A stretch of DNA of 64,000 nt from NCBI GenBank assembly GCA_950097015.1, contig CATNEN010000034.1:2418001-2482000 (forward strand), written 5' to 3'. Both the position numbers and the translations under genes were made by a program. How positions within the stretch are numbered: position 1 is the first letter of the stretch; each line of letters begins with the position of its first letter. Origin of the DNA: Macrostomum hystrix. Its lineage: Eukaryota; Animalia; Platyhelminthes. The notes beneath the pieces are model-generated. The model worked only from the letters and a program-made list of their open reading frames with translations. It searched no databases and was not told the DNA's origin. This document shows, one piece after another, positions 1-64,000 of this stretch.

Positions 1-639
1 CAGAGATGCGACACGGGAGAGATGAGACACGGGAGAGATGAGACACGGGAGAGATGAGACACGGCAGAGATGAGACACGGCAGAGATGAGACACGGCAGA
101 GATGAGACAGGGGACAGCTGAGACAGGGCAGAGATGAGACACGGCAGAGATGAGACACGGCAGAGATGAGACAGGGGACAGCTGAGACAGGGGAGAGATG
201 AGACACGGGAGAGATGAGACACGGCAGAGATGAGACACGGCAGAGATGAGACACGGCAGAGATGAGACAGGGGACAGCTGAGACAGGGCAGAGATGAGAC
301 ACGGCAGAGATGAGACAGGGGAGAGATGAGACACGGGAGAGATGAGACACGGGAGAGATGAGACACGGGAGAGATGAGACACGGGAGAGATGAGACACGG
401 CAGAGATGAGACACGGGAGAGATGAGACACGGGAGAGATGAGACACGGGAGAGATGAGACACGGGAGAGATGAGACACGGGAGAGATGAGACACGGGAGA
501 GATGAGACACGGGAGAGATGAGACACGGGAGAGATGAGACACGGCAGAGATGAGACACGGGAGAGATGAGACACGGCAGAGATGAGACACGGGAGAGATG
601 AGACACGGCAGAGATGAGACACGGGAGAGATGAGACACG
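1..639. repeat. 16-bp minisatellite (GAGATGAGACACGGGA)n, truncated by window start
   Basis: Period-16 array read directly from the sequence; the same unit family recurs at 5053-5635 (inverted) and 35453-35720. Confidence 0.95.
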
Positions 640-2011
640 GGGTTGATCCGAAGCTACTTCCTCTAATGATTATTAGAATCTACTTTCTATGATTATCTGA
701 GGCTACTTGGATTTTCCTTAGCTGAATAAACTAAATAAACAATATACTAATGTGTAACGTTACTTTTTCGACATCAGAGCCTCGTCTGATACTGTCTATA
801 ATAAATTTGATAAATTCTAAATGCCACTTGGCCAAAAGCATCTGGCTTATTGGCCACCGATTCGGAAATATATTGAAGCCAATGCGGGTGACTTGTAAGC
901 TCCCAAAATTCATAACAGGGGTAATAGCATAAAACATTCCAGTACAATACAACAAACATGTCAAGCCTGCCATGACTGGCTGGATTCAGTCTCAGTGTTA
1001 ACACTTGACCCTGATCATTGCGCGTGTCTCCCCATCCCGACAGTCGTGTTTTGCCATCATAAAAATTTATTCTCATACCGCTATGCCTTACAGCTATGTT
1101 GTATTCTGTATAATTCTGTATAGATTCTGTCGCTGACTATTTAATATTTATGGAGCTTGTACACCATATATAGGATGTGTAATCGCCATTATATAGTTAG
1201 TTGACTTTTTAAGGTGGTTGGTCCTCTAGAACTGATTTATATCGATTGTATATAATTTTCATAGATCGATAAATCATAATTGTGACAAGCCCAATTCAGA
1301 TTGTTACATATAATGTTATTTATCGTTGTTAAAATAGCTCGTAGAAAACTATAGATTATTTTTACCTGACATTATAATAGTCTATATTATTTATGCTATT
1401 AAAGCTTTGAGAACACACACGCAACAGGCATAGTAGACGTACTATATACTGCTTTAGCAGAATATGTAACATTTTAGTCAACCCTATTTAAATCTATAGC
1501 ATTATAGAGGATAATAGAGCCAATTTTTAATCAACAAAATTTTTATTCCTTTGTCTTTCTATCTATAAACAGAGAATTGGGATTTCACTTCTATATAACG
1601 TGAGATTAATCCCATTCGTAGCGCTCTGATTAGGAGCAACAATGGGATTGAGATCCCAAATGGTGTGCAGGATGAGTTGGGAGCTTCAGCTCAAATGCTC
1701 AATATGTGATCGTTGAATGATGCGGGAGGCCATGCATTCCACTTAGCTGAGGTGAGCGAAGCGAGCGAAGCGTGAAAGACTCTATGGGAATTGCACAACA
1801 GGATCAAGATGGCTTGATTGCGTGGAACCCACAGCTTCAACGTTTTCAGGTTCTTTTTTTCAACGCATCACAATCGCACTCTTTGTCCTGCTTTCAGCGG
1901 TCTTTGTATCAAGGGAGTTTGTAGATCTGCAAAATTTCTGTGTAAAAAAATTGATGAAATATCTGGATTCTAATTTTCTTAATGGGTCTATATTAGATTG
2001 CAAACTTCACT

Positions 2012-3208
2012 GTCATTGAATGATCAGGTAAGGGTTGGTGGGTCATCGTTGAATGATCAGGTAAGGGTTGGTGGGTCATCATTGAATGATCAGGTAAGGG
2101 TTGGTGGGTCATCATTGAATGATCAGGTAAGGGTTGGTGGGTCATCATTGAATGATCAGGTAAGGGTTGGTGGGTCATCATTGAATGATCAGGTAAGGGT
2201 TGGTGGGTCATCATTGAATGATCAGGTAAGGGTTGGTGGGTCATCATTGAATGATCAGGTAAGGGTTGGTGGGTCATCATCGAATGATCAGGTAAGGGTT
2301 GGTGGGTCATCATTGAATGATCAGGTAAGGGTTGGTGGGTCATCATTGAATGATCAGGTAAGGGTTAGTGGGTCATCATTGAATGATCAGGTAAGGGTTG
2401 GTGGGTCATCATTGAATGATCAGGTAAGGGTTGGTGGGTCATCATTGAATGATCAGGTAAGGGTTGGTGGGTCACTGATTTATCAGGTAAGGGTTGGTGC
2501 AGTGGGTCACTGATTGGTCAGGTAAGGGTTGGTGCAGTGGGTCACTGATTCATCAGGTAAGGGTTGGTGCAGTGGGTCACTGATTCATCAGGTAAGGGTT
2601 GGTGCAGTGGGTCACTGATTCATCAGGTAAGGGTTGGTGCAGTGGGTCACTGATTCATCAGGTAAGGCTTGGTGCAGTGGGTCAATGATTGATCAGGTAA
2701 GGGTTGGTGCAGTGGGTCACTGATTGATCAGGTAAGGGTTGGTGCAGTGGGTCAGTGATTGATCATGTAAGGGTTGGTGCAGTGGGTCAATGATTGATCA
2801 GGTAAGGGTTGGTGCAGTGGGTCACTGATTGATCAGGTAAGGGTTGGTGCAGTGGGTCAGTGATTGATCATGTAAGGGTTGGTGCAGTGGGTCACTGATT
2901 GATCAGGTAAGGGTTGGTGCAGTGGGTCAGTGATTGATCAGGTAAGGGTTGGTGCAGTGGGTCAATGATTGATCAGGTAAGGGTTGGTGCAGTGGGTCAC
3001 TGATTGATCAGGTAAGGGTTGGTGCAGTGGGTCACTGATTCATCAGGTAAGGCTTGGTGCAGTGGGTCACTGATTCATCAGGTAAGGCTTGGTGCAGTGG
3101 GTCAATGATTGATCAGGTAAGGGTTGGTGCAGTGGGTCACTGATTGATCAGGTAAGGGTTGGTGCAGTGGGTCAGTGATTGATCATGTAAGGGTTGGTGC
3201 AGTGGGTC
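2012..3208. repeat. 33-bp minisatellite switching to a 35-bp variant at ~2490
   Basis: Units TTGAATGATCAGGTAAGGGTTGGTGGGTCATCA, then TGATTGATCAGGTAAGGGTTGGTGCAGTGGGTCAC. Confidence 0.95.
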
Positions 3209-3647
3209 GCTTTTGTGATTAATATTCTTAAACACGCAGAAGTGTTTGGATACATCGTTGCCAAGATAGGACAAATTTAGCTAGAAAAAACGTTTATTAA
3301 AAAGGGTTACCTTAGCCACGCGCCAAAATATAATATTTCAAACCGCAGCATGCAGTGCGGGTGGTCGCATCTCCAAGTTCGTAGGGCAGGTATGGGGCAA
3401 TCGAGCGGTAGTTTTGTTGCTACCCAGTCTAACTAGTTGATACAATAAGCCTTAACTCTGGATTTGAAAAAACATACAAATTAATAGTGACTTCTTGTAG
3501 AGAAATACGCTGTTGAAACGGTTGCACTAAATTATTTTGCCTTACTAATGCTTCAAGCGTTTGAGCATTTAGCATTACGTTGCTAAAGTACTCAAATTTG
3601 CATGATTTTATTTATTTTGAATTCGATTTAGAGCCTGTGTTTTGACT

Positions 3648-4318
3648 GCATCTATCCCATGCCATATATCCCATGCCATCTATCCCATGCCATCTATCCC
3701 ATGCCATCTATCCCATGCCATATATCCCATGCCATCTATCCCATGCCATCTATCCCATGCCATCTATCCCATGCCATATATCCCATGCCATCTATCCCAT
3801 GCCATATATCCCATGCCATCTATCCCATGCCATCTATCCCATGCCATATATCCCATGCCATCTCTCCCATGCCATCTATCCCATGCCATATATCCCATGC
3901 CATCTATCCCATGCCATATATCCCATGCCATATATCCCATGCCATATATCCCATGCCATATATCCCATGCCATATATCCCATGCCATCTATCCCATACCA
4001 TCTCTCCCATGCCATCTATCCCATGCCATATATCCCATGCCATCTATCCCATGCCATCTATCCCATGCCATCTATCCCATGCCATCTATCCCATGCCATG
4101 CCATCTATCCCATGCCATGCCATCTATCCCATGCCATGCCATCTATCCCATGCCATCTATCCCATGCCATGCCATCTATCCCATGCCATCTATCGCATGC
4201 CATCTATCCCATGCCATCTATCCCATGCCATCTATCCCATGCCATCTATCCCATGCCATCTATCCCATGCCATCTATCCCATGCCATGCCAACTATCCCA
4301 TGCCATCTATCCCATGCT
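3648..4318. repeat. 14-bp minisatellite (CCATGCCATCTATC)n
   Basis: Period 14; all three plus frames are open with a 14-aa repeat. Confidence 0.95.
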
Positions 4319-5052
4319 AGTCTACATAGTGCTTCACTCTGTAGTTATTTAGTTATAGTGAGCAAGTTTTTCTGAGCGAGTGTTGAGTTGCTTTCGGAGG
4401 CTATAGGACTCCACAATGTCGTTTGAGTGTGTCAACACAGACAATGTATTATCGAGACCCGTGAGACGTTTGGATTGTAGCGATCTTAATCTCTAAAACG
4501 AAGCCTCCCATTGACATTAACAACCCTAACGATCCAACATATAGAATTGACTGAGTTGACGACATAGCTATAATGCTTTATTGATATAAATCTAGCAACA
4601 ATTCCATTTTCGACAAGGGATGCCCGTCTGCATGGCCCCAGCAGCGCATTGCTCAAACTATTGAAGCCCAATCTTTGAGAACTATACAGAGAGATCTGTA
4701 TCAGCTCTTCTAGACACAGAAGCTATTTCCCAAGCCATTCTCTCTCTGCTCTATGCATTCGCTTTGGCCAGCGCACCAGATGCCTATCTCGAACGAGGCG
4801 TGCTGCCATTCTCATTCCATTTCTATAGTCTAACCCTTAGCCCCCACAATCGAATCATTGAAGCACTGTTTCTATTCGCATTTGCCTGTCTATGTGCTTC
4901 TAATATACTCATGGCAGGAGAATAATTAAGGATGGCGTGTAATAGTCTGCGCGAGTAAATATGCAGGCACCTGTGCGCAATACAAAAAGCATTGTAATAT
5001 AATAAATACAGAGCAAGGATAAGCAACCTCAGTCCCGTCTCTAATCTCAAGT

Positions 5053-5635
5053 GTCTCATCTCTCCCCTGTCTCATTTCTTTTCTGTCTCCTCCTACCAGA
5101 GTCCCAACCCGCCACTCCTGTCTCGTTTCTTCACCGACTCTCCTCTATCTCCTCTCCTCCCTATCTCATCCTCTTCTCCGCTTATCCTCATATCTTCCCA
5201 GTCTCATCTCTCCCCTGTGTCATATCTTCCCTGTCTCATCTCTCCCCTATCTCATGTCTTCCCTGTCTCATCTATCCCCTGTCTCATCTATCCCCTGTCT
5301 CATCTATCCCCTGTCTCATCTCTTCCCTGTCTCATATCTTCCCTGTCTCATATCTTCCCTGTCTCATCTCTCCCCTATCTCATGTCTTCCCTGTCTCATC
5401 TATCCCCTGTCTCATCTATCCCCTGTCTCATATCTTCCCTGTCTCATCTCTTCCCTGTCTCATATCTTCCCTGTCTCATATCTTCCCTGTCTCATCTATC
5501 CCCTGTCTCATATCTTCCCTGTCTCATATCTTCCCTGTCTCATCTATCCCCTGTCTCATATCTCCCCTGTCTCATATCTTCCCTGTCTCATCTCTACATT
5601 CTTCTGACTTCATTTTGATCTCATCTCTCCCCTGT
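5053..5635. repeat. 16-bp minisatellite (TCATCTCTCCCCTGTC)n
   Basis: Reverse complement of the GAGATGAGACAGGGGA family; best conserved in 5195-5635. Confidence 0.9.
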
Positions 5636-7754
5636 CGCAGCCCCCTTGTCTTATCACTCTGTATAAATTTTAGGTTTTAAGCGCATAAGGTGTAAAATCT
5701 ACCGATCGTGTAGTAATTTGCATAAACTCGTGAGTCACACGTCCATTTGATGTTTTGAATGTCTAAAACTCAATGCAGCTTCGAACCAAAATACCACCTG
5801 AAAGCTACCCGGTAGGTGTTTTGCTAATCAGCTGTTGATAAGCTCATTAATTAGCACATTTGGAATCTCAGGTTATCATATAGTGATTAACTGAAAACCG
5901 CCCTCAGCGTTATTATTAAGGATTTAAAGGTCACGTTTAGCGTGTGATTTGAGTAATTCCCATGCTCGCATAGAAATGTGTGAAAAACAGCAGGCAGCTG
6001 GTGGTCTCATTTGATTTGCATTGTTTAATAATCATTAATCTAAATGTCAACGCTGCAAACAAACAGATTTATTGGATTGAGTTTATTGTTCAACAGATTA
6101 AAATGTGCGAATAAGTCCAAGCTATTGTTAAATAATTCTTAGTTGCAGCTGGACAGCTATTGCGTCACTAACCTGAGGAATTATTGTGTAAATCAATAAA
6201 TAACACAATGTGGAAAGCGAAGGAAAATTAAACCATTCGTGCTGGCTACAAATGCTTCTTGGATTTGGAAAGAGAAGATTGCTTCTTGCTACTTAAAGAT
6301 AAATGCAAGTAGCAAGTAAGATAAATGTTCAGTTGCATCTGTTCTAGCTGTCGACTCAGGACAATTTAGGACAAGCATAAAAAGTAAAAACTTGTACAAC
6401 GAGAGAAACGAAAGGTTTAGTATTTGCAGTAGATTGCTATAGTCCTTCAAGTTTCTTTGCCATGTGGATTATTTCATTGATCTGCTCCTTCGCTCCTTTC
6501 ACTTTAGTCCGAATTTCTTCCAGCACAGCCAACAATACATTTACGTGTAAAATCACGCGTATAAGCTCTAATATGAAAGTTTCCGTTTTTTATAAACAGC
6601 GCCTTAAAATTTTGCATCAAAATTGCCTCACTTTTAATTCAGCTTTATATATTGCAATACCCCTCCTGCAGTTTATCAAGTTCAAACTGTAAGAAGTTCA
6701 TCGGGAATCGATTAAAACTCAATTAATTGTCGGGTTCCGCGCCAATTCTATACTCTATAGCATATTTTGAACCGGGCCTGCCGACTAAACTATCAAGGAC
6801 TTCTTCTTCGGCGCACAAGCCGACGCAACCTGGAGAAGAGATTAGCTTCCTCTGTGGGCTTGCCTATACACTGGCCTTGCTTTGCCTCTGCTTGTCTACG
6901 ACTCTACAGCTGCGATCGAGACATTGCCCTTGGCTATCGGATGCGCCCGACAGCTTCCGCGCTGCCATGAAAGTTAAATACACTTTGGCACAGTCTCGGG
7001 ACTGCGCAGCGTCCAGGACACGACGCAGCACACATTTGCATTTATGACCTGCACGATCGGTTCGGATCATTAAAAAACCTGCGACTATTACCTCCTTTGT
7101 CATCCGCTAATTAGACGGTGTCTGCAGACGCTATAGTCTCCTTGACCAAGAAATTCCTAATGCGCAATAATTGCTTCTGAATTGGCTCTTGCATCTATCG
7201 AGTGCAGTGTGCAACTCATTCTAGCTAGAGTGCGGGAGTATTGTGTTTTTTGTATTAGTTTGACGAGCCTATAGCTCTCATATAGAATCTTTGAGATATC
7301 TTAGATTATGGTCGACCTGAAAGAACAGAACATTTAGTTAAAAAATCCACTCTAATGCAGCTCATTTTTACTTATATGTAAAAATGTTAAAAAATGTCAA
7401 CATAATATCGTACAACACATTTTTGTTTTAGTGACTCTCATTATTCACGTTAAGCTCACAAAAAGTTTAAATTTTATCCATCGACTCGATAAATCTTTAA
7501 AATTTTCTTTAGAAAGATATTTTAATTGTGCTTACGCTTGAATGAACTACATTAAAGCTAAGTTCTGAGTTTTAAATTATATTAAAATTTCTTTAGCTTT
7601 ATTTCTTCTATTTTATTTTGCACCTGCCTCTATTGGCATTCTAGAGTATATTGTTAAGTCTGCTGACTATAGTGTAGGCCTGAACAGTTAATATAACTAT
7701 TCTTAGTATTTAATAGACTAAACCACAGAAACGATATCAGCCAACAGATCAAAA

Positions 7755-10700
7755 ATGTCCGTTGAGGCGGAGCTAAGATCAGAACTTTCACTTGTAAAGG
7801 AGGAAAATGCAAGGCTGCAAAATGAGCTAGATAGTGCTGTTAATGAAAAAATTCAAGCTGCACAGCATGGCTTGGCACTTCTAGAAGAGATTGGCCAATT
7901 AAAACATTCATTAGCAGAAACTGAGAATAATGCTGATATTCTCAAGCAAGAGCTCGATCTTGCAAGAAAGGTATGTTGTGTTCTATTTTATGATGTAGCT
8001 AGCTATCCTATATGTTAGTACTGTATAGCTAACATCTAATTCTAATCTAAAATAGACCAAGCTGCATGCCTTTACATCTGTACCTTTGGTTTGTTGACCT
8101 TTGATTTATATTGATGTTGTTTTCAGTGATAGGGCACTTTACAAAAGAGCAACAGCAAAGTGACAAAAACAATTGTTATTGACTATTTAGTTATGGACAA
8201 AATAGGTTACAAAAATAATATAATAATAATGGTGCTTAGCACAGATCTGTTATTTTTTTATGTAAGCATGCTATTAAAATGTGTAGCATTGTTTAATGGT
8301 CATTACTCATATCACATGTAGTGTCCACTTTTTTAAGACCACATTATCATTATCATTCTTACTGCTGTCAACCATTTGAGGCTTGGGTTCGGTAGTCATG
8401 AAAATCACATATATATTTCAGATTAGATTGATAATATTGATGATTGATGATAATACCATTGTTGTCAGATTACAGTAAGAAACTATAGTTGTAGTCTATC
8501 AATTGACCACTAAAAATTAGCAAAGTTTACATTTTGCAACAGAAATGAACAAAATAAATGCAAAATGTTATCCCTGTTAAACAAATAGACTGAAACATAA
8601 AGTTCACAATTATATAAATTTGACTCTCTTTTAAACTAGATATAAAAAATAACAACAAAAAAAGCTTTTTTAATGTAGCAAAAGAAGGCATTTACTATGT
8701 TGCTTATTTCTTTTTTATTTCAAAAACAGGTAATAGGGAATGCACACAGTTGGTAATGACTTGTTACTATCATCAGCCTGTGGTAAGGTTGCAAAAAGTA
8801 AAAATCATAACCAAATTGGTAAGTAGTAACAAGTATGGCACCAAATACTGGTTGTTTTAAGCACTATTGTTTTTTAAAAGCAGTTTTATAACTGCCAAGC
8901 TAAGGAAGGGTGATCAAGTGTATGATGACATTTTTATCATAAAAGTATTTTTTGTATTTAACTGCATATCTAGTGACCAAATTTTATAAAAAAAGAACCA
9001 AACAGAAAAAAATAATGCACATAGGCTACCCAATAGAAAACTCAAGCAACTGGTAGTTTTAACAAAATAAATGTATATAGAAAATTGGCTGATCATAAAT
9101 AAGTTAAGTACATATTTTTAGAATATTTAGGCCTAAGTACTAATACAATTTCTATATTTTAGGCTAGCTATTGTTTTAATTTATGTTTCAGTTAGCTAAT
9201 ATATTTACTTTTAATATTCATATTTTTAGCTAAGTGAAAGTTTATTTGATTCTTGCTTATAAAGATTTCAATTGCACACATCAATGTATAAAAATTACAT
9301 CAATTTTTTGAATGAAATAGCTAGCTTCATTTAGAATAATGTTTAGTGGCACAATTTTATGGATAATCACAAGAAGTTTTGCCTATCATGTACTTATATA
9401 GTATACTATTTGTATTCATGAATTCAATATAGTTGTTAACTTAGTTTAAGCTAAAATGTATAGAGCTTAATGATTCAAAGGCATATCTATTCCTGGAGTT
9501 CTAGCTAGTGTTCCACCTTGGTTTTATGTTTTTTAGTTTGAACTTTTTTGTTTCAAGACCTACTTATGCTTTGTAATTAAAAACACTCTTGTTTGTTGCA
9601 CTGCATAAATTAAATTATACATATAAATAATTAATGCTTTAATCAGGCGGATTGCATATTTAGCTAACAGGTAAAAGTCAAAGTAAAAAATATTTGACAA
9701 ACAATTCCTGTAATTCTCTCATAGGCTCTGCAGCAGCGCAAGCTTCATCAGAAGCGGCAGGCTCAGGAGGGCCAGGCTGACGAGGACACCCTAATTAGCG
9801 AGTCGGCTAGCCGCGAGCAGGGCCTGCTCACCGCAATCAGCGAGCTGGAAGCCGAGCTAAAGTCGCGCACACTTCAGCTGGAGCGCAAGCAGGCTGACTC
9901 CGATCGGCTAGCCGAGGAGGCCACCGGACTCAACGAGGCGATGCGCCGACTGGAGGCCGACAAGAAGCAGCTGCGCGACGAGCTGAAAGAGATCAAAGCC
10001 AGGGAGACTCGCTGCCTAGCCGACTATTCGGAGCTGGAGGAGGACAATTTGGGCCTTCAGAAGCAGCTGCAGGAAGCCAAGCGGATGCTAATGGATTATC
10101 ACCTGATGCAGCACGACTGCAAGCGTCTAGCTGAGGAGACCGAGATTCTAGCCAGCCAGCTTGAGGAGGCTGGCAAGCTGCGCTCCATCTCCGAGCGGAA
10201 TCTGGCCGAAGCGCTGGAGTCATTGCAGATGGAACGGGAGGCTAAGCACTCGCTGCGTCGCGAGTTGGACGCCAAGCTCAATTCTGATAGCCTGGTGCAG
10301 CTCAATTTGAGCACTCTGTCGCGCAATTTGGAATCTTCTTTCGGTTCGGCTGTGGCCGCCGCCGCTTCATCCGCGACTGCTGGCGCGCAGAGTCGCCAGG
10401 TTAGCTAATGCTTGATTGCGAATGTAGTCTACTGAAACCGAATGAAAATGACTGAAACTCAAGTAGTGTGACTGAAACCGAATGAAAATGACTGAAACTC
10501 AAGGAGTGTGACTGAAACTGAATGAGAGTGACTGAAACTCAAGGAGTGTGACTGAAACTGAATGAGAGTGACTGAAACTTAAGGAGTGTGACTGAAACTG
10601 AATCAAAGTAACAGGAAGGAAAGCGAGCGAGTGAGTGAAAGGGAGGTGAGAGCGTGACTGAAACGGAGGTGGGAGAGTGACTGAAAGAGAGGTGAGAGCG

Positions 10701-13700
10701 TCACTGAAACGGAGGTGGGAGAGTAACTGAAAGGGAGGTGAGAGAGTGACTGAAACGGAGGTGGGAAAGTGACTGAAAGGGAGGTGAGAGCGTGACTGAA
10801 ACGGAGGTGGGAGAGTGACTAAAAGGGAGTTGAGAGAGTGACTAAAAGGATGTGAGGGAGTGACTAAAAGGGAGTTAAGAGAGTGACTAAAAGGATGTGA
10901 GGGAGTGACTAAAAGGGAGGTGAGAGAGTGACTAAAAGGGAGGTGAGAGAGTGACTAAAAGGGAGGTGAGAGAGTGACAAAAAGGGAGTTGAGAGAGTGA
11001 CTAAAAGGGAGGTGAGAGAGTGACTAAAAGGATGTGAGGGAGTGACTAAAAGGGAGGTGAGAGAGTGACTAAAAGGGAGGTGAGAGAGTGACTAAAAGGG
11101 AGTTGAGAGAGTGACAAAAAGGGAGGTGAGAGAGTGACTAAAAGGGAGGTGAGAGAGTGACTAAAAGGGAGTTGAGAGAGTGACTAAAAGGGAGGTGAGA
11201 GAGTGACTAAAAGGGAGTTGAGAGAGTGACTAAAAGAATGTGAGGGAGTGACTAAAAGGGAGGTGAGAGAGTGACCAAAAGGGAGGTGAGAGAGTGACCA
11301 AAAGGGAGGTGAGAGAGTGACTAAAAGGGAGTTGAGAGAGTGACAAAAAGGGAGGTGAGAGAGTGACTAAAAGGGAGGTGAGAGAGTGACTAAAAGGGAG
11401 GTGAGAGAGTGACTAAAAGGGAGGTGAGAGAGTGACTAAAAGGGAGTTGAGTGAGTGACTAAAAGGGAGGTGAGAGAGTGACTAAACGGGAGGTGAGAGA
11501 GTGACTAAAAGGGAGTTAAGAGAGTGACTAAAAGGGAGTTAAGAGAGTGACTAAAAGGGAGTTGAGAGAGTGACTAAAAGGGAGGTGAGAGAGTGACTAA
11601 AAGGGAGGTGAGAGAGTGACTAAAAGGGAGGTGAGAGAGTGACTAAAAGGGAGGTGAGAGAGTGACTAAAAGGGAGGTGAGAGAGTGACTAAAAGGGAGG
11701 TGAGAGAGTGACTAAAAGGGAGGTGAGAGAGTGACTAAAAGGGAGTTGAGAGAGTGACTAAAAGGGAGGTGAGAGAGTGACAAAAAGGGAGTTGAGAGAG
11801 TGACTAAAAGGGAGGTGAGAGAGTGACTAAAAGGGAGGTGAGAGAGTGACTAAAAGGGAGGTGAGAGAGTGACTAAAAGGGAGTTGAGAGAGTGACTAAA
11901 AGGGAGGTGAGAGAGTGACTAAACGGGAGTTGAGTGAGTGACTAAAAGGGAGGTGAGAGAGTGACTAAAAGGGAGGTGAGAGAGTGACTAAAAGGGAGGT
12001 GAGAGAGTGACTAAAAGGGAGGTGAGAGAGTGACTAAAAGGGAGGTGAGAGAGTGACAAAAAGGGAGTTGAGAGAGTGACTAAAAGGGAGGTGAGAGAGT
12101 GACTAAAAGGGAGGTGAGAGAGTGACTAAACGGGAGTTGAGAGAGTGACTAAAAGGGAGGTGAGAGAGTGACTAAAAGGGAGGTGAGAGAGTGACTAAAA
12201 GGGAGGTGAGAGAGTGACTAAAAGGGAGGTGAGAGAGTGACTAAAAGGGAGGTGAGAGAGTGACTAAAAGGGAGGTGAGAGAGTGACTAAACGGGAGTTG
12301 AGAGAGTGACTAAAAGGGAGGTGAGAGAGTGACTAAAAGGGAGGTGAGAGAGTGACAAAAAGGGAGTTGAGAGAGTGACTAAAAGGGAGGTGAGAGTGAC
12401 TAAAAGGGAGGTGAGAGAGTGACTAAACGGGAGTTGAGAGAGTGACTAAAAGGGAGGTGAGAGAGTGACTAAAAGGGAGGTGAGAGAGTGACTAAAAGGG
12501 AGTTGAGAGAGTGACTAAAAGGGAGTTGAGAGAGTGACTAAAAGGGAGGTGAGAGAGTGACTAAAAGGGAGTTGAGAGAGTGACTAAAAGGGAGGCGAGG
12601 GAGTCACTGAAAGGGAATTAAGAGGGTGACTTAAACTGGAAAAATGCTGCTCTAATAATCAACCTGCTAGTTTTATCCGTTAGGAAGCACACCTTTGGCT
12701 AATTAAGCCAAGTACTCAGCGGAAGACATTCTTAAGTGTGGCGGGCTATTATTTCTGATTGTATTTAAAGCGAAACAAAAATTATGAAATTTGCTCAGAC
12801 TTCGTAAATCAGAAAGCAACAAGCATGACGACAAATTATTCTTAGTATTCAGTTAGTGCTAATTTAAACAGTTCCATTCTGCATTTCCTATGTTCGAATG
12901 CTAAGCAAGACTATGTGAATGTTTTAAAGAATGTAGTTCAATGCTGTTGAATAGTGTTGGGTTTAGCTTAGATGTTGGGTTTTACTATGTTTATAGTAAA
13001 ATTTAACTGCCAAGTTATATCTAGCCATTTTTATCAGATCTGAAAATTGTAGTCTTATTTTGTAACCTCGCTAGTTGCTAGACCAAGTGCCTCGTAGTCA
13101 ACTGTTTTATTTAACTTTGCGTCGAAAATTTGACGCCTTTACTAGTAGCGTACGATTTACGAATTTCGAGGCATAAAATTGTGGCCATATTATTGGACAA
13201 ATAATTCAATTAACGATATTCTGTAGGTTAAGTTTGTTGTTTATCGTTAAATAAGAAAACTAAGCTATTTTTAAAGTCAAACAATACTTAATTCACATTT
13301 TTAATAAATATTATATTGGCAGGAAGGCTGTGGGTAATGATACTGTACGCAGACACACTCACACATGTGTGTACATCTGCCCTGACGTTCTCATAGTCAG
13401 GCAGTGTACGGCTCGTACACTCAAACTAGGAGATTGGCCCTCAAATTTGTAAATTTTCTCAACCTCTGGGCGCGGAATCGAGCTCTTAGTGCGAGAGGCG
13501 AAAGCGTTAAGTTTACGTGAAGCGCTTTTATTTAGTTGAATTAAACAGTTGAAAAATGCGAAGATATCTTAATGTCTTATGATACCGAATGCACGACAAA
13601 AATTCTACGAGTATATTGATTGATTAAAAAGCTAGGGCGGATAGCTCAGTCAGTAAGGTGTCGGACTCTGGATCAGATGGTCCTGGGTTCGACTCCCGAC

Positions 13701-16700
13701 CTTGTCAAGAACTATTCGTGCAGCCTTTGGCAAGCTGCTTTGCCCTGATGTGCAGACAGTCTACTCAGCTGCAAATGAGTACCGACATTTCGTCGGCTAA
13801 TAATAATTCCGGCTGGCCTGGAATAAAGCAGTTCTGTGGGCAATTCAGTGGGGTTTGGATGCTGCCGATATGTTTGGAAAAAATAAATTCCATTACTGAC
13901 ACGCGGCTGTCAACCGGTGTCCGAGAGAGCCGGGGAGTACATTAGGTGTGCAGTCCCCACCTGCTAGTGTGCTTGACACAACACCTGCACTGGCCCTTGG
14001 GTCTAGTGTCAAGGATGATTATTATTATTAAAAAGCCAGAACTCAAACAAAAATAGAAATTAACGATAGTATAAGAAACCAAAATGGAAACAATATTATC
14101 AATCTTGCGCGCACCACTCGAAGCTATGTATTGTTCTCTTATACGTTACCATGGTGACAGCCGACGCGTCGAATATTTAAACATAAAAAACTGCTTCCTT
14201 CAGAAGCTTGCGCCAAAGCAGCAGAAGCCGGCCTCGCCGGGCAAGGAGCCGTCCAGCCAGAGGCTATCAGAACAGCGGCAACCTCAACAGACCGCAGCTG
14301 CCGCAGGCGACGATTTCGATGCAGGCTCTGATCTGCCCGAAGGTCTGGACGCTACCGCAGTCGCTGCGTCTAATCAAAGCTACGCCGAAAACGAAGCGGA
14401 ATACGCTGAAGAAGAGGAGGCTGACGAGTCTTCCCAGCAGTCCATGGTTGGCGGCGGCGGCGGAGATCTGCTGAGCGAACTGCGCCAGTCCGCGGACCAG
14501 CAGTGGTCTGAGCGACTGCGCCAGGCCGAGGCGGAGCTGGACGCGGCTAGGCGTGGCGAAGCCGAAGCCGCCGGAGCTGCCGAACGGTTGCAGCGCGAGC
14601 TGGCAGAACTAAGGCCGCGTCTGGAGACGCTGGAGGCCGAAGCGGCTGCTGCTGCAGCTGCCACCGCTGCAGGCGCTGAATTGGCGAAGCAGGTAACCAA
14701 TATCTTCCAAATCAATTATTCATACTGTTGAAATCTGTTCGATTTAGTTTATCATATTCTCAAATAAGTTCTTAAGTCTCAATTTATAGTGCTTTGCTTT
14801 TATTTCCTCAGTAATAAATCTGCACATTTTATCCCAAATATCGCAAATTTTTTTTGCTTCCGGTATCACAAAATCTTGTCCTGGATCGTTCCCTTTGGAT
14901 CCATTTTCCGGCTCCACAAATGGTTTTAATGTGCCATTGTTTTCCAATTTCAGATCCCATTAGAAGATTATGTCATCACTATCCTCAGATTGTATCACAC
15001 CACCTTCCAGATCCCAAAATCCTTAGATTGTATCAAATACTTCAGATCCCAAAATCCTCAGATTGTATCACCACCTTCCAGATCCCAAAATCCTCAGATT
15101 GCATCGCATCTTTGATCCCCAATTCCTCTTGCAGGAGGGCGGCGAACAGAAGCAGCCTCAACGCAATGTTCTGGAGCACAAATACCAAGTGGCGCTGTAC
15201 CAGATCGCCTCGCTTCAGCAGGAGCTGAAACGGCGTCAGGAGCGCGAGGACCTCCTGACCGGGCCGGAGCCGCGCAAGGAAGCCGAATTAGTCGCCGAGC
15301 TCATGCAGCTTCGGGATCGTTGCTCAGCCCAGGATGCGGCGGTGGCTGCGCTGCGCGATCGTCTTGGCGAGGCTGACAAGCGAGCCGCGTCGGCTGCCGA
15401 GCGCCTTCGAGCCAGCCTGACAGACGGCGCCAGGCTGTTAGCCGAGTTAGCGCAGGACTACAGCGCCGCCTGCACTCGGGACAATGTCGAGCCAGCTAAA
15501 CGACTGCTGGAGCTGGCCTCCGCTATTGCCGCGGTGAGATTTTTTAGGCTACATGAATTAGTGAATTTTTATATTTTTGGGTCCTGGCGTTAGATGTCTG
15601 GTAGGTTATGGGGTTGGATGTCTGGTAGGTTATGGGGTTGGATGTCCGGTAGGTTATGGGGTTGGATGTCCGGTAGGTTATGGGGTTGGATGTCCGGTAG
15701 GTTATGGGGTTGGATGTCTGGTTGGTTCTAGAGTTTGATGTCTGGTGGGTTATGGGGTTTGATGTCTGGTTGGTTCTAGAGTTTGATGTCTGCTGGGTTA
15801 TGGGGCTTGATGTCGGGTAGGTTATGGGGCTTGATGTCTGGTTGGTTCTAGAGTTTGATGTCTGGTGGGTTATGGGGTTTGATGTCTGGTTGGTTCTAGA
15901 GTTTGATGTCTGGTGGGTTATGGGGCTTGATGTCTGGTAGGTTATGGGGCTTGATGTCTGGTTGGTTCTAGAGTTTGATGTCTGGTGGGTTCTTGAGTTT
16001 GATGTCTGGTAGGTTCTTGAGTTTGATGTCTGGTAGGTTCTTGAGTTTGATGTCTGGTAGGTTCTTGAGTTTGATGTCTGGTAGGTTCTTAGCGACCCAT
16101 CCGATTCTGTTCTGCGGATCTGCTATCGCCAGAATCGTCATTTTATTTGTTCTCCCGGAAAGCGGCAATCTGGGACTTAAATCTTAACGTTCTGTCTTTT
16201 CCCCTTGACCGTCAATTTTACAGCCAAGTCTCGAGGCGCCAGCCGAAACTGACCCAGCCACCCTGACGCCTACCAACGAAGTCTTCGTTGACAGCGAGAA
16301 CACCGCAACCGCGGCCGCAGCCGCCGCAGCCGCCGATGCCGCGGAGCGCGCAGCCAAGGAGCAGCAGCGCCAGTGCGACCTGATGCGTCTGTTGCGTCGC
16401 CACCTAGCCGAAGCCCTGGAACGCGGCGCCGTCGGCAACGGAGGCAACAATGGCGGCGAGGGCAGCGACAGCCTGGAAGTGGAAGCGGCCATGTCTGAGC
16501 TGCGCGATCAGAATGCCAAACTGCGCGCTGCTCTGTCGGCCAAGCGGGAACAGATTGCCGCCCTGCGCGGTGTGCTCAAGACTAACAAGAACACGGCCGA
16601 GGTGGCGCTGGCCAATCTCAAGCAGAAGTACGAGAATGAGAAGTGCCTAGTTACCGAGACCATGCTGAAGCTGCGCGGCGAGCTGCGCGCATTGAAAGAG

Positions 16701-17141
16701 GACGCCGCAACCTTTGCCAGCCTGCGCGCCATGTTTGCCCAGCGCTGCGAGGAGTACGTCACCCAGATGGACGAGCTGCAGCGCCAGCTCCAGGCCGCCA
16801 ATGAGGAGAAGAAGACTTTGAACTCTCTGCTGCGAATGGCCATCCAGCAGAAACTGATGGTCACCCAGCAGCTGGAGGATCTGGAGATGGAGAAATCGCG
16901 TAGGTATGTCAGCCCGCCCGGCACGATGTCAACGCCGCCGCCGCCACCTCAGCCGCAGCCGACGGCGCCATCGCCGGCTGCTGCTGCTGCTGCTGCTGCT
17001 GTTTCAGCGGCGGCCGCTTACGTGAATCAGCGCCATCATCACCAGCAGTATATTCCTAATTCTGCCGGCTTGCTGCCAAGTTATCTGCCAAGTCACCACC
17101 AGCAGCCGCATCCTTATGTACTGCAGCAACATCAGTTTCAA

Positions 17142-17184
<43 letters not shown>

Positions 17185-17556
17185 TGCAGCGAGGTGTTGG
17201 CTCCGCAATCGCTGGTTCAGTGCATGTGAGTTATTTATATGCATTCCTTGGCTACAAATGCTTCTATGGTTAAAATCTATCGTCCTTTTCCTGGCGCATG
17301 GTGGGTGAAATCTGCATGCCTTGTTTGCTCACCCAATTTGTCTAAAAATTTCTGCTAGTTAAATTGCATTTTATTGTTCTCTGCGCCGCCACAGCGGCAT
17401 CAGCAGCAGCAGTCGACTAGGCGTTCTCGGCGTGGTGCCGCCGGCGGTGGCCACTGGCAACACCAGCGGCAACAGCAGCAGCAACTGCAGCAGCAGCAGC
17501 AGCTGGAGGAACCCATTGCAGAGATAGATGCAGAATCTCAGGATCAGCAGTATTGA
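7755..17556 (+). CDS. BicD: Protein bicaudal D (dynein adaptor); exons 7755-7970, 9725-10399, 14204-14692, 15135-15533, 16224-17225, 17395-17556
   Basis: All junctions are GT..AG, phase 0 and in frame. N-terminal coiled coil with ESASRE and [14 protein letters not shown]. Near-invariant BicD cargo-binding C-terminus [34 protein letters not shown]...[21 protein letters not shown]...[16 protein letters not shown]. The last exon junction is less certain (alternative donor at 16904). Confidence 0.95.
10428..12625. repeat. 23-bp purine-rich minisatellite (GTGACTAAAAGGGAGGTGAGAGA)n in BicD intron 2
   Basis: Period 23 over ~2 kb, preceded by degenerate GACTGAAAC-containing units. Confidence 0.95.
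13303..13530 (-). mobile_element. Degenerate copy of tRNA-SINE family A (internally deleted)
   Basis: Shares GATACTGTACGCAGACACAC..GTGTACATCTGCCCTGAC..TCAGGCAGTGTAC..TTGGCCCTCAA with 22970-23331. Confidence 0.7.
13635..14026 (+). mobile_element. Full-length tRNA-derived SINE (family B)
   Basis: Pol III A box TAGCTCAGTCAG, B box GTTCGACTCC (13687-13696), (ATT)n tail, flanked by 12-bp TSD ATTAAAAAGCYA (13623-13634 / 14027-14038). Confidence 0.9.
14950..15120. repeat. Short degenerate tandem repeat (CAGATCCCAAAATCCTCAGATTGTATCA core) in BicD intron 3
   Basis: About four imperfect copies. Confidence 0.75.
15592..16090. repeat. 24-bp minisatellite in BicD intron 4
   Basis: Units GATGTCTGGTAGGTTATGGGGTTG grading into GATGTCTGGTAGGTTCTTGAGTTT. 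Confidence 0.92.
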
Positions 17557-20500
17557 TAATTAATCCAGAATTATATTGCGTCAGTATGAAAACTTGTTCC
17601 CCTACTCAAAATCATAGTTATAACTTTGTTATGTTTTTTGCTTTCATATTGATAGTGCTAACATAAAAAAATCTATTTCAGTATTATTCATACTCATTTT
17701 TGCGTGCACTTCATATCTAACTCGATTTCTTTCATGAGATCTCTAACCATCTAATGTGTCCAATTCGGAAAATACTCAATCTGACCGAATCTGCTTTGCA
17801 GAAGAGAAAATCTGGTTTGCTTAAGCAGCGTCAGTCCGTCATTTCACTGTGCTACAGTCGGCAGCAGTGAAACAAGGTGGAAGCGTTTGAGTTTAGCGCC
17901 AATTTACTCAAATTATCCAGATAGTAGAGTTACGATTTTACTACTTAAAAGATGAACAATTTAAGTAGACCACTTTATCTCGTTGATAACATATTGCAAT
18001 TTTTGTTTTAGAATAAAATTCTTTATTTGCTACTTGCTACTAAAAGTAGTGCAGTGCTAACATGTGCGCTTTCAAAATTACTGTAAAGAACTGATTTCTA
18101 ACTCTGAAATAAGCAGAATCATATTTAATGCGGCCAATATTTGTGCTGTGTGTAACATCAAATTATCAAATTATTTAATTCACACTTTCGCATTGATACT
18201 CACTTTCTCATTTCCACCTGATTACAATTTCAGAGGCCGATCTATTTCCAACTGCCGAGAAAGGATCCGAAGTAGGGCCACTCATTCTAATAGAAGGTTT
18301 TGTCGTCGAGTTGACTCGTCGCATGAATTATCTGGCTTTTCTACACAGCTGAGCCACTGAACTTAATGCTTGCGTTTTCTCAGTTGCTATGGTTACTATA
18401 ATCTCACTTAATTTTCTGCTGGCATTATAAGGCTTGTACCGCTCCAGTCATCAATTGTTACCTATTGTTCCTATTGTTATCTACTATAAGAACTAAATTA
18501 TAATGAAGTATAAATATCGATGGATACAAAACTGATTTGTCTTTCTCTCCTATTGAAGGGCTATTTGCTTATCTATCTATTCTTTACTTATCGAAAGTCC
18601 TATATATATTATGTTAGTCTACCGCTAAGGGCACACTTTAGACAATGGCTGCCTTTGTTATTTGAATTCAAATTTATGCATAGTTCTACACTAGACTGTA
18701 CTCAAATTCCATGTGCAATTTTCGTGTGTATATTGTGTGTACAAGAAAAATGGTTTTGACAGATTTTCTGTTAGACGTACTAACATGGATGCAATCATAG
18801 ATTACATCAGAGCTTCTTAATTACAAATTTTTAATTTTTGTTTGTTTTCATCGCCTTACCTGAAGTGCTTAATACATGCTAGGGCTCTAAAAGAATTGTT
18901 TTCCGGGTCCGGGAGTCCGGGAGTTTAAACCTAAGCCCTCGACGAACAATAGCACTTGATTCCCGACTGCTTCCAGTGCTAGCATTAGCTGGGATATAAA
19001 ATTTAAGTACTCAACCCTTAGGATACTCAACTCGGAGGACATGGATACAGCTGAGACCATTGACTGTACATCGGGTGTTTAGCTTTGTTCTCCAGGTGTT
19101 ACATCTAAAATCCTAAATGTTGTCAATTTACCGGATTTACGTAGATTTCCAGGTTTTTAATGTGTAAATGTTTTTGGGATTTCGAATCTTTATGATCACT
19201 TCTGATCTAGGTCTCATTAGTAATCTGCTAATTTAAAAGTTTTACCTACCTTTTTCTCTTTTTACATATTATCGATTCGATGATTCGAACAGTTTCTACT
19301 CTGGGTTTTGTACTATATTACATACAAAATCTAATAAAGAAAATATTTTTTAACTTTATCTAGAAAGTAAGTTCATTTTTGCAAGTTTACTATAAAAATG
19401 CTTCAGCTTGCTCTCCTGGCGATGAAATTTTAGAATAGTGAATAATTGAGATTTTATTCTGTATGCTTATTTCTGCTTTTGTCTATTGAACTGTATAGTT
19501 AGTTTCATAACTTATTATACTATTGTCGCGTTCAAACAGCTCTAGCTGCTTTGGCTTGCCTTCGCGCCTCACTGTCTCTCTTCTTTATCGCAAAAAATGT
19601 TACAGGTTTTTGGTCTCGCCTTCTGCTTCTCTTGTTCTTGCAATGCCTCATCATATTGACATTTTCGAGTAGTGTGCTTAGGCTTTTATACAATTATTTG
19701 TTCTCTGCTACTTAGGCCAGCCTTGTGACTTACGCCACATTCCTTAAACACAAAACGTTAAATAAAGTGCGATTCCAGTGCTGCCCATTGTTGATTTATT
19801 ATGTTTCGAGCAAGTGCCTAGACTGCATTTTTATGCTTTAAATATTTATCTTCTACTTATATCTAAACATAAGATACGTTATTGTTTGGTTACATACACA
19901 GAAATTAACAAATGCTTGTAGTTTTTCTAACTAGCTGCAGTCTTGAAATCAATGTGAAGCCTTTAAAAAAACTGCCTTTGCCTAATTTTTGTATACATAT
20001 TACTAATTTATAATTTGGCTTGTTTTATCAACTGTAAACGCAATCCAAAAATAATGGCTGTCAGGTCTCGTATCGCGTTATTTTATAGTTTCACTTATTT
20101 AAAATTCATAGCATCACAAATAAAAGTAAGCACAAACTCGTTTCCTTTGCTTACTACGTGAAACACAATAGTGATTCTGTATGTTGGAGTAAAATTTCTG
20201 TTTTGGCAATAAATTATAATTTCAAGGAGTTAACAAAGAGCGATGCTAGAAGCTTTTAAGTCGCGTTGATTAATTTTATCGCTTATCTGTTGAATTGCCT
20301 TATACTCTTCCTCGCAAAGTAGTGCTTTCAGTCCTCTTATTTCAAAGACCTATATTAATTAAGTAGGGTGATTAATGCTCATACCATTAATTACCCGACA
20401 CAAAGATAAAAGAATCAAATGTGGCATCGCTTATGTATTCTAATAATTCTAGTCATTAAAAATTTCGACAAGATAATGTTAGATAAAGATTTCATACATG

Positions 20501-21663
20501 GTTTTATGAATAATGCTTGCAATAAGACTTACTAGAGAAAGTAATTAGGAAGTGGCTATTAGTACGGCATTTACGCGTAAATTTAAATTTACGAATCTAT
20601 GTGTCGACCGTAATTATTATTATTATATATAAAGTTGACCAGTGCATGTCCCGACTCCCAACGGTTACAATATGTATGATAAAGATAAACGTATTTTTTT
20701 ACAAATAAATACCATCCAAGTATTAACATTCGTTCGAAATAAATTAAAAGTTTGAATAGAATTTATGCTTTCTTTTAGTCGATGTGCAGCCCATTTCGTT
20801 TCTATTCAGCTAAGTTTTTAAGGATTTGTTTCCAATTTTTAACATTTTAACTCAAGTTACTCGACTATCCATCAATTAAGCATTCTGCCATTCCAGAGGC
20901 ACCAAGGACCCATTTTTAAAGCAAGGCATCCTAATGCTAAAATCAGACAGTCCAGGCAGCCTTAGACAGACAGCCTTATTACTAAGGCCCAATAAAATGT
21001 TGTTACTTAAAAAGTTAGCTTAAGCTATTGACATTTTAGGCCTACTATAACATAATTATTATTTATACTTATATTTTAAAGAATTACAATAGTATAAAAA
21101 TATTTTAGGTGGCAAAGTGGACTGACAGGAGATGGACTGGAAACTAATAGATAAATAGGCATATTAGGCAAGTACTATTATCTCTACAAGTACAGTGAAT
21201 AAAAATTAACTAATAAATATTTTTTCTAAGGAAGCTAGGTCAATTATAAGGTTTAAAAAGATACAAATATATTATCACATTAGGATTTTAATATTTCTGT
21301 GTTTTCAGTACCTTACTCGTTAGGTTTTTGTTGGCTGTCAATCTTTCAAAGTCAGTTTTATATTCAAAAAAGTTCTGCCCTAATGCAAGTTTTAAATTCA
21401 TTTCAAGCTTTTCATCAGTTTTATTATTTTTTGATTCAGTGAATTAATTTTTGGTTGAAAGTTTGAAAGTCATATCACTCACTTGAAAAGTTTAAATCCA
21501 AACCTTTACTTCCTTTTAATCATTAAACAAAAAGTTTATTGTTATTGATTATGCTAATATACAGCAAATAATTTAGGCCTAGCCTTTCTCATGCTTAGGC
21601 CTTTTTGCACACCCTTCTGGCACTAACTTCTGGGGTAATACACTAGTAAAAAATATTCTGCAG

Positions 21664-24600
21664 CGAAAGAAGGCTTTAACAGCAGTGGCGGCAGCTGCGC
21701 CTGCATTTGCCAGCAACATCGGCATTTGGCACTCCCTTGCCTGTCCATCAGCCGAGTTGAACCTTGGCGTTACCTTGGCCTGTGGCCAGAGTTTTCGCTG
21801 GCGCCATCTGGAGCTTGATGGCTGCTGGGCTGGTGTCCACTCTGACAGGGTCTGGCTACTGCGAAGGCCTAATTCTGAGTATATCGAGTTTCAGGTTGGA
21901 GTCCTGTGGGTGTGACTGGGATTATCTCAGATGCTCAGTTTGGGATTGGAATCTTCCCAAATCCACTGATTGTGATTGGAATCTTCCCACATCCTCTGGT
22001 TGTGATTGGAATCTTCCCAAATCCTCTGGTTGTGATTGGAATCTTCCCAAATCCTCTGGTTGTGATTGGAATCTTCCCAAATCCTCTGGTTGTGATTGGA
22101 ATCTTCCCAGATCCTCTGGTTTTGATTGGAATCTTCCCAAATCCTCTGGTTGTGATTGGAATCTTCCCAAATCCTCTGGTTGTGATTGGAATCTTCCCAG
22201 ATCCTCTGGTTGTGATTGGAATCTTCCCAGATCCTCTGGTTGTGATTGGAATCTTCCCAGATCCTCTGGTTTTGATTGGAATCTTCTCAAATCATCTGTG
22301 TGTGGTTGGAATCTTCCCAGATCCTCTGGTTGTGATTGGAATCTTCCCAGATCCTCTGGTTGTGATTGGAATCTTCCCAGATCCTCTGGTTGTGATTGGA
22401 ATCTTCCCAGATCCTCTGGTTGTGATTGGAATCTTCCCAGATCCTCTGGTTGTGATTGGAATCTTCCCAGATCATCTGGTTTTGATTGAAATCTTCCCAG
22501 ATCCTCTGGTTATCCTCTAGTCTGAAAATGGCTATTGGAATAGAGTCAAGCTTTTAGAAATAATGTTTAGATATTGTCCGCAGGTTTACCCACCGGTGGC
22601 TGACCCCACTGTGGATCGGCAGCAGCTGGTCGACTATCTCCGCCTAGACGGGCCAACTCTGGTCAGCCTGTACAACGGCTGGAGCTCAGCAGATCCTGTG
22701 TTTCGCTCAGTCTGCAGCCAATTCCCGGAGGTTCGAGTTCGCCTACTCCGACAATGCCCGCTAGAGAATCTGTTCAGCTTCATCTGCTCCTCAAATAATA
22801 ACATTGCCAGAATTAGCCAGCTGGTTGAGAAGCTTTGCCTGCACTTTGGCTGCCTAATCTGCACTGTTGACGGGCGCGAGTATTATAGCTTTCCGCAGGT
22901 GAGCCAAGGCCCTTCGGTGTTTTGGATGTGTGGAGCATCTACTAAAGGATAATCCTGTCTTACATGATATAATAATAATAGTTGCAGGAGGGCTGCGGGC
23001 AGTGCCCATAATTTAGTGACACTTGACCCGCAGCCAGTGAGGAGGCAATTCTGGCCATTTCGCTGACTCCTGAGCACACACGCACACAGAACTGTACGCA
23101 GACACACGTCCACACAGGTGTGTACATCTGCCCTGACTTTCTCATCATCAGGCAGTGTACATTTCACTGTGCCTTGGAGGTTGGCCCTCAAGGGCGTAAA
23201 TTGCTCGACAAGCCCCCAAGCCTTCTCTCCGTGGCTGCGCCCCAAATGAATGTGGCCTCGCTGTGGAATCGAACGTAGGGACCGTGGTGCGAGAGGCAAA
23301 CGCGATAACCGCTCTGCCACTGATCGCCCCATCTTACATGATAGTTCCCATTAAAATCCATGGACAAGCAACCCAATGAATGCATGAAGTCACTCCCAAC
23401 CAAAAAAGTCTATTAGACGTGCATTTTACGCCCTTGAGGGCCAACCTCCAAGGCGCAGTGAAATGTACACTGCCTGACGATGAGAAAGTCAGGGCAAATG
23501 TACACACCTGTGTGAGCGTGTGCCTGCGTACAGTATCTGTGTGCGTGTGTGCTCAGGAGTCAGCGAAATGGGCAGAATTGCCTCCTCGCTGGCTGTGGGT
23601 CTAGTGTCACTAATTGATGTGGCATTGCCCGCAGCCCTCCTGCGATTATTATTATTATTCCCCTAGCAACACCGTAGTTAATCGCCTAGCAAAGCTGTAA
23701 TTACTCACCTAGCAACGCTGTGATTACTCCCCTAGCAACACTGTGATTACTCCCCTAGCAACGCTGTGATTACTCCCCTAGCAACACTGTGATTACTCCC
23801 CTAGCAACGCTGTGATTACTCCCCTAGCAACGCTGTAGTTAATCGCCTAATAACGACGTGGTCAATTCCCAAGCAACGCTGTGGTCAATTTCTAATCATA
23901 ATCCGAAATCTAGGTTGCGGACCTTTGTGACGCGGAAGTGGAACCTCGCCTTCGCGCCCTCGGCTTCGGCTATCGGGCCAGATTCATCGTGGAGAGCGCG
24001 CGACGCCTCCTTGATCTGGGCGGCGCTGATTGGCTCGCCGATCTGCGCTTATCTCCGCCCGAGGTCATCAGGCGTCGTCTAGTTGGCGAATTTAGCGGCG
24101 TAGGTCGCAAAGTGGCCGACTGCGTCTGCCTGATGTCACTAGATCAGCTGCACCTGGTGCCAGTGGATGTTCACGTAATGCGCATAGCCAGGACTCTCTA
24201 CGGCCTGCCTGCGTCGACTAAAAGCCTCACCGAGGCTGCCTATCAGGTTGAATTCTTATTAACTTTATTTTGGAATGGCAGGATTCACTTCCGGTTCTGG
24301 ATATCTTCCTTCTGGAATCGTAGGAGTCACTTTCGGTTCTGGGTATCGACCTTGTGGAATCGCAGGATTCATTTCTGGTTCTGGGTATCGTCCTTGTGGA
24401 ATCGCAGGAGTCATTTCCGGTTTTGGGTATCGACCTTGTGGAATCGCAGGATTCATTTCCGGTTCTGGGATCGTCCTTATTTGGAAGTTTTGACAGTTTA
24501 GGAATCGTCATGGATCTAGTGTTTGGCCTTCTCTCACTTCTCAGTTCCCTCATCTCCTAGGCCATCAGCGAATTCTTCCCAACCCTGTGGCAGCCGCACG

Positions 24601-24836
24601 CCGGTTGGGCGCACACGGTGCTGTTCTCAGCTGACCTGGCTCGCTTCCAGCATCTGCGCACAACGGCCGATGGCCCGAAACCTGACCTGCTCGCGTTGAG
24701 CGTCGAGCCGGTGATTGCTGAAGTTCAAGAAGACGCATCGACTGCTGTTAGCTTCTCGACGGCAGCTGACGGGGCTGGCTCGCGCAAACGAAAACGAAAG
24801 GGTCAGCCAAGGGGTCTAATAAAGCACGCAGTCTGA
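21664..24836 (+). CDS. OGG1: 8-oxoguanine DNA glycosylase / AP lyase; exons 21664-21894, 22584-22898, 23914-24246, 24561-24836; start exon not located
   Basis: LGVTLACGQSFRW, VRLLRQCPLENLFSFICSSNNNIARI, LRALGFGYRA, HhH-GPD motif GVGRKVADCVCLMSLDQLHLVPVDVH (catalytic Lys and Asp present), AGWAHTVLFSADL, C-terminal RKRKRK NLS. All introns phase 0 and GT..AG. Confidence 0.95.
21944..22512. repeat. 30-bp minisatellite in OGG1 intron
   Basis: (GATTGGAATCTTCCCAGATCCTCTGGTTGT)n. Confidence 0.95.
22970..23331 (-). mobile_element. Full-length tRNA-derived SINE (family A)
   Basis: On minus: A box TGGCAGAGCGG (23319-23309), B box GTTCGATTCC (23274-23265), (ATT)n tail; 12-bp TSD TCTTACATGATA (22958-22969 / 23332-23343). 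Confidence 0.9.
23419..23659 (+). mobile_element. 5'-truncated SINE family A copy, inverted relative to 22970-23331
   Basis: Body and (ATT)n tail are the reverse complement of 22970-23224. Confidence 0.88.
23660..23880. repeat. 24-bp minisatellite (CTAGCAACGCTGTGATTACTCCCC)n
   Basis: Tandem units between the SINE tail and the OGG1 exon 3 acceptor. Confidence 0.85.
24270..24475. repeat. 42-bp minisatellite in the last OGG1 intron
   Basis: About five copies; 14-aa periodic ORF RIHFRFWVSTLWNR. Confidence 0.85.
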
Positions 24837-24957
24837 TGAATATTTGAGACTGGCTGGGATTTTGGTTAATGAAAGATTTTTTATTAGTTTTTTTATCTTT
24901 ATCTCTCCTTAAACTACCTTTTATAATTAAGCATTGTTTAAGGATTTAAGTTTTGCT

Positions 24958-25162
24958 GCATTGTCTGTATTTACAGTCTTGTCTGTATTTACAGCCTTGT
25001 CTGTATTTAAGGCCTTGTCTGTATTTAAGGCCTTGTCTGTATTAACAGTCTTGTCTGTATTTACAGTCTTGTCTGTATTTACAGTCTTGTCTGTATTTAC
25101 AGCCTTTTCTGTATTTACAGTCTTGTCTGTATTTACAGCCTTGTCTGTATTTACAGTCTTGC
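24958..25162. repeat. 18-bp minisatellite (TTGTCTGTATTTACAGTC)n downstream of the OGG1 stop
   Basis: Period 18. Confidence 0.9.
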
Positions 25163-25831
25163 ACAATATAGTACATGCATTTGTGCCGATCTGACAAAAG
25201 CTAAACGAATAATCGGTACATACTCTAAACAGTGGCTTCCCACCTGCAGTATCTATTTACAGATATTTGTACGGTTGAAAACTTAAATGTTTATAGTTAG
25301 AAATGCACTTTTATCTGTAGCACTTTTGTCTGCATTTTTAAACCTATTTACGGTGCATTGTTGGCAGTTTGCCTCGACTTCGGAGTGTGTCCTTTTGCAA
25401 CATAACACTATTATGTATCAATGCATTTTCAATGTTAAAGTACAAAAAAGACACAAAGTTAGAGTTGCAAGCATTGGCATCAATTCTGTTTATCTCTTCG
25501 ATGGGCCAATTAACTGAATCACTCGGTTAGATAGTGTACGATCTATGATAGTTTACAGAATTTTTTGTTGAATAATAATTGATCAGAGACTATATTTAGT
25601 ATCCTATAAAAGCAAGTGAAAAGTAGATCTGAACTTTAGCTGGGTTAGAAATTCAGGTGGGTGTACATACGAGAGTAATACACGATTACTAAGTCAGATT
25701 CTTTAAGGCTCGAATAAATGTGTACAAGAAAATAATTTATTGACCATACATTTTAAGATACTTAGCTGCGATACTGTAAGCAACTCTTTAATAATATTCG
25801 TCACATTCACCTGCAAATTGAAATTCAACCA

Positions 25832-26145
25832 CTCTAGATGTGTCACACCCATTCTAGATCTGTCACACCACTCTAGATCTCACACCCACTCTAGATCTGT
25901 CACACCCATTCTAGATCTGTCACACCACTCTAGATCTGTCACACCCATCTAGATCTGTCACACCCATTCTATATCTGTCACACCCATTCTAGATCTGTCA
26001 CACCCATTCTAGATCTGTCACACTCATTCTAGATCTTTCACACCCATTCTAGATCTGTCACACCCATTCTAGATCTGTCACACCCATTCTAGATCTGTCA
26101 CACCCATTCTAGATCTGTCACACTCATTTTAGATCTGTCACACAG
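25832..26145. repeat. 20-bp minisatellite (TCTAGATCTGTCACACCCAT)n immediately 3' of the RBR gene stop
   Basis: Period 20; each unit carries overlapping XbaI/BglII palindromes. Confidence 0.92.
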
Positions 26146-26148
26146 GGT

Positions 26149-29100
26149 TTAGTCGCCGGGCACCTGAGTCTGCCTTGGCGCCACAGTGCATGGAGTGTTG
26201 AAGTTGCCGCACTGCCACTTGCCATCGACCTTGGGCTTGAGGCAGATAAAGCAGAACTCCTGTTCGCAGACGCACTTCATGTGCTTGCAGGCGCGCACGT
26301 GCTCGATAATGATACCGCAGCGAGTGCAGGCTCGGCGCCCCGGCACACCTGCGTAAGGAGTAGTATAGCTTTTGTCAGGCTATCTCAGCGAATGGGCATT
26401 CAAACTCAGCCAGCCCATCTTGTCACTGCGGTTTTTTACTGAAGCTGCTAATTTTTACCATAGAAAAGCTTTTTAAGACCATGCTATCTCAGCTTGGGAC
26501 GAGCAATCTCAGCCAACATATAAGTTCTATGTTATTCTGTCTATAGTTTTGTTAACATTTTTAAACAGTCTATTTACAAGAGAAAAACAGGGTAACAGAA
26601 AACAGAGTATGGGATGGGATATACAAAGCAAGCTTTGAAAATGGCTACCAGAGATGATCAGTTAACAGGCTATTTCAGTTTAGTTGAAAGATACCTCCTG
26701 GATGCATTGTGGGAAGCTCCGGTTGCAGTGAATTTCCCACCTGGCTACCTTCATTGGCGTCACAACTTGCAAAGAGTCTCGGCCCACCCGCTCCAGCAGA
26801 AAAATGCGGCAAAAAGTCTGCTCGTGCTAATTTTTGATCTGCGCGTCCAGAGGTTGTACTTGTACCCCGTCTCGTCTATAGAACTTATATGTTGGCTGAG
26901 ATTGCTCGTCCCGAGCTGAGATAGCATGGTCTTAAAATGCATGTCTATGGTAAAAATTAGCAGCTTCAGTAAAAAAACCGCATTGACAAGATGGGCTGGC
27001 TGAGTTTGAATGCCCATTCGCTGAGATAGCCTGACAAAAGCTATACATCTAGGATTGTAGCCCGCCCAGATTGATCCCTATCCCAGATTGATCCCAATCC
27101 AAATTGATCCCCATCCCAGATTGATCCCCAATCCAGATTGATCCCCATCCCAGATTGATCCCCATCCCAGATTGATCCCTTTACTAAATTGATCCCGATC
27201 CCAGATTGATACCCATCCCAGATTGATCCCCAATCCAGATTGATCCCTATCCCAGATTGATCCCTATACTAAATTGATCCCGATCCCAGATTGATACCCA
27301 TCCCAGATTGATCCCCAATCCAGATTGATCCCTATACTAAATTGATCCCGATCCCAGATTGATACCCATCCCAGATTGATCCCCAATCCAGATTGATCCC
27401 TATCCCAGATTGATCCCCAATCCAGATTGATCCCCATCCCAGATTGATCCCCATCCCAGATTGATCCCTATACTAAATTGATCCCGATCCCAGATTGATA
27501 CCGATCCCAGATTGATACCCATACCAAATTGATCCCCATCCCAGATTGATCCCCATCCCAGATTGATCCCTATACTAAATTGATCCCGATCCCAGATTGA
27601 TACCGATCCCAGATTGATACCCATACCAAATTGATCCCCATCCCATATTGATCCCCATCCCATATTAATCCCCATCCCATATTGATCCCTATCCCATATT
27701 AATCCCCATCCCAGATTGATCCCTATACTAAATTGATCCCGATCCCAGATTGATACCCATACCAAATTGATCCCCATCCCAGATTGATCCCCATCCCATA
27801 TTAATCCCCATCCCATATTGATCCCCATTCCAGATTTATTCATTCCATGCCCATGACAATCCCAGATTTCCCGCACAAATTTACCCTTGACGCTGACAAT
27901 CTCCTTGTCGGGCGCCTGAGCCAGGATGGCGATGCGTGGGTCCTTGCCGGAGCAGATGTCGTTGCCGCACTTATCTTTACCAGCACCGCGCCACTGGTTT
28001 AGGCAGTACCAGCAGAACTCAAAGTATTTGCCGGGCTTTGAGCACACCGGACAGACCATGCGACGGTCTTGGTTGCTGCGCCGCTGGCAGTAGGACTGGC
28101 AGCCCGGGCACTCCTGCTCGTTTCGGGATTTGAGAAGTTTAAACTAGCACTGAATTCCCAAAAATCTCTCTTACTCATTTCCTTTTCTCTTTGTTAAGCA
28201 CTCGCATTCTCCCTGTTCTCGAATCCTATTCACACATTCCCCCAGTTCTTGATCCCCATTCTCACATTCTCCCCGTTCTTGGATCCCATTCTCAAATTCT
28301 CCCTGTTCTTGGATCCCATTCTCACATTCTCCCTGTTCTTAAATCCCATTCTCACATTCTCCCTGTTCTTAAATCCCTTTCTCACATTCTCCCTGTTCTT
28401 GGATCCCATTCTCACATTCTCCCTGTTCTTAAATCCCTTTCTCTCATTCTCCCCGTTCTTGAACCCCATTCTCACATTCTGCTTGTTCTTGAACCCCTTT
28501 TTTCATTGTTGTTAAAAATTCTACATTTTCCAGTTAAATTATCGTTTCCCTAACGCACCTGAATATTAACCGAACGGCGCAGGTAGTTCTCAGAGATTTT
28601 GCGCTCAAACTTGCGCTTCTCAGCGTCGGTGAGCACGGCGAGGCGGCGGACAACGACGTAGCTCCACTCGGCGTTGCAGCCGACGGCCGCGTTTTTCGGA
28701 TCCACCCAGGGGCAGAGGAATCGGCTGCGGCCGGTGTCCAGGAGGCTGCGGCAGTAGCTGGTGAGGCTCTCGGGCCCGATGGCATGACCGCACGGCATCT
28801 TGGCCCGCTTGTTGTCCTTGTCATCGTCCCAGGTGATCATGTCCGGCAGGTCTGTCAGCTCCACGCCATCATCCAGTGCCTGAGCGATGGGTGGCGGTTA
28901 CATTGCAACATGACCGTCAAAACTAGATAGCTGACGTTTTTAAATATCTGCTGACACCCTTCTTTGTCTGCCGACACCCTTTATCCTATCTGCCGACACC
29001 CTTTATCATATCTGCCGACACCCTTTATCCTATCTGCTGACACCCTCGCTGTCCCATCCGCAGACACCCTCGCTGACCCATCCACAGACAACCTCGCTGA

Positions 29101-30085
29101 CCCATCCACAGACAACCTCGCTGACCCATCCACAGACAACCTCGCTGACCCATCTGTAAGCCTTGCAAATACGCTTCAGAACATTGTATTTGCATGGCTC
29201 ACATGATTCGCGTACACGACGAGGCGTCCGTGGATCGATACGGCCCAGGAATGGGAGGAAGAAGTTCGGCGAGCTTTCGCTGGGGAGCGTGTGCGTGTGG
29301 GACAAAGAAACAGCTGCCCCCTGTGTTAGCAATCTCCCAGCGTTTCTCCCTCTCTCCCCATTCTGCCTCTGTTGTGCGCGCTGCTTGAATTTAAATACAC
29401 TGGAAGCGAGAGGCAGAGCTTCGCTGGCGCTTTTCATGTGACTCCGGAGTCCACAGAGAAACGGGCCTCTGGCCCGTGGAGCGTTTATCTCTCTGTTGCT
29501 GTGGCAGAAGGTAACAGGAGGACAAAACTTTCCTGTTATACCATCCACAGACAACCTCGCTGACCCATCCACAGACAACCTCGCTGTCCCATCCGCAGAC
29601 ACCCTCGCTGACCCATCCACAGACAACCTCGCTGACCCATCCACAGACAACCTCGCTGACCCATCCACAGACAACCTCGCTGACCCATCCACAGACAACC
29701 TCGCTGACCCATCCACATACAACCTCGCTGACCCAGCTGATCCTTTACCTTCGCGCCTCCGTGCAGGCGCAGCACCATGAACAGGTTGGCGTGATTCTCC
29801 AGGTGGAACTCGTTCAGGTGCTTATCCTTGTGCTGCTCAAAGTCGATAGTCTTGCTTACGTAGACCACCTGATAGGCGTTCGGCTTGAGCCCGGTCTTGT
29901 CCTCCAGCTTGCGAAACAGGTCCTTGATCTGAGCGTCCTGGACATTGTTAAGTATGCTTGTGTTTAAGTACATTCGTTTAGGATTCGTTGAGTTTGATAA
30001 TGATACAACTCACCTTGTGTATGTCAATAGCTGTTGTGGAGCCCTTGAAGCCCCTGACAAAGATTTGAATCAGGTTGTCACCCAT
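26149..30085 (-). CDS. Ubiquitin-like domain + RBR (degenerate RING1-IBR-RING2) E3 ligase, 336 aa; exons 30085-30014, 29937-29749, 28879-28559, 28113-27885, 26348-26149
   Basis: Spliced ORF of 1011 nt. Ubl MGDNLIQIFVRGFKGSTTAIDIHK|DAQIKDLFRKLEDKTG...VLRLHGG; IBR ECPGC...VCPVC...EFCWYCLNQW; RING2 ACTRCG..IEHVRACKHMKCVCEQEFCFICL. All junctions GT..AG and frame-compatible. Confidence 0.88.
26368..27041. mobile_element. Foldback/MITE-like non-autonomous DNA transposon with ~163-bp TIRs
   Basis: 26368-26530 is the near-perfect reverse complement of 26878-27041; flanked by TATA on both sides (TA or TATA TSD). Confidence 0.85.
27066..27835. repeat. 17-bp minisatellite (ATTGATCCCCATCCCAG)n in RBR intron 4
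   Basis: Period 17. Confidence 0.93.
28195..28497. repeat. 30-bp minisatellite in RBR intron 3
   Basis: (CTCACATTCTCCCTGTTCTTGGATCCCATT)n. Confidence 0.9.
28948..29736. repeat. 24-bp minisatellite (CCTCGCTGACCCATCCACAGACAA)n in RBR intron 2, split by an insertion
   Basis: Arrays at 28948-29154 and 29541-29736. Confidence 0.9.
29155..29540. mobile_element. 386-bp insertion with 5-bp TSD; probable solo LTR
   Basis: Unique sequence TGTAAG...TGTTATA flanked by duplicated CCATC (29150-29154 / 29541-29545), which occurs once per intact repeat unit. Confidence 0.65.
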
Positions 30086-30394
30086 TCTAAGAGACTAACT
30101 ATAAATCTGCTTATTTCATTATTAAAATCTTTCCAAAACGAAAAACGAAAATTGGCCTGTAGAAACCAGCCGCTAATATGGAAATTTTTAGTGCCAGTAT
30201 AACAAGGTTCTAAACAGCGTACATTAGTGTTGCATCGAATGTCTAGCAAGGCCAATACACATTTCTGCAACATGGATCTAATTCACTTGCACGAGAGTAC
30301 ACTGAACCTGTACAATTTATAATACGGTACTTCTAAATTTAACCCGCCGCTTTTGCAGATGAGACACACACTGTACTATACAGTTCTTATAGTA

Positions 30395-32750
30395 CCGTGT
30401 ATTATGGGATTCTGCACTGAGGTTTATGCCACTCCAATCTGTGTTATGGGATTCTGCAGTGAGGTTTATGCCACTCAAATCTGTGTTATGGGATTCTGCA
30501 GTGAGGTTTATGCCACTCAAATCTGTGTTATGGGATTCTGCTGAGGTTTACGCCACTCAAATCTGTGTTATGGGATTCAGCTGTGAGGTTTACGCCACTC
30601 AAATCTGTGTTATGGGATTCTGCTGTGAGGTTTACGCCACTCAAATCTGTGTTATGGGATTCAGCTGTGAGGTTTACGCCACTCAAATCTGTGTTATGGG
30701 ATTCAGCCGTGAGGTTTATGCCACTCCAATCTGTGTTATGGGATTCTGCTGAGGTTTACGCCACTCCAATCTGTGTTATGGGATTCTGCTGAGGTTTACG
30801 CCACTCCAATCTGTGTTATGGGATTCTGCTGAGGTTAACGCCACTCAAATCTGTGTTATGGGATTCAGCAGTGAGGTTTACGCCACTCAAATCTGTGTTA
30901 TGGGATTCAGCAGTGAGGTTTACGCCACTCAAATCTGTTTTATGGGATTCTGCTGTGAGGTTTACGCCACTCCAATTTTTGTTATGGGATTCTGCTGTGA
31001 GGTTTACGCCACTCAAATCTGTGTTATGAGATTCTGCTGTGAGGTTTACGCCACTCAAATCTGTGTTATGAGATTCTGCTGTGAGGTTTACGCCACTCAA
31101 ATCTGTGTTATGGGATTCTGCTGAGGTTTACGCCACTCAAATCTGTGTTATGGGATTCTGCTGTGAGGTTTATGCCACTCCAATCTGTTTTATGGGATTC
31201 TGCTGTGAGGTTTACGCCACTCAAATCTGTGTTATGGGATTCTGCTGAGGTTTTTGCCACTCAAATCTGTGTTATGGGATTCTGCTGAGGTTTACGCCAC
31301 TCAAATCTGTGTTATGGGATTCTGCTGAGGTTTACGCCACTCAAATCTGTGTTATGGGATTCTGCTGAGGTTTACGCCACTCAAATCTGTGTTATGGGAT
31401 TCAGCTGTGAGGTTTACGCCACTCAAATCTGTTTTATTGGATTCTGCTGTGAGGTTTACGCCACTCCAATTTTTGTTATGGGATTCTGCTGTGAGGTTTA
31501 CGCCACTCAAATCTGTGTTATGAGATTCTGCTGTGAGGTTTACGCCACTCAAATCTGTGTTATGGGATTCTGCTGTGAGGTTTACGCCACTCAAATCTGT
31601 GTTATGGGATTCTGCTGTGAGGTTTACGCCACTCCAATCTGTTTTATGGGATTCTGCTGTGAGGTTTATGCCACTCAAATCTGTGTTATGGGATTCTGCT
31701 GTGAGGTTTACGCCACTCCAATCTGTATTATGGGATTCTGCTGTGAGGTTTATGCCACTCAAATCTGTGTTATGGGATTCAGCTGTGAGGTTTATGCCAC
31801 TCCAATCTGTGTTATGGGATTCTGCTGTGAGGTTTACGCCACTCAAATCTGTGTTATGGGATTCTGCTGTGAGGTTTACGCCACTCAAATCTGTGTTATG
31901 GGATTCTGCTGTGAGGTTTACGCCACTCAAATCTGTGTTATGAGATTCTGCTGTGAGGTTTACGCCACTCAAATCTGTGTTATGGGATTCTGCTGTGAGG
32001 TTTACGCCACTCAAATCTGTGTTATGGGATTCAGCCGTGAGGTTTATGCCACTCCAATCTGTGTTATGGGATTCTGCTGAGGTTTACGCCACTCAAATCT
32101 GTGTTATGGGATTCTGCTGAGGTTAACGCCACTCAAATCTGTGTTATGGGATTCAGCAGTGAGGTTTACGCCACTCAAATCTGTGTTATGGGATTCAGCA
32201 GTGAGGTTTACGCCACTCAAATCTGTGTTATGGGATTCAGCAGTGAGGTTTACGCCACTCAAATCTGTTTTATGGGATTCTGCTGTGAGGTTTACGCCAC
32301 TCCAATTTTTGTTATGGGATTCTGCTGTGAGGTTTACGCCACTCAAATCTGTGTTATGAGATTCTGCTGTGAGGTTTACGCCACTCAAATCTGTGTTATG
32401 AGATTCTGCTGTGAGGTTTACGCCACTCAAATCTGTGTTATGGGATTCTGCTGTGAGGTTTACGCCACTCAAATCTGTGTTATGGGATTCTGCTGTGAGG
32501 TTTATGCCACTCCAATCTGTTTTATGGGATTCTGCTGTGAGGTTTACGCCACTCAAATCTGTGTTATGGGATTCTGCTGAGGTTTATGCCACTCAAATCT
32601 GTGTTATGGGATTCTGCTGAGGTTTACGCCACTCAAATCTGTGTTATGGGATTCTGCTGAGGTTTACGCCACTCAAATCTGTGTTATGGGATTCTGCTGA
32701 GGTTTACGCCACTCCAATCTGTTTTATGGGATTCTGCAGTGAGGCTTATG
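30395..32750. repeat. 42-bp (40-bp variant) minisatellite, ~2.35 kb
   Basis: (GTGAGGTTTACGCCACTCAAATCTGTGTTATGGGATTCTGCT)n. Confidence 0.95.
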
Positions 32751-33371
32751 TATTGTAATCAATCAAGTGTAAAAATGAATATAAGACAGAGATGGCATAC
32801 ATTTTAGGAGATCAGGTATTCGAAGTAATATTATTATACAGATTTTCAATTGGGCCAAGCTTTAAAATTCGATCCTAAAGGGCAATGGTTAAATTATTCA
32901 GTATAATTTAGTCTTGTTTATTTGATACTCAGAGACAGTAGAGGACATTTTAAGAAGATAATATAACATATTTATTAGCAATTTACGAGTAGTTTTTTAT
33001 GTTGAGGATAGCAAAGAAATATTACAAGTTTCAGCATGGAGTAATAGCCGCACAAACTTCATATTATCATATGTTATATTCCGTGTTACTTACTAATGTG
33101 TAAAGATAACACACAGAACAGACATTGACGCGGATAAATTTTACAACAACTAAATTAACAGCTTTCCATTCTAATATTTCATTCTGGGAGAACTTTAAAC
33201 TAGGATGAAACAAAGCACAACAAACTGTTGAGTGGCCTTACTATCTACTAAAAGTAGTATACAATGAGTATCTACCGTATTTTTTTACTATAAGTTTTGT
33301 TCACAAATAAATATCCCGTTGTTATTCTGTCAAAGAGTACTTCACATTGAAGAGCTGCTCCGCTTTTGAGC

Positions 33372-34095
33372 AGAGATGAAGGGAGCGAGCCGGAAATGAA
33401 GGGAGCGAGGCAGAGATGAGGGGAGCGAGGCGGAGATGAAGGGAGCGAGTCAGAGATGAGGGGAGCGAGGCGGAGATGAAGGGAGCGAGTCAGAGATGAG
33501 GGGAGCGAGGCGGAAATGAAGGGAGCGAGGCAGAGATGAGGGGAGCGAGGCAGAGATGAGGGGAGCGAGGCGGAAATGAAGGGAGCGAGGCAGAGATGAG
33601 GGGAGCGAGGCGGAAATGAAGGGAGCGAGGCAGAGATGAGGGGAGCGAGGCGGAAATGAAGGGAGCGAGGCAGAGATGAGGGGAGCGAGGCAGAGATGAG
33701 GGGAGCGAGGCGGAAATGAAGGGAGCGAGGCAGAGATGAGGGGAGCGAGGCGGAAATGAAGGGAGCGAGTCAGAGATGAGGGGAGCGAGGCGGAAATGAA
33801 GGGAGCGAGGCAGAGATGAGGGGAGCGAGGCGGAAATGAAGGGAGCGAGGCAGAGATGAGGGGAGCGAGGCGGATATGAAGGGAGCGAGTCAGAGATGAG
33901 GGGAGCGAGGCGGAAATGAAGGGAGCGAGGCAGAGATGAGGGGAGCGAGGCGGAAATGAGGGGAACGAGGCAGAGATGAAAGGATCGAGGCAGAGATGAA
34001 GGGAACGAGGCAGAGATGAAGGGAGCGAGGCGGAGGTGAAGGGAACGAGGCGGAGATGAGGGGAGCGAGGCATAGATGAAGGGAGCGAGGCAGAG
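33372..34095. repeat. 20-bp purine-rich minisatellite with alternating subtypes
   Basis: CAGAGATGAGGGGAGCGAGG alternating with CGGAAATGAAGGGAGCGAGG. Confidence 0.93.
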
Positions 34096-34607
34096 AAGTA
34101 GTAGGGAGACAACATGAGACAGACACACCTGAAAACACTGTTAATCATTATCCAGCTTGTGAAATAACGAGGGCAGCGTAATTTAATCAGCATAGCAACA
34201 GGGGCCAACTGACAGGGCACACTAAAACAAGTGTAAACCAACAGAATTATAATTAATAAACAAGCAGAAAAACGCAATCTTACACTCGACATCGAGTCGA
34301 TCTGGGAATAAATAAAGCAAAAAATACACAAAAAATATGTTGTCAAACTAATTGTAAAAAAATTATTAAGAAGCGAGCGAGACAAACCGACTGTGCTGAT
34401 AGTTGCATAACTCCATTGTTAGAGTGCAAACCATTCTATTTGTTGCTCACATCCTTGATTGGTTTGACCGAACATATTCGATTTCTTCAGCTGAAAATAT
34501 AAGGATAGATAAACGTTTGTTAAGTGTCTACTTCTACCAAGGATATTCCAAATTGTCTTTAAAAAAGTGTATCCCCAATACTTCGAAACAATTAAGCATA
34601 AGCGTTT

Positions 34608-34962
34608 GAGTCGCGAATGATGCGTGAGTTGTCAGAGAAGAGTTTGAGTCGTTAGAGTTGCGTTTAAGTCGTTAGAGATGCGTTTGAGTCGTTAGAGATG
34701 CGTTTGAGTCGTAGGAGATGCAGTTCAGTCGTTAGAGATGTGTTTGAATCGTTAGAGATGTGCTTGAATCGTTAGAGATGCAGTTGAGTCGTTAGAGATG
34801 CAGTTGAGTCGTTAGAGATGCAGTTGAGTCGTTAGAGATGCATTTGAGTCGTTAGAGATGCAGTTGAGTCGTTAGAGATGCGTTTGAGTCGTTAGAGATG
34901 CATTTGAGTCGTTAGAGATTCGTTTGAGTCGTTAAAGATACGTTTGAATCGTTAGAGATGCG
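34608..34962. repeat. 20-bp minisatellite (GAGTCGTTAGAGATGCAGTT)n
   Basis: Period 20. Confidence 0.9.
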
Positions 34963-35019
34963 ATTTTGATCCCGCAAACTTTTTAGGGATATTTTTACCT
35001 CCCTCCTTGGTCGCTCGGT

Positions 35020-38000
35020 TCATTGGGCGGCACTCGCGGCTCCCGCGGCGTTGGCAGCGGCGCTGCTGCGCTGTTTAAGCATGGTCCAGTCGAAGGTGTA
35101 ATCGAACTGATGGTTGAGAGTGCGGAACAGGATGCGGAACAGCTGTCTCAGGTACATGTAGTCCGGCGCCTCTTCGAATCGGAGGCCCCGGCAATAGTTC
35201 AGGTACATTGTGAACTCTGCTGGGAAGCCTTTGCACAGAGACTCAACTGGTGTGGACATTTTCTTTTCGCTGATCTTCTGGTACTTTTGCTTCTTTGTGG
35301 CCGCCTTAAGGGTGGAAGCGAAAGATCAACATCTGTCATTTTGATCGCGTCGATTTTATGATGAGAATTTTAGTTTTTTTCTGGTTAAGCCATTGAACAT
35401 TTTTGGTTGGAAACTTTTTACGTCGGCAGAATTCAGAATAAATCAGTTCCTGACACGGGGACACGGGGAGAGATGAGACGGGAGAGATGAGACAGGAGAT
35501 GAGACACGGGAGAGATGAGACACGGGAGAGATGAGACAGGGGAGAGATGAGACGGGAGAGATGAGACAGGAGATGAGACACGGGAGAGATGAGACAGGGG
35601 AGAGATTATACAGGATAGAGATAAGACAGGAGATGAGACAGGGGAGAGATGAGACAGGGGAGAGATGAGAAAGGGGAAAGATGACAAATGGGAGAAGATT
35701 AGAGTAGGGAGAGATGAGATAGAGCCTTTTTCGATAGAGCTTAGGAGATTCAGGGCTCAATATTTAGGCCCTGACAAAATGAAGCGTGCAAGCTCACCTG
35801 TAGGCCCTGCCATGGCAGGGAGCCGCGGTTAAAGTACATGAGCACATAGCCCAGACCTTCCATATCGTCGCGTCGGGACTGCTCAATGCCCAGGTGGGCG
35901 TTAATTGAAGCGTAGCGAGCCGTGCCAGTCAGGTTTTTGTCCTCCCTGGGGTAGCGAGTGAAACACGAATGCAGAGTTGATTGGTGACCGGACAATGAAA
36001 ATAAAATAATAGTTTAAATCAATCAGCTTTGCCGCCTCACCGATAGGCGATGTGCTTTCCTGAGCGACTGTCGCGAAACTTTTTAGCCAAGCCGAAGTCA
36101 ATGATAAACACCTTCAGGAGATCAATGTAAGAACAATGTAGCAGTTTAGCCCATAGACTGGAGGGTGAGTCGCAGAGTGGTCTAACGCGTTTGCTGTTCG
36201 CCACTAAGGTCCCTGAGCTTGATTCCACGCGAGGCCACAATAATTTGCGGAGAGAAGCCTTGGGGCTTGCAGTGCAATTTACGCCCTTGAGGGCCAACCT
36301 CCAAGGCACAGTGAGTGTACACACCTGTGTGAGTGTGCGCCTGAGTACAGTATCTGTGTGTGTGCGTGGTCATGAGTCAGCGGAACGGGCAGAATTGCCT
36401 CCACGCTGGCTGCGGGTCTAGTGTCACCAAACGATGTACCATTGCCCGCATCCCTCCTGCAACTATTTTTAGTTTTATTATCCATAGACTTATACATAAA
36501 AAATCTATAAAGAGGAGCGCCAAATTGCTTAATGGTGTATAAAAGTGTTCTCCTGGCTGCTTTAACCATCATAACCGGGCTGGGTTATAATTAGAAAAGC
36601 TGCAGACCTTGTTGCAGTGCCGCCCGATGCCCATCAGAAAGTTGTCCGGCTTGATGTCGCGATGAATGAAGTTCTTGTTGTGCACGTACTCAATCCGATT
36701 GATCATCTGGTCGGCCAGCATTAGCACTGTCTTCATGGTGAATCGGCGCGAGCAGAAGCTGAATAAATCTTCTAAGCTGGGGCCAAGCAGGTCCATCACC
36801 AGCACGTTGTAGTCTTTTTCTACACCGAACCATCTAGGTGCATTGGAATTGAACTATATGTTGCATTGTATTACAGACAGACTAGTTATACAGATAGGCA
36901 GGTAAAATCGGACTGAACTCACCGCACATGAGGAATGCCAATGCCACCCTGCAATAGTTTGTAGAGCTTGCTTTCGTACAGCAGCTGCGGATGCCTTGCC
37001 TTTTGACTCTCAAGTTTAACAGCGATTTCCTAAATTAAATTATTAAATAGGTGGAAATGTTTGATTGCCATTTTTAGTGAAGTTATTAATGATGCACCAT
37101 TTTTAGTGAAGTTCTACTGTAAAAAATATAATGGCCAATGGCAGATAACTTCTTATGCTGCATATAGGGTTCAACCACAGATAATATACAAATAGATTGG
37201 TCACTCAGTTAATTTTCTCTCACACTACTCATAGGACCAGCCATCAGTAGCAAAAAAAGCCAAAAATAAAATCAAGTTTGCAAATTTTTTTAAATAGTCT
37301 TTTGATAGCAAGAAACTTGATATGCATGAGCACACTATTCATTTTATTTCTGATATTAATGTATATTGTATTATTGTAGTAATTATTGTAGTATGTTCTC
37401 ATGTTTTTACGCAAACCAAGAACAAATTTGTAGTACAGTTAACAAAAAATGTAATTATAGCAAGTTTACATAGCAAAGTTTACGAGACAAATTCATAACA
37501 AAATTACATTCAAAAGGCTACAAGTTCATATAACTCGGGCACTCGAGCTAGAAGTTCATATGACAAGTTCACATTAATTTATACATATGTATTGCATACA
37601 TAAAAAATGTTACAAACAATTGCATGCACCAAATTGCCACGTTTCAGTCACAAAGAATGCAATTTTGTTAATTTTTTGCCGCACTTTTCTTTGCTCTTGC
37701 CGGCTCGCAAATTGCGTATTTGTTCTCTGCACCACTATCAAAGGCGCAGGCAGGCGAATCCGGCATACAAGGAATCGCAGTTTTCTTTGTTGACTAGGGT
37801 TGGGGTGAAATCGCAGTCGCAGCGCTCCATCCTTGTTGATGCATGTAGCTGCCACATCAGGCGCCCGCTTCGAAGTATTTGGAGCAGCTGCAGTGTCCTC
37901 AGCATCCCACCTTGTTAGTACAGGCGGATATAGTTCGTCAGCCTCGGCATCAGTCCTTGTTACCTCCAGCTCGCTTTCAGGCTTTAGCCGGTGCAGTACT

Positions 38001-40893
38001 AGCAACTTGTCTGGTACTGCATCCCATAGCAAGCGAGTAGATGCCTCATGACACAATGCGGGGCAGCTGTAAGCCGAATCGTCGAAATGTGCACTGCAGA
38101 CTTTCAACTCGCGCTGTCGAATCGCTGAAAGCTCTAAATCCAGCTCCAGAATTCCTTTCCATCGAGTAGCCACCGCGTCATCTGCTGGGGAATCTGTGCA
38201 TTCGCACTGGAGTTCTGGTATCGCCAGTGAATGCTTGAGCTGTATCTGTGCAGGTGGCTGCACAACACCTTTTTGAGCTGAATGTAAAATTCTGCGTCGC
38301 CATGGCCCAGGACAAAGGAAGGACAAGAAATTGGGCTTGGTCAAATACTCTTTAAACAATAAAGAGGAACTCTACGCTTATATTGAGATTGGTTCACAAG
38401 ACGCATAGTGCGTACATTATGGCTTGCACAGCCATTCACCCTTCCCTCCCTCCCCCAACGAAGCCGCACTTCTACATGTACTAAAGTTAGGGTAGGGCAA
38501 AGCTATGCTAGAGGGCTTTGGGCTTGTACTGTTTGTTGTACAGCCCTCGGCCTCCACCTTCACCTCTCCACACTGCTATAGGCTAGCAAGAGGGTTGAAA
38601 GGGGAAGCGTTTACTGGAAATTCAGGCTAGCAAAAGCCTAGCTTAAAGTCAGGCATGTACATTGTATGTTATGCTTGAAAACTTCATTCCCCTATTAAAT
38701 TAATTCATTTTAGTCACTGATATTTTTGTTGTCATTTGCATTTACAATACCATCCTAAGAGAAGTATCCATTTTGGACCCACAGCGAGATGGAGAGTGAC
38801 CAATCTAGTTATATGTTATCTGTGGGTTCAACAAATGCAAATGGAACAAAAAATGTGGAATATTCAATATGAAGGATAAATACATTGTAATCAGTTTTGG
38901 CTTGCTATATAGCAATACAAAGTTTTTATGAACAAAATGTGGTGATTGCTAAGGACAAGAGTTCTAAATTATAATGATATATCGAAATTATTTCTGCATA
39001 TTTTTCTTGAACTTTATACTTTACTTTACATTACATAAGTGGATACTTTAAATTTTATGATTGACTCTATGCTCTGATTGACATAAAAAATTAAGTAGAA
39101 AATTAGGCTTAAATTTTGATAATATCCCAATTCAAAAAACTTAGGATCCAGAAAAAACTGGATTCCAGTCTGATTGGGATCCTGACCCTTGAAAAAATGG
39201 AAATTAGGAATAGGTCTTGTCCCTTTTTAACTAGTTATATCCTAAATTAATTGGTTACAAAACTTTGCATTGATTCTTTTGTGTTCTACTTTTCTATCTT
39301 GATCTTAATACAACACACATTGGTAAGAAGAACATTAAGTAGTCAGCTAGCTGATGTTGCTATGAGTTTAAGTGTCAGCTCAGCTGGGATTACACACAGC
39401 TCATGTAGGGTGACTTGTAGATTTACCTTTTTTCTCATTGTTTCCCTTTTCAACTTGCTAGATTTGTGCTATAGACTATGAATTTTCAAAGATAGTGATA
39501 AATGAGCTACTAAATGAAAGCCACATCTGCTTGATATAATTATAAAAATTTTAAATTTAAGAGTGGGGTCATGGGGTGGCTTCACAAGACCAAAGTTTCA
39601 CAATGCTGAAACACATTTTTTAAAGACTGAAATTTTATAAGAATGAAACATCACAACACCAAAAAACCAAAATGCAGACCCCTTCACAAGACCAAAACTT
39701 CATAAGACTGAAACTTCACAATGCCATAAAGTCTTGCACTGTCTTTCATAAGACTAAAACTTTATAAGACCAAAATTTCATAATAGCAAAAAGTAAAAAT
39801 GCTGACCACTTCAGAAGACCAAAACTCCACAATGCTGAAAATTCTTGCACTGTTCTTCTGCATTTTTACTTTTTGGCATTGTTAAATTTTGGTCTTATGA
39901 AGTTTTGGTCTTGTGAAAGATGATGTCTTTTGGCATTGTGAAAGCCACCTTTGAGAGTGTATGTACATTTGAATTATTTATGTTGTGGAAGAGGAGAGGA
40001 ATGGAGAGGAATGATTTTTGAGAGTTATTTGAGCACCTTAGTTAGGAAAGTGCAGTATATGCACCAAAAATAAACTTGATCAGATTTTTTCACTGTATGC
40101 CATGCACCATACAATGAGCCACAGATTATATTTGAGCCAAAAAAATTGCATGTGCACAAAAATACAAAAGTCAAATGCGCACAGGCGCAAGTCTAGCAAA
40201 AAAAAGTTATTATATTAATTTGTTAATTTTTTTATTTTATTTGAAAAGGTGAACTTTAGAAAAATATGAAACTGTTATCTTATTGTATATTAGAAATTTG
40301 AAAATGTGAAGTTTTTACGCAAGGTCTATTGTTATCTAATTGGATATTTTGTTTAAGGTACATGTGTAGATATTGAAAAGTTCTGAGCAAAATATTCCAT
40401 ATATTGAAAATGTATATTAAAGACTGAAATTTGAGACAGGCAATGTGCACCAAATTGCAACATGTAGCTAGTAAATTGTTTCTGTATACTGAGTACACTG
40501 TGTGTGCTAAAAATTCATTGTGTGTCCTAAAATCTACCACCTTCCTGCCTATGTTTTGAGCATAACTATAATTTTATCACATATCTATCATAGTAATATT
40601 ACTAATTATTTTACTTTGTTTATTATACGGCAGAGCTTATCTACACAGTCCAATGCAAATAGTGTTATTTTATACACTTGAATCCATGCTGATAATGTGG
40701 GCTATATTAAGCCAAAGCGATGGCCGATGCATAAAAACGCAAAGCGATAATTTAATACAAAAGCAAAACTCACTTCCCCATTGGTTTGATTTACTCCAAG
40801 GTAAATCTCACCAAATGATCCACTGCCGATTTTCTTAATAAGTCTGTACTTCTGATTCACAATGAACTCTTTGTTACTGGCGCTGCTCGCCAT
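35020..40893 (-). CDS. CSNK1A1: Casein kinase I alpha, 318 aa; exons 40893-40774, 37029-36923, 36833-36608, 36111-36041, 35945-35798, 35304-35020
   Basis: [32 protein letters not shown] (alpha signature), [53 protein letters not shown]. The 957-nt spliced frame is intact. Confidence 0.97.
35453..35720. repeat. 16-bp GAGATGAGACA(C/G)GGGA minisatellite in CK1 intron 5
   Basis: Same unit as 1-639. Confidence 0.9.
36160..36481 (+). mobile_element. SINE family A copy in CK1 intron 3
   Basis: Degenerate tRNA head, body shared with 23419-23659 (with an internal deletion), 9-bp TSD CCATAGACT (36151-36159 / 36482-36490). Confidence 0.88.
37610..38303 (-). pseudogene. THAP zinc-finger gene nested in CK1 intron 1, with a single frameshift (pseudogene, transposon relic or assembly indel)
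   Basis: ATG at 38303 reads [18 protein letters not shown]...VRMHRFP. Removing one base from the G4 run at 38187-38190 joins it to ADDAVATRW...LKVCSAHF...LLWDAVP, completing the C2CH, W and AVP-box THAP signature. Confidence 0.8.
39575..39949. mobile_element. Palindromic MITE-like element in CK1 intron 1
   Basis: Termini GGTGGCTTCACAA / TTGTGAAAGCCACC; internal inverted AAGACCAAAA / TTTTGGTCTT subrepeats. No TSD recognised. Confidence 0.65.
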
Positions 40894-42300
40894 TTCTTGT
40901 GAAGATTAGGAAATAATATGTACTGAGCTTGATAACTAAAATACTGTGATAAAAACAGCTATCATGGCACAAAAAAAGAATTTAACTTTATCAATTTAGA
41001 AAATAAAGAAGCTGCAGATAACCTTTGCAAGAAAAATACAAAGAAAATCAATCATCTGTGTTTATGCTTTAAAAAACGTGCGCAATTTAGTTTTTTAACG
41101 TTATTAAAACTTTTTTTATCTAAGAACTGTGGAATAAAAATATTTGACTAGCTTATTTCACAATTATAATACCGATTTTATTTCCAAAATAAAGTTTTGT
41201 GCCTGGTACATTTGTTTTACTTTATTTACTCAAAACGGTTTGCACTGTTCATTGTTAAACTAAACTCTTAATTCTAGATTAAAAAATAATGCTAAATTTA
41301 GGGTCCAACTAGGGTCCAGCTTTTGCGCGAATTTTTTAAGAGCTTAATGCAGTTTTGCTGGGTGACAACTGCAATTTAAAAGAAAGCAATTACAAGAAAA
41401 ATTGGAAATAAAATACGTTCAATTTTGGAACATAACTAATAACCATGGCTAGTTAAAAGGCTCGTTTTGAAAGTAAATAGCAGTGGGTTAGTTGGACGCG
41501 AGCTATTGTAGTAGCTAACTGCACATGTACTGCAGTATTACAGGAGAAAAAAAATAATGGCTTGTTCGATTTACTAACTACCGTGAGGGAGGATTGAGTA
41601 TAATATAAAATACGCTTTTCGAAATGAACGAAATTCACAAAGATTATATTTAAAATCACCCCCGAATACTATAATCAATATAGGATTTTGATTAGTCCTG
41701 TTGTGCACCGAACAATTTTGCTGAATTCTTTAACGAGCAAGTAGTAAAAAAGTCAAGAAAATATTTTTTGAGCTGTCTGTGAGATAAAAAACGGAAAATT
41801 AGAACAGTTTACTTAACTGGAAGTATATTTTATCATATTTAATTGGCTAGTAAATTAGCTAGTAATTAAAGTTAAAAGGCTCATTTTGAAAGTACTCTGC
41901 TAGGTGTGCAGTAAACTGTGTGGAAGTAGAGGTAGGGCTGTTTGTAGCAGTCTGTCACTTATGATAGATTTGAAATAAGTAAACCGAAATAGTAGAACCG
42001 AAAAAATCGATGCGTAACTGTGGTGATAAAAGCATGCAGCCTTGATCTTATTTAAAGCGAAAGATTATGAAACTGTTGACTAATAGGGGCAACTATTACT
42101 TTAGTTGTTAATAGTAAGTTAGTTAATAGTAATATTACTATTACTATTACAATTGATTACTACTGTACTCTTATACGTGTAGTAACGAGAAGGTGGTAAA
42201 ATTGAGGGTGAAATTACTGGTGCAATTATTTGAGTCAGGAGTAATACAGTTTGATTATTGAGTCGATTTGTTCACTAGCTACTGTTTGTTCCTGGACGAT

Positions 42301-42746
42301 TTAGCAGCAGGACTTGTAGGTGCACTTCGTCTTGGCCGGCTCATCGCAAACCTTGGTAGTTGTAGTGTAGGTGCGCTGGAAAAAGAGAGGTATACAATAG
42401 AGTTTTTTTAGTTTACATCAGCAAGTAGTAGGTCAAATTATAGTCTTGCGAAACGTTGCTTCTCGCCTACCTTCTGCTCGGTGACGCAGCAGGTCGCGCC
42501 GCATGGGCTGCAAGCCGGGGCGCACGGGCTGCAAGCCGGGGCGCACGGGTTGCACGCCGGGGCGCACGGGTTGCACGCCGGGGCGCACGGGTTGCACGCC
42601 GGGGCGCACGGGTTGCACACCGGAGCGCACACAGGGGCGCACGGGCTGCAAGCCGGGGCGCACGGGTTGCACACTGGAGCGCACGGGTTGCACACCGGAG
42701 CGCACACAGGGGCGAAGGTGGTCTGGGTGCTGCAGAAGGACGACAT
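42301..42746 (-). CDS. Cys/Pro-rich small protein B, 116 aa (27 Cys); exons 42746-42471, 42375-42301
   Basis: AAG|GTAGG donor and TTTTTCCAG acceptor; CAP(A/V)C(N/S)P heptads; C-terminal exon RTYTTTTKVCDEPAKTKCTYKSCC* is homologous to that of the neighbouring gene. Confidence 0.85.
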
Positions 42747-43257
42747 GATGGCTGGTGACTAGGTGGAGGTGAAGCTCGCAAGCTGAAATTGTAAAATAAT
42801 GTTCTTTTAAGCGGATTTCTTTATAAAAGAAGACTTTACTAAAAAAAACTTTTTGTTGGCACGTGTGACCTACGACTCTAAGACTAACTAGGAAAATAGT
42901 CACGTACTTAAATAAATGTTAAATCCTTAAAGACGAAGCTATTTGAAGTAGGAATTAAAATAAAGAGTCCAGAAGTCAACAACTGGTCTTTACTGAAATA
43001 AATCAATATTATATCTGCAAGTCGAGTTTCATGAATACTAGAAAATAAAGCTATACTGTTCTTTGTTATTCAAAAAGTTTTTCAAGTCGTCCACTAAAGG
43101 GAGCTAATTATTATAGTTTGACCGGAATAAAGGAGCGGTGCAGAGTGTTATTGACCCTAGTAAGCTTGTATGATGCGGACTGAGGCTGCAGTTGCTTGTC
43201 AGGGATATCTAGTTTAAAAAACGTAGTGGTGGAGTTCGGTATGGTCTTAATAGTCCA

Positions 43258-43263
43258 TTTATT
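43258..43263 (-). terminator. Polyadenylation signal AATAAA of Cys/Pro-rich gene A
   Basis: About 80 nt downstream of the TGA at 43340. Confidence 0.55.
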
Positions 43264-43339
43264 GTCCAGAAATTTCCAGCAATGTAGATTGCTTCAGTTG
43301 CTCCACCACTCGCAGCCAGCCTGCTCAGTCAGTGTGAGC

Positions 43340-43849
43340 TCAGCAACACGGCTTCTCAGAGCCCTTGCAGTAGTAGCTGGTCTTCGCTGGCTTGTCGCAC
43401 ACCTTGGTGGTCGTCAGGTACGTTCTCTGTTCGGGTGGAAGCAAGTTGGTTTACTTCAGTATTTCTTAAATATTTTTTCCCTTCTTTTCTTTCATTTATT
43501 TCTTTAGAAATAAAAAAATTACCTTCTGCTCAGTTGAGCAGCAGGTCTTGCCGCACGGAGCACTGCATAGCGGGCTGACGTATTGCGACTGCACACTAGA
43601 GCAGGCTGGAGCGCAGGGCGCGCTGCACGGAGCCACACAGGGCTGGACGCTCGTGTAGGCCGGAGCGCAGGGCGCGCTGCACGGAGCCACACAGGGCTGG
43701 ACGCTCGTGTAGGCCGGAGCGCAGGGCGCGCTGCACGGAGCAAAGCAGGGGGCCGCTGAGCATTGAACTGGGGCGCGCTGCAGGTAAGGCCCCATAGCTG
43801 AGTACTGCAGGCCGCACGGATTGCTGCTGTAGTTGTAGTTGAAGGCCAT
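43340..43849 (-). CDS. Cys/Pro-rich small protein A, 137 aa (20 Cys); exons 43849-43523, 43426-43340
   Basis: TTGCAG acceptor 5 nt before the ATG; AAG|GTAAT donor; APCSAPCAPA repeats; last exon RTYLTTTKVCDKPAKTSYYCKGSEKPCC*; same intron position (TEQK|RTY) as the paralog. Confidence 0.87.
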
Positions 43850-43954
43850 GTTATCTGCAAGGTAAAACAACGGGGGTAAGTTAAGCCAAAGATCATTCGA
43901 TCGTCATACTTCTCTGAACGTTGCCACACAAGACAAGGCCAGGTATAGCCTCAC

Positions 43955-44068
43955 CTGGTAGTGTAGGCTGGCACTGCTGAGACTGTAGGCTGAGCTATCT
44001 CGAGTTGCTTTCACCGTTGAAGCTTGGAAGATGCTCTTTCTGCCCGCCCAGCCAGCCTTCTATTTATC
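43955..44068 (-). promoter_or_regulatory. Putative TATA-like box (44067-44061) and non-coding first exon ending at CAG|GTGAG (43955)
   Basis: GGATAAATAG upstream of an ATG-less stretch ending in a consensus donor, which pairs with the acceptor at 43857-43855. Confidence 0.45.
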
Positions 44069-44584
44069 CTATCAGGTCTGGGGGGAGGTCGACTCCGAGA
44101 CAACTGCGCAGCGGCGAACTGCAGTGCCAGTTCCTGTTTCTCGTCGGTCGAATTAAACTTCAGCATAGAAAGGAAGAGACACAAATAGTTCTGAGCAGAG
44201 TTGAGTTCGGCTTCTGAGAACTTCGCAAAAGCATGGCGGAAAACGGAACTGCAGCTGTGTAATTTTAGTCCCGATTAAATTTCTTTAGGTTCAGCGTTTA
44301 AATTAGGAATTTCCAGTCGCATCATTGCTTTTTGCGAGCCTCTATTGCACTCTATCGCACCGATGCGCTTGTGGACAAACTCAATTTGACTGCAAACTAT
44401 GTTTAGAAAATAAAGCAGTGGTCAATTATTGTAGCAATTGTGTTGGTCAAAATTGTTGTGAGCTCTAGCCTTTCAAACTATCCTTGTCAACCTATTTTTA
44501 TCAAAAAAATTCGAAAAGTTTGATATGAATACCGCATTACACTGCACAAAAACCACGAAGACATCTTGGTACACTAATACATCG

Positions 44585-44935
44585 CTCTTGTGTTTCGCTC
44601 CTTAGTATCGCTCTTGAGTATCGTTCTTGAGAATCGCTTTTGAGTAATGCTCTTGAGTATCGCTCTTGAGTATCGCTCTTGAGTACCGCTCATAGAGCAT
44701 TGCTCTTGAGTATCGCTCACTGAGCATTGCTCTTGTGTATCGCTCTTGAGTATCGCTCATTGAATATTGCTCATTGTTTTTCGCTCATTGAATATTGCTC
44801 ATTGTTTTTCGCTCTTGTGTATCGCTGTTGAGTATCGCTAATTGAGCATTGCTCATTGTTTATCGCTCTTGAGTATCGGTCATGAGTATCGCTCTAGTGT
44901 ATCGCTCATGAGTATCGCTCTAGTGTATCGCTAGA
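44585..44935. repeat. ~13-bp degenerate minisatellite (GAGTATCGCTCTT)n
   Basis: Direct reading. Confidence 0.85.
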
Positions 44936-44984
44936 TCGCTCGGGTACTTCACCACCTCCTCGGGCACTCCACCGCCACCTTGGG

Positions 44985-45405
44985 CACTCTATCGCCTCCT
45001 CCTCACACAACTCACCTCCTCCTCATACAAATCACCTCCTCCTCATACAAATCACCTCCTCCTCACACAACTCACCTCCTCCTCATACAAATCACCTCCT
45101 CCTCATACAAATCACCTCCTCCTCATACAACTCACCTCCTCCTCATACAACTCACCTCCTCCTCATACAACTCCCCTCCTCCTCATACAACTCACCTCCT
45201 ACTCATACAACTCACCTCCTCCTCATACAACTCACCTCCTACTCATACAACTCACCTCCTCCTCATACAACTCACCTCCTCCTCATAAAACTCACCTCCT
45301 CCTCATACAACTCACCTCCTCCTCATACAACTCACCTCCTCCTCATACAACTCACCTCCTCCTCATACAACTCACCTCCTCCTCAGGCACCTCAACTCCT
45401 CCTCT
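44985..45405. repeat. 20-bp minisatellite (CCTCATACAACTCACCTCCT)n
   Basis: Period 20. Confidence 0.92.
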
Positions 45406-46004
45406 ACCCCACATCCGCCAGAAAGTCTCTTAAAAGAAACATGCCACCTAGTCTGGCTCAATCATGCAGTCAACGTTTTTCACTGTTGACCAAAATTTTA
45501 AACCAGACTATCTCTAATTAAGGTCTGTAAGTAGATGGCAAAATCTGAAATCTGAGAGTCGTTTTTGGTTTGTTGCATAAAGTGGCTTCTAAAATTTTTC
45601 TACGAACTTGTGCCAGCCAATCTTAGTGACAGCCAAGTATCGATTCTATTTTACAGTAGATGGTTGAACTGTTTATGCACGGTTACAACTGCCCACTCTC
45701 TGCAACCTTGCTGACAGGTGATGATTACGCAAGCTAAGTTCATAAATATGTTTATATAACAAGTTCATCCTGCGCCACTTTGACCAGTGCAGTTGAGAAT
45801 TTGTCTCTCCGCCAAGATTGAAATCGTATGCGTCTGCATTCAGAACAGGCATCTGATGCAATTTCAGTTCAAATGTAAACAGAACGACCTCAAAGACTTC
45901 ACTGCGTCCTACACAGGATTTAGCCTCGACAATGATTATAGGACATACGCCTTGAGTGATCTATAGAAACAGACAGCAAATACCGAGATATATACAGACG
46001 GATC

Positions 46005-46302
46005 GGACAGACAGACAGCCGGACACAGCAGACAGACAGACAGACAGACATACAGGCAGACAGACAATGAGACAAACAGACAGACAGACAGGCAGAACAA
46101 CAGGCAGACAGACAGGCAGACAGACAGGCAGACAGACAGGCAGACAAACAGGCTGACAGACAGGCAGACAGACAGACAGACACACAGGCAGGCAGGCAGG
46201 CAGACGGACAGGCAGGCAGGCAGACGGACAGGCAGGCAGGCAGGCAGGCAGAGAGACAGACAGACACCCAGCACAGAGAGAAAGACAGAAAGACAGAGAG
46301 AC

Positions 46303-46359
<57 letters not shown>

Positions 46360-46452
46360 CACAGAGAGACAGACAGAAAGACTGTCAGAAAGACAGACAG
46401 ACACTGGCGGACAGACAGAAAGACAGACAGGCAGGCAGATAGGCAGACAGAC
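46005..46452. repeat. Compound (CAGA)n/(CAGG)n microsatellite
   Basis: Direct reading. Confidence 0.92.
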
Positions 46453-49161
46453 ATACGGGTAGGCAACTGAAGTGATATGATTACTGTATCCCTCAATGAA
46501 CACTTGCCCTTAGTGACAATCTGTAGCAATTATGCAGCAGAATTGAGTAAGCCTTAAAAGTGACCTATGCAGTGTCTTCAACGTATATGGAAAGCAGGGT
46601 CCTCGATAAAAGAGTGGCTTCGCAATAAACTGATGCTTTGAGATTGCCGCTTGCATACCAGATCATGCATTTATAGATTATTTAGTAAATCAGTACAAAC
46701 GCAGTAACTGGTACGAAGCGGGGGCAACCTCATTTGAGTATATAGTGAATGTTGATTTTCAATCCTGGAATCTCACCTCTTGTAACAGTACGTATATATA
46801 GAATATTATTGCTTTCAACTAAACCTGAAAGCTAATTTGCTGCAGCAGCGAAAGGCGGTGTTAGCGCATTTATATCCACACACTGGGGTGTGCGTATGTG
46901 CTTTGGTTGTGAGGTTGGGCTGAATACAGTCGACCCTCCACTCACACACACAGAAAGCCTCCGCCTAAAATGTCTGCTTACAGCGCTCGCAAGCCATATG
47001 AATGTAATTCCACTGCATGCATGCTGTACAATATCAAGTACACGCACTGCCAGATTAGGCCCTCTTAACCAAGCGTTTTCTGTGACAGCTAAAACCCTCT
47101 CCTTGTCTCTAGAACTATGCGTATGTTGTGTGTGCTGAACCTGCAGCTGCCTGCCTGTATCTGCCCCTTCAACCCACTGCCTGACTCTCTCTCTCAATAG
47201 CATTTGAGTAAGCATTTGGTCGCCACTAGCAACCAGCATATGTATGTACAGTACACTAGCTTATTCTACCACAAATATACACTCGCTGGGGCAGGAATTA
47301 ATAGGCGAATTCTTTGTAACGCGTGCTCCTGTACGAAGTGTGCGAGCTTACGAATTTAAAGTCAGTTCGCAAACTAATTCTAAATAGCAGATTTATAAAA
47401 GCCTTTAAATCATTATCAATGCATTACTCTAACCTGTTCAATATAGTGAGACAATTTTGACTTGTGACTAATCTAAAGCAGTGGAGTGACAGTTTTAGTT
47501 AAAGTCAGCTTTGCTTTCAGAACAGCAGCGAAGCATTTCTAATAGTAAAATGAATTCTTGTGTGTTGAATATACTGAATATTGTGATATCGTGTGGAGCG
47601 TTTTTACTACTAGCCGTCGCATTTAATTTACTCGTATTTGCACCATTGGCTCGGACCCTCCGAGTCCGCTGTTCCTTCTATCCTTATTCCATTTAACAAT
47701 CGATTTGTAAATCAATTGTCTCGAAAGTTACTAAACTGACCAACTCACAAATTCGAGGTACTCTACTAGCAGTACTTTATACTCTTAGTCTGAGCTAATA
47801 GGCAGAAAACTAAAAAAACACAGCATATAAGTAATTCTGAAAATTATATTATCTGTATTATAAAAAATCTGTTCGGTGCATAGATGGAAGGCCAATCGGA
47901 CTCGAAACATCAATATGCTGCCTGAAACACCTCTTCGGCTATACACCCCGACCGACGGATAGTAGGACTGCAAGCAGCTCCTGTCAGACTCCTGTGTTCT
48001 GACCGCTACTGTCAGGCAATAAGAATTTTGCCTGTTTTTACACTGGCGAAAGCGGCAATGCTCGGCAGAAGCGGCAGTCTCTCATCAAAAGTGTGCCCCA
48101 CCTTGAGCTCCTATCGACCGGACCACTGCTCTGCTCCATCCGCACACAGTTCCCAGATGTCGGAGTCGCGGAGCTGCTCAGCTTGCTCCTAAATATACAC
48201 GGTCTCATTGAACTCATTGTAACTGAGAGTATCGTGTAAAATGCTCCAATCATGTGTCTCTGAGTTTTTTGTTTATTGCTAGCTAGCATATATGCATCAA
48301 GATGCATCAGTGCATCAATAAATAATTTACTGTTTAACATTTTGTCCTGCACTTTTTCAAATTGTCAAATTTTGCATTTTGTCCTGCATTTGTCTCTATT
48401 ACTATAAGTCTGAACATTTTCCAGTTAGTTGGCCCAGAGTACTTAAAAGCCGTCGAAGTTCACTTTTCACTTCTCACTTGTAAAAGATGTCACACTGGTG
48501 GATCGAATTGTCCCAAATGTCTTTGTTAAGACGAGTTTGGCATCAGAGTCTAAACGAAAAAACGATACGAAAGAAACGACCTATTTTGTTTTATTTTTTT
48601 TAAATTGGATTTGAAGTGATAAATGTCTCGGAAAATTCGGCAGTAGGTGAGAAAAAGTTTTTTGGTTAGCTATTTTCCATATTTCTTTTAGGTTTATGTT
48701 ATTATTGTCTGTACACTAATATTTAATATTCCTGACTTTATATGTCTAGCCAGCTAGCCTTCTATCCACTAACAAAAAATGACGTGTTTCTGACTATGAC
48801 CTATCTAATAGTGATTATAAATAGTATAAGTACTGAACTGAACTGGTAGGCCTAGGCCTACTTTGTTGCCTCGTGACTTCGCAATACTCTTAGTAAAACT
48901 TTACAAACAACATAGCAAAGCTTTGTTGCATTGAACTAACAGAAAAAATAATCAGACTGGACAGGTCATTTTAAACTTTAAAAAATGTAAAGAACTGTCT
49001 TATCTTTCACAAATGTCATAATACCTGGTCATTGCTCGCGTGGCATGCTTTTTTTCTCAAGATTTTGCATAGCAGGGGTCAAAAAACTTATTTGTCAAAA
49101 TTGAAAGTGGCTCAAAATTGAATTTGACTGTCAAAATAGAATGCAGTTTTTTCATGGCAAA

Positions 49162-49936
49162 GCTTATTTCCACAGTCCTGTGCCGATAAATTCAATTTTA
49201 TCCACACAGATCTATGCCGATAATTTTCTGCTTATTCACATGGCAGCTTGTTTGAATAGGTCTATAACTCTTTATATATGCCCGGCCATTAATTTCAATT
49301 TTATCCACATGGAGCCATGCCGATAATTTTCTGCTTATCCACATGGCAGCTTGTATGAATAGGTCTAAAACTCTTTATATAAATATGCCGTGCCGTTAAT
49401 TTCAATTTTATCCACACGGTTCTGTTCTTTAAAACGAGGCCCTTTCAGGTTTGAAAGTTTTGTTGAACCCTCGAGCCAATAGATCAACAAAGTTGCTAGT
49501 GTGTTACGACAGTGTTCTACATTTCAACCTACATATATTCATTAACTGACATTAATGTCATCCTTTTTAATTCTTTTAATAACAACTCACTAAATCTTTT
49601 GTCATCGTTATGTGTTTTCATTCGAATTGTATTGACTTAAAAAGTAAAAAGTCTATCAAAGAAAATCATACGAGTCAACCAGCAGAATTCTAGTCAGCAC
49701 CAAACTCGTCACATATTATACATCATTGTTATTCTTTTAAACTATGCATTGATAGTGTACACAATACACTATACTCTGAAGCAAAAGCCTAATGCTCAGA
49801 GAAGAATAGGTAGGGACTTGAAAGTAGACCGTGTGGATAAAAGCAGACAAGCTGCCGTGTGGATAAGCAGAATATTATCAGCACGGATCTGTGTGGATAA
49901 AATTGAAATTATTGGCACGGGACCATGGGAATAAGC
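49162..49936. mobile_element. MITE-like element with ~93-bp inverted termini and repeated TTATCCACA motifs
   Basis: 49162-49254 is an imperfect reverse complement of 49844-49936; the left arm is additionally duplicated in tandem (49283-49420). Confidence 0.7.
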
Positions 49937-51115
49937 ACTTCCATTTTTCACTCAAAGTGATACATTTTCAAAATTTTTGTAGAGCTTGTTACTAAAGAAA
50001 TTACTGTTGTTCAAAATTGAGGGTAAAATGGTGTATAACATAAACAAACTATGTATAAATATAATATATACAAATCTCTTAGTTTACTGCTTTAAATTAA
50101 CTTAGTTTAAACCTTCTTGCCAATATAATAACATGATAATAAAGGAGGATACATGACAAGTTAGGTAATTTTCTAAAAACTCCTCTAAAAACTTGAAGAG
50201 CCACTAATTAAGTGGCTCTTCAAACATGACATCAGAGGTGCTATACATTACCCTGAATATAACCTTGATGTGGGCCTAAGACCCACAATGGAAGTTTTGT
50301 GCACATTGTTGGGTCATTGGGGTCAACAAAATAAAGGCTGCCAGCCTCAGGGACAAGGTTACTGGGAGCTCTGGGCCTTCTATGCATGGCACATTCTTTG
50401 GCAAATTAGCTGAAATATATAAAAATGTATTAAAAAATTGTAATCCAGTAAGCTGAAGGATTGCCTAATTATTATCTAATGATCTATTATTTTCCTCATG
50501 GTCTGTCACTAAATTAGAAATTTGAATGAACCTTGCAAATTTAGGAAGATTCCTATTAGTATTATGTCACAAAAATTTGGAAATGCTTTGTTATGTTATC
50601 TTGTTATTTCATCCTTTATATTAAAATATTCTTTACAATATGCATGTCAATATAAGTTCTAGTGACTTACATGTAGTATGTTTTTCAAGAAGCTATCATA
50701 TTTGATACTTGCAATATCATATAACTAAGATCCCAATGTTTAGGTATATATCCCATATCAGGAAAGTGGCCTTTGCTATGGAAAATTTTGGTGCGCAATC
50801 ACTAGCCTCAATATTAGGCGCAGCTCAACCACAGTACACCATCGCCTAGTCTGTCAACCAATCAGTCACCACCCATATGCTGTTAGCTGTTAGCATTCAG
50901 GCGCTGCCCAAAAAAACTTAATAAAAACGGGCGGCAAAATGGCTTGGCAGTCCTACTGTTAATATCTAGCTATTTTCAATTGTTAGCTTATGTGAAAATG
51001 TGAAAATGAGTATGGACACTTGGCTATTAACTATTATATGCTTCCACGTCTTCCTATTACTATAACATGTGTGTATCAAATCCTACAATAACATAAGCTA
51101 CTGTTTTGCCTACAG

Positions 51116-52204
51116 CCAGGAAAGCCTCAGTCAGCAGCAGCAGCTGCTGCAGCAACATCTGTCACAGCTGCCAAACCCTGGGACTGGACAGTCACCGATG
51201 TTGACTCGCATAAAGCCACACAAGCGGAGCTTCGTCAGCGTCACGAGCGAGCAACATCAACGAATCATGGCCATCGGGTCAAGCAGCAGCAGCGTCACAG
51301 AGCAAATCGCAATGAAGCAGACTTTGACGCCGAGGCCGTTGCCATGTCGAATGCCGCAGCTAATGACAGTGTTCACCTAGCAGAACTGCTTGAACGAACC
51401 GAGACCGCTCTGGCGGCTGTTGGCGCCGTGTTTGGCGATGGCAAATCCGACAGAAGCCAGCAGAACAGGCAGCAGAACCAAGCCAAATTAGCATTGCGTC
51501 CGGCTAAGGCTGAGGTGACTGCTAATCCTAGACAGCCGGCGCCGCTACCGCCACCACAGACGGAGCCTAGATATTGTCACGCCAGCGTACAGACAATGCC
51601 CCAGACTAAGAACAGTGAAGATTGCTCTGCGGCATGGCTGCACACTTCAGCTAATAAAGAACTTTTGAGCAGGATTGAATTGGTGCGTAGTTTTGTCTCC
51701 TTTTATCTGTCACGTGACTATTACACGCATTCTAATGAATTCATGCCAGGTACACTAGCAAGCTTATCCCAGGTGTTCTTAGTTCTTAGTCTCGGCTCTT
51801 CTTAGTATTTATCCCAGGTATTCTTAGTTAGATTTATCCCAGGTATTCTTAGTAGGTTTATCCCAGGTATTCTTAGTAGGTTTATCCCAGGTATTCTTAG
51901 TAGGTTTATCCCAGGTTTTCGAACCAGTTATCCTAGACACTTGCCAACTATTTGATCCCCAATTCACATTTCGTTCCCTCTCCAGTTGGAGGCTGGTCAA
52001 CGCCGCCTGTCAGCCGAGTTGGCTTCGACTCGCAGCTCCGCAGCTGACGAGGCTGAGGCTAGCCGTCGGCTTGTCGACGCTCTGACAGCCGAACTGATGT
52101 GTCTAGCCGAGTCTGTCGGCTATCTCGAGTCTTCTGTCACCGCCCGACTGCGCCGGATCGAAGAACGGCTCGGCTTGCCCGATCCAGATCCTTCGAAAAA
52201 GTGA
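51116..52204 (+). CDS. SPICE1: Spindle- and centriole-associated protein 1-like; exons 51116-51682, 51986-52204; upstream start exon not located
   Basis: KPWDWTVTDVDSHKATQAELRQRHE resembles the conserved SPICE1 N-terminal motif ([24 protein letters not shown], recalled from memory); also LAELLERTETALAAVGAVFGD and a C-terminal coiled coil. Phase-0 GT..AG intron. Confidence 0.72.
51805..51915. repeat. 24-bp short tandem repeat in the SPICE1-like intron
   Basis: (TTATCCCAGGTATTCTTAGTAGGT)n, ~4-5 copies. Confidence 0.8.
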
Positions 52205-53588
52205 TCACTGGCAAATTTTCGTAAGAAAACATTAAAATGCTTTTACGACTACTTGCAGTAGGCATTTCGCGAAAGAAGCTAACATTTTTCCCACTAAAAA
52301 GTGCTATGTAAAAGCGTATTAAACAAAAGGGGATTTAGTTTTCGTTCGTGACACATTCTGTTAGGTAACACTATTACCATTAAAAACCAATTCTTTACCG
52401 AATGCAAGTTAAATAGCCTGCCGATATATATAGAAAACCTTTTATGAGTTATCTACTCTCCGTGTCAGTGTAAATAGTAATCGCTAAAATATATTTCAAG
52501 ACTTAGGCATATGGTACGATTCGTTTTTGCTTATCTTAGTATTTGTTAGCTCATGTTTTGAATTTATTCAAATATGCATTTTATACTACTTACTGGCTAA
52601 CTGAAGTAGCATGGTTTGCAAGCGGCATTGTTTATTATAATTACAATGTACAGTTTAAAAGTGCAGAGAAATGCCTGTCTTTCTAACAAATAAAAGTTGA
52701 ACAACAATCAGCACTTAAAGCAAACTGGAAGTTTGAATTTTATTTAAGCAAATTAATACCAACTCAACATTCTAATGATCTATTTTATTTGCTTGAGTTG
52801 CATTTTTCAAACGTAGAAAATATTCGTACAGCAAGAAGCTAGTGCCAATGCATTATTTAGAACTGAAATGTTACTTTACAGTTTAGGAGAATCCTTAGTC
52901 AGCAGACGTTTGAACAAATTTGAGCCTGAGAATCACAGAAAACGACCTGGACATATGTACGAAAATTGCGGTTGTAAAACAAAAAATAATAATTATTAGT
53001 AAAAAAATAATTTTGATGTTTGACGAAAAAGAAAAGGAGAAATACAGATGGCATTTTTGTACAAATTCCAGCATCTATTTCAAACCGGTCAAATGTCCTT
53101 TGTCTAGCTGACTAATATTAGTTGGGTATTAAAGTATAGTTTATATATATAGCAGGCCACATTAATTGTACTTTAAACGTGCTAGCAGAAAATGTTTTAT
53201 CAGTAAGCAAAAACTGAGACGAACTCAAAAAACATGAATATATATAGCTTATCATGACAGATTGCAATCTAGTTGATGATTGACATATCTTAGTGTTCGC
53301 GATGTTCAGGCAATCATCTTCAATTCTAATTTGGCCGGGTCCATTGCTGTCGGCTAGCCAGAGGCCGACCTTTTAGCTGCCTAAATTAGAATCAAAATAG
53401 GAATTTTAACCAATCAATCTTCAATTTGGCATAAAGCATTGCTTTCATGCAGGTGAGGCAATAAATTAGTGAACTTACCCTTCAGCTCTGACACAATTCA
53501 GATTCGCAACACGGTTGGAATTCTTATCTAAGTCTGAGCAGCAGATTTGTCACGAGTTCTAGCTTTAGTCACCGATTCTTATAGCCAC

Positions 53589-53838
53589 TGTCACAAAGAG
53601 GCGGCTCCCCACCTCAACCTCCTTATGGGCCCCTTTTTTAACTCCCTCCTCTCTCTCTGTCTGCCTGTCTTTGTCCTAAACGAGGCCCGCCTGCTTGCCC
53701 CAAGTTAAAAACTCGGAGAGTGTGTGAGAGAGAGGAGGTGAAGAGGTGACTCAGTCTGACCTCCCCCCCGCCAAATCCTGCCCTCGGTGTCTGGGCAGGG
53801 CTGGTGTAAAATGAATGAAAAAAACAGTTCATGTGACA
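53589..53838. mobile_element. 250-bp segment bounded by 7-bp inverted repeats TGTCACA/TGTGACA; possible solo LTR
   Basis: TG...CA termini and GC-richer interior than the flanks; no TSD seen. Confidence 0.35.
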
Positions 53839-54384
53839 TCAGTCTTACTCAGTCGATGGTACGCCTCACCTCCACGTTTTAATCAGAGGGTGAAGAACAG
53901 ACAGCGTCAACCGGCTGGTCTTTGTCCCAAGTAGTGTTTTCGCAATTATTCATAGTCTGTCTTTCTCCTAGATTTTCCCGTGTCATTTTTTCAACTTAAA
54001 ATCTCTTTAATTATTCCCCCCAAACGTTGGTGCCAGAGAGTTACGTGCGGTACGCCAACCTCAAATTGAATGAGTAATCTCTAGCTATTTGTTGCTTTAT
54101 TAATTTCAGTTATACTGTAATGTTGCGTTTGGGATTTGGGTTGTTTCGGGTTCCCACCTGGACCATACCCTACCCCCTCCGGTCCTAGTTGAGCAATGAA
54201 CAATTGGAAGATGACTCAATGCCACCGTTTGGCAAGCCCCCCCGTGAGTTTGTATCCCAAATCAAACGAAACTTAGCCTGCTTTCGAAATTGTTAGCCGC
54301 AGTTTTTAAGTGACTCATCGGGTTATATTAAAATACTTTTTTTACAGCTTTGAAACCTACAGTATGTGTAATGCGTATCATGAA

Positions 54385-55728
54385 AGGAGATGAAGGGAGA
54401 GGAGGTAATGAAGGGAGAGGAGGGAGTGAAGGGAGAGGAGGTAATGAAGGGAGAGGAGGTAGTGAAGGGAGAGGAGGTAATGAAGGGAGAGGAGGTAGTG
54501 AAGGGAGAGGAGGTAGTGAAGGGAGAGGAGGTAGTGAAGGGAGAGGAGGTAATGAAGGGAGAGGAGGTAGTGAAGGGAGAGGAGGGAGTGAAGGGACAAG
54601 GGAGAGGAGGGAGTGAAGGGACAAGGGAGAGGAGGGAGTGAAGGGACAAGGGAGAGGAGGGAGTGAAGGGACAAGGGAGAGGAGGGAGTGAAGGGACAAG
54701 GGAGAGGAGGAGGGAGTGAAGGGACAAGGGAGAGGAGGGAGTGAAGGGACAAGGGAGAGGAGGGAGTGAAGGGACAAGGGAGAGGGGGAGTGAAGGGACA
54801 AGGGAGAGGAGGGAGTGAATGGACAAGGGAGAGGAGGGAGTGAAGGGACAAGGGAGAGGAGGGAGTGAAGGGACAAGGGAGAGGAGGGAGTGAAGGGACA
54901 AGGGAGAGGGGGAGTGAAGGGACAAGGGAGAGGAGGGAGTGAAGGGACAAGGGAGAGGAGGGAGTGAAGGGACAAGGGAGAGGAGGGAGTGAAGGGACAA
55001 GGGAGAGGAGGGAGTGAAGGGACAAGGGAGAGGAGGGAGTGAAGGGACAAGGGAGAGGAGGGAGTGAAGGGACAAGGGAGAGGAGGGAGTGAAGGGACAA
55101 GGGAGAGGAGGGAGTGAAGGGACAAGGGAGAGGAGGGAGTGAAGGGACAAGGGAGAGGAGGGAGTGAAGGGACAAGGGAGAGGAGGGAGTGAAGGGACAA
55201 GGGAGAGGAGGGAGTGAAGGGACAAGGGAGAGGAGGGAGTGAAGGGACAAGGGAGAGGAGGAGGGAGTGAAGGGACAAGGGAGAGGAGGGAGTGAAGGGA
55301 CAAGGGAGAGGAGGGAGTGAAGGGACAAGGGAGAGGAGGGAGTGAAGGGACAAGGGAGAGGAGGGAGTGAAGGGACAAGGGAGAGGAGGGAGTGAAGGGA
55401 CAAGGGAGAGGAGGAGGTAGTGAAGGGAGAGGAGGTAATGAAGGGAGAGGAGGGAGTGAAGGGACAAGGGAGAGGAGGGAGTGAAGGGACAAGGGAGAGG
55501 AGGGAGTGAAGGGACAAGGGAGAGGAGGGAGTGAAGGGACAAGGGAGAGGAGGAGGGAGTGAAGGGACAAGGGAGAGGAGGGAGTGAAGGGACAAGGGAG
55601 AGGGGGAGTGAAGGGACAAGGGAGAGGAGGGAGTGAATGGACAAGGGAGAGGAGGGAGTGAAGGGACAAGGTAGAGGAGGGAGTGAAGGGACAAGGGAGA
55701 GGAGGAGGGAGTGAAGGGACAAGGGACA
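54385..55728. repeat. Purine-rich minisatellite: 18-bp units then 25-bp (GTGAAGGGACAAGGGAGAGGAGGGA)n
   Basis: Direct reading. Confidence 0.95.
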
Positions 55729-56262
55729 TATTGAGGATATAAGTGAAATGCGAATTATGCAGAAAAAAGCAGTCTTTATTCCACTTCGGCCATTGTCAGG
55801 CCCTTGACCCATTGCTTCACATGCAAGTCGGGAGCAAGTGCTTAGTCTAATCAACTCACAATCTCAATTCCCACGAGTCTCTCGGTCCGTCTCCAGCTCA
55901 GGTAAAGTAAGTAGGTGCAAATGATCAGCTTTGCTGAAATGCAGACAGACGGAAGGCATTTTAAGATAAGGGTCATTATATCCAGGCATCTCAAAAGAAG
56001 ATCATACGTATATAGGCTTCCGCAGCAATTTCTTCGGAAAAAGATTATGTTGGAGACATGCTTCCCATTAGGCACTGAGTCAGCGTGGCATTATACATTT
56101 CTAAAACGAGAGATAAGAGTCAAGACCCGCTGAGTCAATGTTAAGTGCTTTATGAAGAATCACTCTCAGAATAAGCACGTAGAAATATTACTCTACTATC
56201 GTATTGCTCAACTTGTTATCTGATTTACCTGTATCCATACTGCCAGCAGCGTTCTGCTTTAG

Positions 56263-57285
56263 ATAGCAGAGGAGAGAATGCAGGGATGGCAGAGGAGAGA
56301 ATGCAGGGATGACAGAGGAGAGAATGCAGTGATGGCAGAGGAGAGAATGCGGGGATGGCAGAGGAGAGAATGCAGGGATGGCAGAGGAGAGAATGCAGGG
56401 ATGGCAGAGGAGAGAATGCGGGGATGGCAGAGGAGAGAATGCAGGGATGGCAGAGGAGAGAATGCAGGGATGGCAGAGGAGAGAATGCAGGGATGACAGG
56501 AGAGAATGCAGGGATGGCAGAGGAGAGAATGCGGGGATGGCAGAGGAGAGAATGCAGGGATGGCAGAGGAGAGAATGCGGGGATGGCAGAGGAGAGAATG
56601 CAGGGATGGCAGAGGAGAGAATGCAGGGATGGCAGAGAAGAGAATGCAGGGATGACAGAGGAGAGAATGCAGGGATGGCAGAGGAGAGAATGCGGGGATG
56701 GCAGAGGAGAGAATGCAGGGATGGCAGAGGAGAGAATGCAGGGATGGCAGAGGAGAGAATGCAGGGATGACAGGAGAGAATGCAGGGATGGCAGAGGAGA
56801 GAATGCAGGGATGACAGGAGAGAATGCAGGGATGGCAGAGGAGAGAATGCGGGGATGGCAGAGGAGAGAATGCAGGGATGGCAGAGGAGAGAATGCGGGG
56901 ATGGCAGAGGAGAGAATGCAGGGATGGCAGAGGAGAGAATGCAGGGATGGCAGAGGAGAGAATGCGGGGATGGCAGAGGAGAGAATGCAGGGATGGCAGA
57001 GGAGAGAATGCAGGGATGGCAGAGGAGAGAATGCAGGGATGACAGGAGAGAATGCAGGGATGGCAGAGGAGAGAATGCGGGGATGGCAGAGGAGAGAATG
57101 CAGGGATGGCAGAGGAGAGAATGCAGGGATGGCAGAGGAGAGAATGCAGGGATGGCAGAGGAGAGAATGCAGGGATGACAGAGGAGAGAATGCAGGGATG
57201 GCAGAGGAGAGAATGCAGGGATGACAGGAGAGAATGCAGGGATGGCAGAGGAGAGAATGCAGGGATGGCAGAGGAGAGAATGCGG
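56263..57285. repeat. 23-bp minisatellite (GCAGAGGAGAGAATGCAGGGATG)n
   Basis: Period 23. Confidence 0.95.
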
Positions 57286-57545
57286 TGAGTAAATCAGAAT
57301 TTCATAAAATTCAAGGATATGGCAAATGTTGATCAACTACTTGTAAGTAGCATGATGAAAAATAAATAAAAAAGGCAAATATCCTTGCAGAGTGGCAGAG
57401 ATTAACTAGCTTTGAAAATATTTTGTCTATGGCCATTCTACTAGTCTTGTTAATCCACCAATACAGATTTCTGTTTATTTCGCAAATGTTTCTATAGCAT
57501 ATAGACTGGTATTGTTTAAGACATCAAATTTAAGCACACTTAATA

Positions 57546-60022
57546 ATGAGCAAAGTTCTAGAGCCCGCTGGCCTGGGAGTCGAACTGTCGCTGTCTTGGC
57601 TGCCAACAGATTTTGTGGCATCAGATATGGCCGGACCCTTCCACCTGGAGGCCTTCATGCCGCTGTACGACGATAAAGACTGGCCAATGTTCAAACAGAA
57701 ACACGCACAGCAGAAGTACATCAGTAGGTCGTTTCAGATCGGACAGTCAAGGTCAAATTTTCAACGGGCCGTCAGGTTAGTCATGCTCACTCCAAACTTC
57801 TCAATGATACATTCGCCCACGACGCAAAATCAATTGCATCTACTCATTTTCCAAGACCCTCTTCATTTGGAACCCTTTTCCTACGGAACCCTTTTCCTAC
57901 GGAACCCTTTTCCTACGGAACCCTTTTCCTACAGAACCCTTTTCCTACGGAACCCTTTTGCTACGGAACCCTTTTCCTACGGAACCCTTTTCCTACGGAA
58001 CCCTTTTCCTACGGAACCCTTTTCCTACGGAACCCTTTTCCTACGGAACCCTTTTCCTACGGAACCCTTTTCCTACGGAACCCTTTTCCTACTGAATCCT
58101 TTTCCTACGGAACCCTTTTCCTACGGAACCCTTTTCCTACGGAACCCTTTTCGTATGGAACCCTTTTCCTACGGAACCCTTTTCCTACGGAACCCTTTTC
58201 CTACGGAACCCTTTTCCTACTGAATCCTTTTCCTACGGAACCCTTTTCCTACGGAACCCTTTTCCTACGGAACCCTTTTCCTACGGAACCCTTTTCCTAC
58301 GGAACCCTTTTTCTACGGAACCCTTTTCCTACGGAACCCTTTTCCATGCAGCGGTCTGTACATCGGGCGAGCCGAAGTCGACGGTGACTGGCGCATCGGC
58401 ACTGTCCATTGGCAGTACAGAAGCGGTGCCTCTGGTGAAGTGCAGCGGCTACCGACGCTGCTGGATGGCCGTCAGATAAAGCGAGCGAAAGTGCCACCAT
58501 TGTTTATTTCAAACGAGACTGGCATTCGCGCCATCTGCAAGTATGAGGTCAGGACGATGTACTTTTTCACTTTACTTTTCACGGCTTCCTTTGCACTAGC
58601 CAATCAGATCCTTCAATGCCTCAGCTATACTTCAGTGCCTCAGCTATCCTTCAGTGCCTCAGCTATCCTTCAGTGCCTCAGCTATCCTTCAGTGCCTCAG
58701 CTATCCTTCAGTGCCTCAGCTATCCTTCAGTGCCTCAGCTATCGTTTAGTGCCTCAGCTATCGTTCAGTGCCTCAGCTATCCTTCAGTGCTTCAGCTATC
58801 TTTCAGTGCCTCAGCTATCCTTCAGTGCCTCAGCTATCCTTCAGTGCCTCAGCTATCCTTCAGTGCCTCAGCTATCCTTCAGTGCCTCAGCTATCCTTCA
58901 GTGCCTCAGCTATCCTTCAGTGCCTCAGCTATCCTTCAGTGCCTCAGCTATCCTTCAGTGCCTCAGCTATCGTTTAGTGCCTCAGCTATCGTTCAGTGCC
59001 TCAGCTATCCTTCAGTGCCTCAGCTATCCTTCAGTGCCTCAGCTATCCTTCAGTGCCTCAGCTATCGTTCAGTGCCTCAGCTATCCTTCAGTGCCTCAGC
59101 TATCTTTCAGTGCTTCAGCCATCCTTCTGTGCCTCAGCTATCCTTCAGTGCTTCAGCTATCCTTCAGTGCCTCAGCTATCTTTCAGTGCCTCAGCTATCT
59201 TTCAGTGCCTCAGCTATCCTTCAGTGCCTCAGCTATCCTTCAGTGCCTCAGCTATCGTTTAGTGCCTCAGCTATCGTTCAGTGCCTCAGCTATACTTCAG
59301 TGCCTCAGCTATCCTTCAGTGCCTCAGCTATCCTTCAGTGCCTCAGCTATCCTTCAGTGCCTCAGCTATCCTTCAGTGCCTCAGCTATCCTTCAGTGCCT
59401 CAGCTATCCTTCAGTGCCTCAGCTATCCTTCAGTGCCTCAGCTATCGTTTAGTGCCTCAGCTATCGTTCAGTGCCTCAGCTATCCTTCAGTGCCTCAGCT
59501 ATCCTTCAGTGCCTCAGCTATCCTTCAGTGCCTCAGCTATCCTTCAGTGCCTCAGCTATCCTTCAGTGCCTCAGCTATCCTTCAGTGCCTCAGCTATCCT
59601 TCAGTGCTTCAGCTATCCTTTAGCGCCTCAGCCACCTCTTCAGCACCTCATAAAAGCCGCGCCTATCGCAGATTCTTCGGCCGTCTTTTATCGGGAGTTT
59701 CCTCGGCCGGCCGCACCGATGGCATCCCTGGCGCGGCTGCAACGAGTCGCCACTCGGCGCTGTGGTGGCCGGCTGCGAGTCAGACAGGCCGCTGTACCTG
59801 GCCAGGACGGTGTTGAACAACCGGTTGCTGGCCGGTGAGTTCGCTCCGCACCGGCGCTCGGCTACGTTCGTATGCGACCCAGCCGATACTGTCCAATTCG
59901 ACGCTCAGGACGATTATACGTCAGAGAAGTTGAAACCCTGCCAGTTAGTTGATAATTTCGAAGTTCTGGTGCTGCAGGAACGCAGCGTGCACCCGGACAT
60001 TGCTAAGGTGTTTCGAATTTGA
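57546..60022 (+). CDS. DM9-repeat protein (~258 aa); exons 57546-57775, 58352-58547, 59672-60022
   Basis: Repeat 1 GLYIGRAEVDGDWRIGTV...YE|IL; repeat 2 WRGCNESPLGAVVAGCESDRPLYLARTVLNNRLLAGEFAP...FEVLV; both match the DM9 pattern. Junctions are frame-compatible (phases 2 and 0). The start and end could be extended by further exons. Confidence 0.78.
57868..58345. repeat. 16-bp minisatellite (GGAACCCTTTTCCTAC)n in DM9 intron 1
   Basis: Runs directly into the acceptor TTTTCCATGCAG. Confidence 0.94.
58612..59632. repeat. 19-bp minisatellite (CAGTGCCTCAGCTATCCTT)n in DM9 intron 2
   Basis: Period 19, ~54 units. Confidence 0.95.
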
Positions 60023-60751
60023 AAACTGATTCTAGTTGTTCTTCAAAATATTTGTTGCACATTTTGGGGTTTGAGACAATGGGAATCTTGACGCTTTGAT
60101 ATTGTATGGTTTTGAGGAGTTAAAATGTTTATTACATAAATTTCCTTAAAAATGTTAAGATCGAATGGAGTCTAAATTTCGGGCAAGTGAGGCTTTAAGC
60201 TTTGGCTGTCTCTCCAGTTTCTGCTATGGTTCAAACATATATTTGGATTTATTTTCAGCCTACACTACTGCTAAATAGTTTCAGTAGTACGGTACGAACA
60301 TGATAACTCTATTTAATCACGTTTGATATGCAAAAAGATTCAAATTGTTTACAGCGGTGTTTTATCTTGGATATAAATAGAGCAAAGGCTAAAAACAGTT
60401 ATAAAAGTACAAAGGAGAATAATCGGACGAAGAATCTTGAGAGACACCTGAAACTATGACTAAGCCAGCAGATGAAGTAAATATCAAAACTATAAAATAT
60501 GTTTTTTAAGGCCTACTAAACATGTACAATAGAGAAAATTGTAAGTAGCTGGTAGATAAAAAGCTATTACTGAAGTTAATGAATTATCGGTAAAAAAGAG
60601 CTACGCACTCACAATCAGTACTAGAAAAAAGTTAGCACGGTTGATGCATCTGTATGAAACAGTGAAATTTAGCAAATATTATAATACTTTTTTAGACTAC
60701 AATAAGGCAAGCGGCATTGTCTTATATAGCTATTATGAAATTGCTTTCCTA

Positions 60752-60970
60752 CTGCTCTCTGATTGGCTATTACTCTCTGAATGTTAAACCGGTGTACTCT
60801 GATTGGCTATTACTCTCTGAATGTTAAACCGGTGTACTCTGATTGGCTATTACTCTCTGAATGTTTAACCGGTGTACTCTGATTGGCTATTACTCTCTGG
60901 ATGGTTAACCGCTGCGCTCTGATTGGCTATTACTCTCTAAATTGTTAACCGCCGCGCTCTGATTGGCGGC
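60752..60970. repeat. 40-bp tandem repeat, each unit carrying CTGATTGGC (CCAAT box)
   Basis: GATTGGC starts at 60761, 60801, 60841, 60881, 60921 and 60961. Confidence 0.88.
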
Positions 60971-61133
60971 GCCTTTCTGATTGATTTCTCACGCCCTATA
61001 TGATTCACCATTTGATTTTAATTGATACATAATTGAGGTTAATTTTTATTGAAGCAATTCGTGCATTTAAATCTATTCGTCCAAAACCTGAGCGACAAGC
61101 GTCTCATATCTTCCTGTCGGTTGAGGTTCGAAC

Positions 61134-64000
61134 TCACACGCGCTTCTCGTCGTTGCCATCGTCGGCAGCGAGCTCTTCGAGATCCTTCGGTGTGGACATC
61201 CGACTTCGCCGGCGCAGGCGGATGGTTTCTTCGGTCTGCTGCTCCGGCAGCAGGTCGTCCAGCAGGCGCAGCTCATTCCTGGTGAACACAAAGTCAAGCA
61301 GCTTGCGGGCGAAGCAGAGAGACAGCACCATCAGGGGGAACGCGATGCTGATCACGGAGATCTTCTTCACAGCCCACAGCATGGCAAAGCAGATCAACTG
61401 GATGACCGTGAACAAGTGGACGCGCCACATCTTCACCTCCCTGCGGAGGTGTTGTCAATTTTAACTTGTCGACATTGAACCTGAATCAAATTCAATCTTC
61501 TTAGAGTCGCTTGAGTGGATTGAGTTCAAAGCTTTAGTAATCCGTTACTGCTATTGTTGACATCCCCTCAGAATAATCTCCCTAGAAATATTCCTTAAAC
61601 CCCTAGTGAATCCGCAGCCTGACCTTAGACAGGCCATGTCTGGCTGGTTCTTTCTCGGCTGCAGCAGCAGCAGGAACCTGTCAAACAGTTGCATGCCGTT
61701 CAGAGAAGAGATGCCCATGAATAGGAAAACTCCGTATAGCACAGGCATGGGGATGTGGCACAGCACGGGGGACATGAATACGGACAGGCCGATGCACAGG
61801 AACACTAGCAGGCCGGTGACGCGGTTCTCGCGGCAGCCCAGCATGACGGGTCGCTCGCCAGGCGCCGTGCACTCGCTCTCCTGACGCAGGCTCAGCACGT
61901 GATTGATTGATAGCACAGTGGCTGCCACGAACCAAGGCAGGCCCAGGGCGGTGTTGATCGCCACGCAGACAGCCACCACCTGTGTTTGAGATTCTTGCAA
62001 TGTTTGACAAAATGTGGAATTGAAAGTAGGACTTAAGCGTGTTTTCTAGCTTTTAACACCTACGCACCAGAAGGTCCAGATGGTAGCCAACGCCCTTTCG
62101 CATTTTGTTCTCGCGTCTGTTGACAATGACGCTGGTGATCTGCTGGTCCAGGAACAGCAAAATCACCGCCAAGACGGCTGGACCCAGCGCGATGAGCGAT
62201 GTGTACCAAGGATTGATACCGAAAGGATGCACCAGCCAGCCGCGGTAGGTGAAGCCGAGGGTTGGCTCAAAACTGGTCGGGATCAGCAGCTTTGGCGTGT
62301 GCAGATCTACGGGTTGGAGGGCAGCGCTGGCCTGACACAATGCCCACTTCGAACTAACTTCGACCCCAATCTAAACCAGCTCAAAACCTCGCTATAAACC
62401 AGCTCGACCCAGCTATAAACCAACTCGACCCAGCTATAAACCAGCTCGACCCAGCTATAAACCAGCTCGACCCAGCTATAAACCAGCTCAAAACCTTGCT
62501 ATAAACCAGCTCGACCCAGCTATAAACCAGCTCAAAACCCAGCTATAAACCAGCTCAAAACCTAGCTATAAACCAGCTCGACCCAGCTATAAACCAGCTC
62601 GACCCAGCTATAAACCAGCTCGACCCAGCTATAAACCAACTCGACCTAGCTATAAACCAGCTCGACCCAGCTATAAACCAGCTCGACCCAGCTATAAACC
62701 AGCTCGACCCAGCTATAAACCAGCTCGACCCAGCTATAAACCAGCTCGACCCAGCTATAAACCAACTCGACCCAGCTATAAACCAGCTCGACCCAGCTAT
62801 AAACCAACTCGACCCAGCTATAAACCAGCTCGACCCAGCTATAAACCAACTCGACCCAGCTATAAACCAGCTCGACCCAGCTATAAACCAGCTGAAAACC
62901 TTTCTATAAACCAGCTCGACCCAGTTATATTTCTATAAACCAGCTCCACCTAGCTATAAACCAGCTCGACCCAGCTATAGACCAGCTCGACCCAGTTATA
63001 TTTCTATAAACCAGCTCGATCTAGCTATAAACCAGCTCGACCCAGCTATAAACCAGCTCAAAACCTTGCTATAAACCAGCACGACCCAGCTATAAACCAG
63101 CTCAAAACCTTGCTATAAACCAACTCGACCCAGCTATAAAACAGCTCGAAACCTTGCTATAAACCAGCACGACCCAGCTATAAACCAGCTCGACCCAGCT
63201 ATAAACCAGCTCGACCCAGCTATAAACCAGCACGACCCAGCTATAAAACAGCTCGAAACCTCGTTCTAAACCGACTTGACCCCTTAAATGACCCTTAATG
63301 ATCGCAAACCATTCACAAAAATTCTAAACCTGCATCTATTTGGCGACTCACCCAGAAGGAAGTCGACCAGCGTGACTAGGCAGATGGCGATCATGACGGC
63401 AAAGTCGGACATTAGGCGACGAACAAATGACGGAAACAGGCTGCCGTTGCGGGCCTTCTTAAGCGTGAAGCAAATGAAGAAGCTGGCCAAGAACAGCAGG
63501 CAGGAGATGAAGAACACGTCCGGCACGCTGAACAGGCCGCAGCCGCGCCCGATCCAGACGCCGCCGTATTCTGGGCAGGTCTTCCAGAACAGGTCGTGAT
63601 CCCACGAGTAATAGTCCATGGCGCTGAAGTTTGCCACGGTGACATTGCCAACAAGGTAGGTTGGCAGCTGGCGGGCCATCTTGGGCGGCACCGGCACCAG
63701 CTCGGTGAGGTTCTCGTTGGGGAAGCACTCGCACTCAACGATAACCTCCTGTTTGGGATGCCAGGCCCGATTCAACGGATAATCGGCTGAGATTTTGAAC
63801 AGCTTGGCGAATGACTCGTAGATGAAGATGACGGCGATGAGCAGGGCAAAGTTCTCCTCCGTAAATCGGGTGATGTATTTCACCAGGAAGCTGAGGTCCA
63901 ATGCTACTACGACTACTAGCAGAGCGGCAGTCCACATGCCGATCCACCAGCGGAAGGACAAGTAGTCCCAGTGGTATCGATCGCTCATTTTGAACACGAT
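61134..64000 (-). CDS. SLC4: SLC4-family (Na+-coupled NBC/NDAE-like) bicarbonate transporter, 3' part; exons >64000-63352, 62306-62068, 61979-61624, 61440-61134
   Basis: [149 protein letters not shown]. Junction phases 1/0/2 are consistent. Confidence 0.95.
62392..63265. repeat. 21-bp minisatellite (TATAAACCAGCTCGACCCAGC)n in SLC4 intron
   Basis: Period 21. Confidence 0.95.

Follow-up and report, generated by a model that had tools for sequence, protein, structure and literature searches.

A ubiquitin-like domain ending in Gly-Gly fused to an RBR ligase in Macrostomum hystrix: a possible precursor of a modifier and its own E3

A gene of the flatworm Macrostomum hystrix, located in a stretch of 64,000 nucleotides of contig CATNEN010000034.1 (the window), encodes a ubiquitin-like domain (Ubl) that ends in LRLHGG and is followed in the same reading frame by an RBR (RING1, IBR, RING2) module. 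The question raised by this locus is whether the Ubl is a built-in part of the ligase or a modifier translated together with it as a precursor. The Ubl of Parkin has no Gly-Gly and is an uncleaved autoinhibitory domain. Ub-eL40, Ub-eS31 and FUBI-eS30 are fusions in which a ubiquitin fold ends in Gly-Gly and is cut off by deubiquitinases (PMC6332867). The flatworm protein resembles the latter in that a GG-ended ubiquitin fold is translated in frame with another protein, but here the partner is an E3 ligase and not a ribosomal protein, and the Ubl is divergent. The reading preferred here, to which we assign a probability of about 0.55, is that the Ubl-RBR protein is a precursor cut after Gly-Gly to give a free modifier together with its E3, both the cleavage and the conjugation being inferred. 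The support for this reading is comparative only, and neither cleavage nor conjugates have been demonstrated biochemically in any species.

The coding gene (30085-26149, minus strand) specifies 336 aa in five exons, from the start ATG at 30085-30083 to the stop TAA at 26151-26149, and lies in a transcribed unit at 26094..30139 (-) whose spliced contig has five exons, a 5' UTR of ~54 nt and a 3' UTR of ~55 nt. The coding part of exon 1 (30014..30085, minus strand; residues 1-24) includes the first two strands of the Ubl and is linked through the joint 30013/29936 to exon 2 (29749..29937, minus strand; residues 25-87), which carries the remainder of the Ubl and ends in LRLHGGAK just before the donor gtaaag (joint 29748/28878). 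Gly84-Gly85, at which processing is proposed and which would form the C-terminus of the mature Ubl, are encoded at 29755..29760 (-). Exon 3 (28559..28879, minus strand; residues 88-194) encodes the end of the linker, ALDDGVELTDL, and a degenerate RING1 with the pattern PDMITWDDD...PCGH...C130...C143...C155, after which there are two helices, the longer one running into the IBR. The IBR and the IBR-RING2 linker are encoded by exon 4 (27885..28113, minus strand; residues 195-270 plus one base), in which the pattern ECPGCQSYC...CPVC...FCWYC...CGNDIC was found. Exon 5 (26149..26348, minus strand; residues 271-336 and the stop) encodes RING2/Rcat, and this exon alone matches Pfam IBR at 6e-5; the codon of Cys291, predicted to be the catalytic, thioester-forming residue, is at 26287..26289 (-). 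The earlier note, made from the letters of the window, had described an 85-aa divergent Ubl with LRLHGG and then RING1-like, IBR and RING2 domains, and all of these were recovered on the minus strand at the positions given here. A start of exon 4 at 28083 was ruled out by the homologues, which have ECPxCxS.C, and by the read joint 28112/28558, the true start being 28113. The 30 nt gained with this acceptor encode ECPGCQSYCQ, the start of the IBR, which is thereby complete.

All introns are GT-AG and the reading frame is intact. A contig of 1120 nt assembled from public run X5 (depth 145) extends from 30139 to 26094 with zero mismatches and includes all four splice joints, and thus the Ubl and the RBR are carried by one spliced mRNA. 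The joint 28112/28558 was seen in runs X1, X2 and X5, and the joint 27883/26346 in runs X3 and X5. The introns are filled with minisatellites that create many long spurious open reading frames, and the gene could in principle be a chance chain of such frames, or a decaying pseudogene formed when a ubiquitin gene was shuffled by its exons onto an RBR. This possibility, to which we attach next to no weight, is opposed by the mismatch-free mRNA with its four joints, the intact frame, the GT-AG introns, the high-confidence structural models and about 125 relatives; the relatives and the spliced transcript rule it out.

The Ubl (residues 1-85, IQIFVRGFKGSTT... LRLHGG) aligns end to end with ubiquitin in phmmer, is ~25-30% identical to it, and is a divergent, family-specific domain that evolves along with its RBR partner. 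In the AlphaFold model of a homologue with 84.5% identity (P0003), the Ubl superimposes on the domains of ubiquitin, ISG15 and OASL with Z 13-14 and an rmsd of 1.2-1.5 A over 75-78 residues, so that the definition of the beta-grasp (ubiquitin) fold is met at the level of a predicted model. A structure search with the whole model (VIA) returned ubiquitin folds only, because the Ubl filled the list.

The RBR part is less regular in its first domain. RING1 is half-degenerate and does not meet the eight-ligand C3HC4 criterion: the first CxxC pair and one further ligand are missing, the conserved PDMITWDDD being in their place, and the possible zinc ligands left are C117, H119, C143 and C155, which make up one zinc site, plus C130. 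This leaves enough ligands for one zinc site instead of two, and with the second site lost normal binding of an E2 is not assured; the cautious term RING1-like, used before any search had been made, was apt. Even so, this region is modelled with confidence (pLDDT 91-95) and aligns with the RING1 of ARIH1. The IBR is complete, with nine cysteines between 196 and 248 at family columns that are invariant or nearly so; in homologues two stretches score above the Pfam IBR gathering score, and the IBR of ARIH2 is alignable. In RING2/Rcat, the motif ACKHMKC (residues 290-296), already proposed in the earlier note as the catalytic C-x-H motif, aligns with the catalytic Cys region of RING2 of ARIH1 and ARIH2, and in the family alignment the catalytic Cys is invariant (66/66), as is the Met, while the His two residues on is present in 54/66 members.

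Searches of Pfam and the PDB with single exons were nearly blank, and a single-sequence PDB search with the RBR part gave only marginal matches to ARIH1; the RBR assignment needed profiles and structural models. With an RBR profile, ARIH2 was matched at 1.6e-7 and ARIH1 at 1.5e-3 over the whole RBR, along with RNF216 and parkin, the match to parkin being marginal (E 0.003) and confined to RING2. The RBR-only model (pLDDT 90.7) matches RBR ligases only (Parkin, ARIH2, HHARI, RNF216, HOIL-1 and HOIP), over ~215-247 columns and with E down to 1e-6. As judged from the models, the requirement for a three-domain RBR fold is met; thioester ligase activity is inferred.

Neither of the RBR groups to which the protein could be compared accommodates it. 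Like Parkin, it has an N-terminal ubiquitin fold followed by an RBR with the catalytic Cys-x-His in RING2, but Parkin has RING0 and a long linker, whereas the flatworm protein has no RING0 and only 13 residues between Gly-Gly and RING1; moreover, its Ubl ends in Gly-Gly and its RING1 has one zinc site, and the criteria of the Parkin subfamily are not met. ARIH2 and ARIH1 are the nearest RBRs by profile; however, the flatworm protein has no UBA-like or Ariadne domain and ends 12 residues past the last Cys of RING2, its RING1 is degenerate, and Ariadne proteins do not carry a Ubl with Gly-Gly, such that the criteria for an Ariadne protein are not met either.

The database search disclosed an unnamed family of ~125 relatives with 40-84% identity, ranging from fungi to chordates: cnidarians, hemichordates, amphioxus, molluscs, an annelid, Macrostomum, Glomeromycotina fungi and teleosts. 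Several members are labelled 'ARIH1-like' in the databases, and no match came from the usual model organisms. The earlier note had mentioned similar architectures, uncharacterised, in aquatic animals, and these relatives bear it out. A literature search turned up neither the family nor the Ubl-RBR fusion, and no functional account of either. Conservation figures were taken from 66 full-length members from animals and fungi. In this alignment G84 and G85 are invariant (66/66) and are the sole invariant columns of the Ubl, which is the fastest-evolving region, with a mean pairwise identity of 40% vs 63% for RING1, 52% for the IBR and 57% for RING2 (n=66). Loss of Gly-Gly among homologues had been set beforehand as an outcome that would refute the proposal, which therefore survives this test; its other predictions that are open to computational testing were borne out as well. 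Among database matches long enough to contain the whole Ubl, Gly-Gly is present in 73/77. Of the four sequences without it, three seem to be erroneous or altered gene models; the fourth, P0112 from an environmental assembly, has an apparently real N-terminal ubiquitin-like region without Gly-Gly, which can act only in cis, if it acts at all.

P0112 counts in favour of the reading that the Ubl is never cut off and is a regulatory domain that docks on the RBR, inhibiting or activating it, or binds partners, Gly-Gly being kept for structure or contact, for example as a tail that mimics that of donor ubiquitin. Parkin and HOIL-1 are precedents for a purely cis-acting N-terminal Ubl on an RBR, and a whole-chain structure search ranks Parkin first (Foldseek E 9.5e-12). 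In addition, the positions of the I44 patch remain hydrophobic in the family and the equivalent of K48 is kept in 60/66 members, as expected for a surface engaging ubiquitin-binding sites. To our knowledge, however, the known cis-acting Ubls (Parkin, HOIL-1, Rad23 and ubiquilin) have lost Gly-Gly, whereas here nothing else in a fast-evolving domain is invariant, and we regard an uncut Ubl as unlikely.

The surroundings of Gly-Gly also bear on this choice. The consensus of the tail, [LMV]-R-L-x-G-G, is similar to that of ubiquitin and ISG15, with R in 61/66 and L in 64/66 members; R81 is the equivalent of Ub-Arg72. Position 74 of the tail is Pro in 14/66 and Leu in 19/66 members, which was counted against the modifier-precursor reading, since common deubiquitinases or E1s might not accept such a tail. 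Pro after Gly-Gly blocks cleavage by deubiquitinases, and Pro was found in 0/66 members, the residue at this site being S in 36, A in 9, E in 6 and others in the rest (n=66). The linker from Gly-Gly to RING1 varies from 13 to 55 residues across the 66 members, and in the model of P0003 residues 81-90 have a pLDDT of 66, fitting an exposed, flexible site. A linker that is little conserved, variable in length and of low confidence, with Pro never after Gly-Gly, speaks against a Ubl that remains attached.

A natural separation of the two parts was found in teleosts. In Chanodichthys, Triplophysa and Denticeps the RBR orthologue has no Ubl and begins approximately where the cleavage product would be expected to start, and a Ubl is encoded at the same locus by a separate two-exon gene (91-105 aa), head to head with the Ubl-less RBR. 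Over their full length these fish Ubls match the family Ubl profile with 53-57 bits; their C-terminal half scores 31.8 bits to the family Ubl vs 25.8 to ubiquitin, a weakly resolved difference. The stand-alone Ubl ends in LRLPGG followed by a variable, non-conserved tail of 1-15 residues (FQTC, L or SRDPTMIPPSCKGTL), which is the classic form of a modifier precursor; removal of the tail is inferred. That LRLPGG is kept exactly, beneath a tail that can be discarded, suggests that a free Gly-Gly carboxyl end is required, and hence conjugation; neither the retained LRLPGG nor the differing tails would be needed by a docking domain on a separate gene. The gene that follows in each of the three fish encodes a homologous USP, which may or may not carry an AIG1 domain and whose His-box exon is not discriminating (USP15, USP18, USP7 and USP2 all at ~1e-7 to 1e-8).

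In three other animals the annotated gene adjacent to the Ubl-RBR gene encodes a UQ_con protein, predicted to be an E2: in the octocoral Dendronephthya, head to head and at <1 kb, in the amphioxus Branchiostoma lanceolatum, and in the hemichordate Ptychodera flava, at ~9.5 kb. These linked E2s are orthologues with 43-50% identity in which H[LV]N replaces HPN, and they are nearest to UBE2K and UBE2L3 and are not UBE2L6. A word search with this atypical E2 found octocoral relatives only, and an exhaustive search widened this to a small subfamily with members in corals, amphioxus and a nemertean, and perhaps one in a bivalve. Altogether, recovery of the H[LV]N E2 was confined to cnidarians, amphioxus, a hemichordate and a nemertean, with a bivalve as a doubtful addition; flatworms, fungi and fish yielded none in the exhaustive search. 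An E2 or USP of the linked type was absent from the 64-kb window and from the loci of Macrostomum lignano, Rhizophagus, Dreissena and Actinia.

That no dedicated E2 was recognised in the window, flatworms, fungi or fish favours a further reading, in which the protein is cleaved after Gly-Gly, as the same evidence of cleavage allows, and the Ubl is no covalent modifier: its removal would be a switch that activates the ligase, or the released Ubl a non-covalent allosteric activator, and the RBR would transfer ubiquitin. Many RBRs have allosteric ubiquitin sites, which also suits this reading, and the structural matches of the RBR-only model include pUb-Parkin, HOIL-1 and RNF216 complexes. A switch of this kind remains possible. 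The fish ligase, though, needs no release, yet the stand-alone Ubl retains the exact LRLPGG and a disposable tail, and linked USP and E2 genes suit a cycle of writing and erasing better than a one-off switch; we consider cleavage without conjugation improbable.

In the preferred reading, a modifier precursor, a protease of the deubiquitinase type would cut after Gly85 of LRLHGG, yielding the 85-residue Ubl with a free Gly-Gly and a 251-residue RBR ligase starting at Ala86. The free Ubl would be activated by an E1, as ubiquitin or ISG15 is, handed to an E2, for which several phyla may encode the dedicated atypical enzyme next door, and moved to Cys291 of the RBR and then to substrates. Activation by an E1 and attachment to targets are hinted at only indirectly, by the Arg kept at the Ub-72 position in 61/66 members and by the linked E2 and USP genes. 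The single reading frame would provide equal amounts of modifier and ligase. Cleavage, activation by E1, conjugation by the RBR of the Ubl rather than of ubiquitin, and the substrates are all inferred. We know of no described parallel for this layout, in which a ligase is the C-terminal extension of the precursor of its own modifier. A broader proposal, for which we would not claim even odds and which is put forward tentatively, is that the family belongs to an undescribed Ubl conjugation pathway with its own modifier, an RBR E3 as the precursor extension, an H[LV]N E2 and, in fish, a USP, and that this pathway predates the animal-fungal split. If so, tetrapods, insects, nematodes and yeasts would have lost it, and this loss would account for its having gone unnoticed. 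It could also have been missed by proteomics: in most members position 74 of the tail is neither Arg nor Lys, so that the remnant left by trypsin would be LxGG and not GG, and Ubl conjugates would escape standard K-GG methods.

The known ubiquitin-like conjugation systems are few, about a dozen and a half, and each of them opened a field; the Ubl-RBR family, spread over marine invertebrates, arbuscular-mycorrhizal fungi and teleosts, is a candidate for an additional one. The comparative-genomic parts list (modifier, E3, linked E2, linked USP) is unusually complete and makes the hypothesis directly testable. Should the Ubl prove to be only a cleavable or cis-acting regulator, it would still represent a new mode of control of an RBR ligase, and the half-degenerate RING1 would be informative on E2 recognition by RBRs.

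The known system closest in outline is that of ISG15, in which the precursor has a tail after LRLRGG, the E2 is UBE2L6 and the protease is USP18. The likeness extends to the LRLxGG tail, to a C-terminal extension that is a short tail in fish and a ligase elsewhere, and to a dedicated E2 and a USP-type protease, here implied by gene linkage. The Ubl-RBR family differs in having a single Ubl domain and not a tandem, and in that the putative E3 is the co-encoded RBR and not HERC5/6. Lineage-specific tandem copies occur in the family, and the gene neighbourhood in fish is immune-flavoured (TRIM, AIG1); in both of these traits it is again reminiscent of ISG15.

The Ubl-RBR gene, of which the window holds one copy, was resolved as five exons on the minus strand (30085-26149): 30085-30014, 29937-29749, 28879-28559, 28113-27885 and 26348-26149. 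All introns have GT-AG borders. The acceptor of exon 4 was set with the aid of homologues, and its position at 28113 restores the start of the IBR domain; an acceptor 30 nt further downstream was rejected, as the homologues have ECPxCxSxC there. A 1120-nt contig from the public read run X5 (depth 145), spanning 30139-26094 without mismatch, contained all four splice joints, and thus the Ubl and the RBR are translated from one mRNA. Single joints were also found in contigs from three further runs. The possibility that the reading frame is an artefact is ruled out by this spliced contig together with about 125 relatives.

Neither part of the protein is new in kind: one is a ubiquitin-like protein, the other an RBR ligase. 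Residues 1-85 form a ubiquitin-fold Ubl, and its alignment with ubiquitin covers the full length, LRL(R/H)GG terminus included. Structural comparisons were made with P0003, an 84.5% identical Macrostomum homologue, and not with the window protein itself. The Ubl of its AlphaFold model (pLDDT 89.3) matched ubiquitin, the OASL Ubl and ISG15 with Z scores of 13-14 and rmsd of 1.2-1.5 Å, and the linker (residues 86-98) was the segment of lowest confidence. Residues 99-336 comprise RING1, IBR and RING2. RING1 is only half present: the family retains C117, H119, C143 and C155 (one zinc site) as well as C130, and the first CxxC is replaced by a nearly invariant PDMITWDDD. The IBR is complete, as is RING2, in which the invariant Cys291 lies within ACKHMKC. 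The RBR was hardly detectable in single-sequence searches. The family profile matched ARIH2 (1.6e-7) and ARIH1 (1.5e-3, whole RBR), and also parkin RING2 and RNF216, while an RBR-only model (pLDDT 90.7) gave structural matches to RBR ligases only. On this profile and model evidence the ligase part is a bona fide, yet very divergent, RBR closest to Ariadne, though the accessory domains of Ariadne and Parkin are all absent.

The closest relatives are Macrostomum proteins, namely P0003, the product of a Logan transcript, and the products of two tandem M. lignano genes (82% and 74% identical to the window protein). The latter, P0004 and P0001, are flanked by a protein kinase gene on one side and by OGG1 on the other (locus L004, 10001-17319); tandem copies also occur in amphioxus. 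By these matches the window comes from a Macrostomum-type flatworm. A word-based search with P0003 returned approximately 125 family proteins at E < 1e-40, from cnidarians (octocorals, stony corals, anemones), three hemichordates, amphioxus, bivalves, a gastropod, the annelid Owenia, Macrostomum, fungi (Glomeromycotina, Endogonales) and teleosts (si:ch211-212k18.15); at that threshold none was from a tetrapod, insect, nematode or ascomycete. The family is already in databases, though under automatic names only, such as 'uncharacterized', 'ARIH1-like' and 'DDB_G0292642-like', and its clusters in the ESM Atlas are likewise named.

The earlier note had proposed a self-contained modifier/E3 module and left conservation of the Gly-Gly end to be checked. 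When 66 full-length members were aligned, G84 and G85 were invariant (66/66) and were the sole invariant columns of the Ubl, which is the fastest-evolving part of the protein (mean pairwise identity 40%, versus 63% for RING1, 52% for IBR and 57% for RING2). The tail reads [LMV]-R-L-x-G-G, with the Arg corresponding to ubiquitin Arg72 in 61 and the following Leu in 64 of the 66, and position x is unconstrained (L 19, P 14, H 13, R 10, K 6). Gly-Gly is followed by S, A, E, N, V or other residues, never by Pro (0/66), and is separated from RING1 by 13 to 55 residues; the amphioxus copies have long low-complexity inserts precisely in this interval. Among database matches long enough to include the whole Ubl, 73 of 77 have Gly-Gly. 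Three of the exceptions resemble faulty or altered gene models, and the fourth, P0112 from an environmental assembly, has a real Ubl-like region without Gly-Gly. It is likely, judging from comparative evidence alone, that the precursor is cleaved after Gly85, which would yield a free Ubl and the RBR; a Ubl that stays attached and regulates the ligase, as in Parkin, is an unlikely reading.

The Ubl is missing from the teleost orthologues (258-269 aa), which start about 20 residues ahead of the RING1 motif, approximately where a cleavage product would be expected to start. In Chanodichthys, Triplophysa and Denticeps (cypriniforms and a clupeiform) an identical three-gene layout was found: the RBR gene is head to head with a gene of two exons that encodes a ubiquitin-family protein of 91-105 aa, and a USP gene is next (L001 3027-5845, L003 3277-7451, L002 1648-4120). 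The spliced translations of the three Ubl genes end in STLFMVLRLPGG-FQTC, STFFVVLRLPGG-L and ATFFLVLRLPGG-SRDPTMIPPSCKGTL; the body and LRLPGG are conserved and the tail varies in length and sequence. A conserved Gly-Gly end with a variable tail is the signature of modifier precursors such as those of SUMO, NEDD8 and ISG15, which the fish genes resemble. The family Ubl profile matched the fish Ubls end to end (53-57 bits), and their C-terminal half scored at most 31.8 bits against family members and 25.8 bits against ubiquitin, a weak margin in favour of the family. It appears that after fission in fish the Ubl was kept as an independent gene, in which Gly-Gly is still needed beneath a disposable tail, and this is difficult to square with a Ubl that does no more than dock in cis. 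The three USPs are mutually homologous, with an AIG1 GTPase domain fused in two, and a TRIM gene is close by in two of the three loci; the AIG1/GIMAP-type fusion and the TRIM genes give the neighbourhood an immune-gene flavour.

In three species, with neighbourhoods sampled at eleven loci in all, the annotated gene adjacent to the Ubl-RBR gene encodes a UQ_con protein of 148-153 aa: head to head and <1 kb away in the octocoral Dendronephthya (L008 7716-9326), on the opposite strand inside the tandem Ubl-RBR array of the amphioxus Branchiostoma lanceolatum (L007 3329-9287), and on the same strand ~9.5 kb upstream in the hemichordate Ptychodera flava (L009 1-463). These E2s are orthologues, 43-50% identical over aligned pieces, which share TP[IV][FY]H[LV]N[IV]..S.G.VCL, where H[LV]N replaces the canonical HPN; their closest solved relatives are UBE2K, UBE2L3 and UBE2L6. 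An exhaustive HMMER search recovered only a small subfamily, in stony corals, octocorals, amphioxus, the nemertean Lineus and perhaps Dreissena. No E2 of the H[LV]N type was found in the window or in the M. lignano, Rhizophagus, Dreissena, Actinia and fish loci, and the linkage is real, not universal. In Ptychodera the last E2 exon occurs once more, as a partial copy (L009 18134-18331) downstream of the Ubl-RBR gene and at the margin of an alpha-2-macroglobulin/TEP gene.

The simplest account is a modifier precursor that is cleaved after Gly85. It would explain why Gly-Gly is invariant on a Ubl that otherwise evolves fast and is never followed by Pro, why the linker is flexible and variable, why the split fish genes carry precursor tails, and why USP and E2 genes are linked. 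The full model, in which the freed Ubl would be a conjugatable modifier and the RBR its likely E3, is given a probability of about 0.55, all its support being comparative. Cleavage without conjugation, serving as a switch or releasing an allosteric ligand, seems improbable, and a complete dedicated conjugation pathway can be suggested only tentatively. In the literature covered, which excluded most subscription journals, no functional description of the family was found, nor any of its invariant Gly-Gly or of the fish split and E2/USP linkage; prior work is possible. A sequence curiosity has become a concrete hypothesis with a testable parts list. Tryptic cleavage after R81 would leave LHGG, not GG, on the modified lysine, so that K-GG enrichment would miss the conjugates, as it would for the 50 of 66 members without Arg or Lys at position x.

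Minisatellites with units of ~20-28 bp crowd the gene's introns and its flanking DNA, including the 3' flank (25900-26140, 26960-27860, 28220-28520, 28980-29190, 29545-29740 and 30300-32600). They account for many spurious long ORFs, repetitive and on both strands, which are not genes. Within intron 2, with a block on either side, a 387-bp stretch (29155-29541) was covered by reads in all four runs, and in three its depth exceeded that of the gene's exons. Loose ends occurred at 29155 in every run and also at 29541 in X1 and X5, and in runs X1-X3 the stretch belonged to contigs of 380-950 nt without other match to the window. It had no Rfam match and no second copy within the window, and it probably represents either a piece of some dispersed, transcribed repeat or a nested unit.

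What the first reader, a model, noticed from the sequence alone, without database searches (positions are those of the whole stretch)
42301..43849. Tandem pair of novel Cys/Pro-rich proteins with a conserved TEQK-RTY-TTTKVCD-PAKT...CC C-terminus
Seen: two 116/137-aa paralogs (23% and 15% Cys) with different repeat regions (CAPACNP heptads versus APCSAPCAPA), the same intron position, a conserved non-repetitive C-terminal module, a terminal CC, and no signal peptide. Established: C-X-P repeats occur in sperm outer-dense-fibre proteins (ODF1, Drosophila Mst87F family) and keratin-associated proteins, and terminal CC can be lipidated. Inference: an undescribed intracellular disulfide- or metal-crosslinked structural family, for example sperm or cytoskeletal rods, or a metallothionein-like function.
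Basis: partly seen in the sequence, partly recalled or inferred. Interest (0 to 1): 0.75.

Follow-up and report, generated by a model that had tools for sequence, protein, structure and literature searches.

The report
Flatworm-only cysteine-rich twin genes
Two neighbouring small genes in a Macrostomum flatworm encode cysteine- and proline-rich repeat proteins sharing a well-kept tail piece; they are real and have one unnamed relative in a sister species, but their job (probably a cross-linked internal building material) is only a guess.

Summary
On the minus strand lie two two-exon genes, A (116 aa, 23% Cys) and B (137 aa, 15% Cys). Each has a phase-0 GT..AG intron of 95/96 nt at the same place (TEQK|RTY), a different Cys/Pro/Ala repeat array and no signal-peptide-like start. 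A shared 28-codon module is under strong purifying selection (dN/dS about 0.1, synonymous sites saturated) while introns and flanks no longer align, so this is an old duplication of real coding genes. The genome matches the published Macrostomum hystrix assembly (220 Mb, 42 contigs) and holds only these two copies. A search of 1.84 billion proteins found one true relative: UniProt A0A1I8IME0, a 127-aa "Uncharacterized protein" of M. lignano. It is continuous across the predicted splice junction but lacks the terminal CC. The Pfam "male specific sperm protein" hit to gene A is a periodicity artefact: there is no C-G-P motif, gene B and the M. lignano protein do not hit, and the same repeats "hit" the RNA polymerase II tail at 2e-16. 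AlphaFold finds no fold. This is a Macrostomum-restricted, uncharacterised family. A disulfide-cross-linked intracellular matrix role is the best guess (about 0.4), and expression was not testable here.

The parts
42471..42746 (-). Gene A coding exon 1 (92 aa): start codon, then about 20 C-A-P-[AV] / C-[NS]-P units, ending in CGATCCVTEQK
   Evidence: Translation; tandem periods 21/42/63 nt; all 23 Cys codons are TGC and unit lengths are 9 or 12 nt, all multiples of 3
42376..42470 (-). Gene A intron, 95 nt, GTAGGC...TTTTTCCAG, phase 0
   Evidence: Read from the sequence. The junction TEQK|RTY is continuous in the M. lignano protein P0005
42301..42375 (-). Gene A coding exon 2 (24 aa + TAA): RTYTTTTKVCDEPAKT then a short Cys/Lys/Tyr tail ending in CC
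42820..42825 (-). TATAAA 79 nt upstream of the gene A start codon (putative promoter, inferred). An in-frame TAG lies 15 nt before the ATG
   Evidence: consensus only, no RNA evidence
43523..43849 (-). Gene B coding exon 1 (109 aa): Tyr-rich start MAFNYNYSSNPCGLQYSAMGPY, C-x3-C units with a 54-nt (18-aa) repeat, ending in CGKTCCSTEQK
   Evidence: It is 53-55% identical to M. lignano A0A1I8IME0 over its whole length
43427..43522 (-). Gene B intron, 96 nt, GTAATT...CGAACAG, phase 0, at the same position as in gene A
43340..43426 (-). Gene B coding exon 2 (28 aa + stop): RTYLTTTKVCDKPAKT then a tail ending in PCC
   Evidence: 75% identical to the matching part of P0005
43855..43954 (-). Putative 100-nt intron in the gene B 5'UTR (CAG|GTGAGG ... 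TTTTACCTTGCAG|ATAAC-ATG). The exon upstream of it (about 43955-44035) holds no ATG
   Evidence: Consensus reading; inferred, no RNA evidence
44061..44067 (-). ATAAATA, a TATA-like element upstream of the putative non-coding first exon of gene B
   Evidence: inferred
43258..43263 (-). AATAAA polyadenylation signal 77 nt after the gene B stop codon

Best explanation
These are two real, anciently duplicated protein-coding genes of a small family seen so far only in the flatworm genus Macrostomum: two copies in what is almost certainly M. hystrix, and one unnamed protein in M. lignano. Each protein lacks a signal peptide and is predicted to have no fixed fold. Each has a fast-changing array of cysteines spaced 3-4 residues apart between Pro/Ala, joined to a slowly evolving 28-residue Thr/Lys-rich module (PCG.xC.xTEQK-RTYxTTTKVCDxPAKT) and a short Cys/Tyr/Lys tail. 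Most likely mechanism (inferred, not shown): the proteins are made in the cytoplasm as extended chains. The conserved module docks them to a partner or to each other. The many thiols then form intermolecular disulfides on oxidation, giving an insoluble matrix. Keratin-associated proteins, sperm outer-dense-fibre and Mst84D-type proteins, and the C-x3-C domains of minicollagen work this way. Candidate sites are the intracellularly formed copulatory stylet, sperm structures, or epidermal or anchor-cell filament webs. Shown: gene structure, duplication, purifying selection, the cross-species relative, composition and periodicity, and lack of a predicted fold. Inferred: cross-linking, location and partner.
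For: Gene models and shared intron position. Purifying selection on the shared module: dN/dS 0.10, p 1e-5, with saturated dS and unalignable introns and flanks. Only two copies in the 220-Mb genome by peptide, degenerate DNA pattern and profile. One homolog among 1.84 billion representatives: P0005 = UniRef A0A1I8IME0, M. lignano, 127 aa, E 7.8e-7, aligned over residues 1-109 of the query, continuous across the TEQK|RTY junction and with a conserved start. It maps back to gene B exon by exon. Genome identity: 220,453,370 bp in 42 contigs against '~220 Mb ... 42 contigs' for M. hystrix (PMC10468722). Repeat periods are multiples of three. No hydrophobic N-terminal core. No confident fold: pLDDT 55 and 41. 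Cys number varies (27, 20, 15), as in repeat-length-variable matrix proteins. The nearest language-model look-alikes are SPRR, KAP and LCE clusters, all below 0.9, so leads only. Intracellular stylet formation in free-living flatworms is mentioned in PMC4398949; for Macrostomum itself it rests on my own recollection.
Against: There is no expression, localisation or biochemical evidence. The cytosol is reducing, so cross-linking needs a later oxidising step that is only assumed. The resemblance to KAP, ODF and Mst84D is compositional, not homologous. The conserved module is hydrophilic and Thr/Lys-rich, which would equally suit a regulatory or binding peptide. Only three family members are known, so conservation statistics rest on one paralog pair.
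Confidence: 0.4

Rival explanations
1. Metallothionein-like or thiol-buffer proteins: the Cys arrays bind Cu/Zn/Cd or buffer redox state in the cytoplasm.
For: Gene A is small, 23% Cys and poor in aromatics, with 9 C-x2-C and 11 C-x3-C motifs. It touches Pfam DUF326 exactly at the cut-off and copper-storage proteins (Csp3) in the PDB at 2e-4. It has no signal peptide.
Against: There are no C-x-C motifs, and the only CC pairs are one before TEQK and one at the end. Gene B has 14.6% Cys and about 9% Tyr+Phe, and the M. lignano relative has about 12% Cys with many Tyr. Cys number is not conserved, whereas a non-Cys module is. Csp proteins are four-helix bundles, which a Pro every 3-4 residues forbids. 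The same query hits the Pol II CTD at 2e-16, so these E-values reflect periodicity. No metallothionein Pfam family matched.
Confidence: 0.12
2. Members of the Drosophila Mst84D/Mst87F (Pfam MSSP) sperm-tail family, that is, an already characterised family.
For: Gene A exon 1 scores 29.9 bits (E 4e-7) against PF03940, above the 21.2-bit gathering score.
Against: There is no C-G-P tripeptide in any exon. Gene B and the M. lignano relative do not hit. The conserved module lies outside the match. In this genome the same model passes its cut-off on a non-coding CEPVCGI minisatellite frame.
Confidence: 0.03
3. An intrinsically disordered regulatory or adaptor protein whose working part is the conserved C-terminal peptide, with the Cys repeats a tolerated minisatellite-born spacer and no matrix role.
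For: Only the 28-residue module and the gene B N-terminus are conserved, and the repeats turn over freely. The genome is saturated with minisatellites that readily create Cys/Pro-rich frames. No fold is predicted.
Against: All three proteins keep a Cys every 3-4 residues through quite different repeat sequences, and the arrays stay in frame. This argues that the Cys periodicity itself is selected.
Confidence: 0.3
4. Secreted structural protein (eggshell, adhesive, rhabdite, or a minicollagen-like capsule wall) whose signal-peptide exon was missed.
For: Runs of C-x3-C ending in CC followed by a basic tail recall the minicollagen/NOWA Cys-rich domain pattern CXXXCXXXCXXXCXXXCC (PMC4195985; weak PDB hit to 2nx7 at E 0.94). 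Splice-acceptor-like sites lie just upstream of both ATGs.
Against: Gene A has an in-frame TAG 15 nt before its ATG. The gene B start MAFNYNY... aligns with the start of the M. lignano protein. The putative upstream exon of gene B contains no ATG. There are no G-X-Y collagen repeats, and the exact six-Cys pattern never occurs.
Confidence: 0.05
5. Not genes at all: GC-rich minisatellites that happen to be open in a Cys/Pro frame.
For: More than 165 places in the genome match gene A exon 1 at E<=1. The top 11 loci were read: seven hold Cys-rich minisatellite frames, and four hold no open frame above 10% Cys.
Against: dN/dS is 0.1 on the non-repetitive module. The intron position, ATG starts and stop codons are shared. 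Periods are multiples of 3. A cross-species protein spans the junction.
Confidence: 0.03

Closest known systems
UniProt A0A1I8IME0_9PLAT, 'Uncharacterized protein', Macrostomum lignano (127 aa)
   Same: True homolog, apparently the ortholog of gene B. It shares the Tyr-rich start (15 of 22 residues identical), C-x3-C Ala/Pro repeats, and the module PCGK.C.STEQKRTYLTTTKVCD.PAKT (25 of 28 identical). It is continuous across the splice junction.
   Different: It is shorter, has fewer Cys (15), and has different repeat units. It reads SCSS instead of TCCS before TEQK and ends ...GGRPCY instead of CC. It has no name, no Pfam family, and no mention in the full text of the papers held here.
Drosophila Mst84D/Mst87F sperm-tail proteins (Pfam PF03940 MSSP, PF22857) and the C-X-P repeats of mammalian ODF1
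   Same: Small, without a signal peptide, and built of Cys-x-Pro-type short repeats. Gene A has 19 C-x-P motifs and passes the MSSP gathering score.
   Different: No C-G-P motif and no HSP20/alpha-crystallin domain (ODF1). Those families have nothing like the conserved C-terminal module. Gene B and the M. lignano protein do not hit. The match is a periodicity artefact. What I say of ODF1 and the Mst genes beyond Pfam's descriptions is from my own knowledge.
Keratin-associated proteins, SPRR and LCE cornified-envelope proteins
   Same: Cys/Pro-rich, repeat-length-variable, tandemly duplicated small genes for intracellular cross-linked matrix. They are the nearest language-model look-alikes (scores 0.78-0.81).
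   Different: Scores are below the level where chance hits are common. There are no Pfam matches to Keratin_matx, LCE or similar families. They are vertebrate families with no shared module.
Minicollagen / NOWA cysteine-rich domains of cnidarian nematocysts
   Same: C-x3-C periodicity with Pro/Ala/Val between the cysteines, a closing CC, and a basic tail. It is a documented mechanism of polymerisation by disulfide reshuffling (PMC4195985, and the abstract of PMC4863159 as listed).
   Different: Those are secreted, with a signal peptide and propeptide, and flank a G-X-Y collagen helix with an exact six-Cys pattern. None of these features is present here. The PDB hit is at E 0.94 only.
Metallothioneins and bacterial copper-storage proteins (Csp, DUF326)
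   Same: High Cys content, small size, cytoplasmic. Gene A reaches the DUF326 cut-off and Csp3 at 2e-4.
   Different: No C-x-C motifs, many Pro, and aromatic-rich in gene B. Cys number is not conserved. A helical bundle is impossible with this much Pro.

Membership tests
Pfam PF03940 MSSP (Mst84D-type male specific sperm proteins) | Score above the curated gathering threshold in the family members | tested here: inconclusive
   Gene A exon 1 scores 29.9 bits against a 21.2 cut-off. Gene B exons, gene A exon 2 and M. lignano P0005 give no hit.
Pfam PF03940 MSSP (Mst84D-type male specific sperm proteins) | Cys-Gly-Pro tripeptide repeats | tested here: not met
   Zero CGP in all four exons; the units are CAP[AV], CNP and CSP.
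Pfam PF03940 MSSP (Mst84D-type male specific sperm proteins) | The match is specific rather than driven by periodic composition | tested here: not met
   The model also passes its cut-off on a non-coding CEPVCGI minisatellite frame in this genome. The same query scores 2e-16 against the RNA Pol II CTD with Cys aligned to non-Cys residues.
Pfam PF03940 MSSP (Mst84D-type male specific sperm proteins) | Male-germline, post-meiotic expression | not testable with these tools
ODF1 (outer dense fibre protein 1) | HSP20/alpha-crystallin domain followed by C-X-P repeats | tested here: not met
   C-x-P repeats are present in gene A (19) but there is no HSP20 or other domain hit in Pfam.
Metallothionein | High Cys content arranged mainly as C-x-C, C-C and C-x-x-C, with few aromatic residues | tested here: not met
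   C-x-C = 0. Gene B has 14.6% Cys with about 9% Tyr+Phe, and P0005 has about 12% Cys. No metallothionein Pfam hit.
Metallothionein | Metal binding and metal induction | not testable with these tools
   Needs wet-lab assays.
Minicollagen / NOWA cysteine-rich domain | Exact pattern C-x3-C-x3-C-x3-C-x3-C-C | tested here: not met
   Cys spacings are 4,3 alternating in A and runs of at most four C-x3-C in B. Only the last C-x3-C-C is shared. The pattern is taken from PMC4195985.
Minicollagen / NOWA cysteine-rich domain | Signal peptide, propeptide and G-X-Y collagen core | tested here: not met
   No hydrophobic N-terminal core, Gly is 1-3% of residues, and there are no GXY runs.
Copper storage protein (Csp, Pfam DUF326) | Cys-lined four-helix bundle | tested here: not met
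   DUF326 scores 20.4 bits, exactly the cut-off, for gene A only. Pro occurs every 3-4 residues. The AlphaFold model has pLDDT 55 with no confident helices.
New Macrostomum family (genes A and B + A0A1I8IME0) | C-terminal module PCG.xC.xTEQK-RTYxTTTKVCDxPAKT after a C-x2/3-C Pro/Ala array, with a phase-0 intron between K and R | tested here: met
   Present in both window genes and in P0005. The intron was verified in the two window genes only, because no M. lignano DNA was available.

The most novel reading that the evidence does not exclude
This genus-restricted family, born from coding minisatellites, may be the first molecular component of the intracellular 'sclerotic' hard parts of free-living flatworms (the copulatory stylet) or of their unusual aflagellate sperm. 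It would harden by disulfide polymerisation of C-x3-C arrays, as minicollagens do in cnidarian stinging capsules, but inside the cytoplasm. The conserved Thr/Lys module would act as the assembly handle.
Probability: 0.15. Interest if true: 0.6.

Novelty: new variant of a known kind. Interest (0 to 1): 0.33.

Why it matters
I know of no identified protein from flatworm hard structures (stylets, hooks, spines), and the paper searches here turned up none. Macrostomum is a model genus for sexual selection on stylet and sperm shape. A small, repeat-variable, Cys-rich cytoplasmic protein family limited to this genus is a reasonable candidate for such material. It could be tested quickly by in situ hybridisation and RNAi, both routine in M. 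lignano. If instead it proves to be one of the many lineage-specific genes with no striking role, it is still a clean example of a protein combining a free-running coding minisatellite with a strongly constrained short module. It is also a warning that Pfam MSSP and similar low-complexity models fire on periodic Cys/Pro sequence.

Tried and rejected
(1) Word-index protein searches with each exon 1. Gene B gave nothing. Gene A gave only three bacterial secreted proteins with chance C-A-P-x-C runs.

(2) A word-index search with the full-length M. lignano protein found only itself.

(3) The other hits of the 1.84-billion-protein search (P0004, P0006-P0009) are unrelated long repeat proteins.

(4) Genome-wide matches to gene A exon 1 and gene B exon 1 are minisatellite frames, not paralogs.

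(5) Mlig-sperm1, the 'novel flatworm-specific gene' of PMC5816591, is a different, folded family.

(6) The AlphaFold models of gene A exon 1 and of P0005 had low confidence, so no fold search was run on them.

(7) PDB sequence hits to the Pol II CTD and Csp3 were rejected as periodicity artefacts.

(8) No conserved non-coding blocks were found between the two genes.

(9) The bacterial promoter/terminator scan is irrelevant to a eukaryote.

(10) Expression look-up failed. The tables of PMC10468722 carry transcript ids without coordinates.

The full-length M. lignano protein returned by a tool served as the natural proxy. One local script counted amino-acid composition over both exon translations of each gene together; nothing else was done with joined sequence.

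(12) Exon 2 (24 and 28 aa) is too short for the large protein searches. The conserved module was therefore searched only in the window's own genome and, through P0005, in the word index.
Full report
**What is there.** Reading 41800-44400 and translating the minus strand confirms two adjacent two-exon genes.
- Gene A: exon 1 at 42471-42746 (92 aa), a 95-nt GT..AG intron at 42376-42470, and exon 2 at 42301-42375 (24 aa + TAA). The protein is 116 aa with 23.3% Cys, 18% Pro and 16% Ala.
- Gene B: exon 1 at 43523-43849 (109 aa), a 96-nt GT..AG intron at 43427-43522, and exon 2 at 43340-43426 (28 aa + stop). The protein is 137 aa with 14.6% Cys, 14% Pro, 14% Ala and 7% Tyr.
- Both introns are phase 0 and fall between the K of TEQK and the R of RTY.
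- Gene A is built of C-A-P-[AV] and C-[NS]-P units, with Cys spacings alternating 4 and 3 and DNA periods of 21/42/63 nt. Gene B uses C-x3-C units inside a 54-nt repeat present 2.6 times at 98% identity. All of these periods are multiples of three, unlike most of the strong minisatellites elsewhere in the window.
- Neither N-terminus has a signal-peptide-like hydrophobic core (no dedicated predictor was available).

**Are they genes or open minisatellite frames?** The question is real. The genome gives more than 165 matches to gene A exon 1, and of the top 11 loci I read, seven hold Cys-rich minisatellite frames and four hold no Cys-rich open frame. The answer comes from the non-repetitive part.
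- Over the 28 codons shared by the two genes (the last 12 of exon 1 and the first 16 of exon 2), 24 residues are identical.
- There are 12.7 synonymous and 8.3 non-synonymous differences: pS 0.64, pN 0.13, dS about 1.5 (saturated), dN/dS 0.10, Fisher p 1e-5.
- The introns (52 of 95 identical against 55 ± 2.4 for shuffles) and the 5' and 3' flanks no longer align.
- This is therefore an old duplication in which only the protein sequence of the module and the intron position have been kept.
- Each gene has its own TATA-like element: TATAAA 79 nt before the gene A ATG, and ATAAATA at 44061-44067 for gene B.
- Gene A has an in-frame TAG 15 nt before its ATG.
- Gene B appears to have a short non-coding first exon and a 100-nt 5'UTR intron (43855-43954), and an AATAAA 77 nt after its stop. 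These regulatory features are read from consensus only.

**Which genome, and how many copies?** The window's assembly has 220,453,370 bases in 42 contigs. That matches the published Macrostomum hystrix assembly, described as "~220 Mb ... 42 contigs" (PMC10468722). Earlier notes of this scan had already called the genome a Macrostomum flatworm. The C-terminal module occurs only twice in it, by peptide search, by a degenerate DNA pattern whose reversed control gave no match, and by a two-row profile.

**Relatives elsewhere.**
- Word-index searches with each exon 1 found nothing real.
- Because the claim rests on absence of relatives, I ran the exhaustive HMMER search of 1.84 billion representatives with gene B exon 1.
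- One genuine hit emerged: P0005, 127 aa, E 7.8e-7, 53% identity, aligned over the whole query. The other five hits are unrelated repeat proteins.
- P0005 is UniRef A0A1I8IME0, an "Uncharacterized protein" of Macrostomum lignano.
- It shares the Tyr-rich start (15 of 22 residues), Ala/Pro C-x3-C repeats, and the module (25 of 28 residues identical to gene B).
- It runs straight through ...STEQKRTYLTTTKVCDQPAKT.... This supports the predicted exon junction from an independent annotated model.
- It maps back to gene B exon by exon and weakly to gene A exon 2, and to nothing else with the module.
- It has no Pfam family and appears in no paper text.
- It ends in ...GGRPCY and reads SCSS before TEQK.

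**The one match to a characterised family.** Gene A exon 1 scores 29.9 bits (E 4e-7) against Pfam MSSP, the Drosophila Mst84D-type sperm proteins, above the 21.2-bit cut-off. It sits exactly on the cut-off of DUF326. I do not accept this as membership, for four reasons.
- The defining C-G-P tripeptide is absent.
- Gene B and the M. lignano protein do not hit.
- The conserved module lies outside the match.
- Two controls show the score comes from periodicity. In this genome the MSSP model also passes its cut-off on a non-coding CEPVCGI minisatellite frame. Against the PDB, the same gene A exon scores 2e-16 on the heptad tail of RNA polymerase II with every Cys opposite a non-Cys, and 2e-4 on copper-storage proteins.

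Gene B exon 1 has no PDB hit. The best hits of P0005 are insignificant. One of them, a NOWA cysteine-rich domain at E 0.94, pointed me to the minicollagen pattern CXXXCXXXCXXXCXXXCC (PMC4195985). Those proteins are secreted collagens, however, and the exact pattern never occurs here.

**Structure.** AlphaFold gives pLDDT 55 for gene A exon 1 alone and 41 for P0005 with the five-row alignment. Neither shows a confident fold, so I ran no fold search. Language-model neighbours (SPRR5, KAP3-1-like, LCE, KAP16-1-like) score 0.76-0.81, a range that shuffled sequences also reach. They describe composition and no more.

**How it most likely works.** Shown:
- a small protein without a signal peptide or a predicted fold;
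- a Cys every 3-4 residues, kept through three quite different repeat arrays;
- free variation in repeat number (27, 20 and 15 Cys);
- one strongly constrained hydrophilic Thr/Lys module.

Inferred: the chains are made in the cytoplasm, brought together or onto a partner by the module, and locked by intermolecular disulfides into an insoluble matrix. That is the logic of keratin-associated proteins, sperm dense-fibre proteins and minicollagen Cys-rich domains. Intracellular stylet formation is recorded for other free-living flatworms (PMC4398949); that the Macrostomum stylet forms the same way is my recollection of older ultrastructural work. The stylet, sperm structures and filament webs are therefore plausible sites. 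I put this reading at about 0.4.

The rivals:
- a disordered adaptor whose only working part is the module (0.3);
- a metallothionein-like thiol or metal buffer (0.12), weakened by zero C-x-C motifs, the Tyr richness of gene B, and the unconserved Cys number;
- a secreted protein with a missed signal exon (0.05);
- true MSSP membership (0.03);
- no gene at all (0.03).

**Limits.**
- Expression could not be read.
All searches were exon by exon by reference, and the natural M. lignano protein served as the full-length proxy. One local script counted composition over both exon translations of each gene.
- Exon 2 is too short for the large searches. Absence of the module outside Macrostomum is therefore shown only as far as gene B exon 1 and the P0005 word search can see.
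- No M. lignano or M. cliftonense DNA was reachable, so an ortholog of gene A remains unsought.

**Verdict.** This is a real, old tandem pair belonging to a Macrostomum-restricted family that is uncharacterised, though not unrecorded, since one unnamed UniProt entry exists. It is not a member of any described family. Its design resembles known Cys-rich cross-linked matrix proteins, but with its own conserved module. Lineage-specific small genes are common in this genus, and nothing here fixes the function, so interest is moderate at 0.33.

Noticed in passing
window 1-64000 (e.g. 10616-12635, 30398-32748, 54574-55726, 58608-59632): The window is packed with long, clean minisatellites: about 20 arrays with TRF score >=400, periods of 14-46 nt, and up to 88 copies at 92-96% identity. 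They account for the strong local GC-skew swings.
   Followed up: partly
G000:C7:5786352-5786444 (L037) and other loci: Minisatellite frames such as CEPVCGICEPVCGI pass the Pfam MSSP gathering score. More than 165 loci match gene A's repeats. Low-complexity Cys/Pro Pfam models give false positives in this genome.
   Followed up: yes
window 42471-42746 (-): Gene A's CAPACNP heptads score E 2e-16 against the YSPTSPS heptads of RNA polymerase II in the PDB. This is purely from shared Pro periodicity and shows how misleading E-values are for periodic queries.
   Followed up: yes
window 43855-44067 (-): Gene B seems to have a non-coding first exon behind a TATA-like ATAAATA and a 100-nt 5'UTR intron ending 5 nt before the ATG. 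Gene A also has an acceptor-like TTTTACAATTTCAG 36 nt before its ATG, which could be a spliced-leader trans-splice site.
   Followed up: partly
window 44980-45404 and 45920-46529: Just upstream of gene B lie a 20-nt minisatellite and an (ACAG)n-like array. Both are open in long frames (PPPHTTHLLLIQ..., CLSVCLSV...) that look like proteins but are probably not coding.
   Followed up: no
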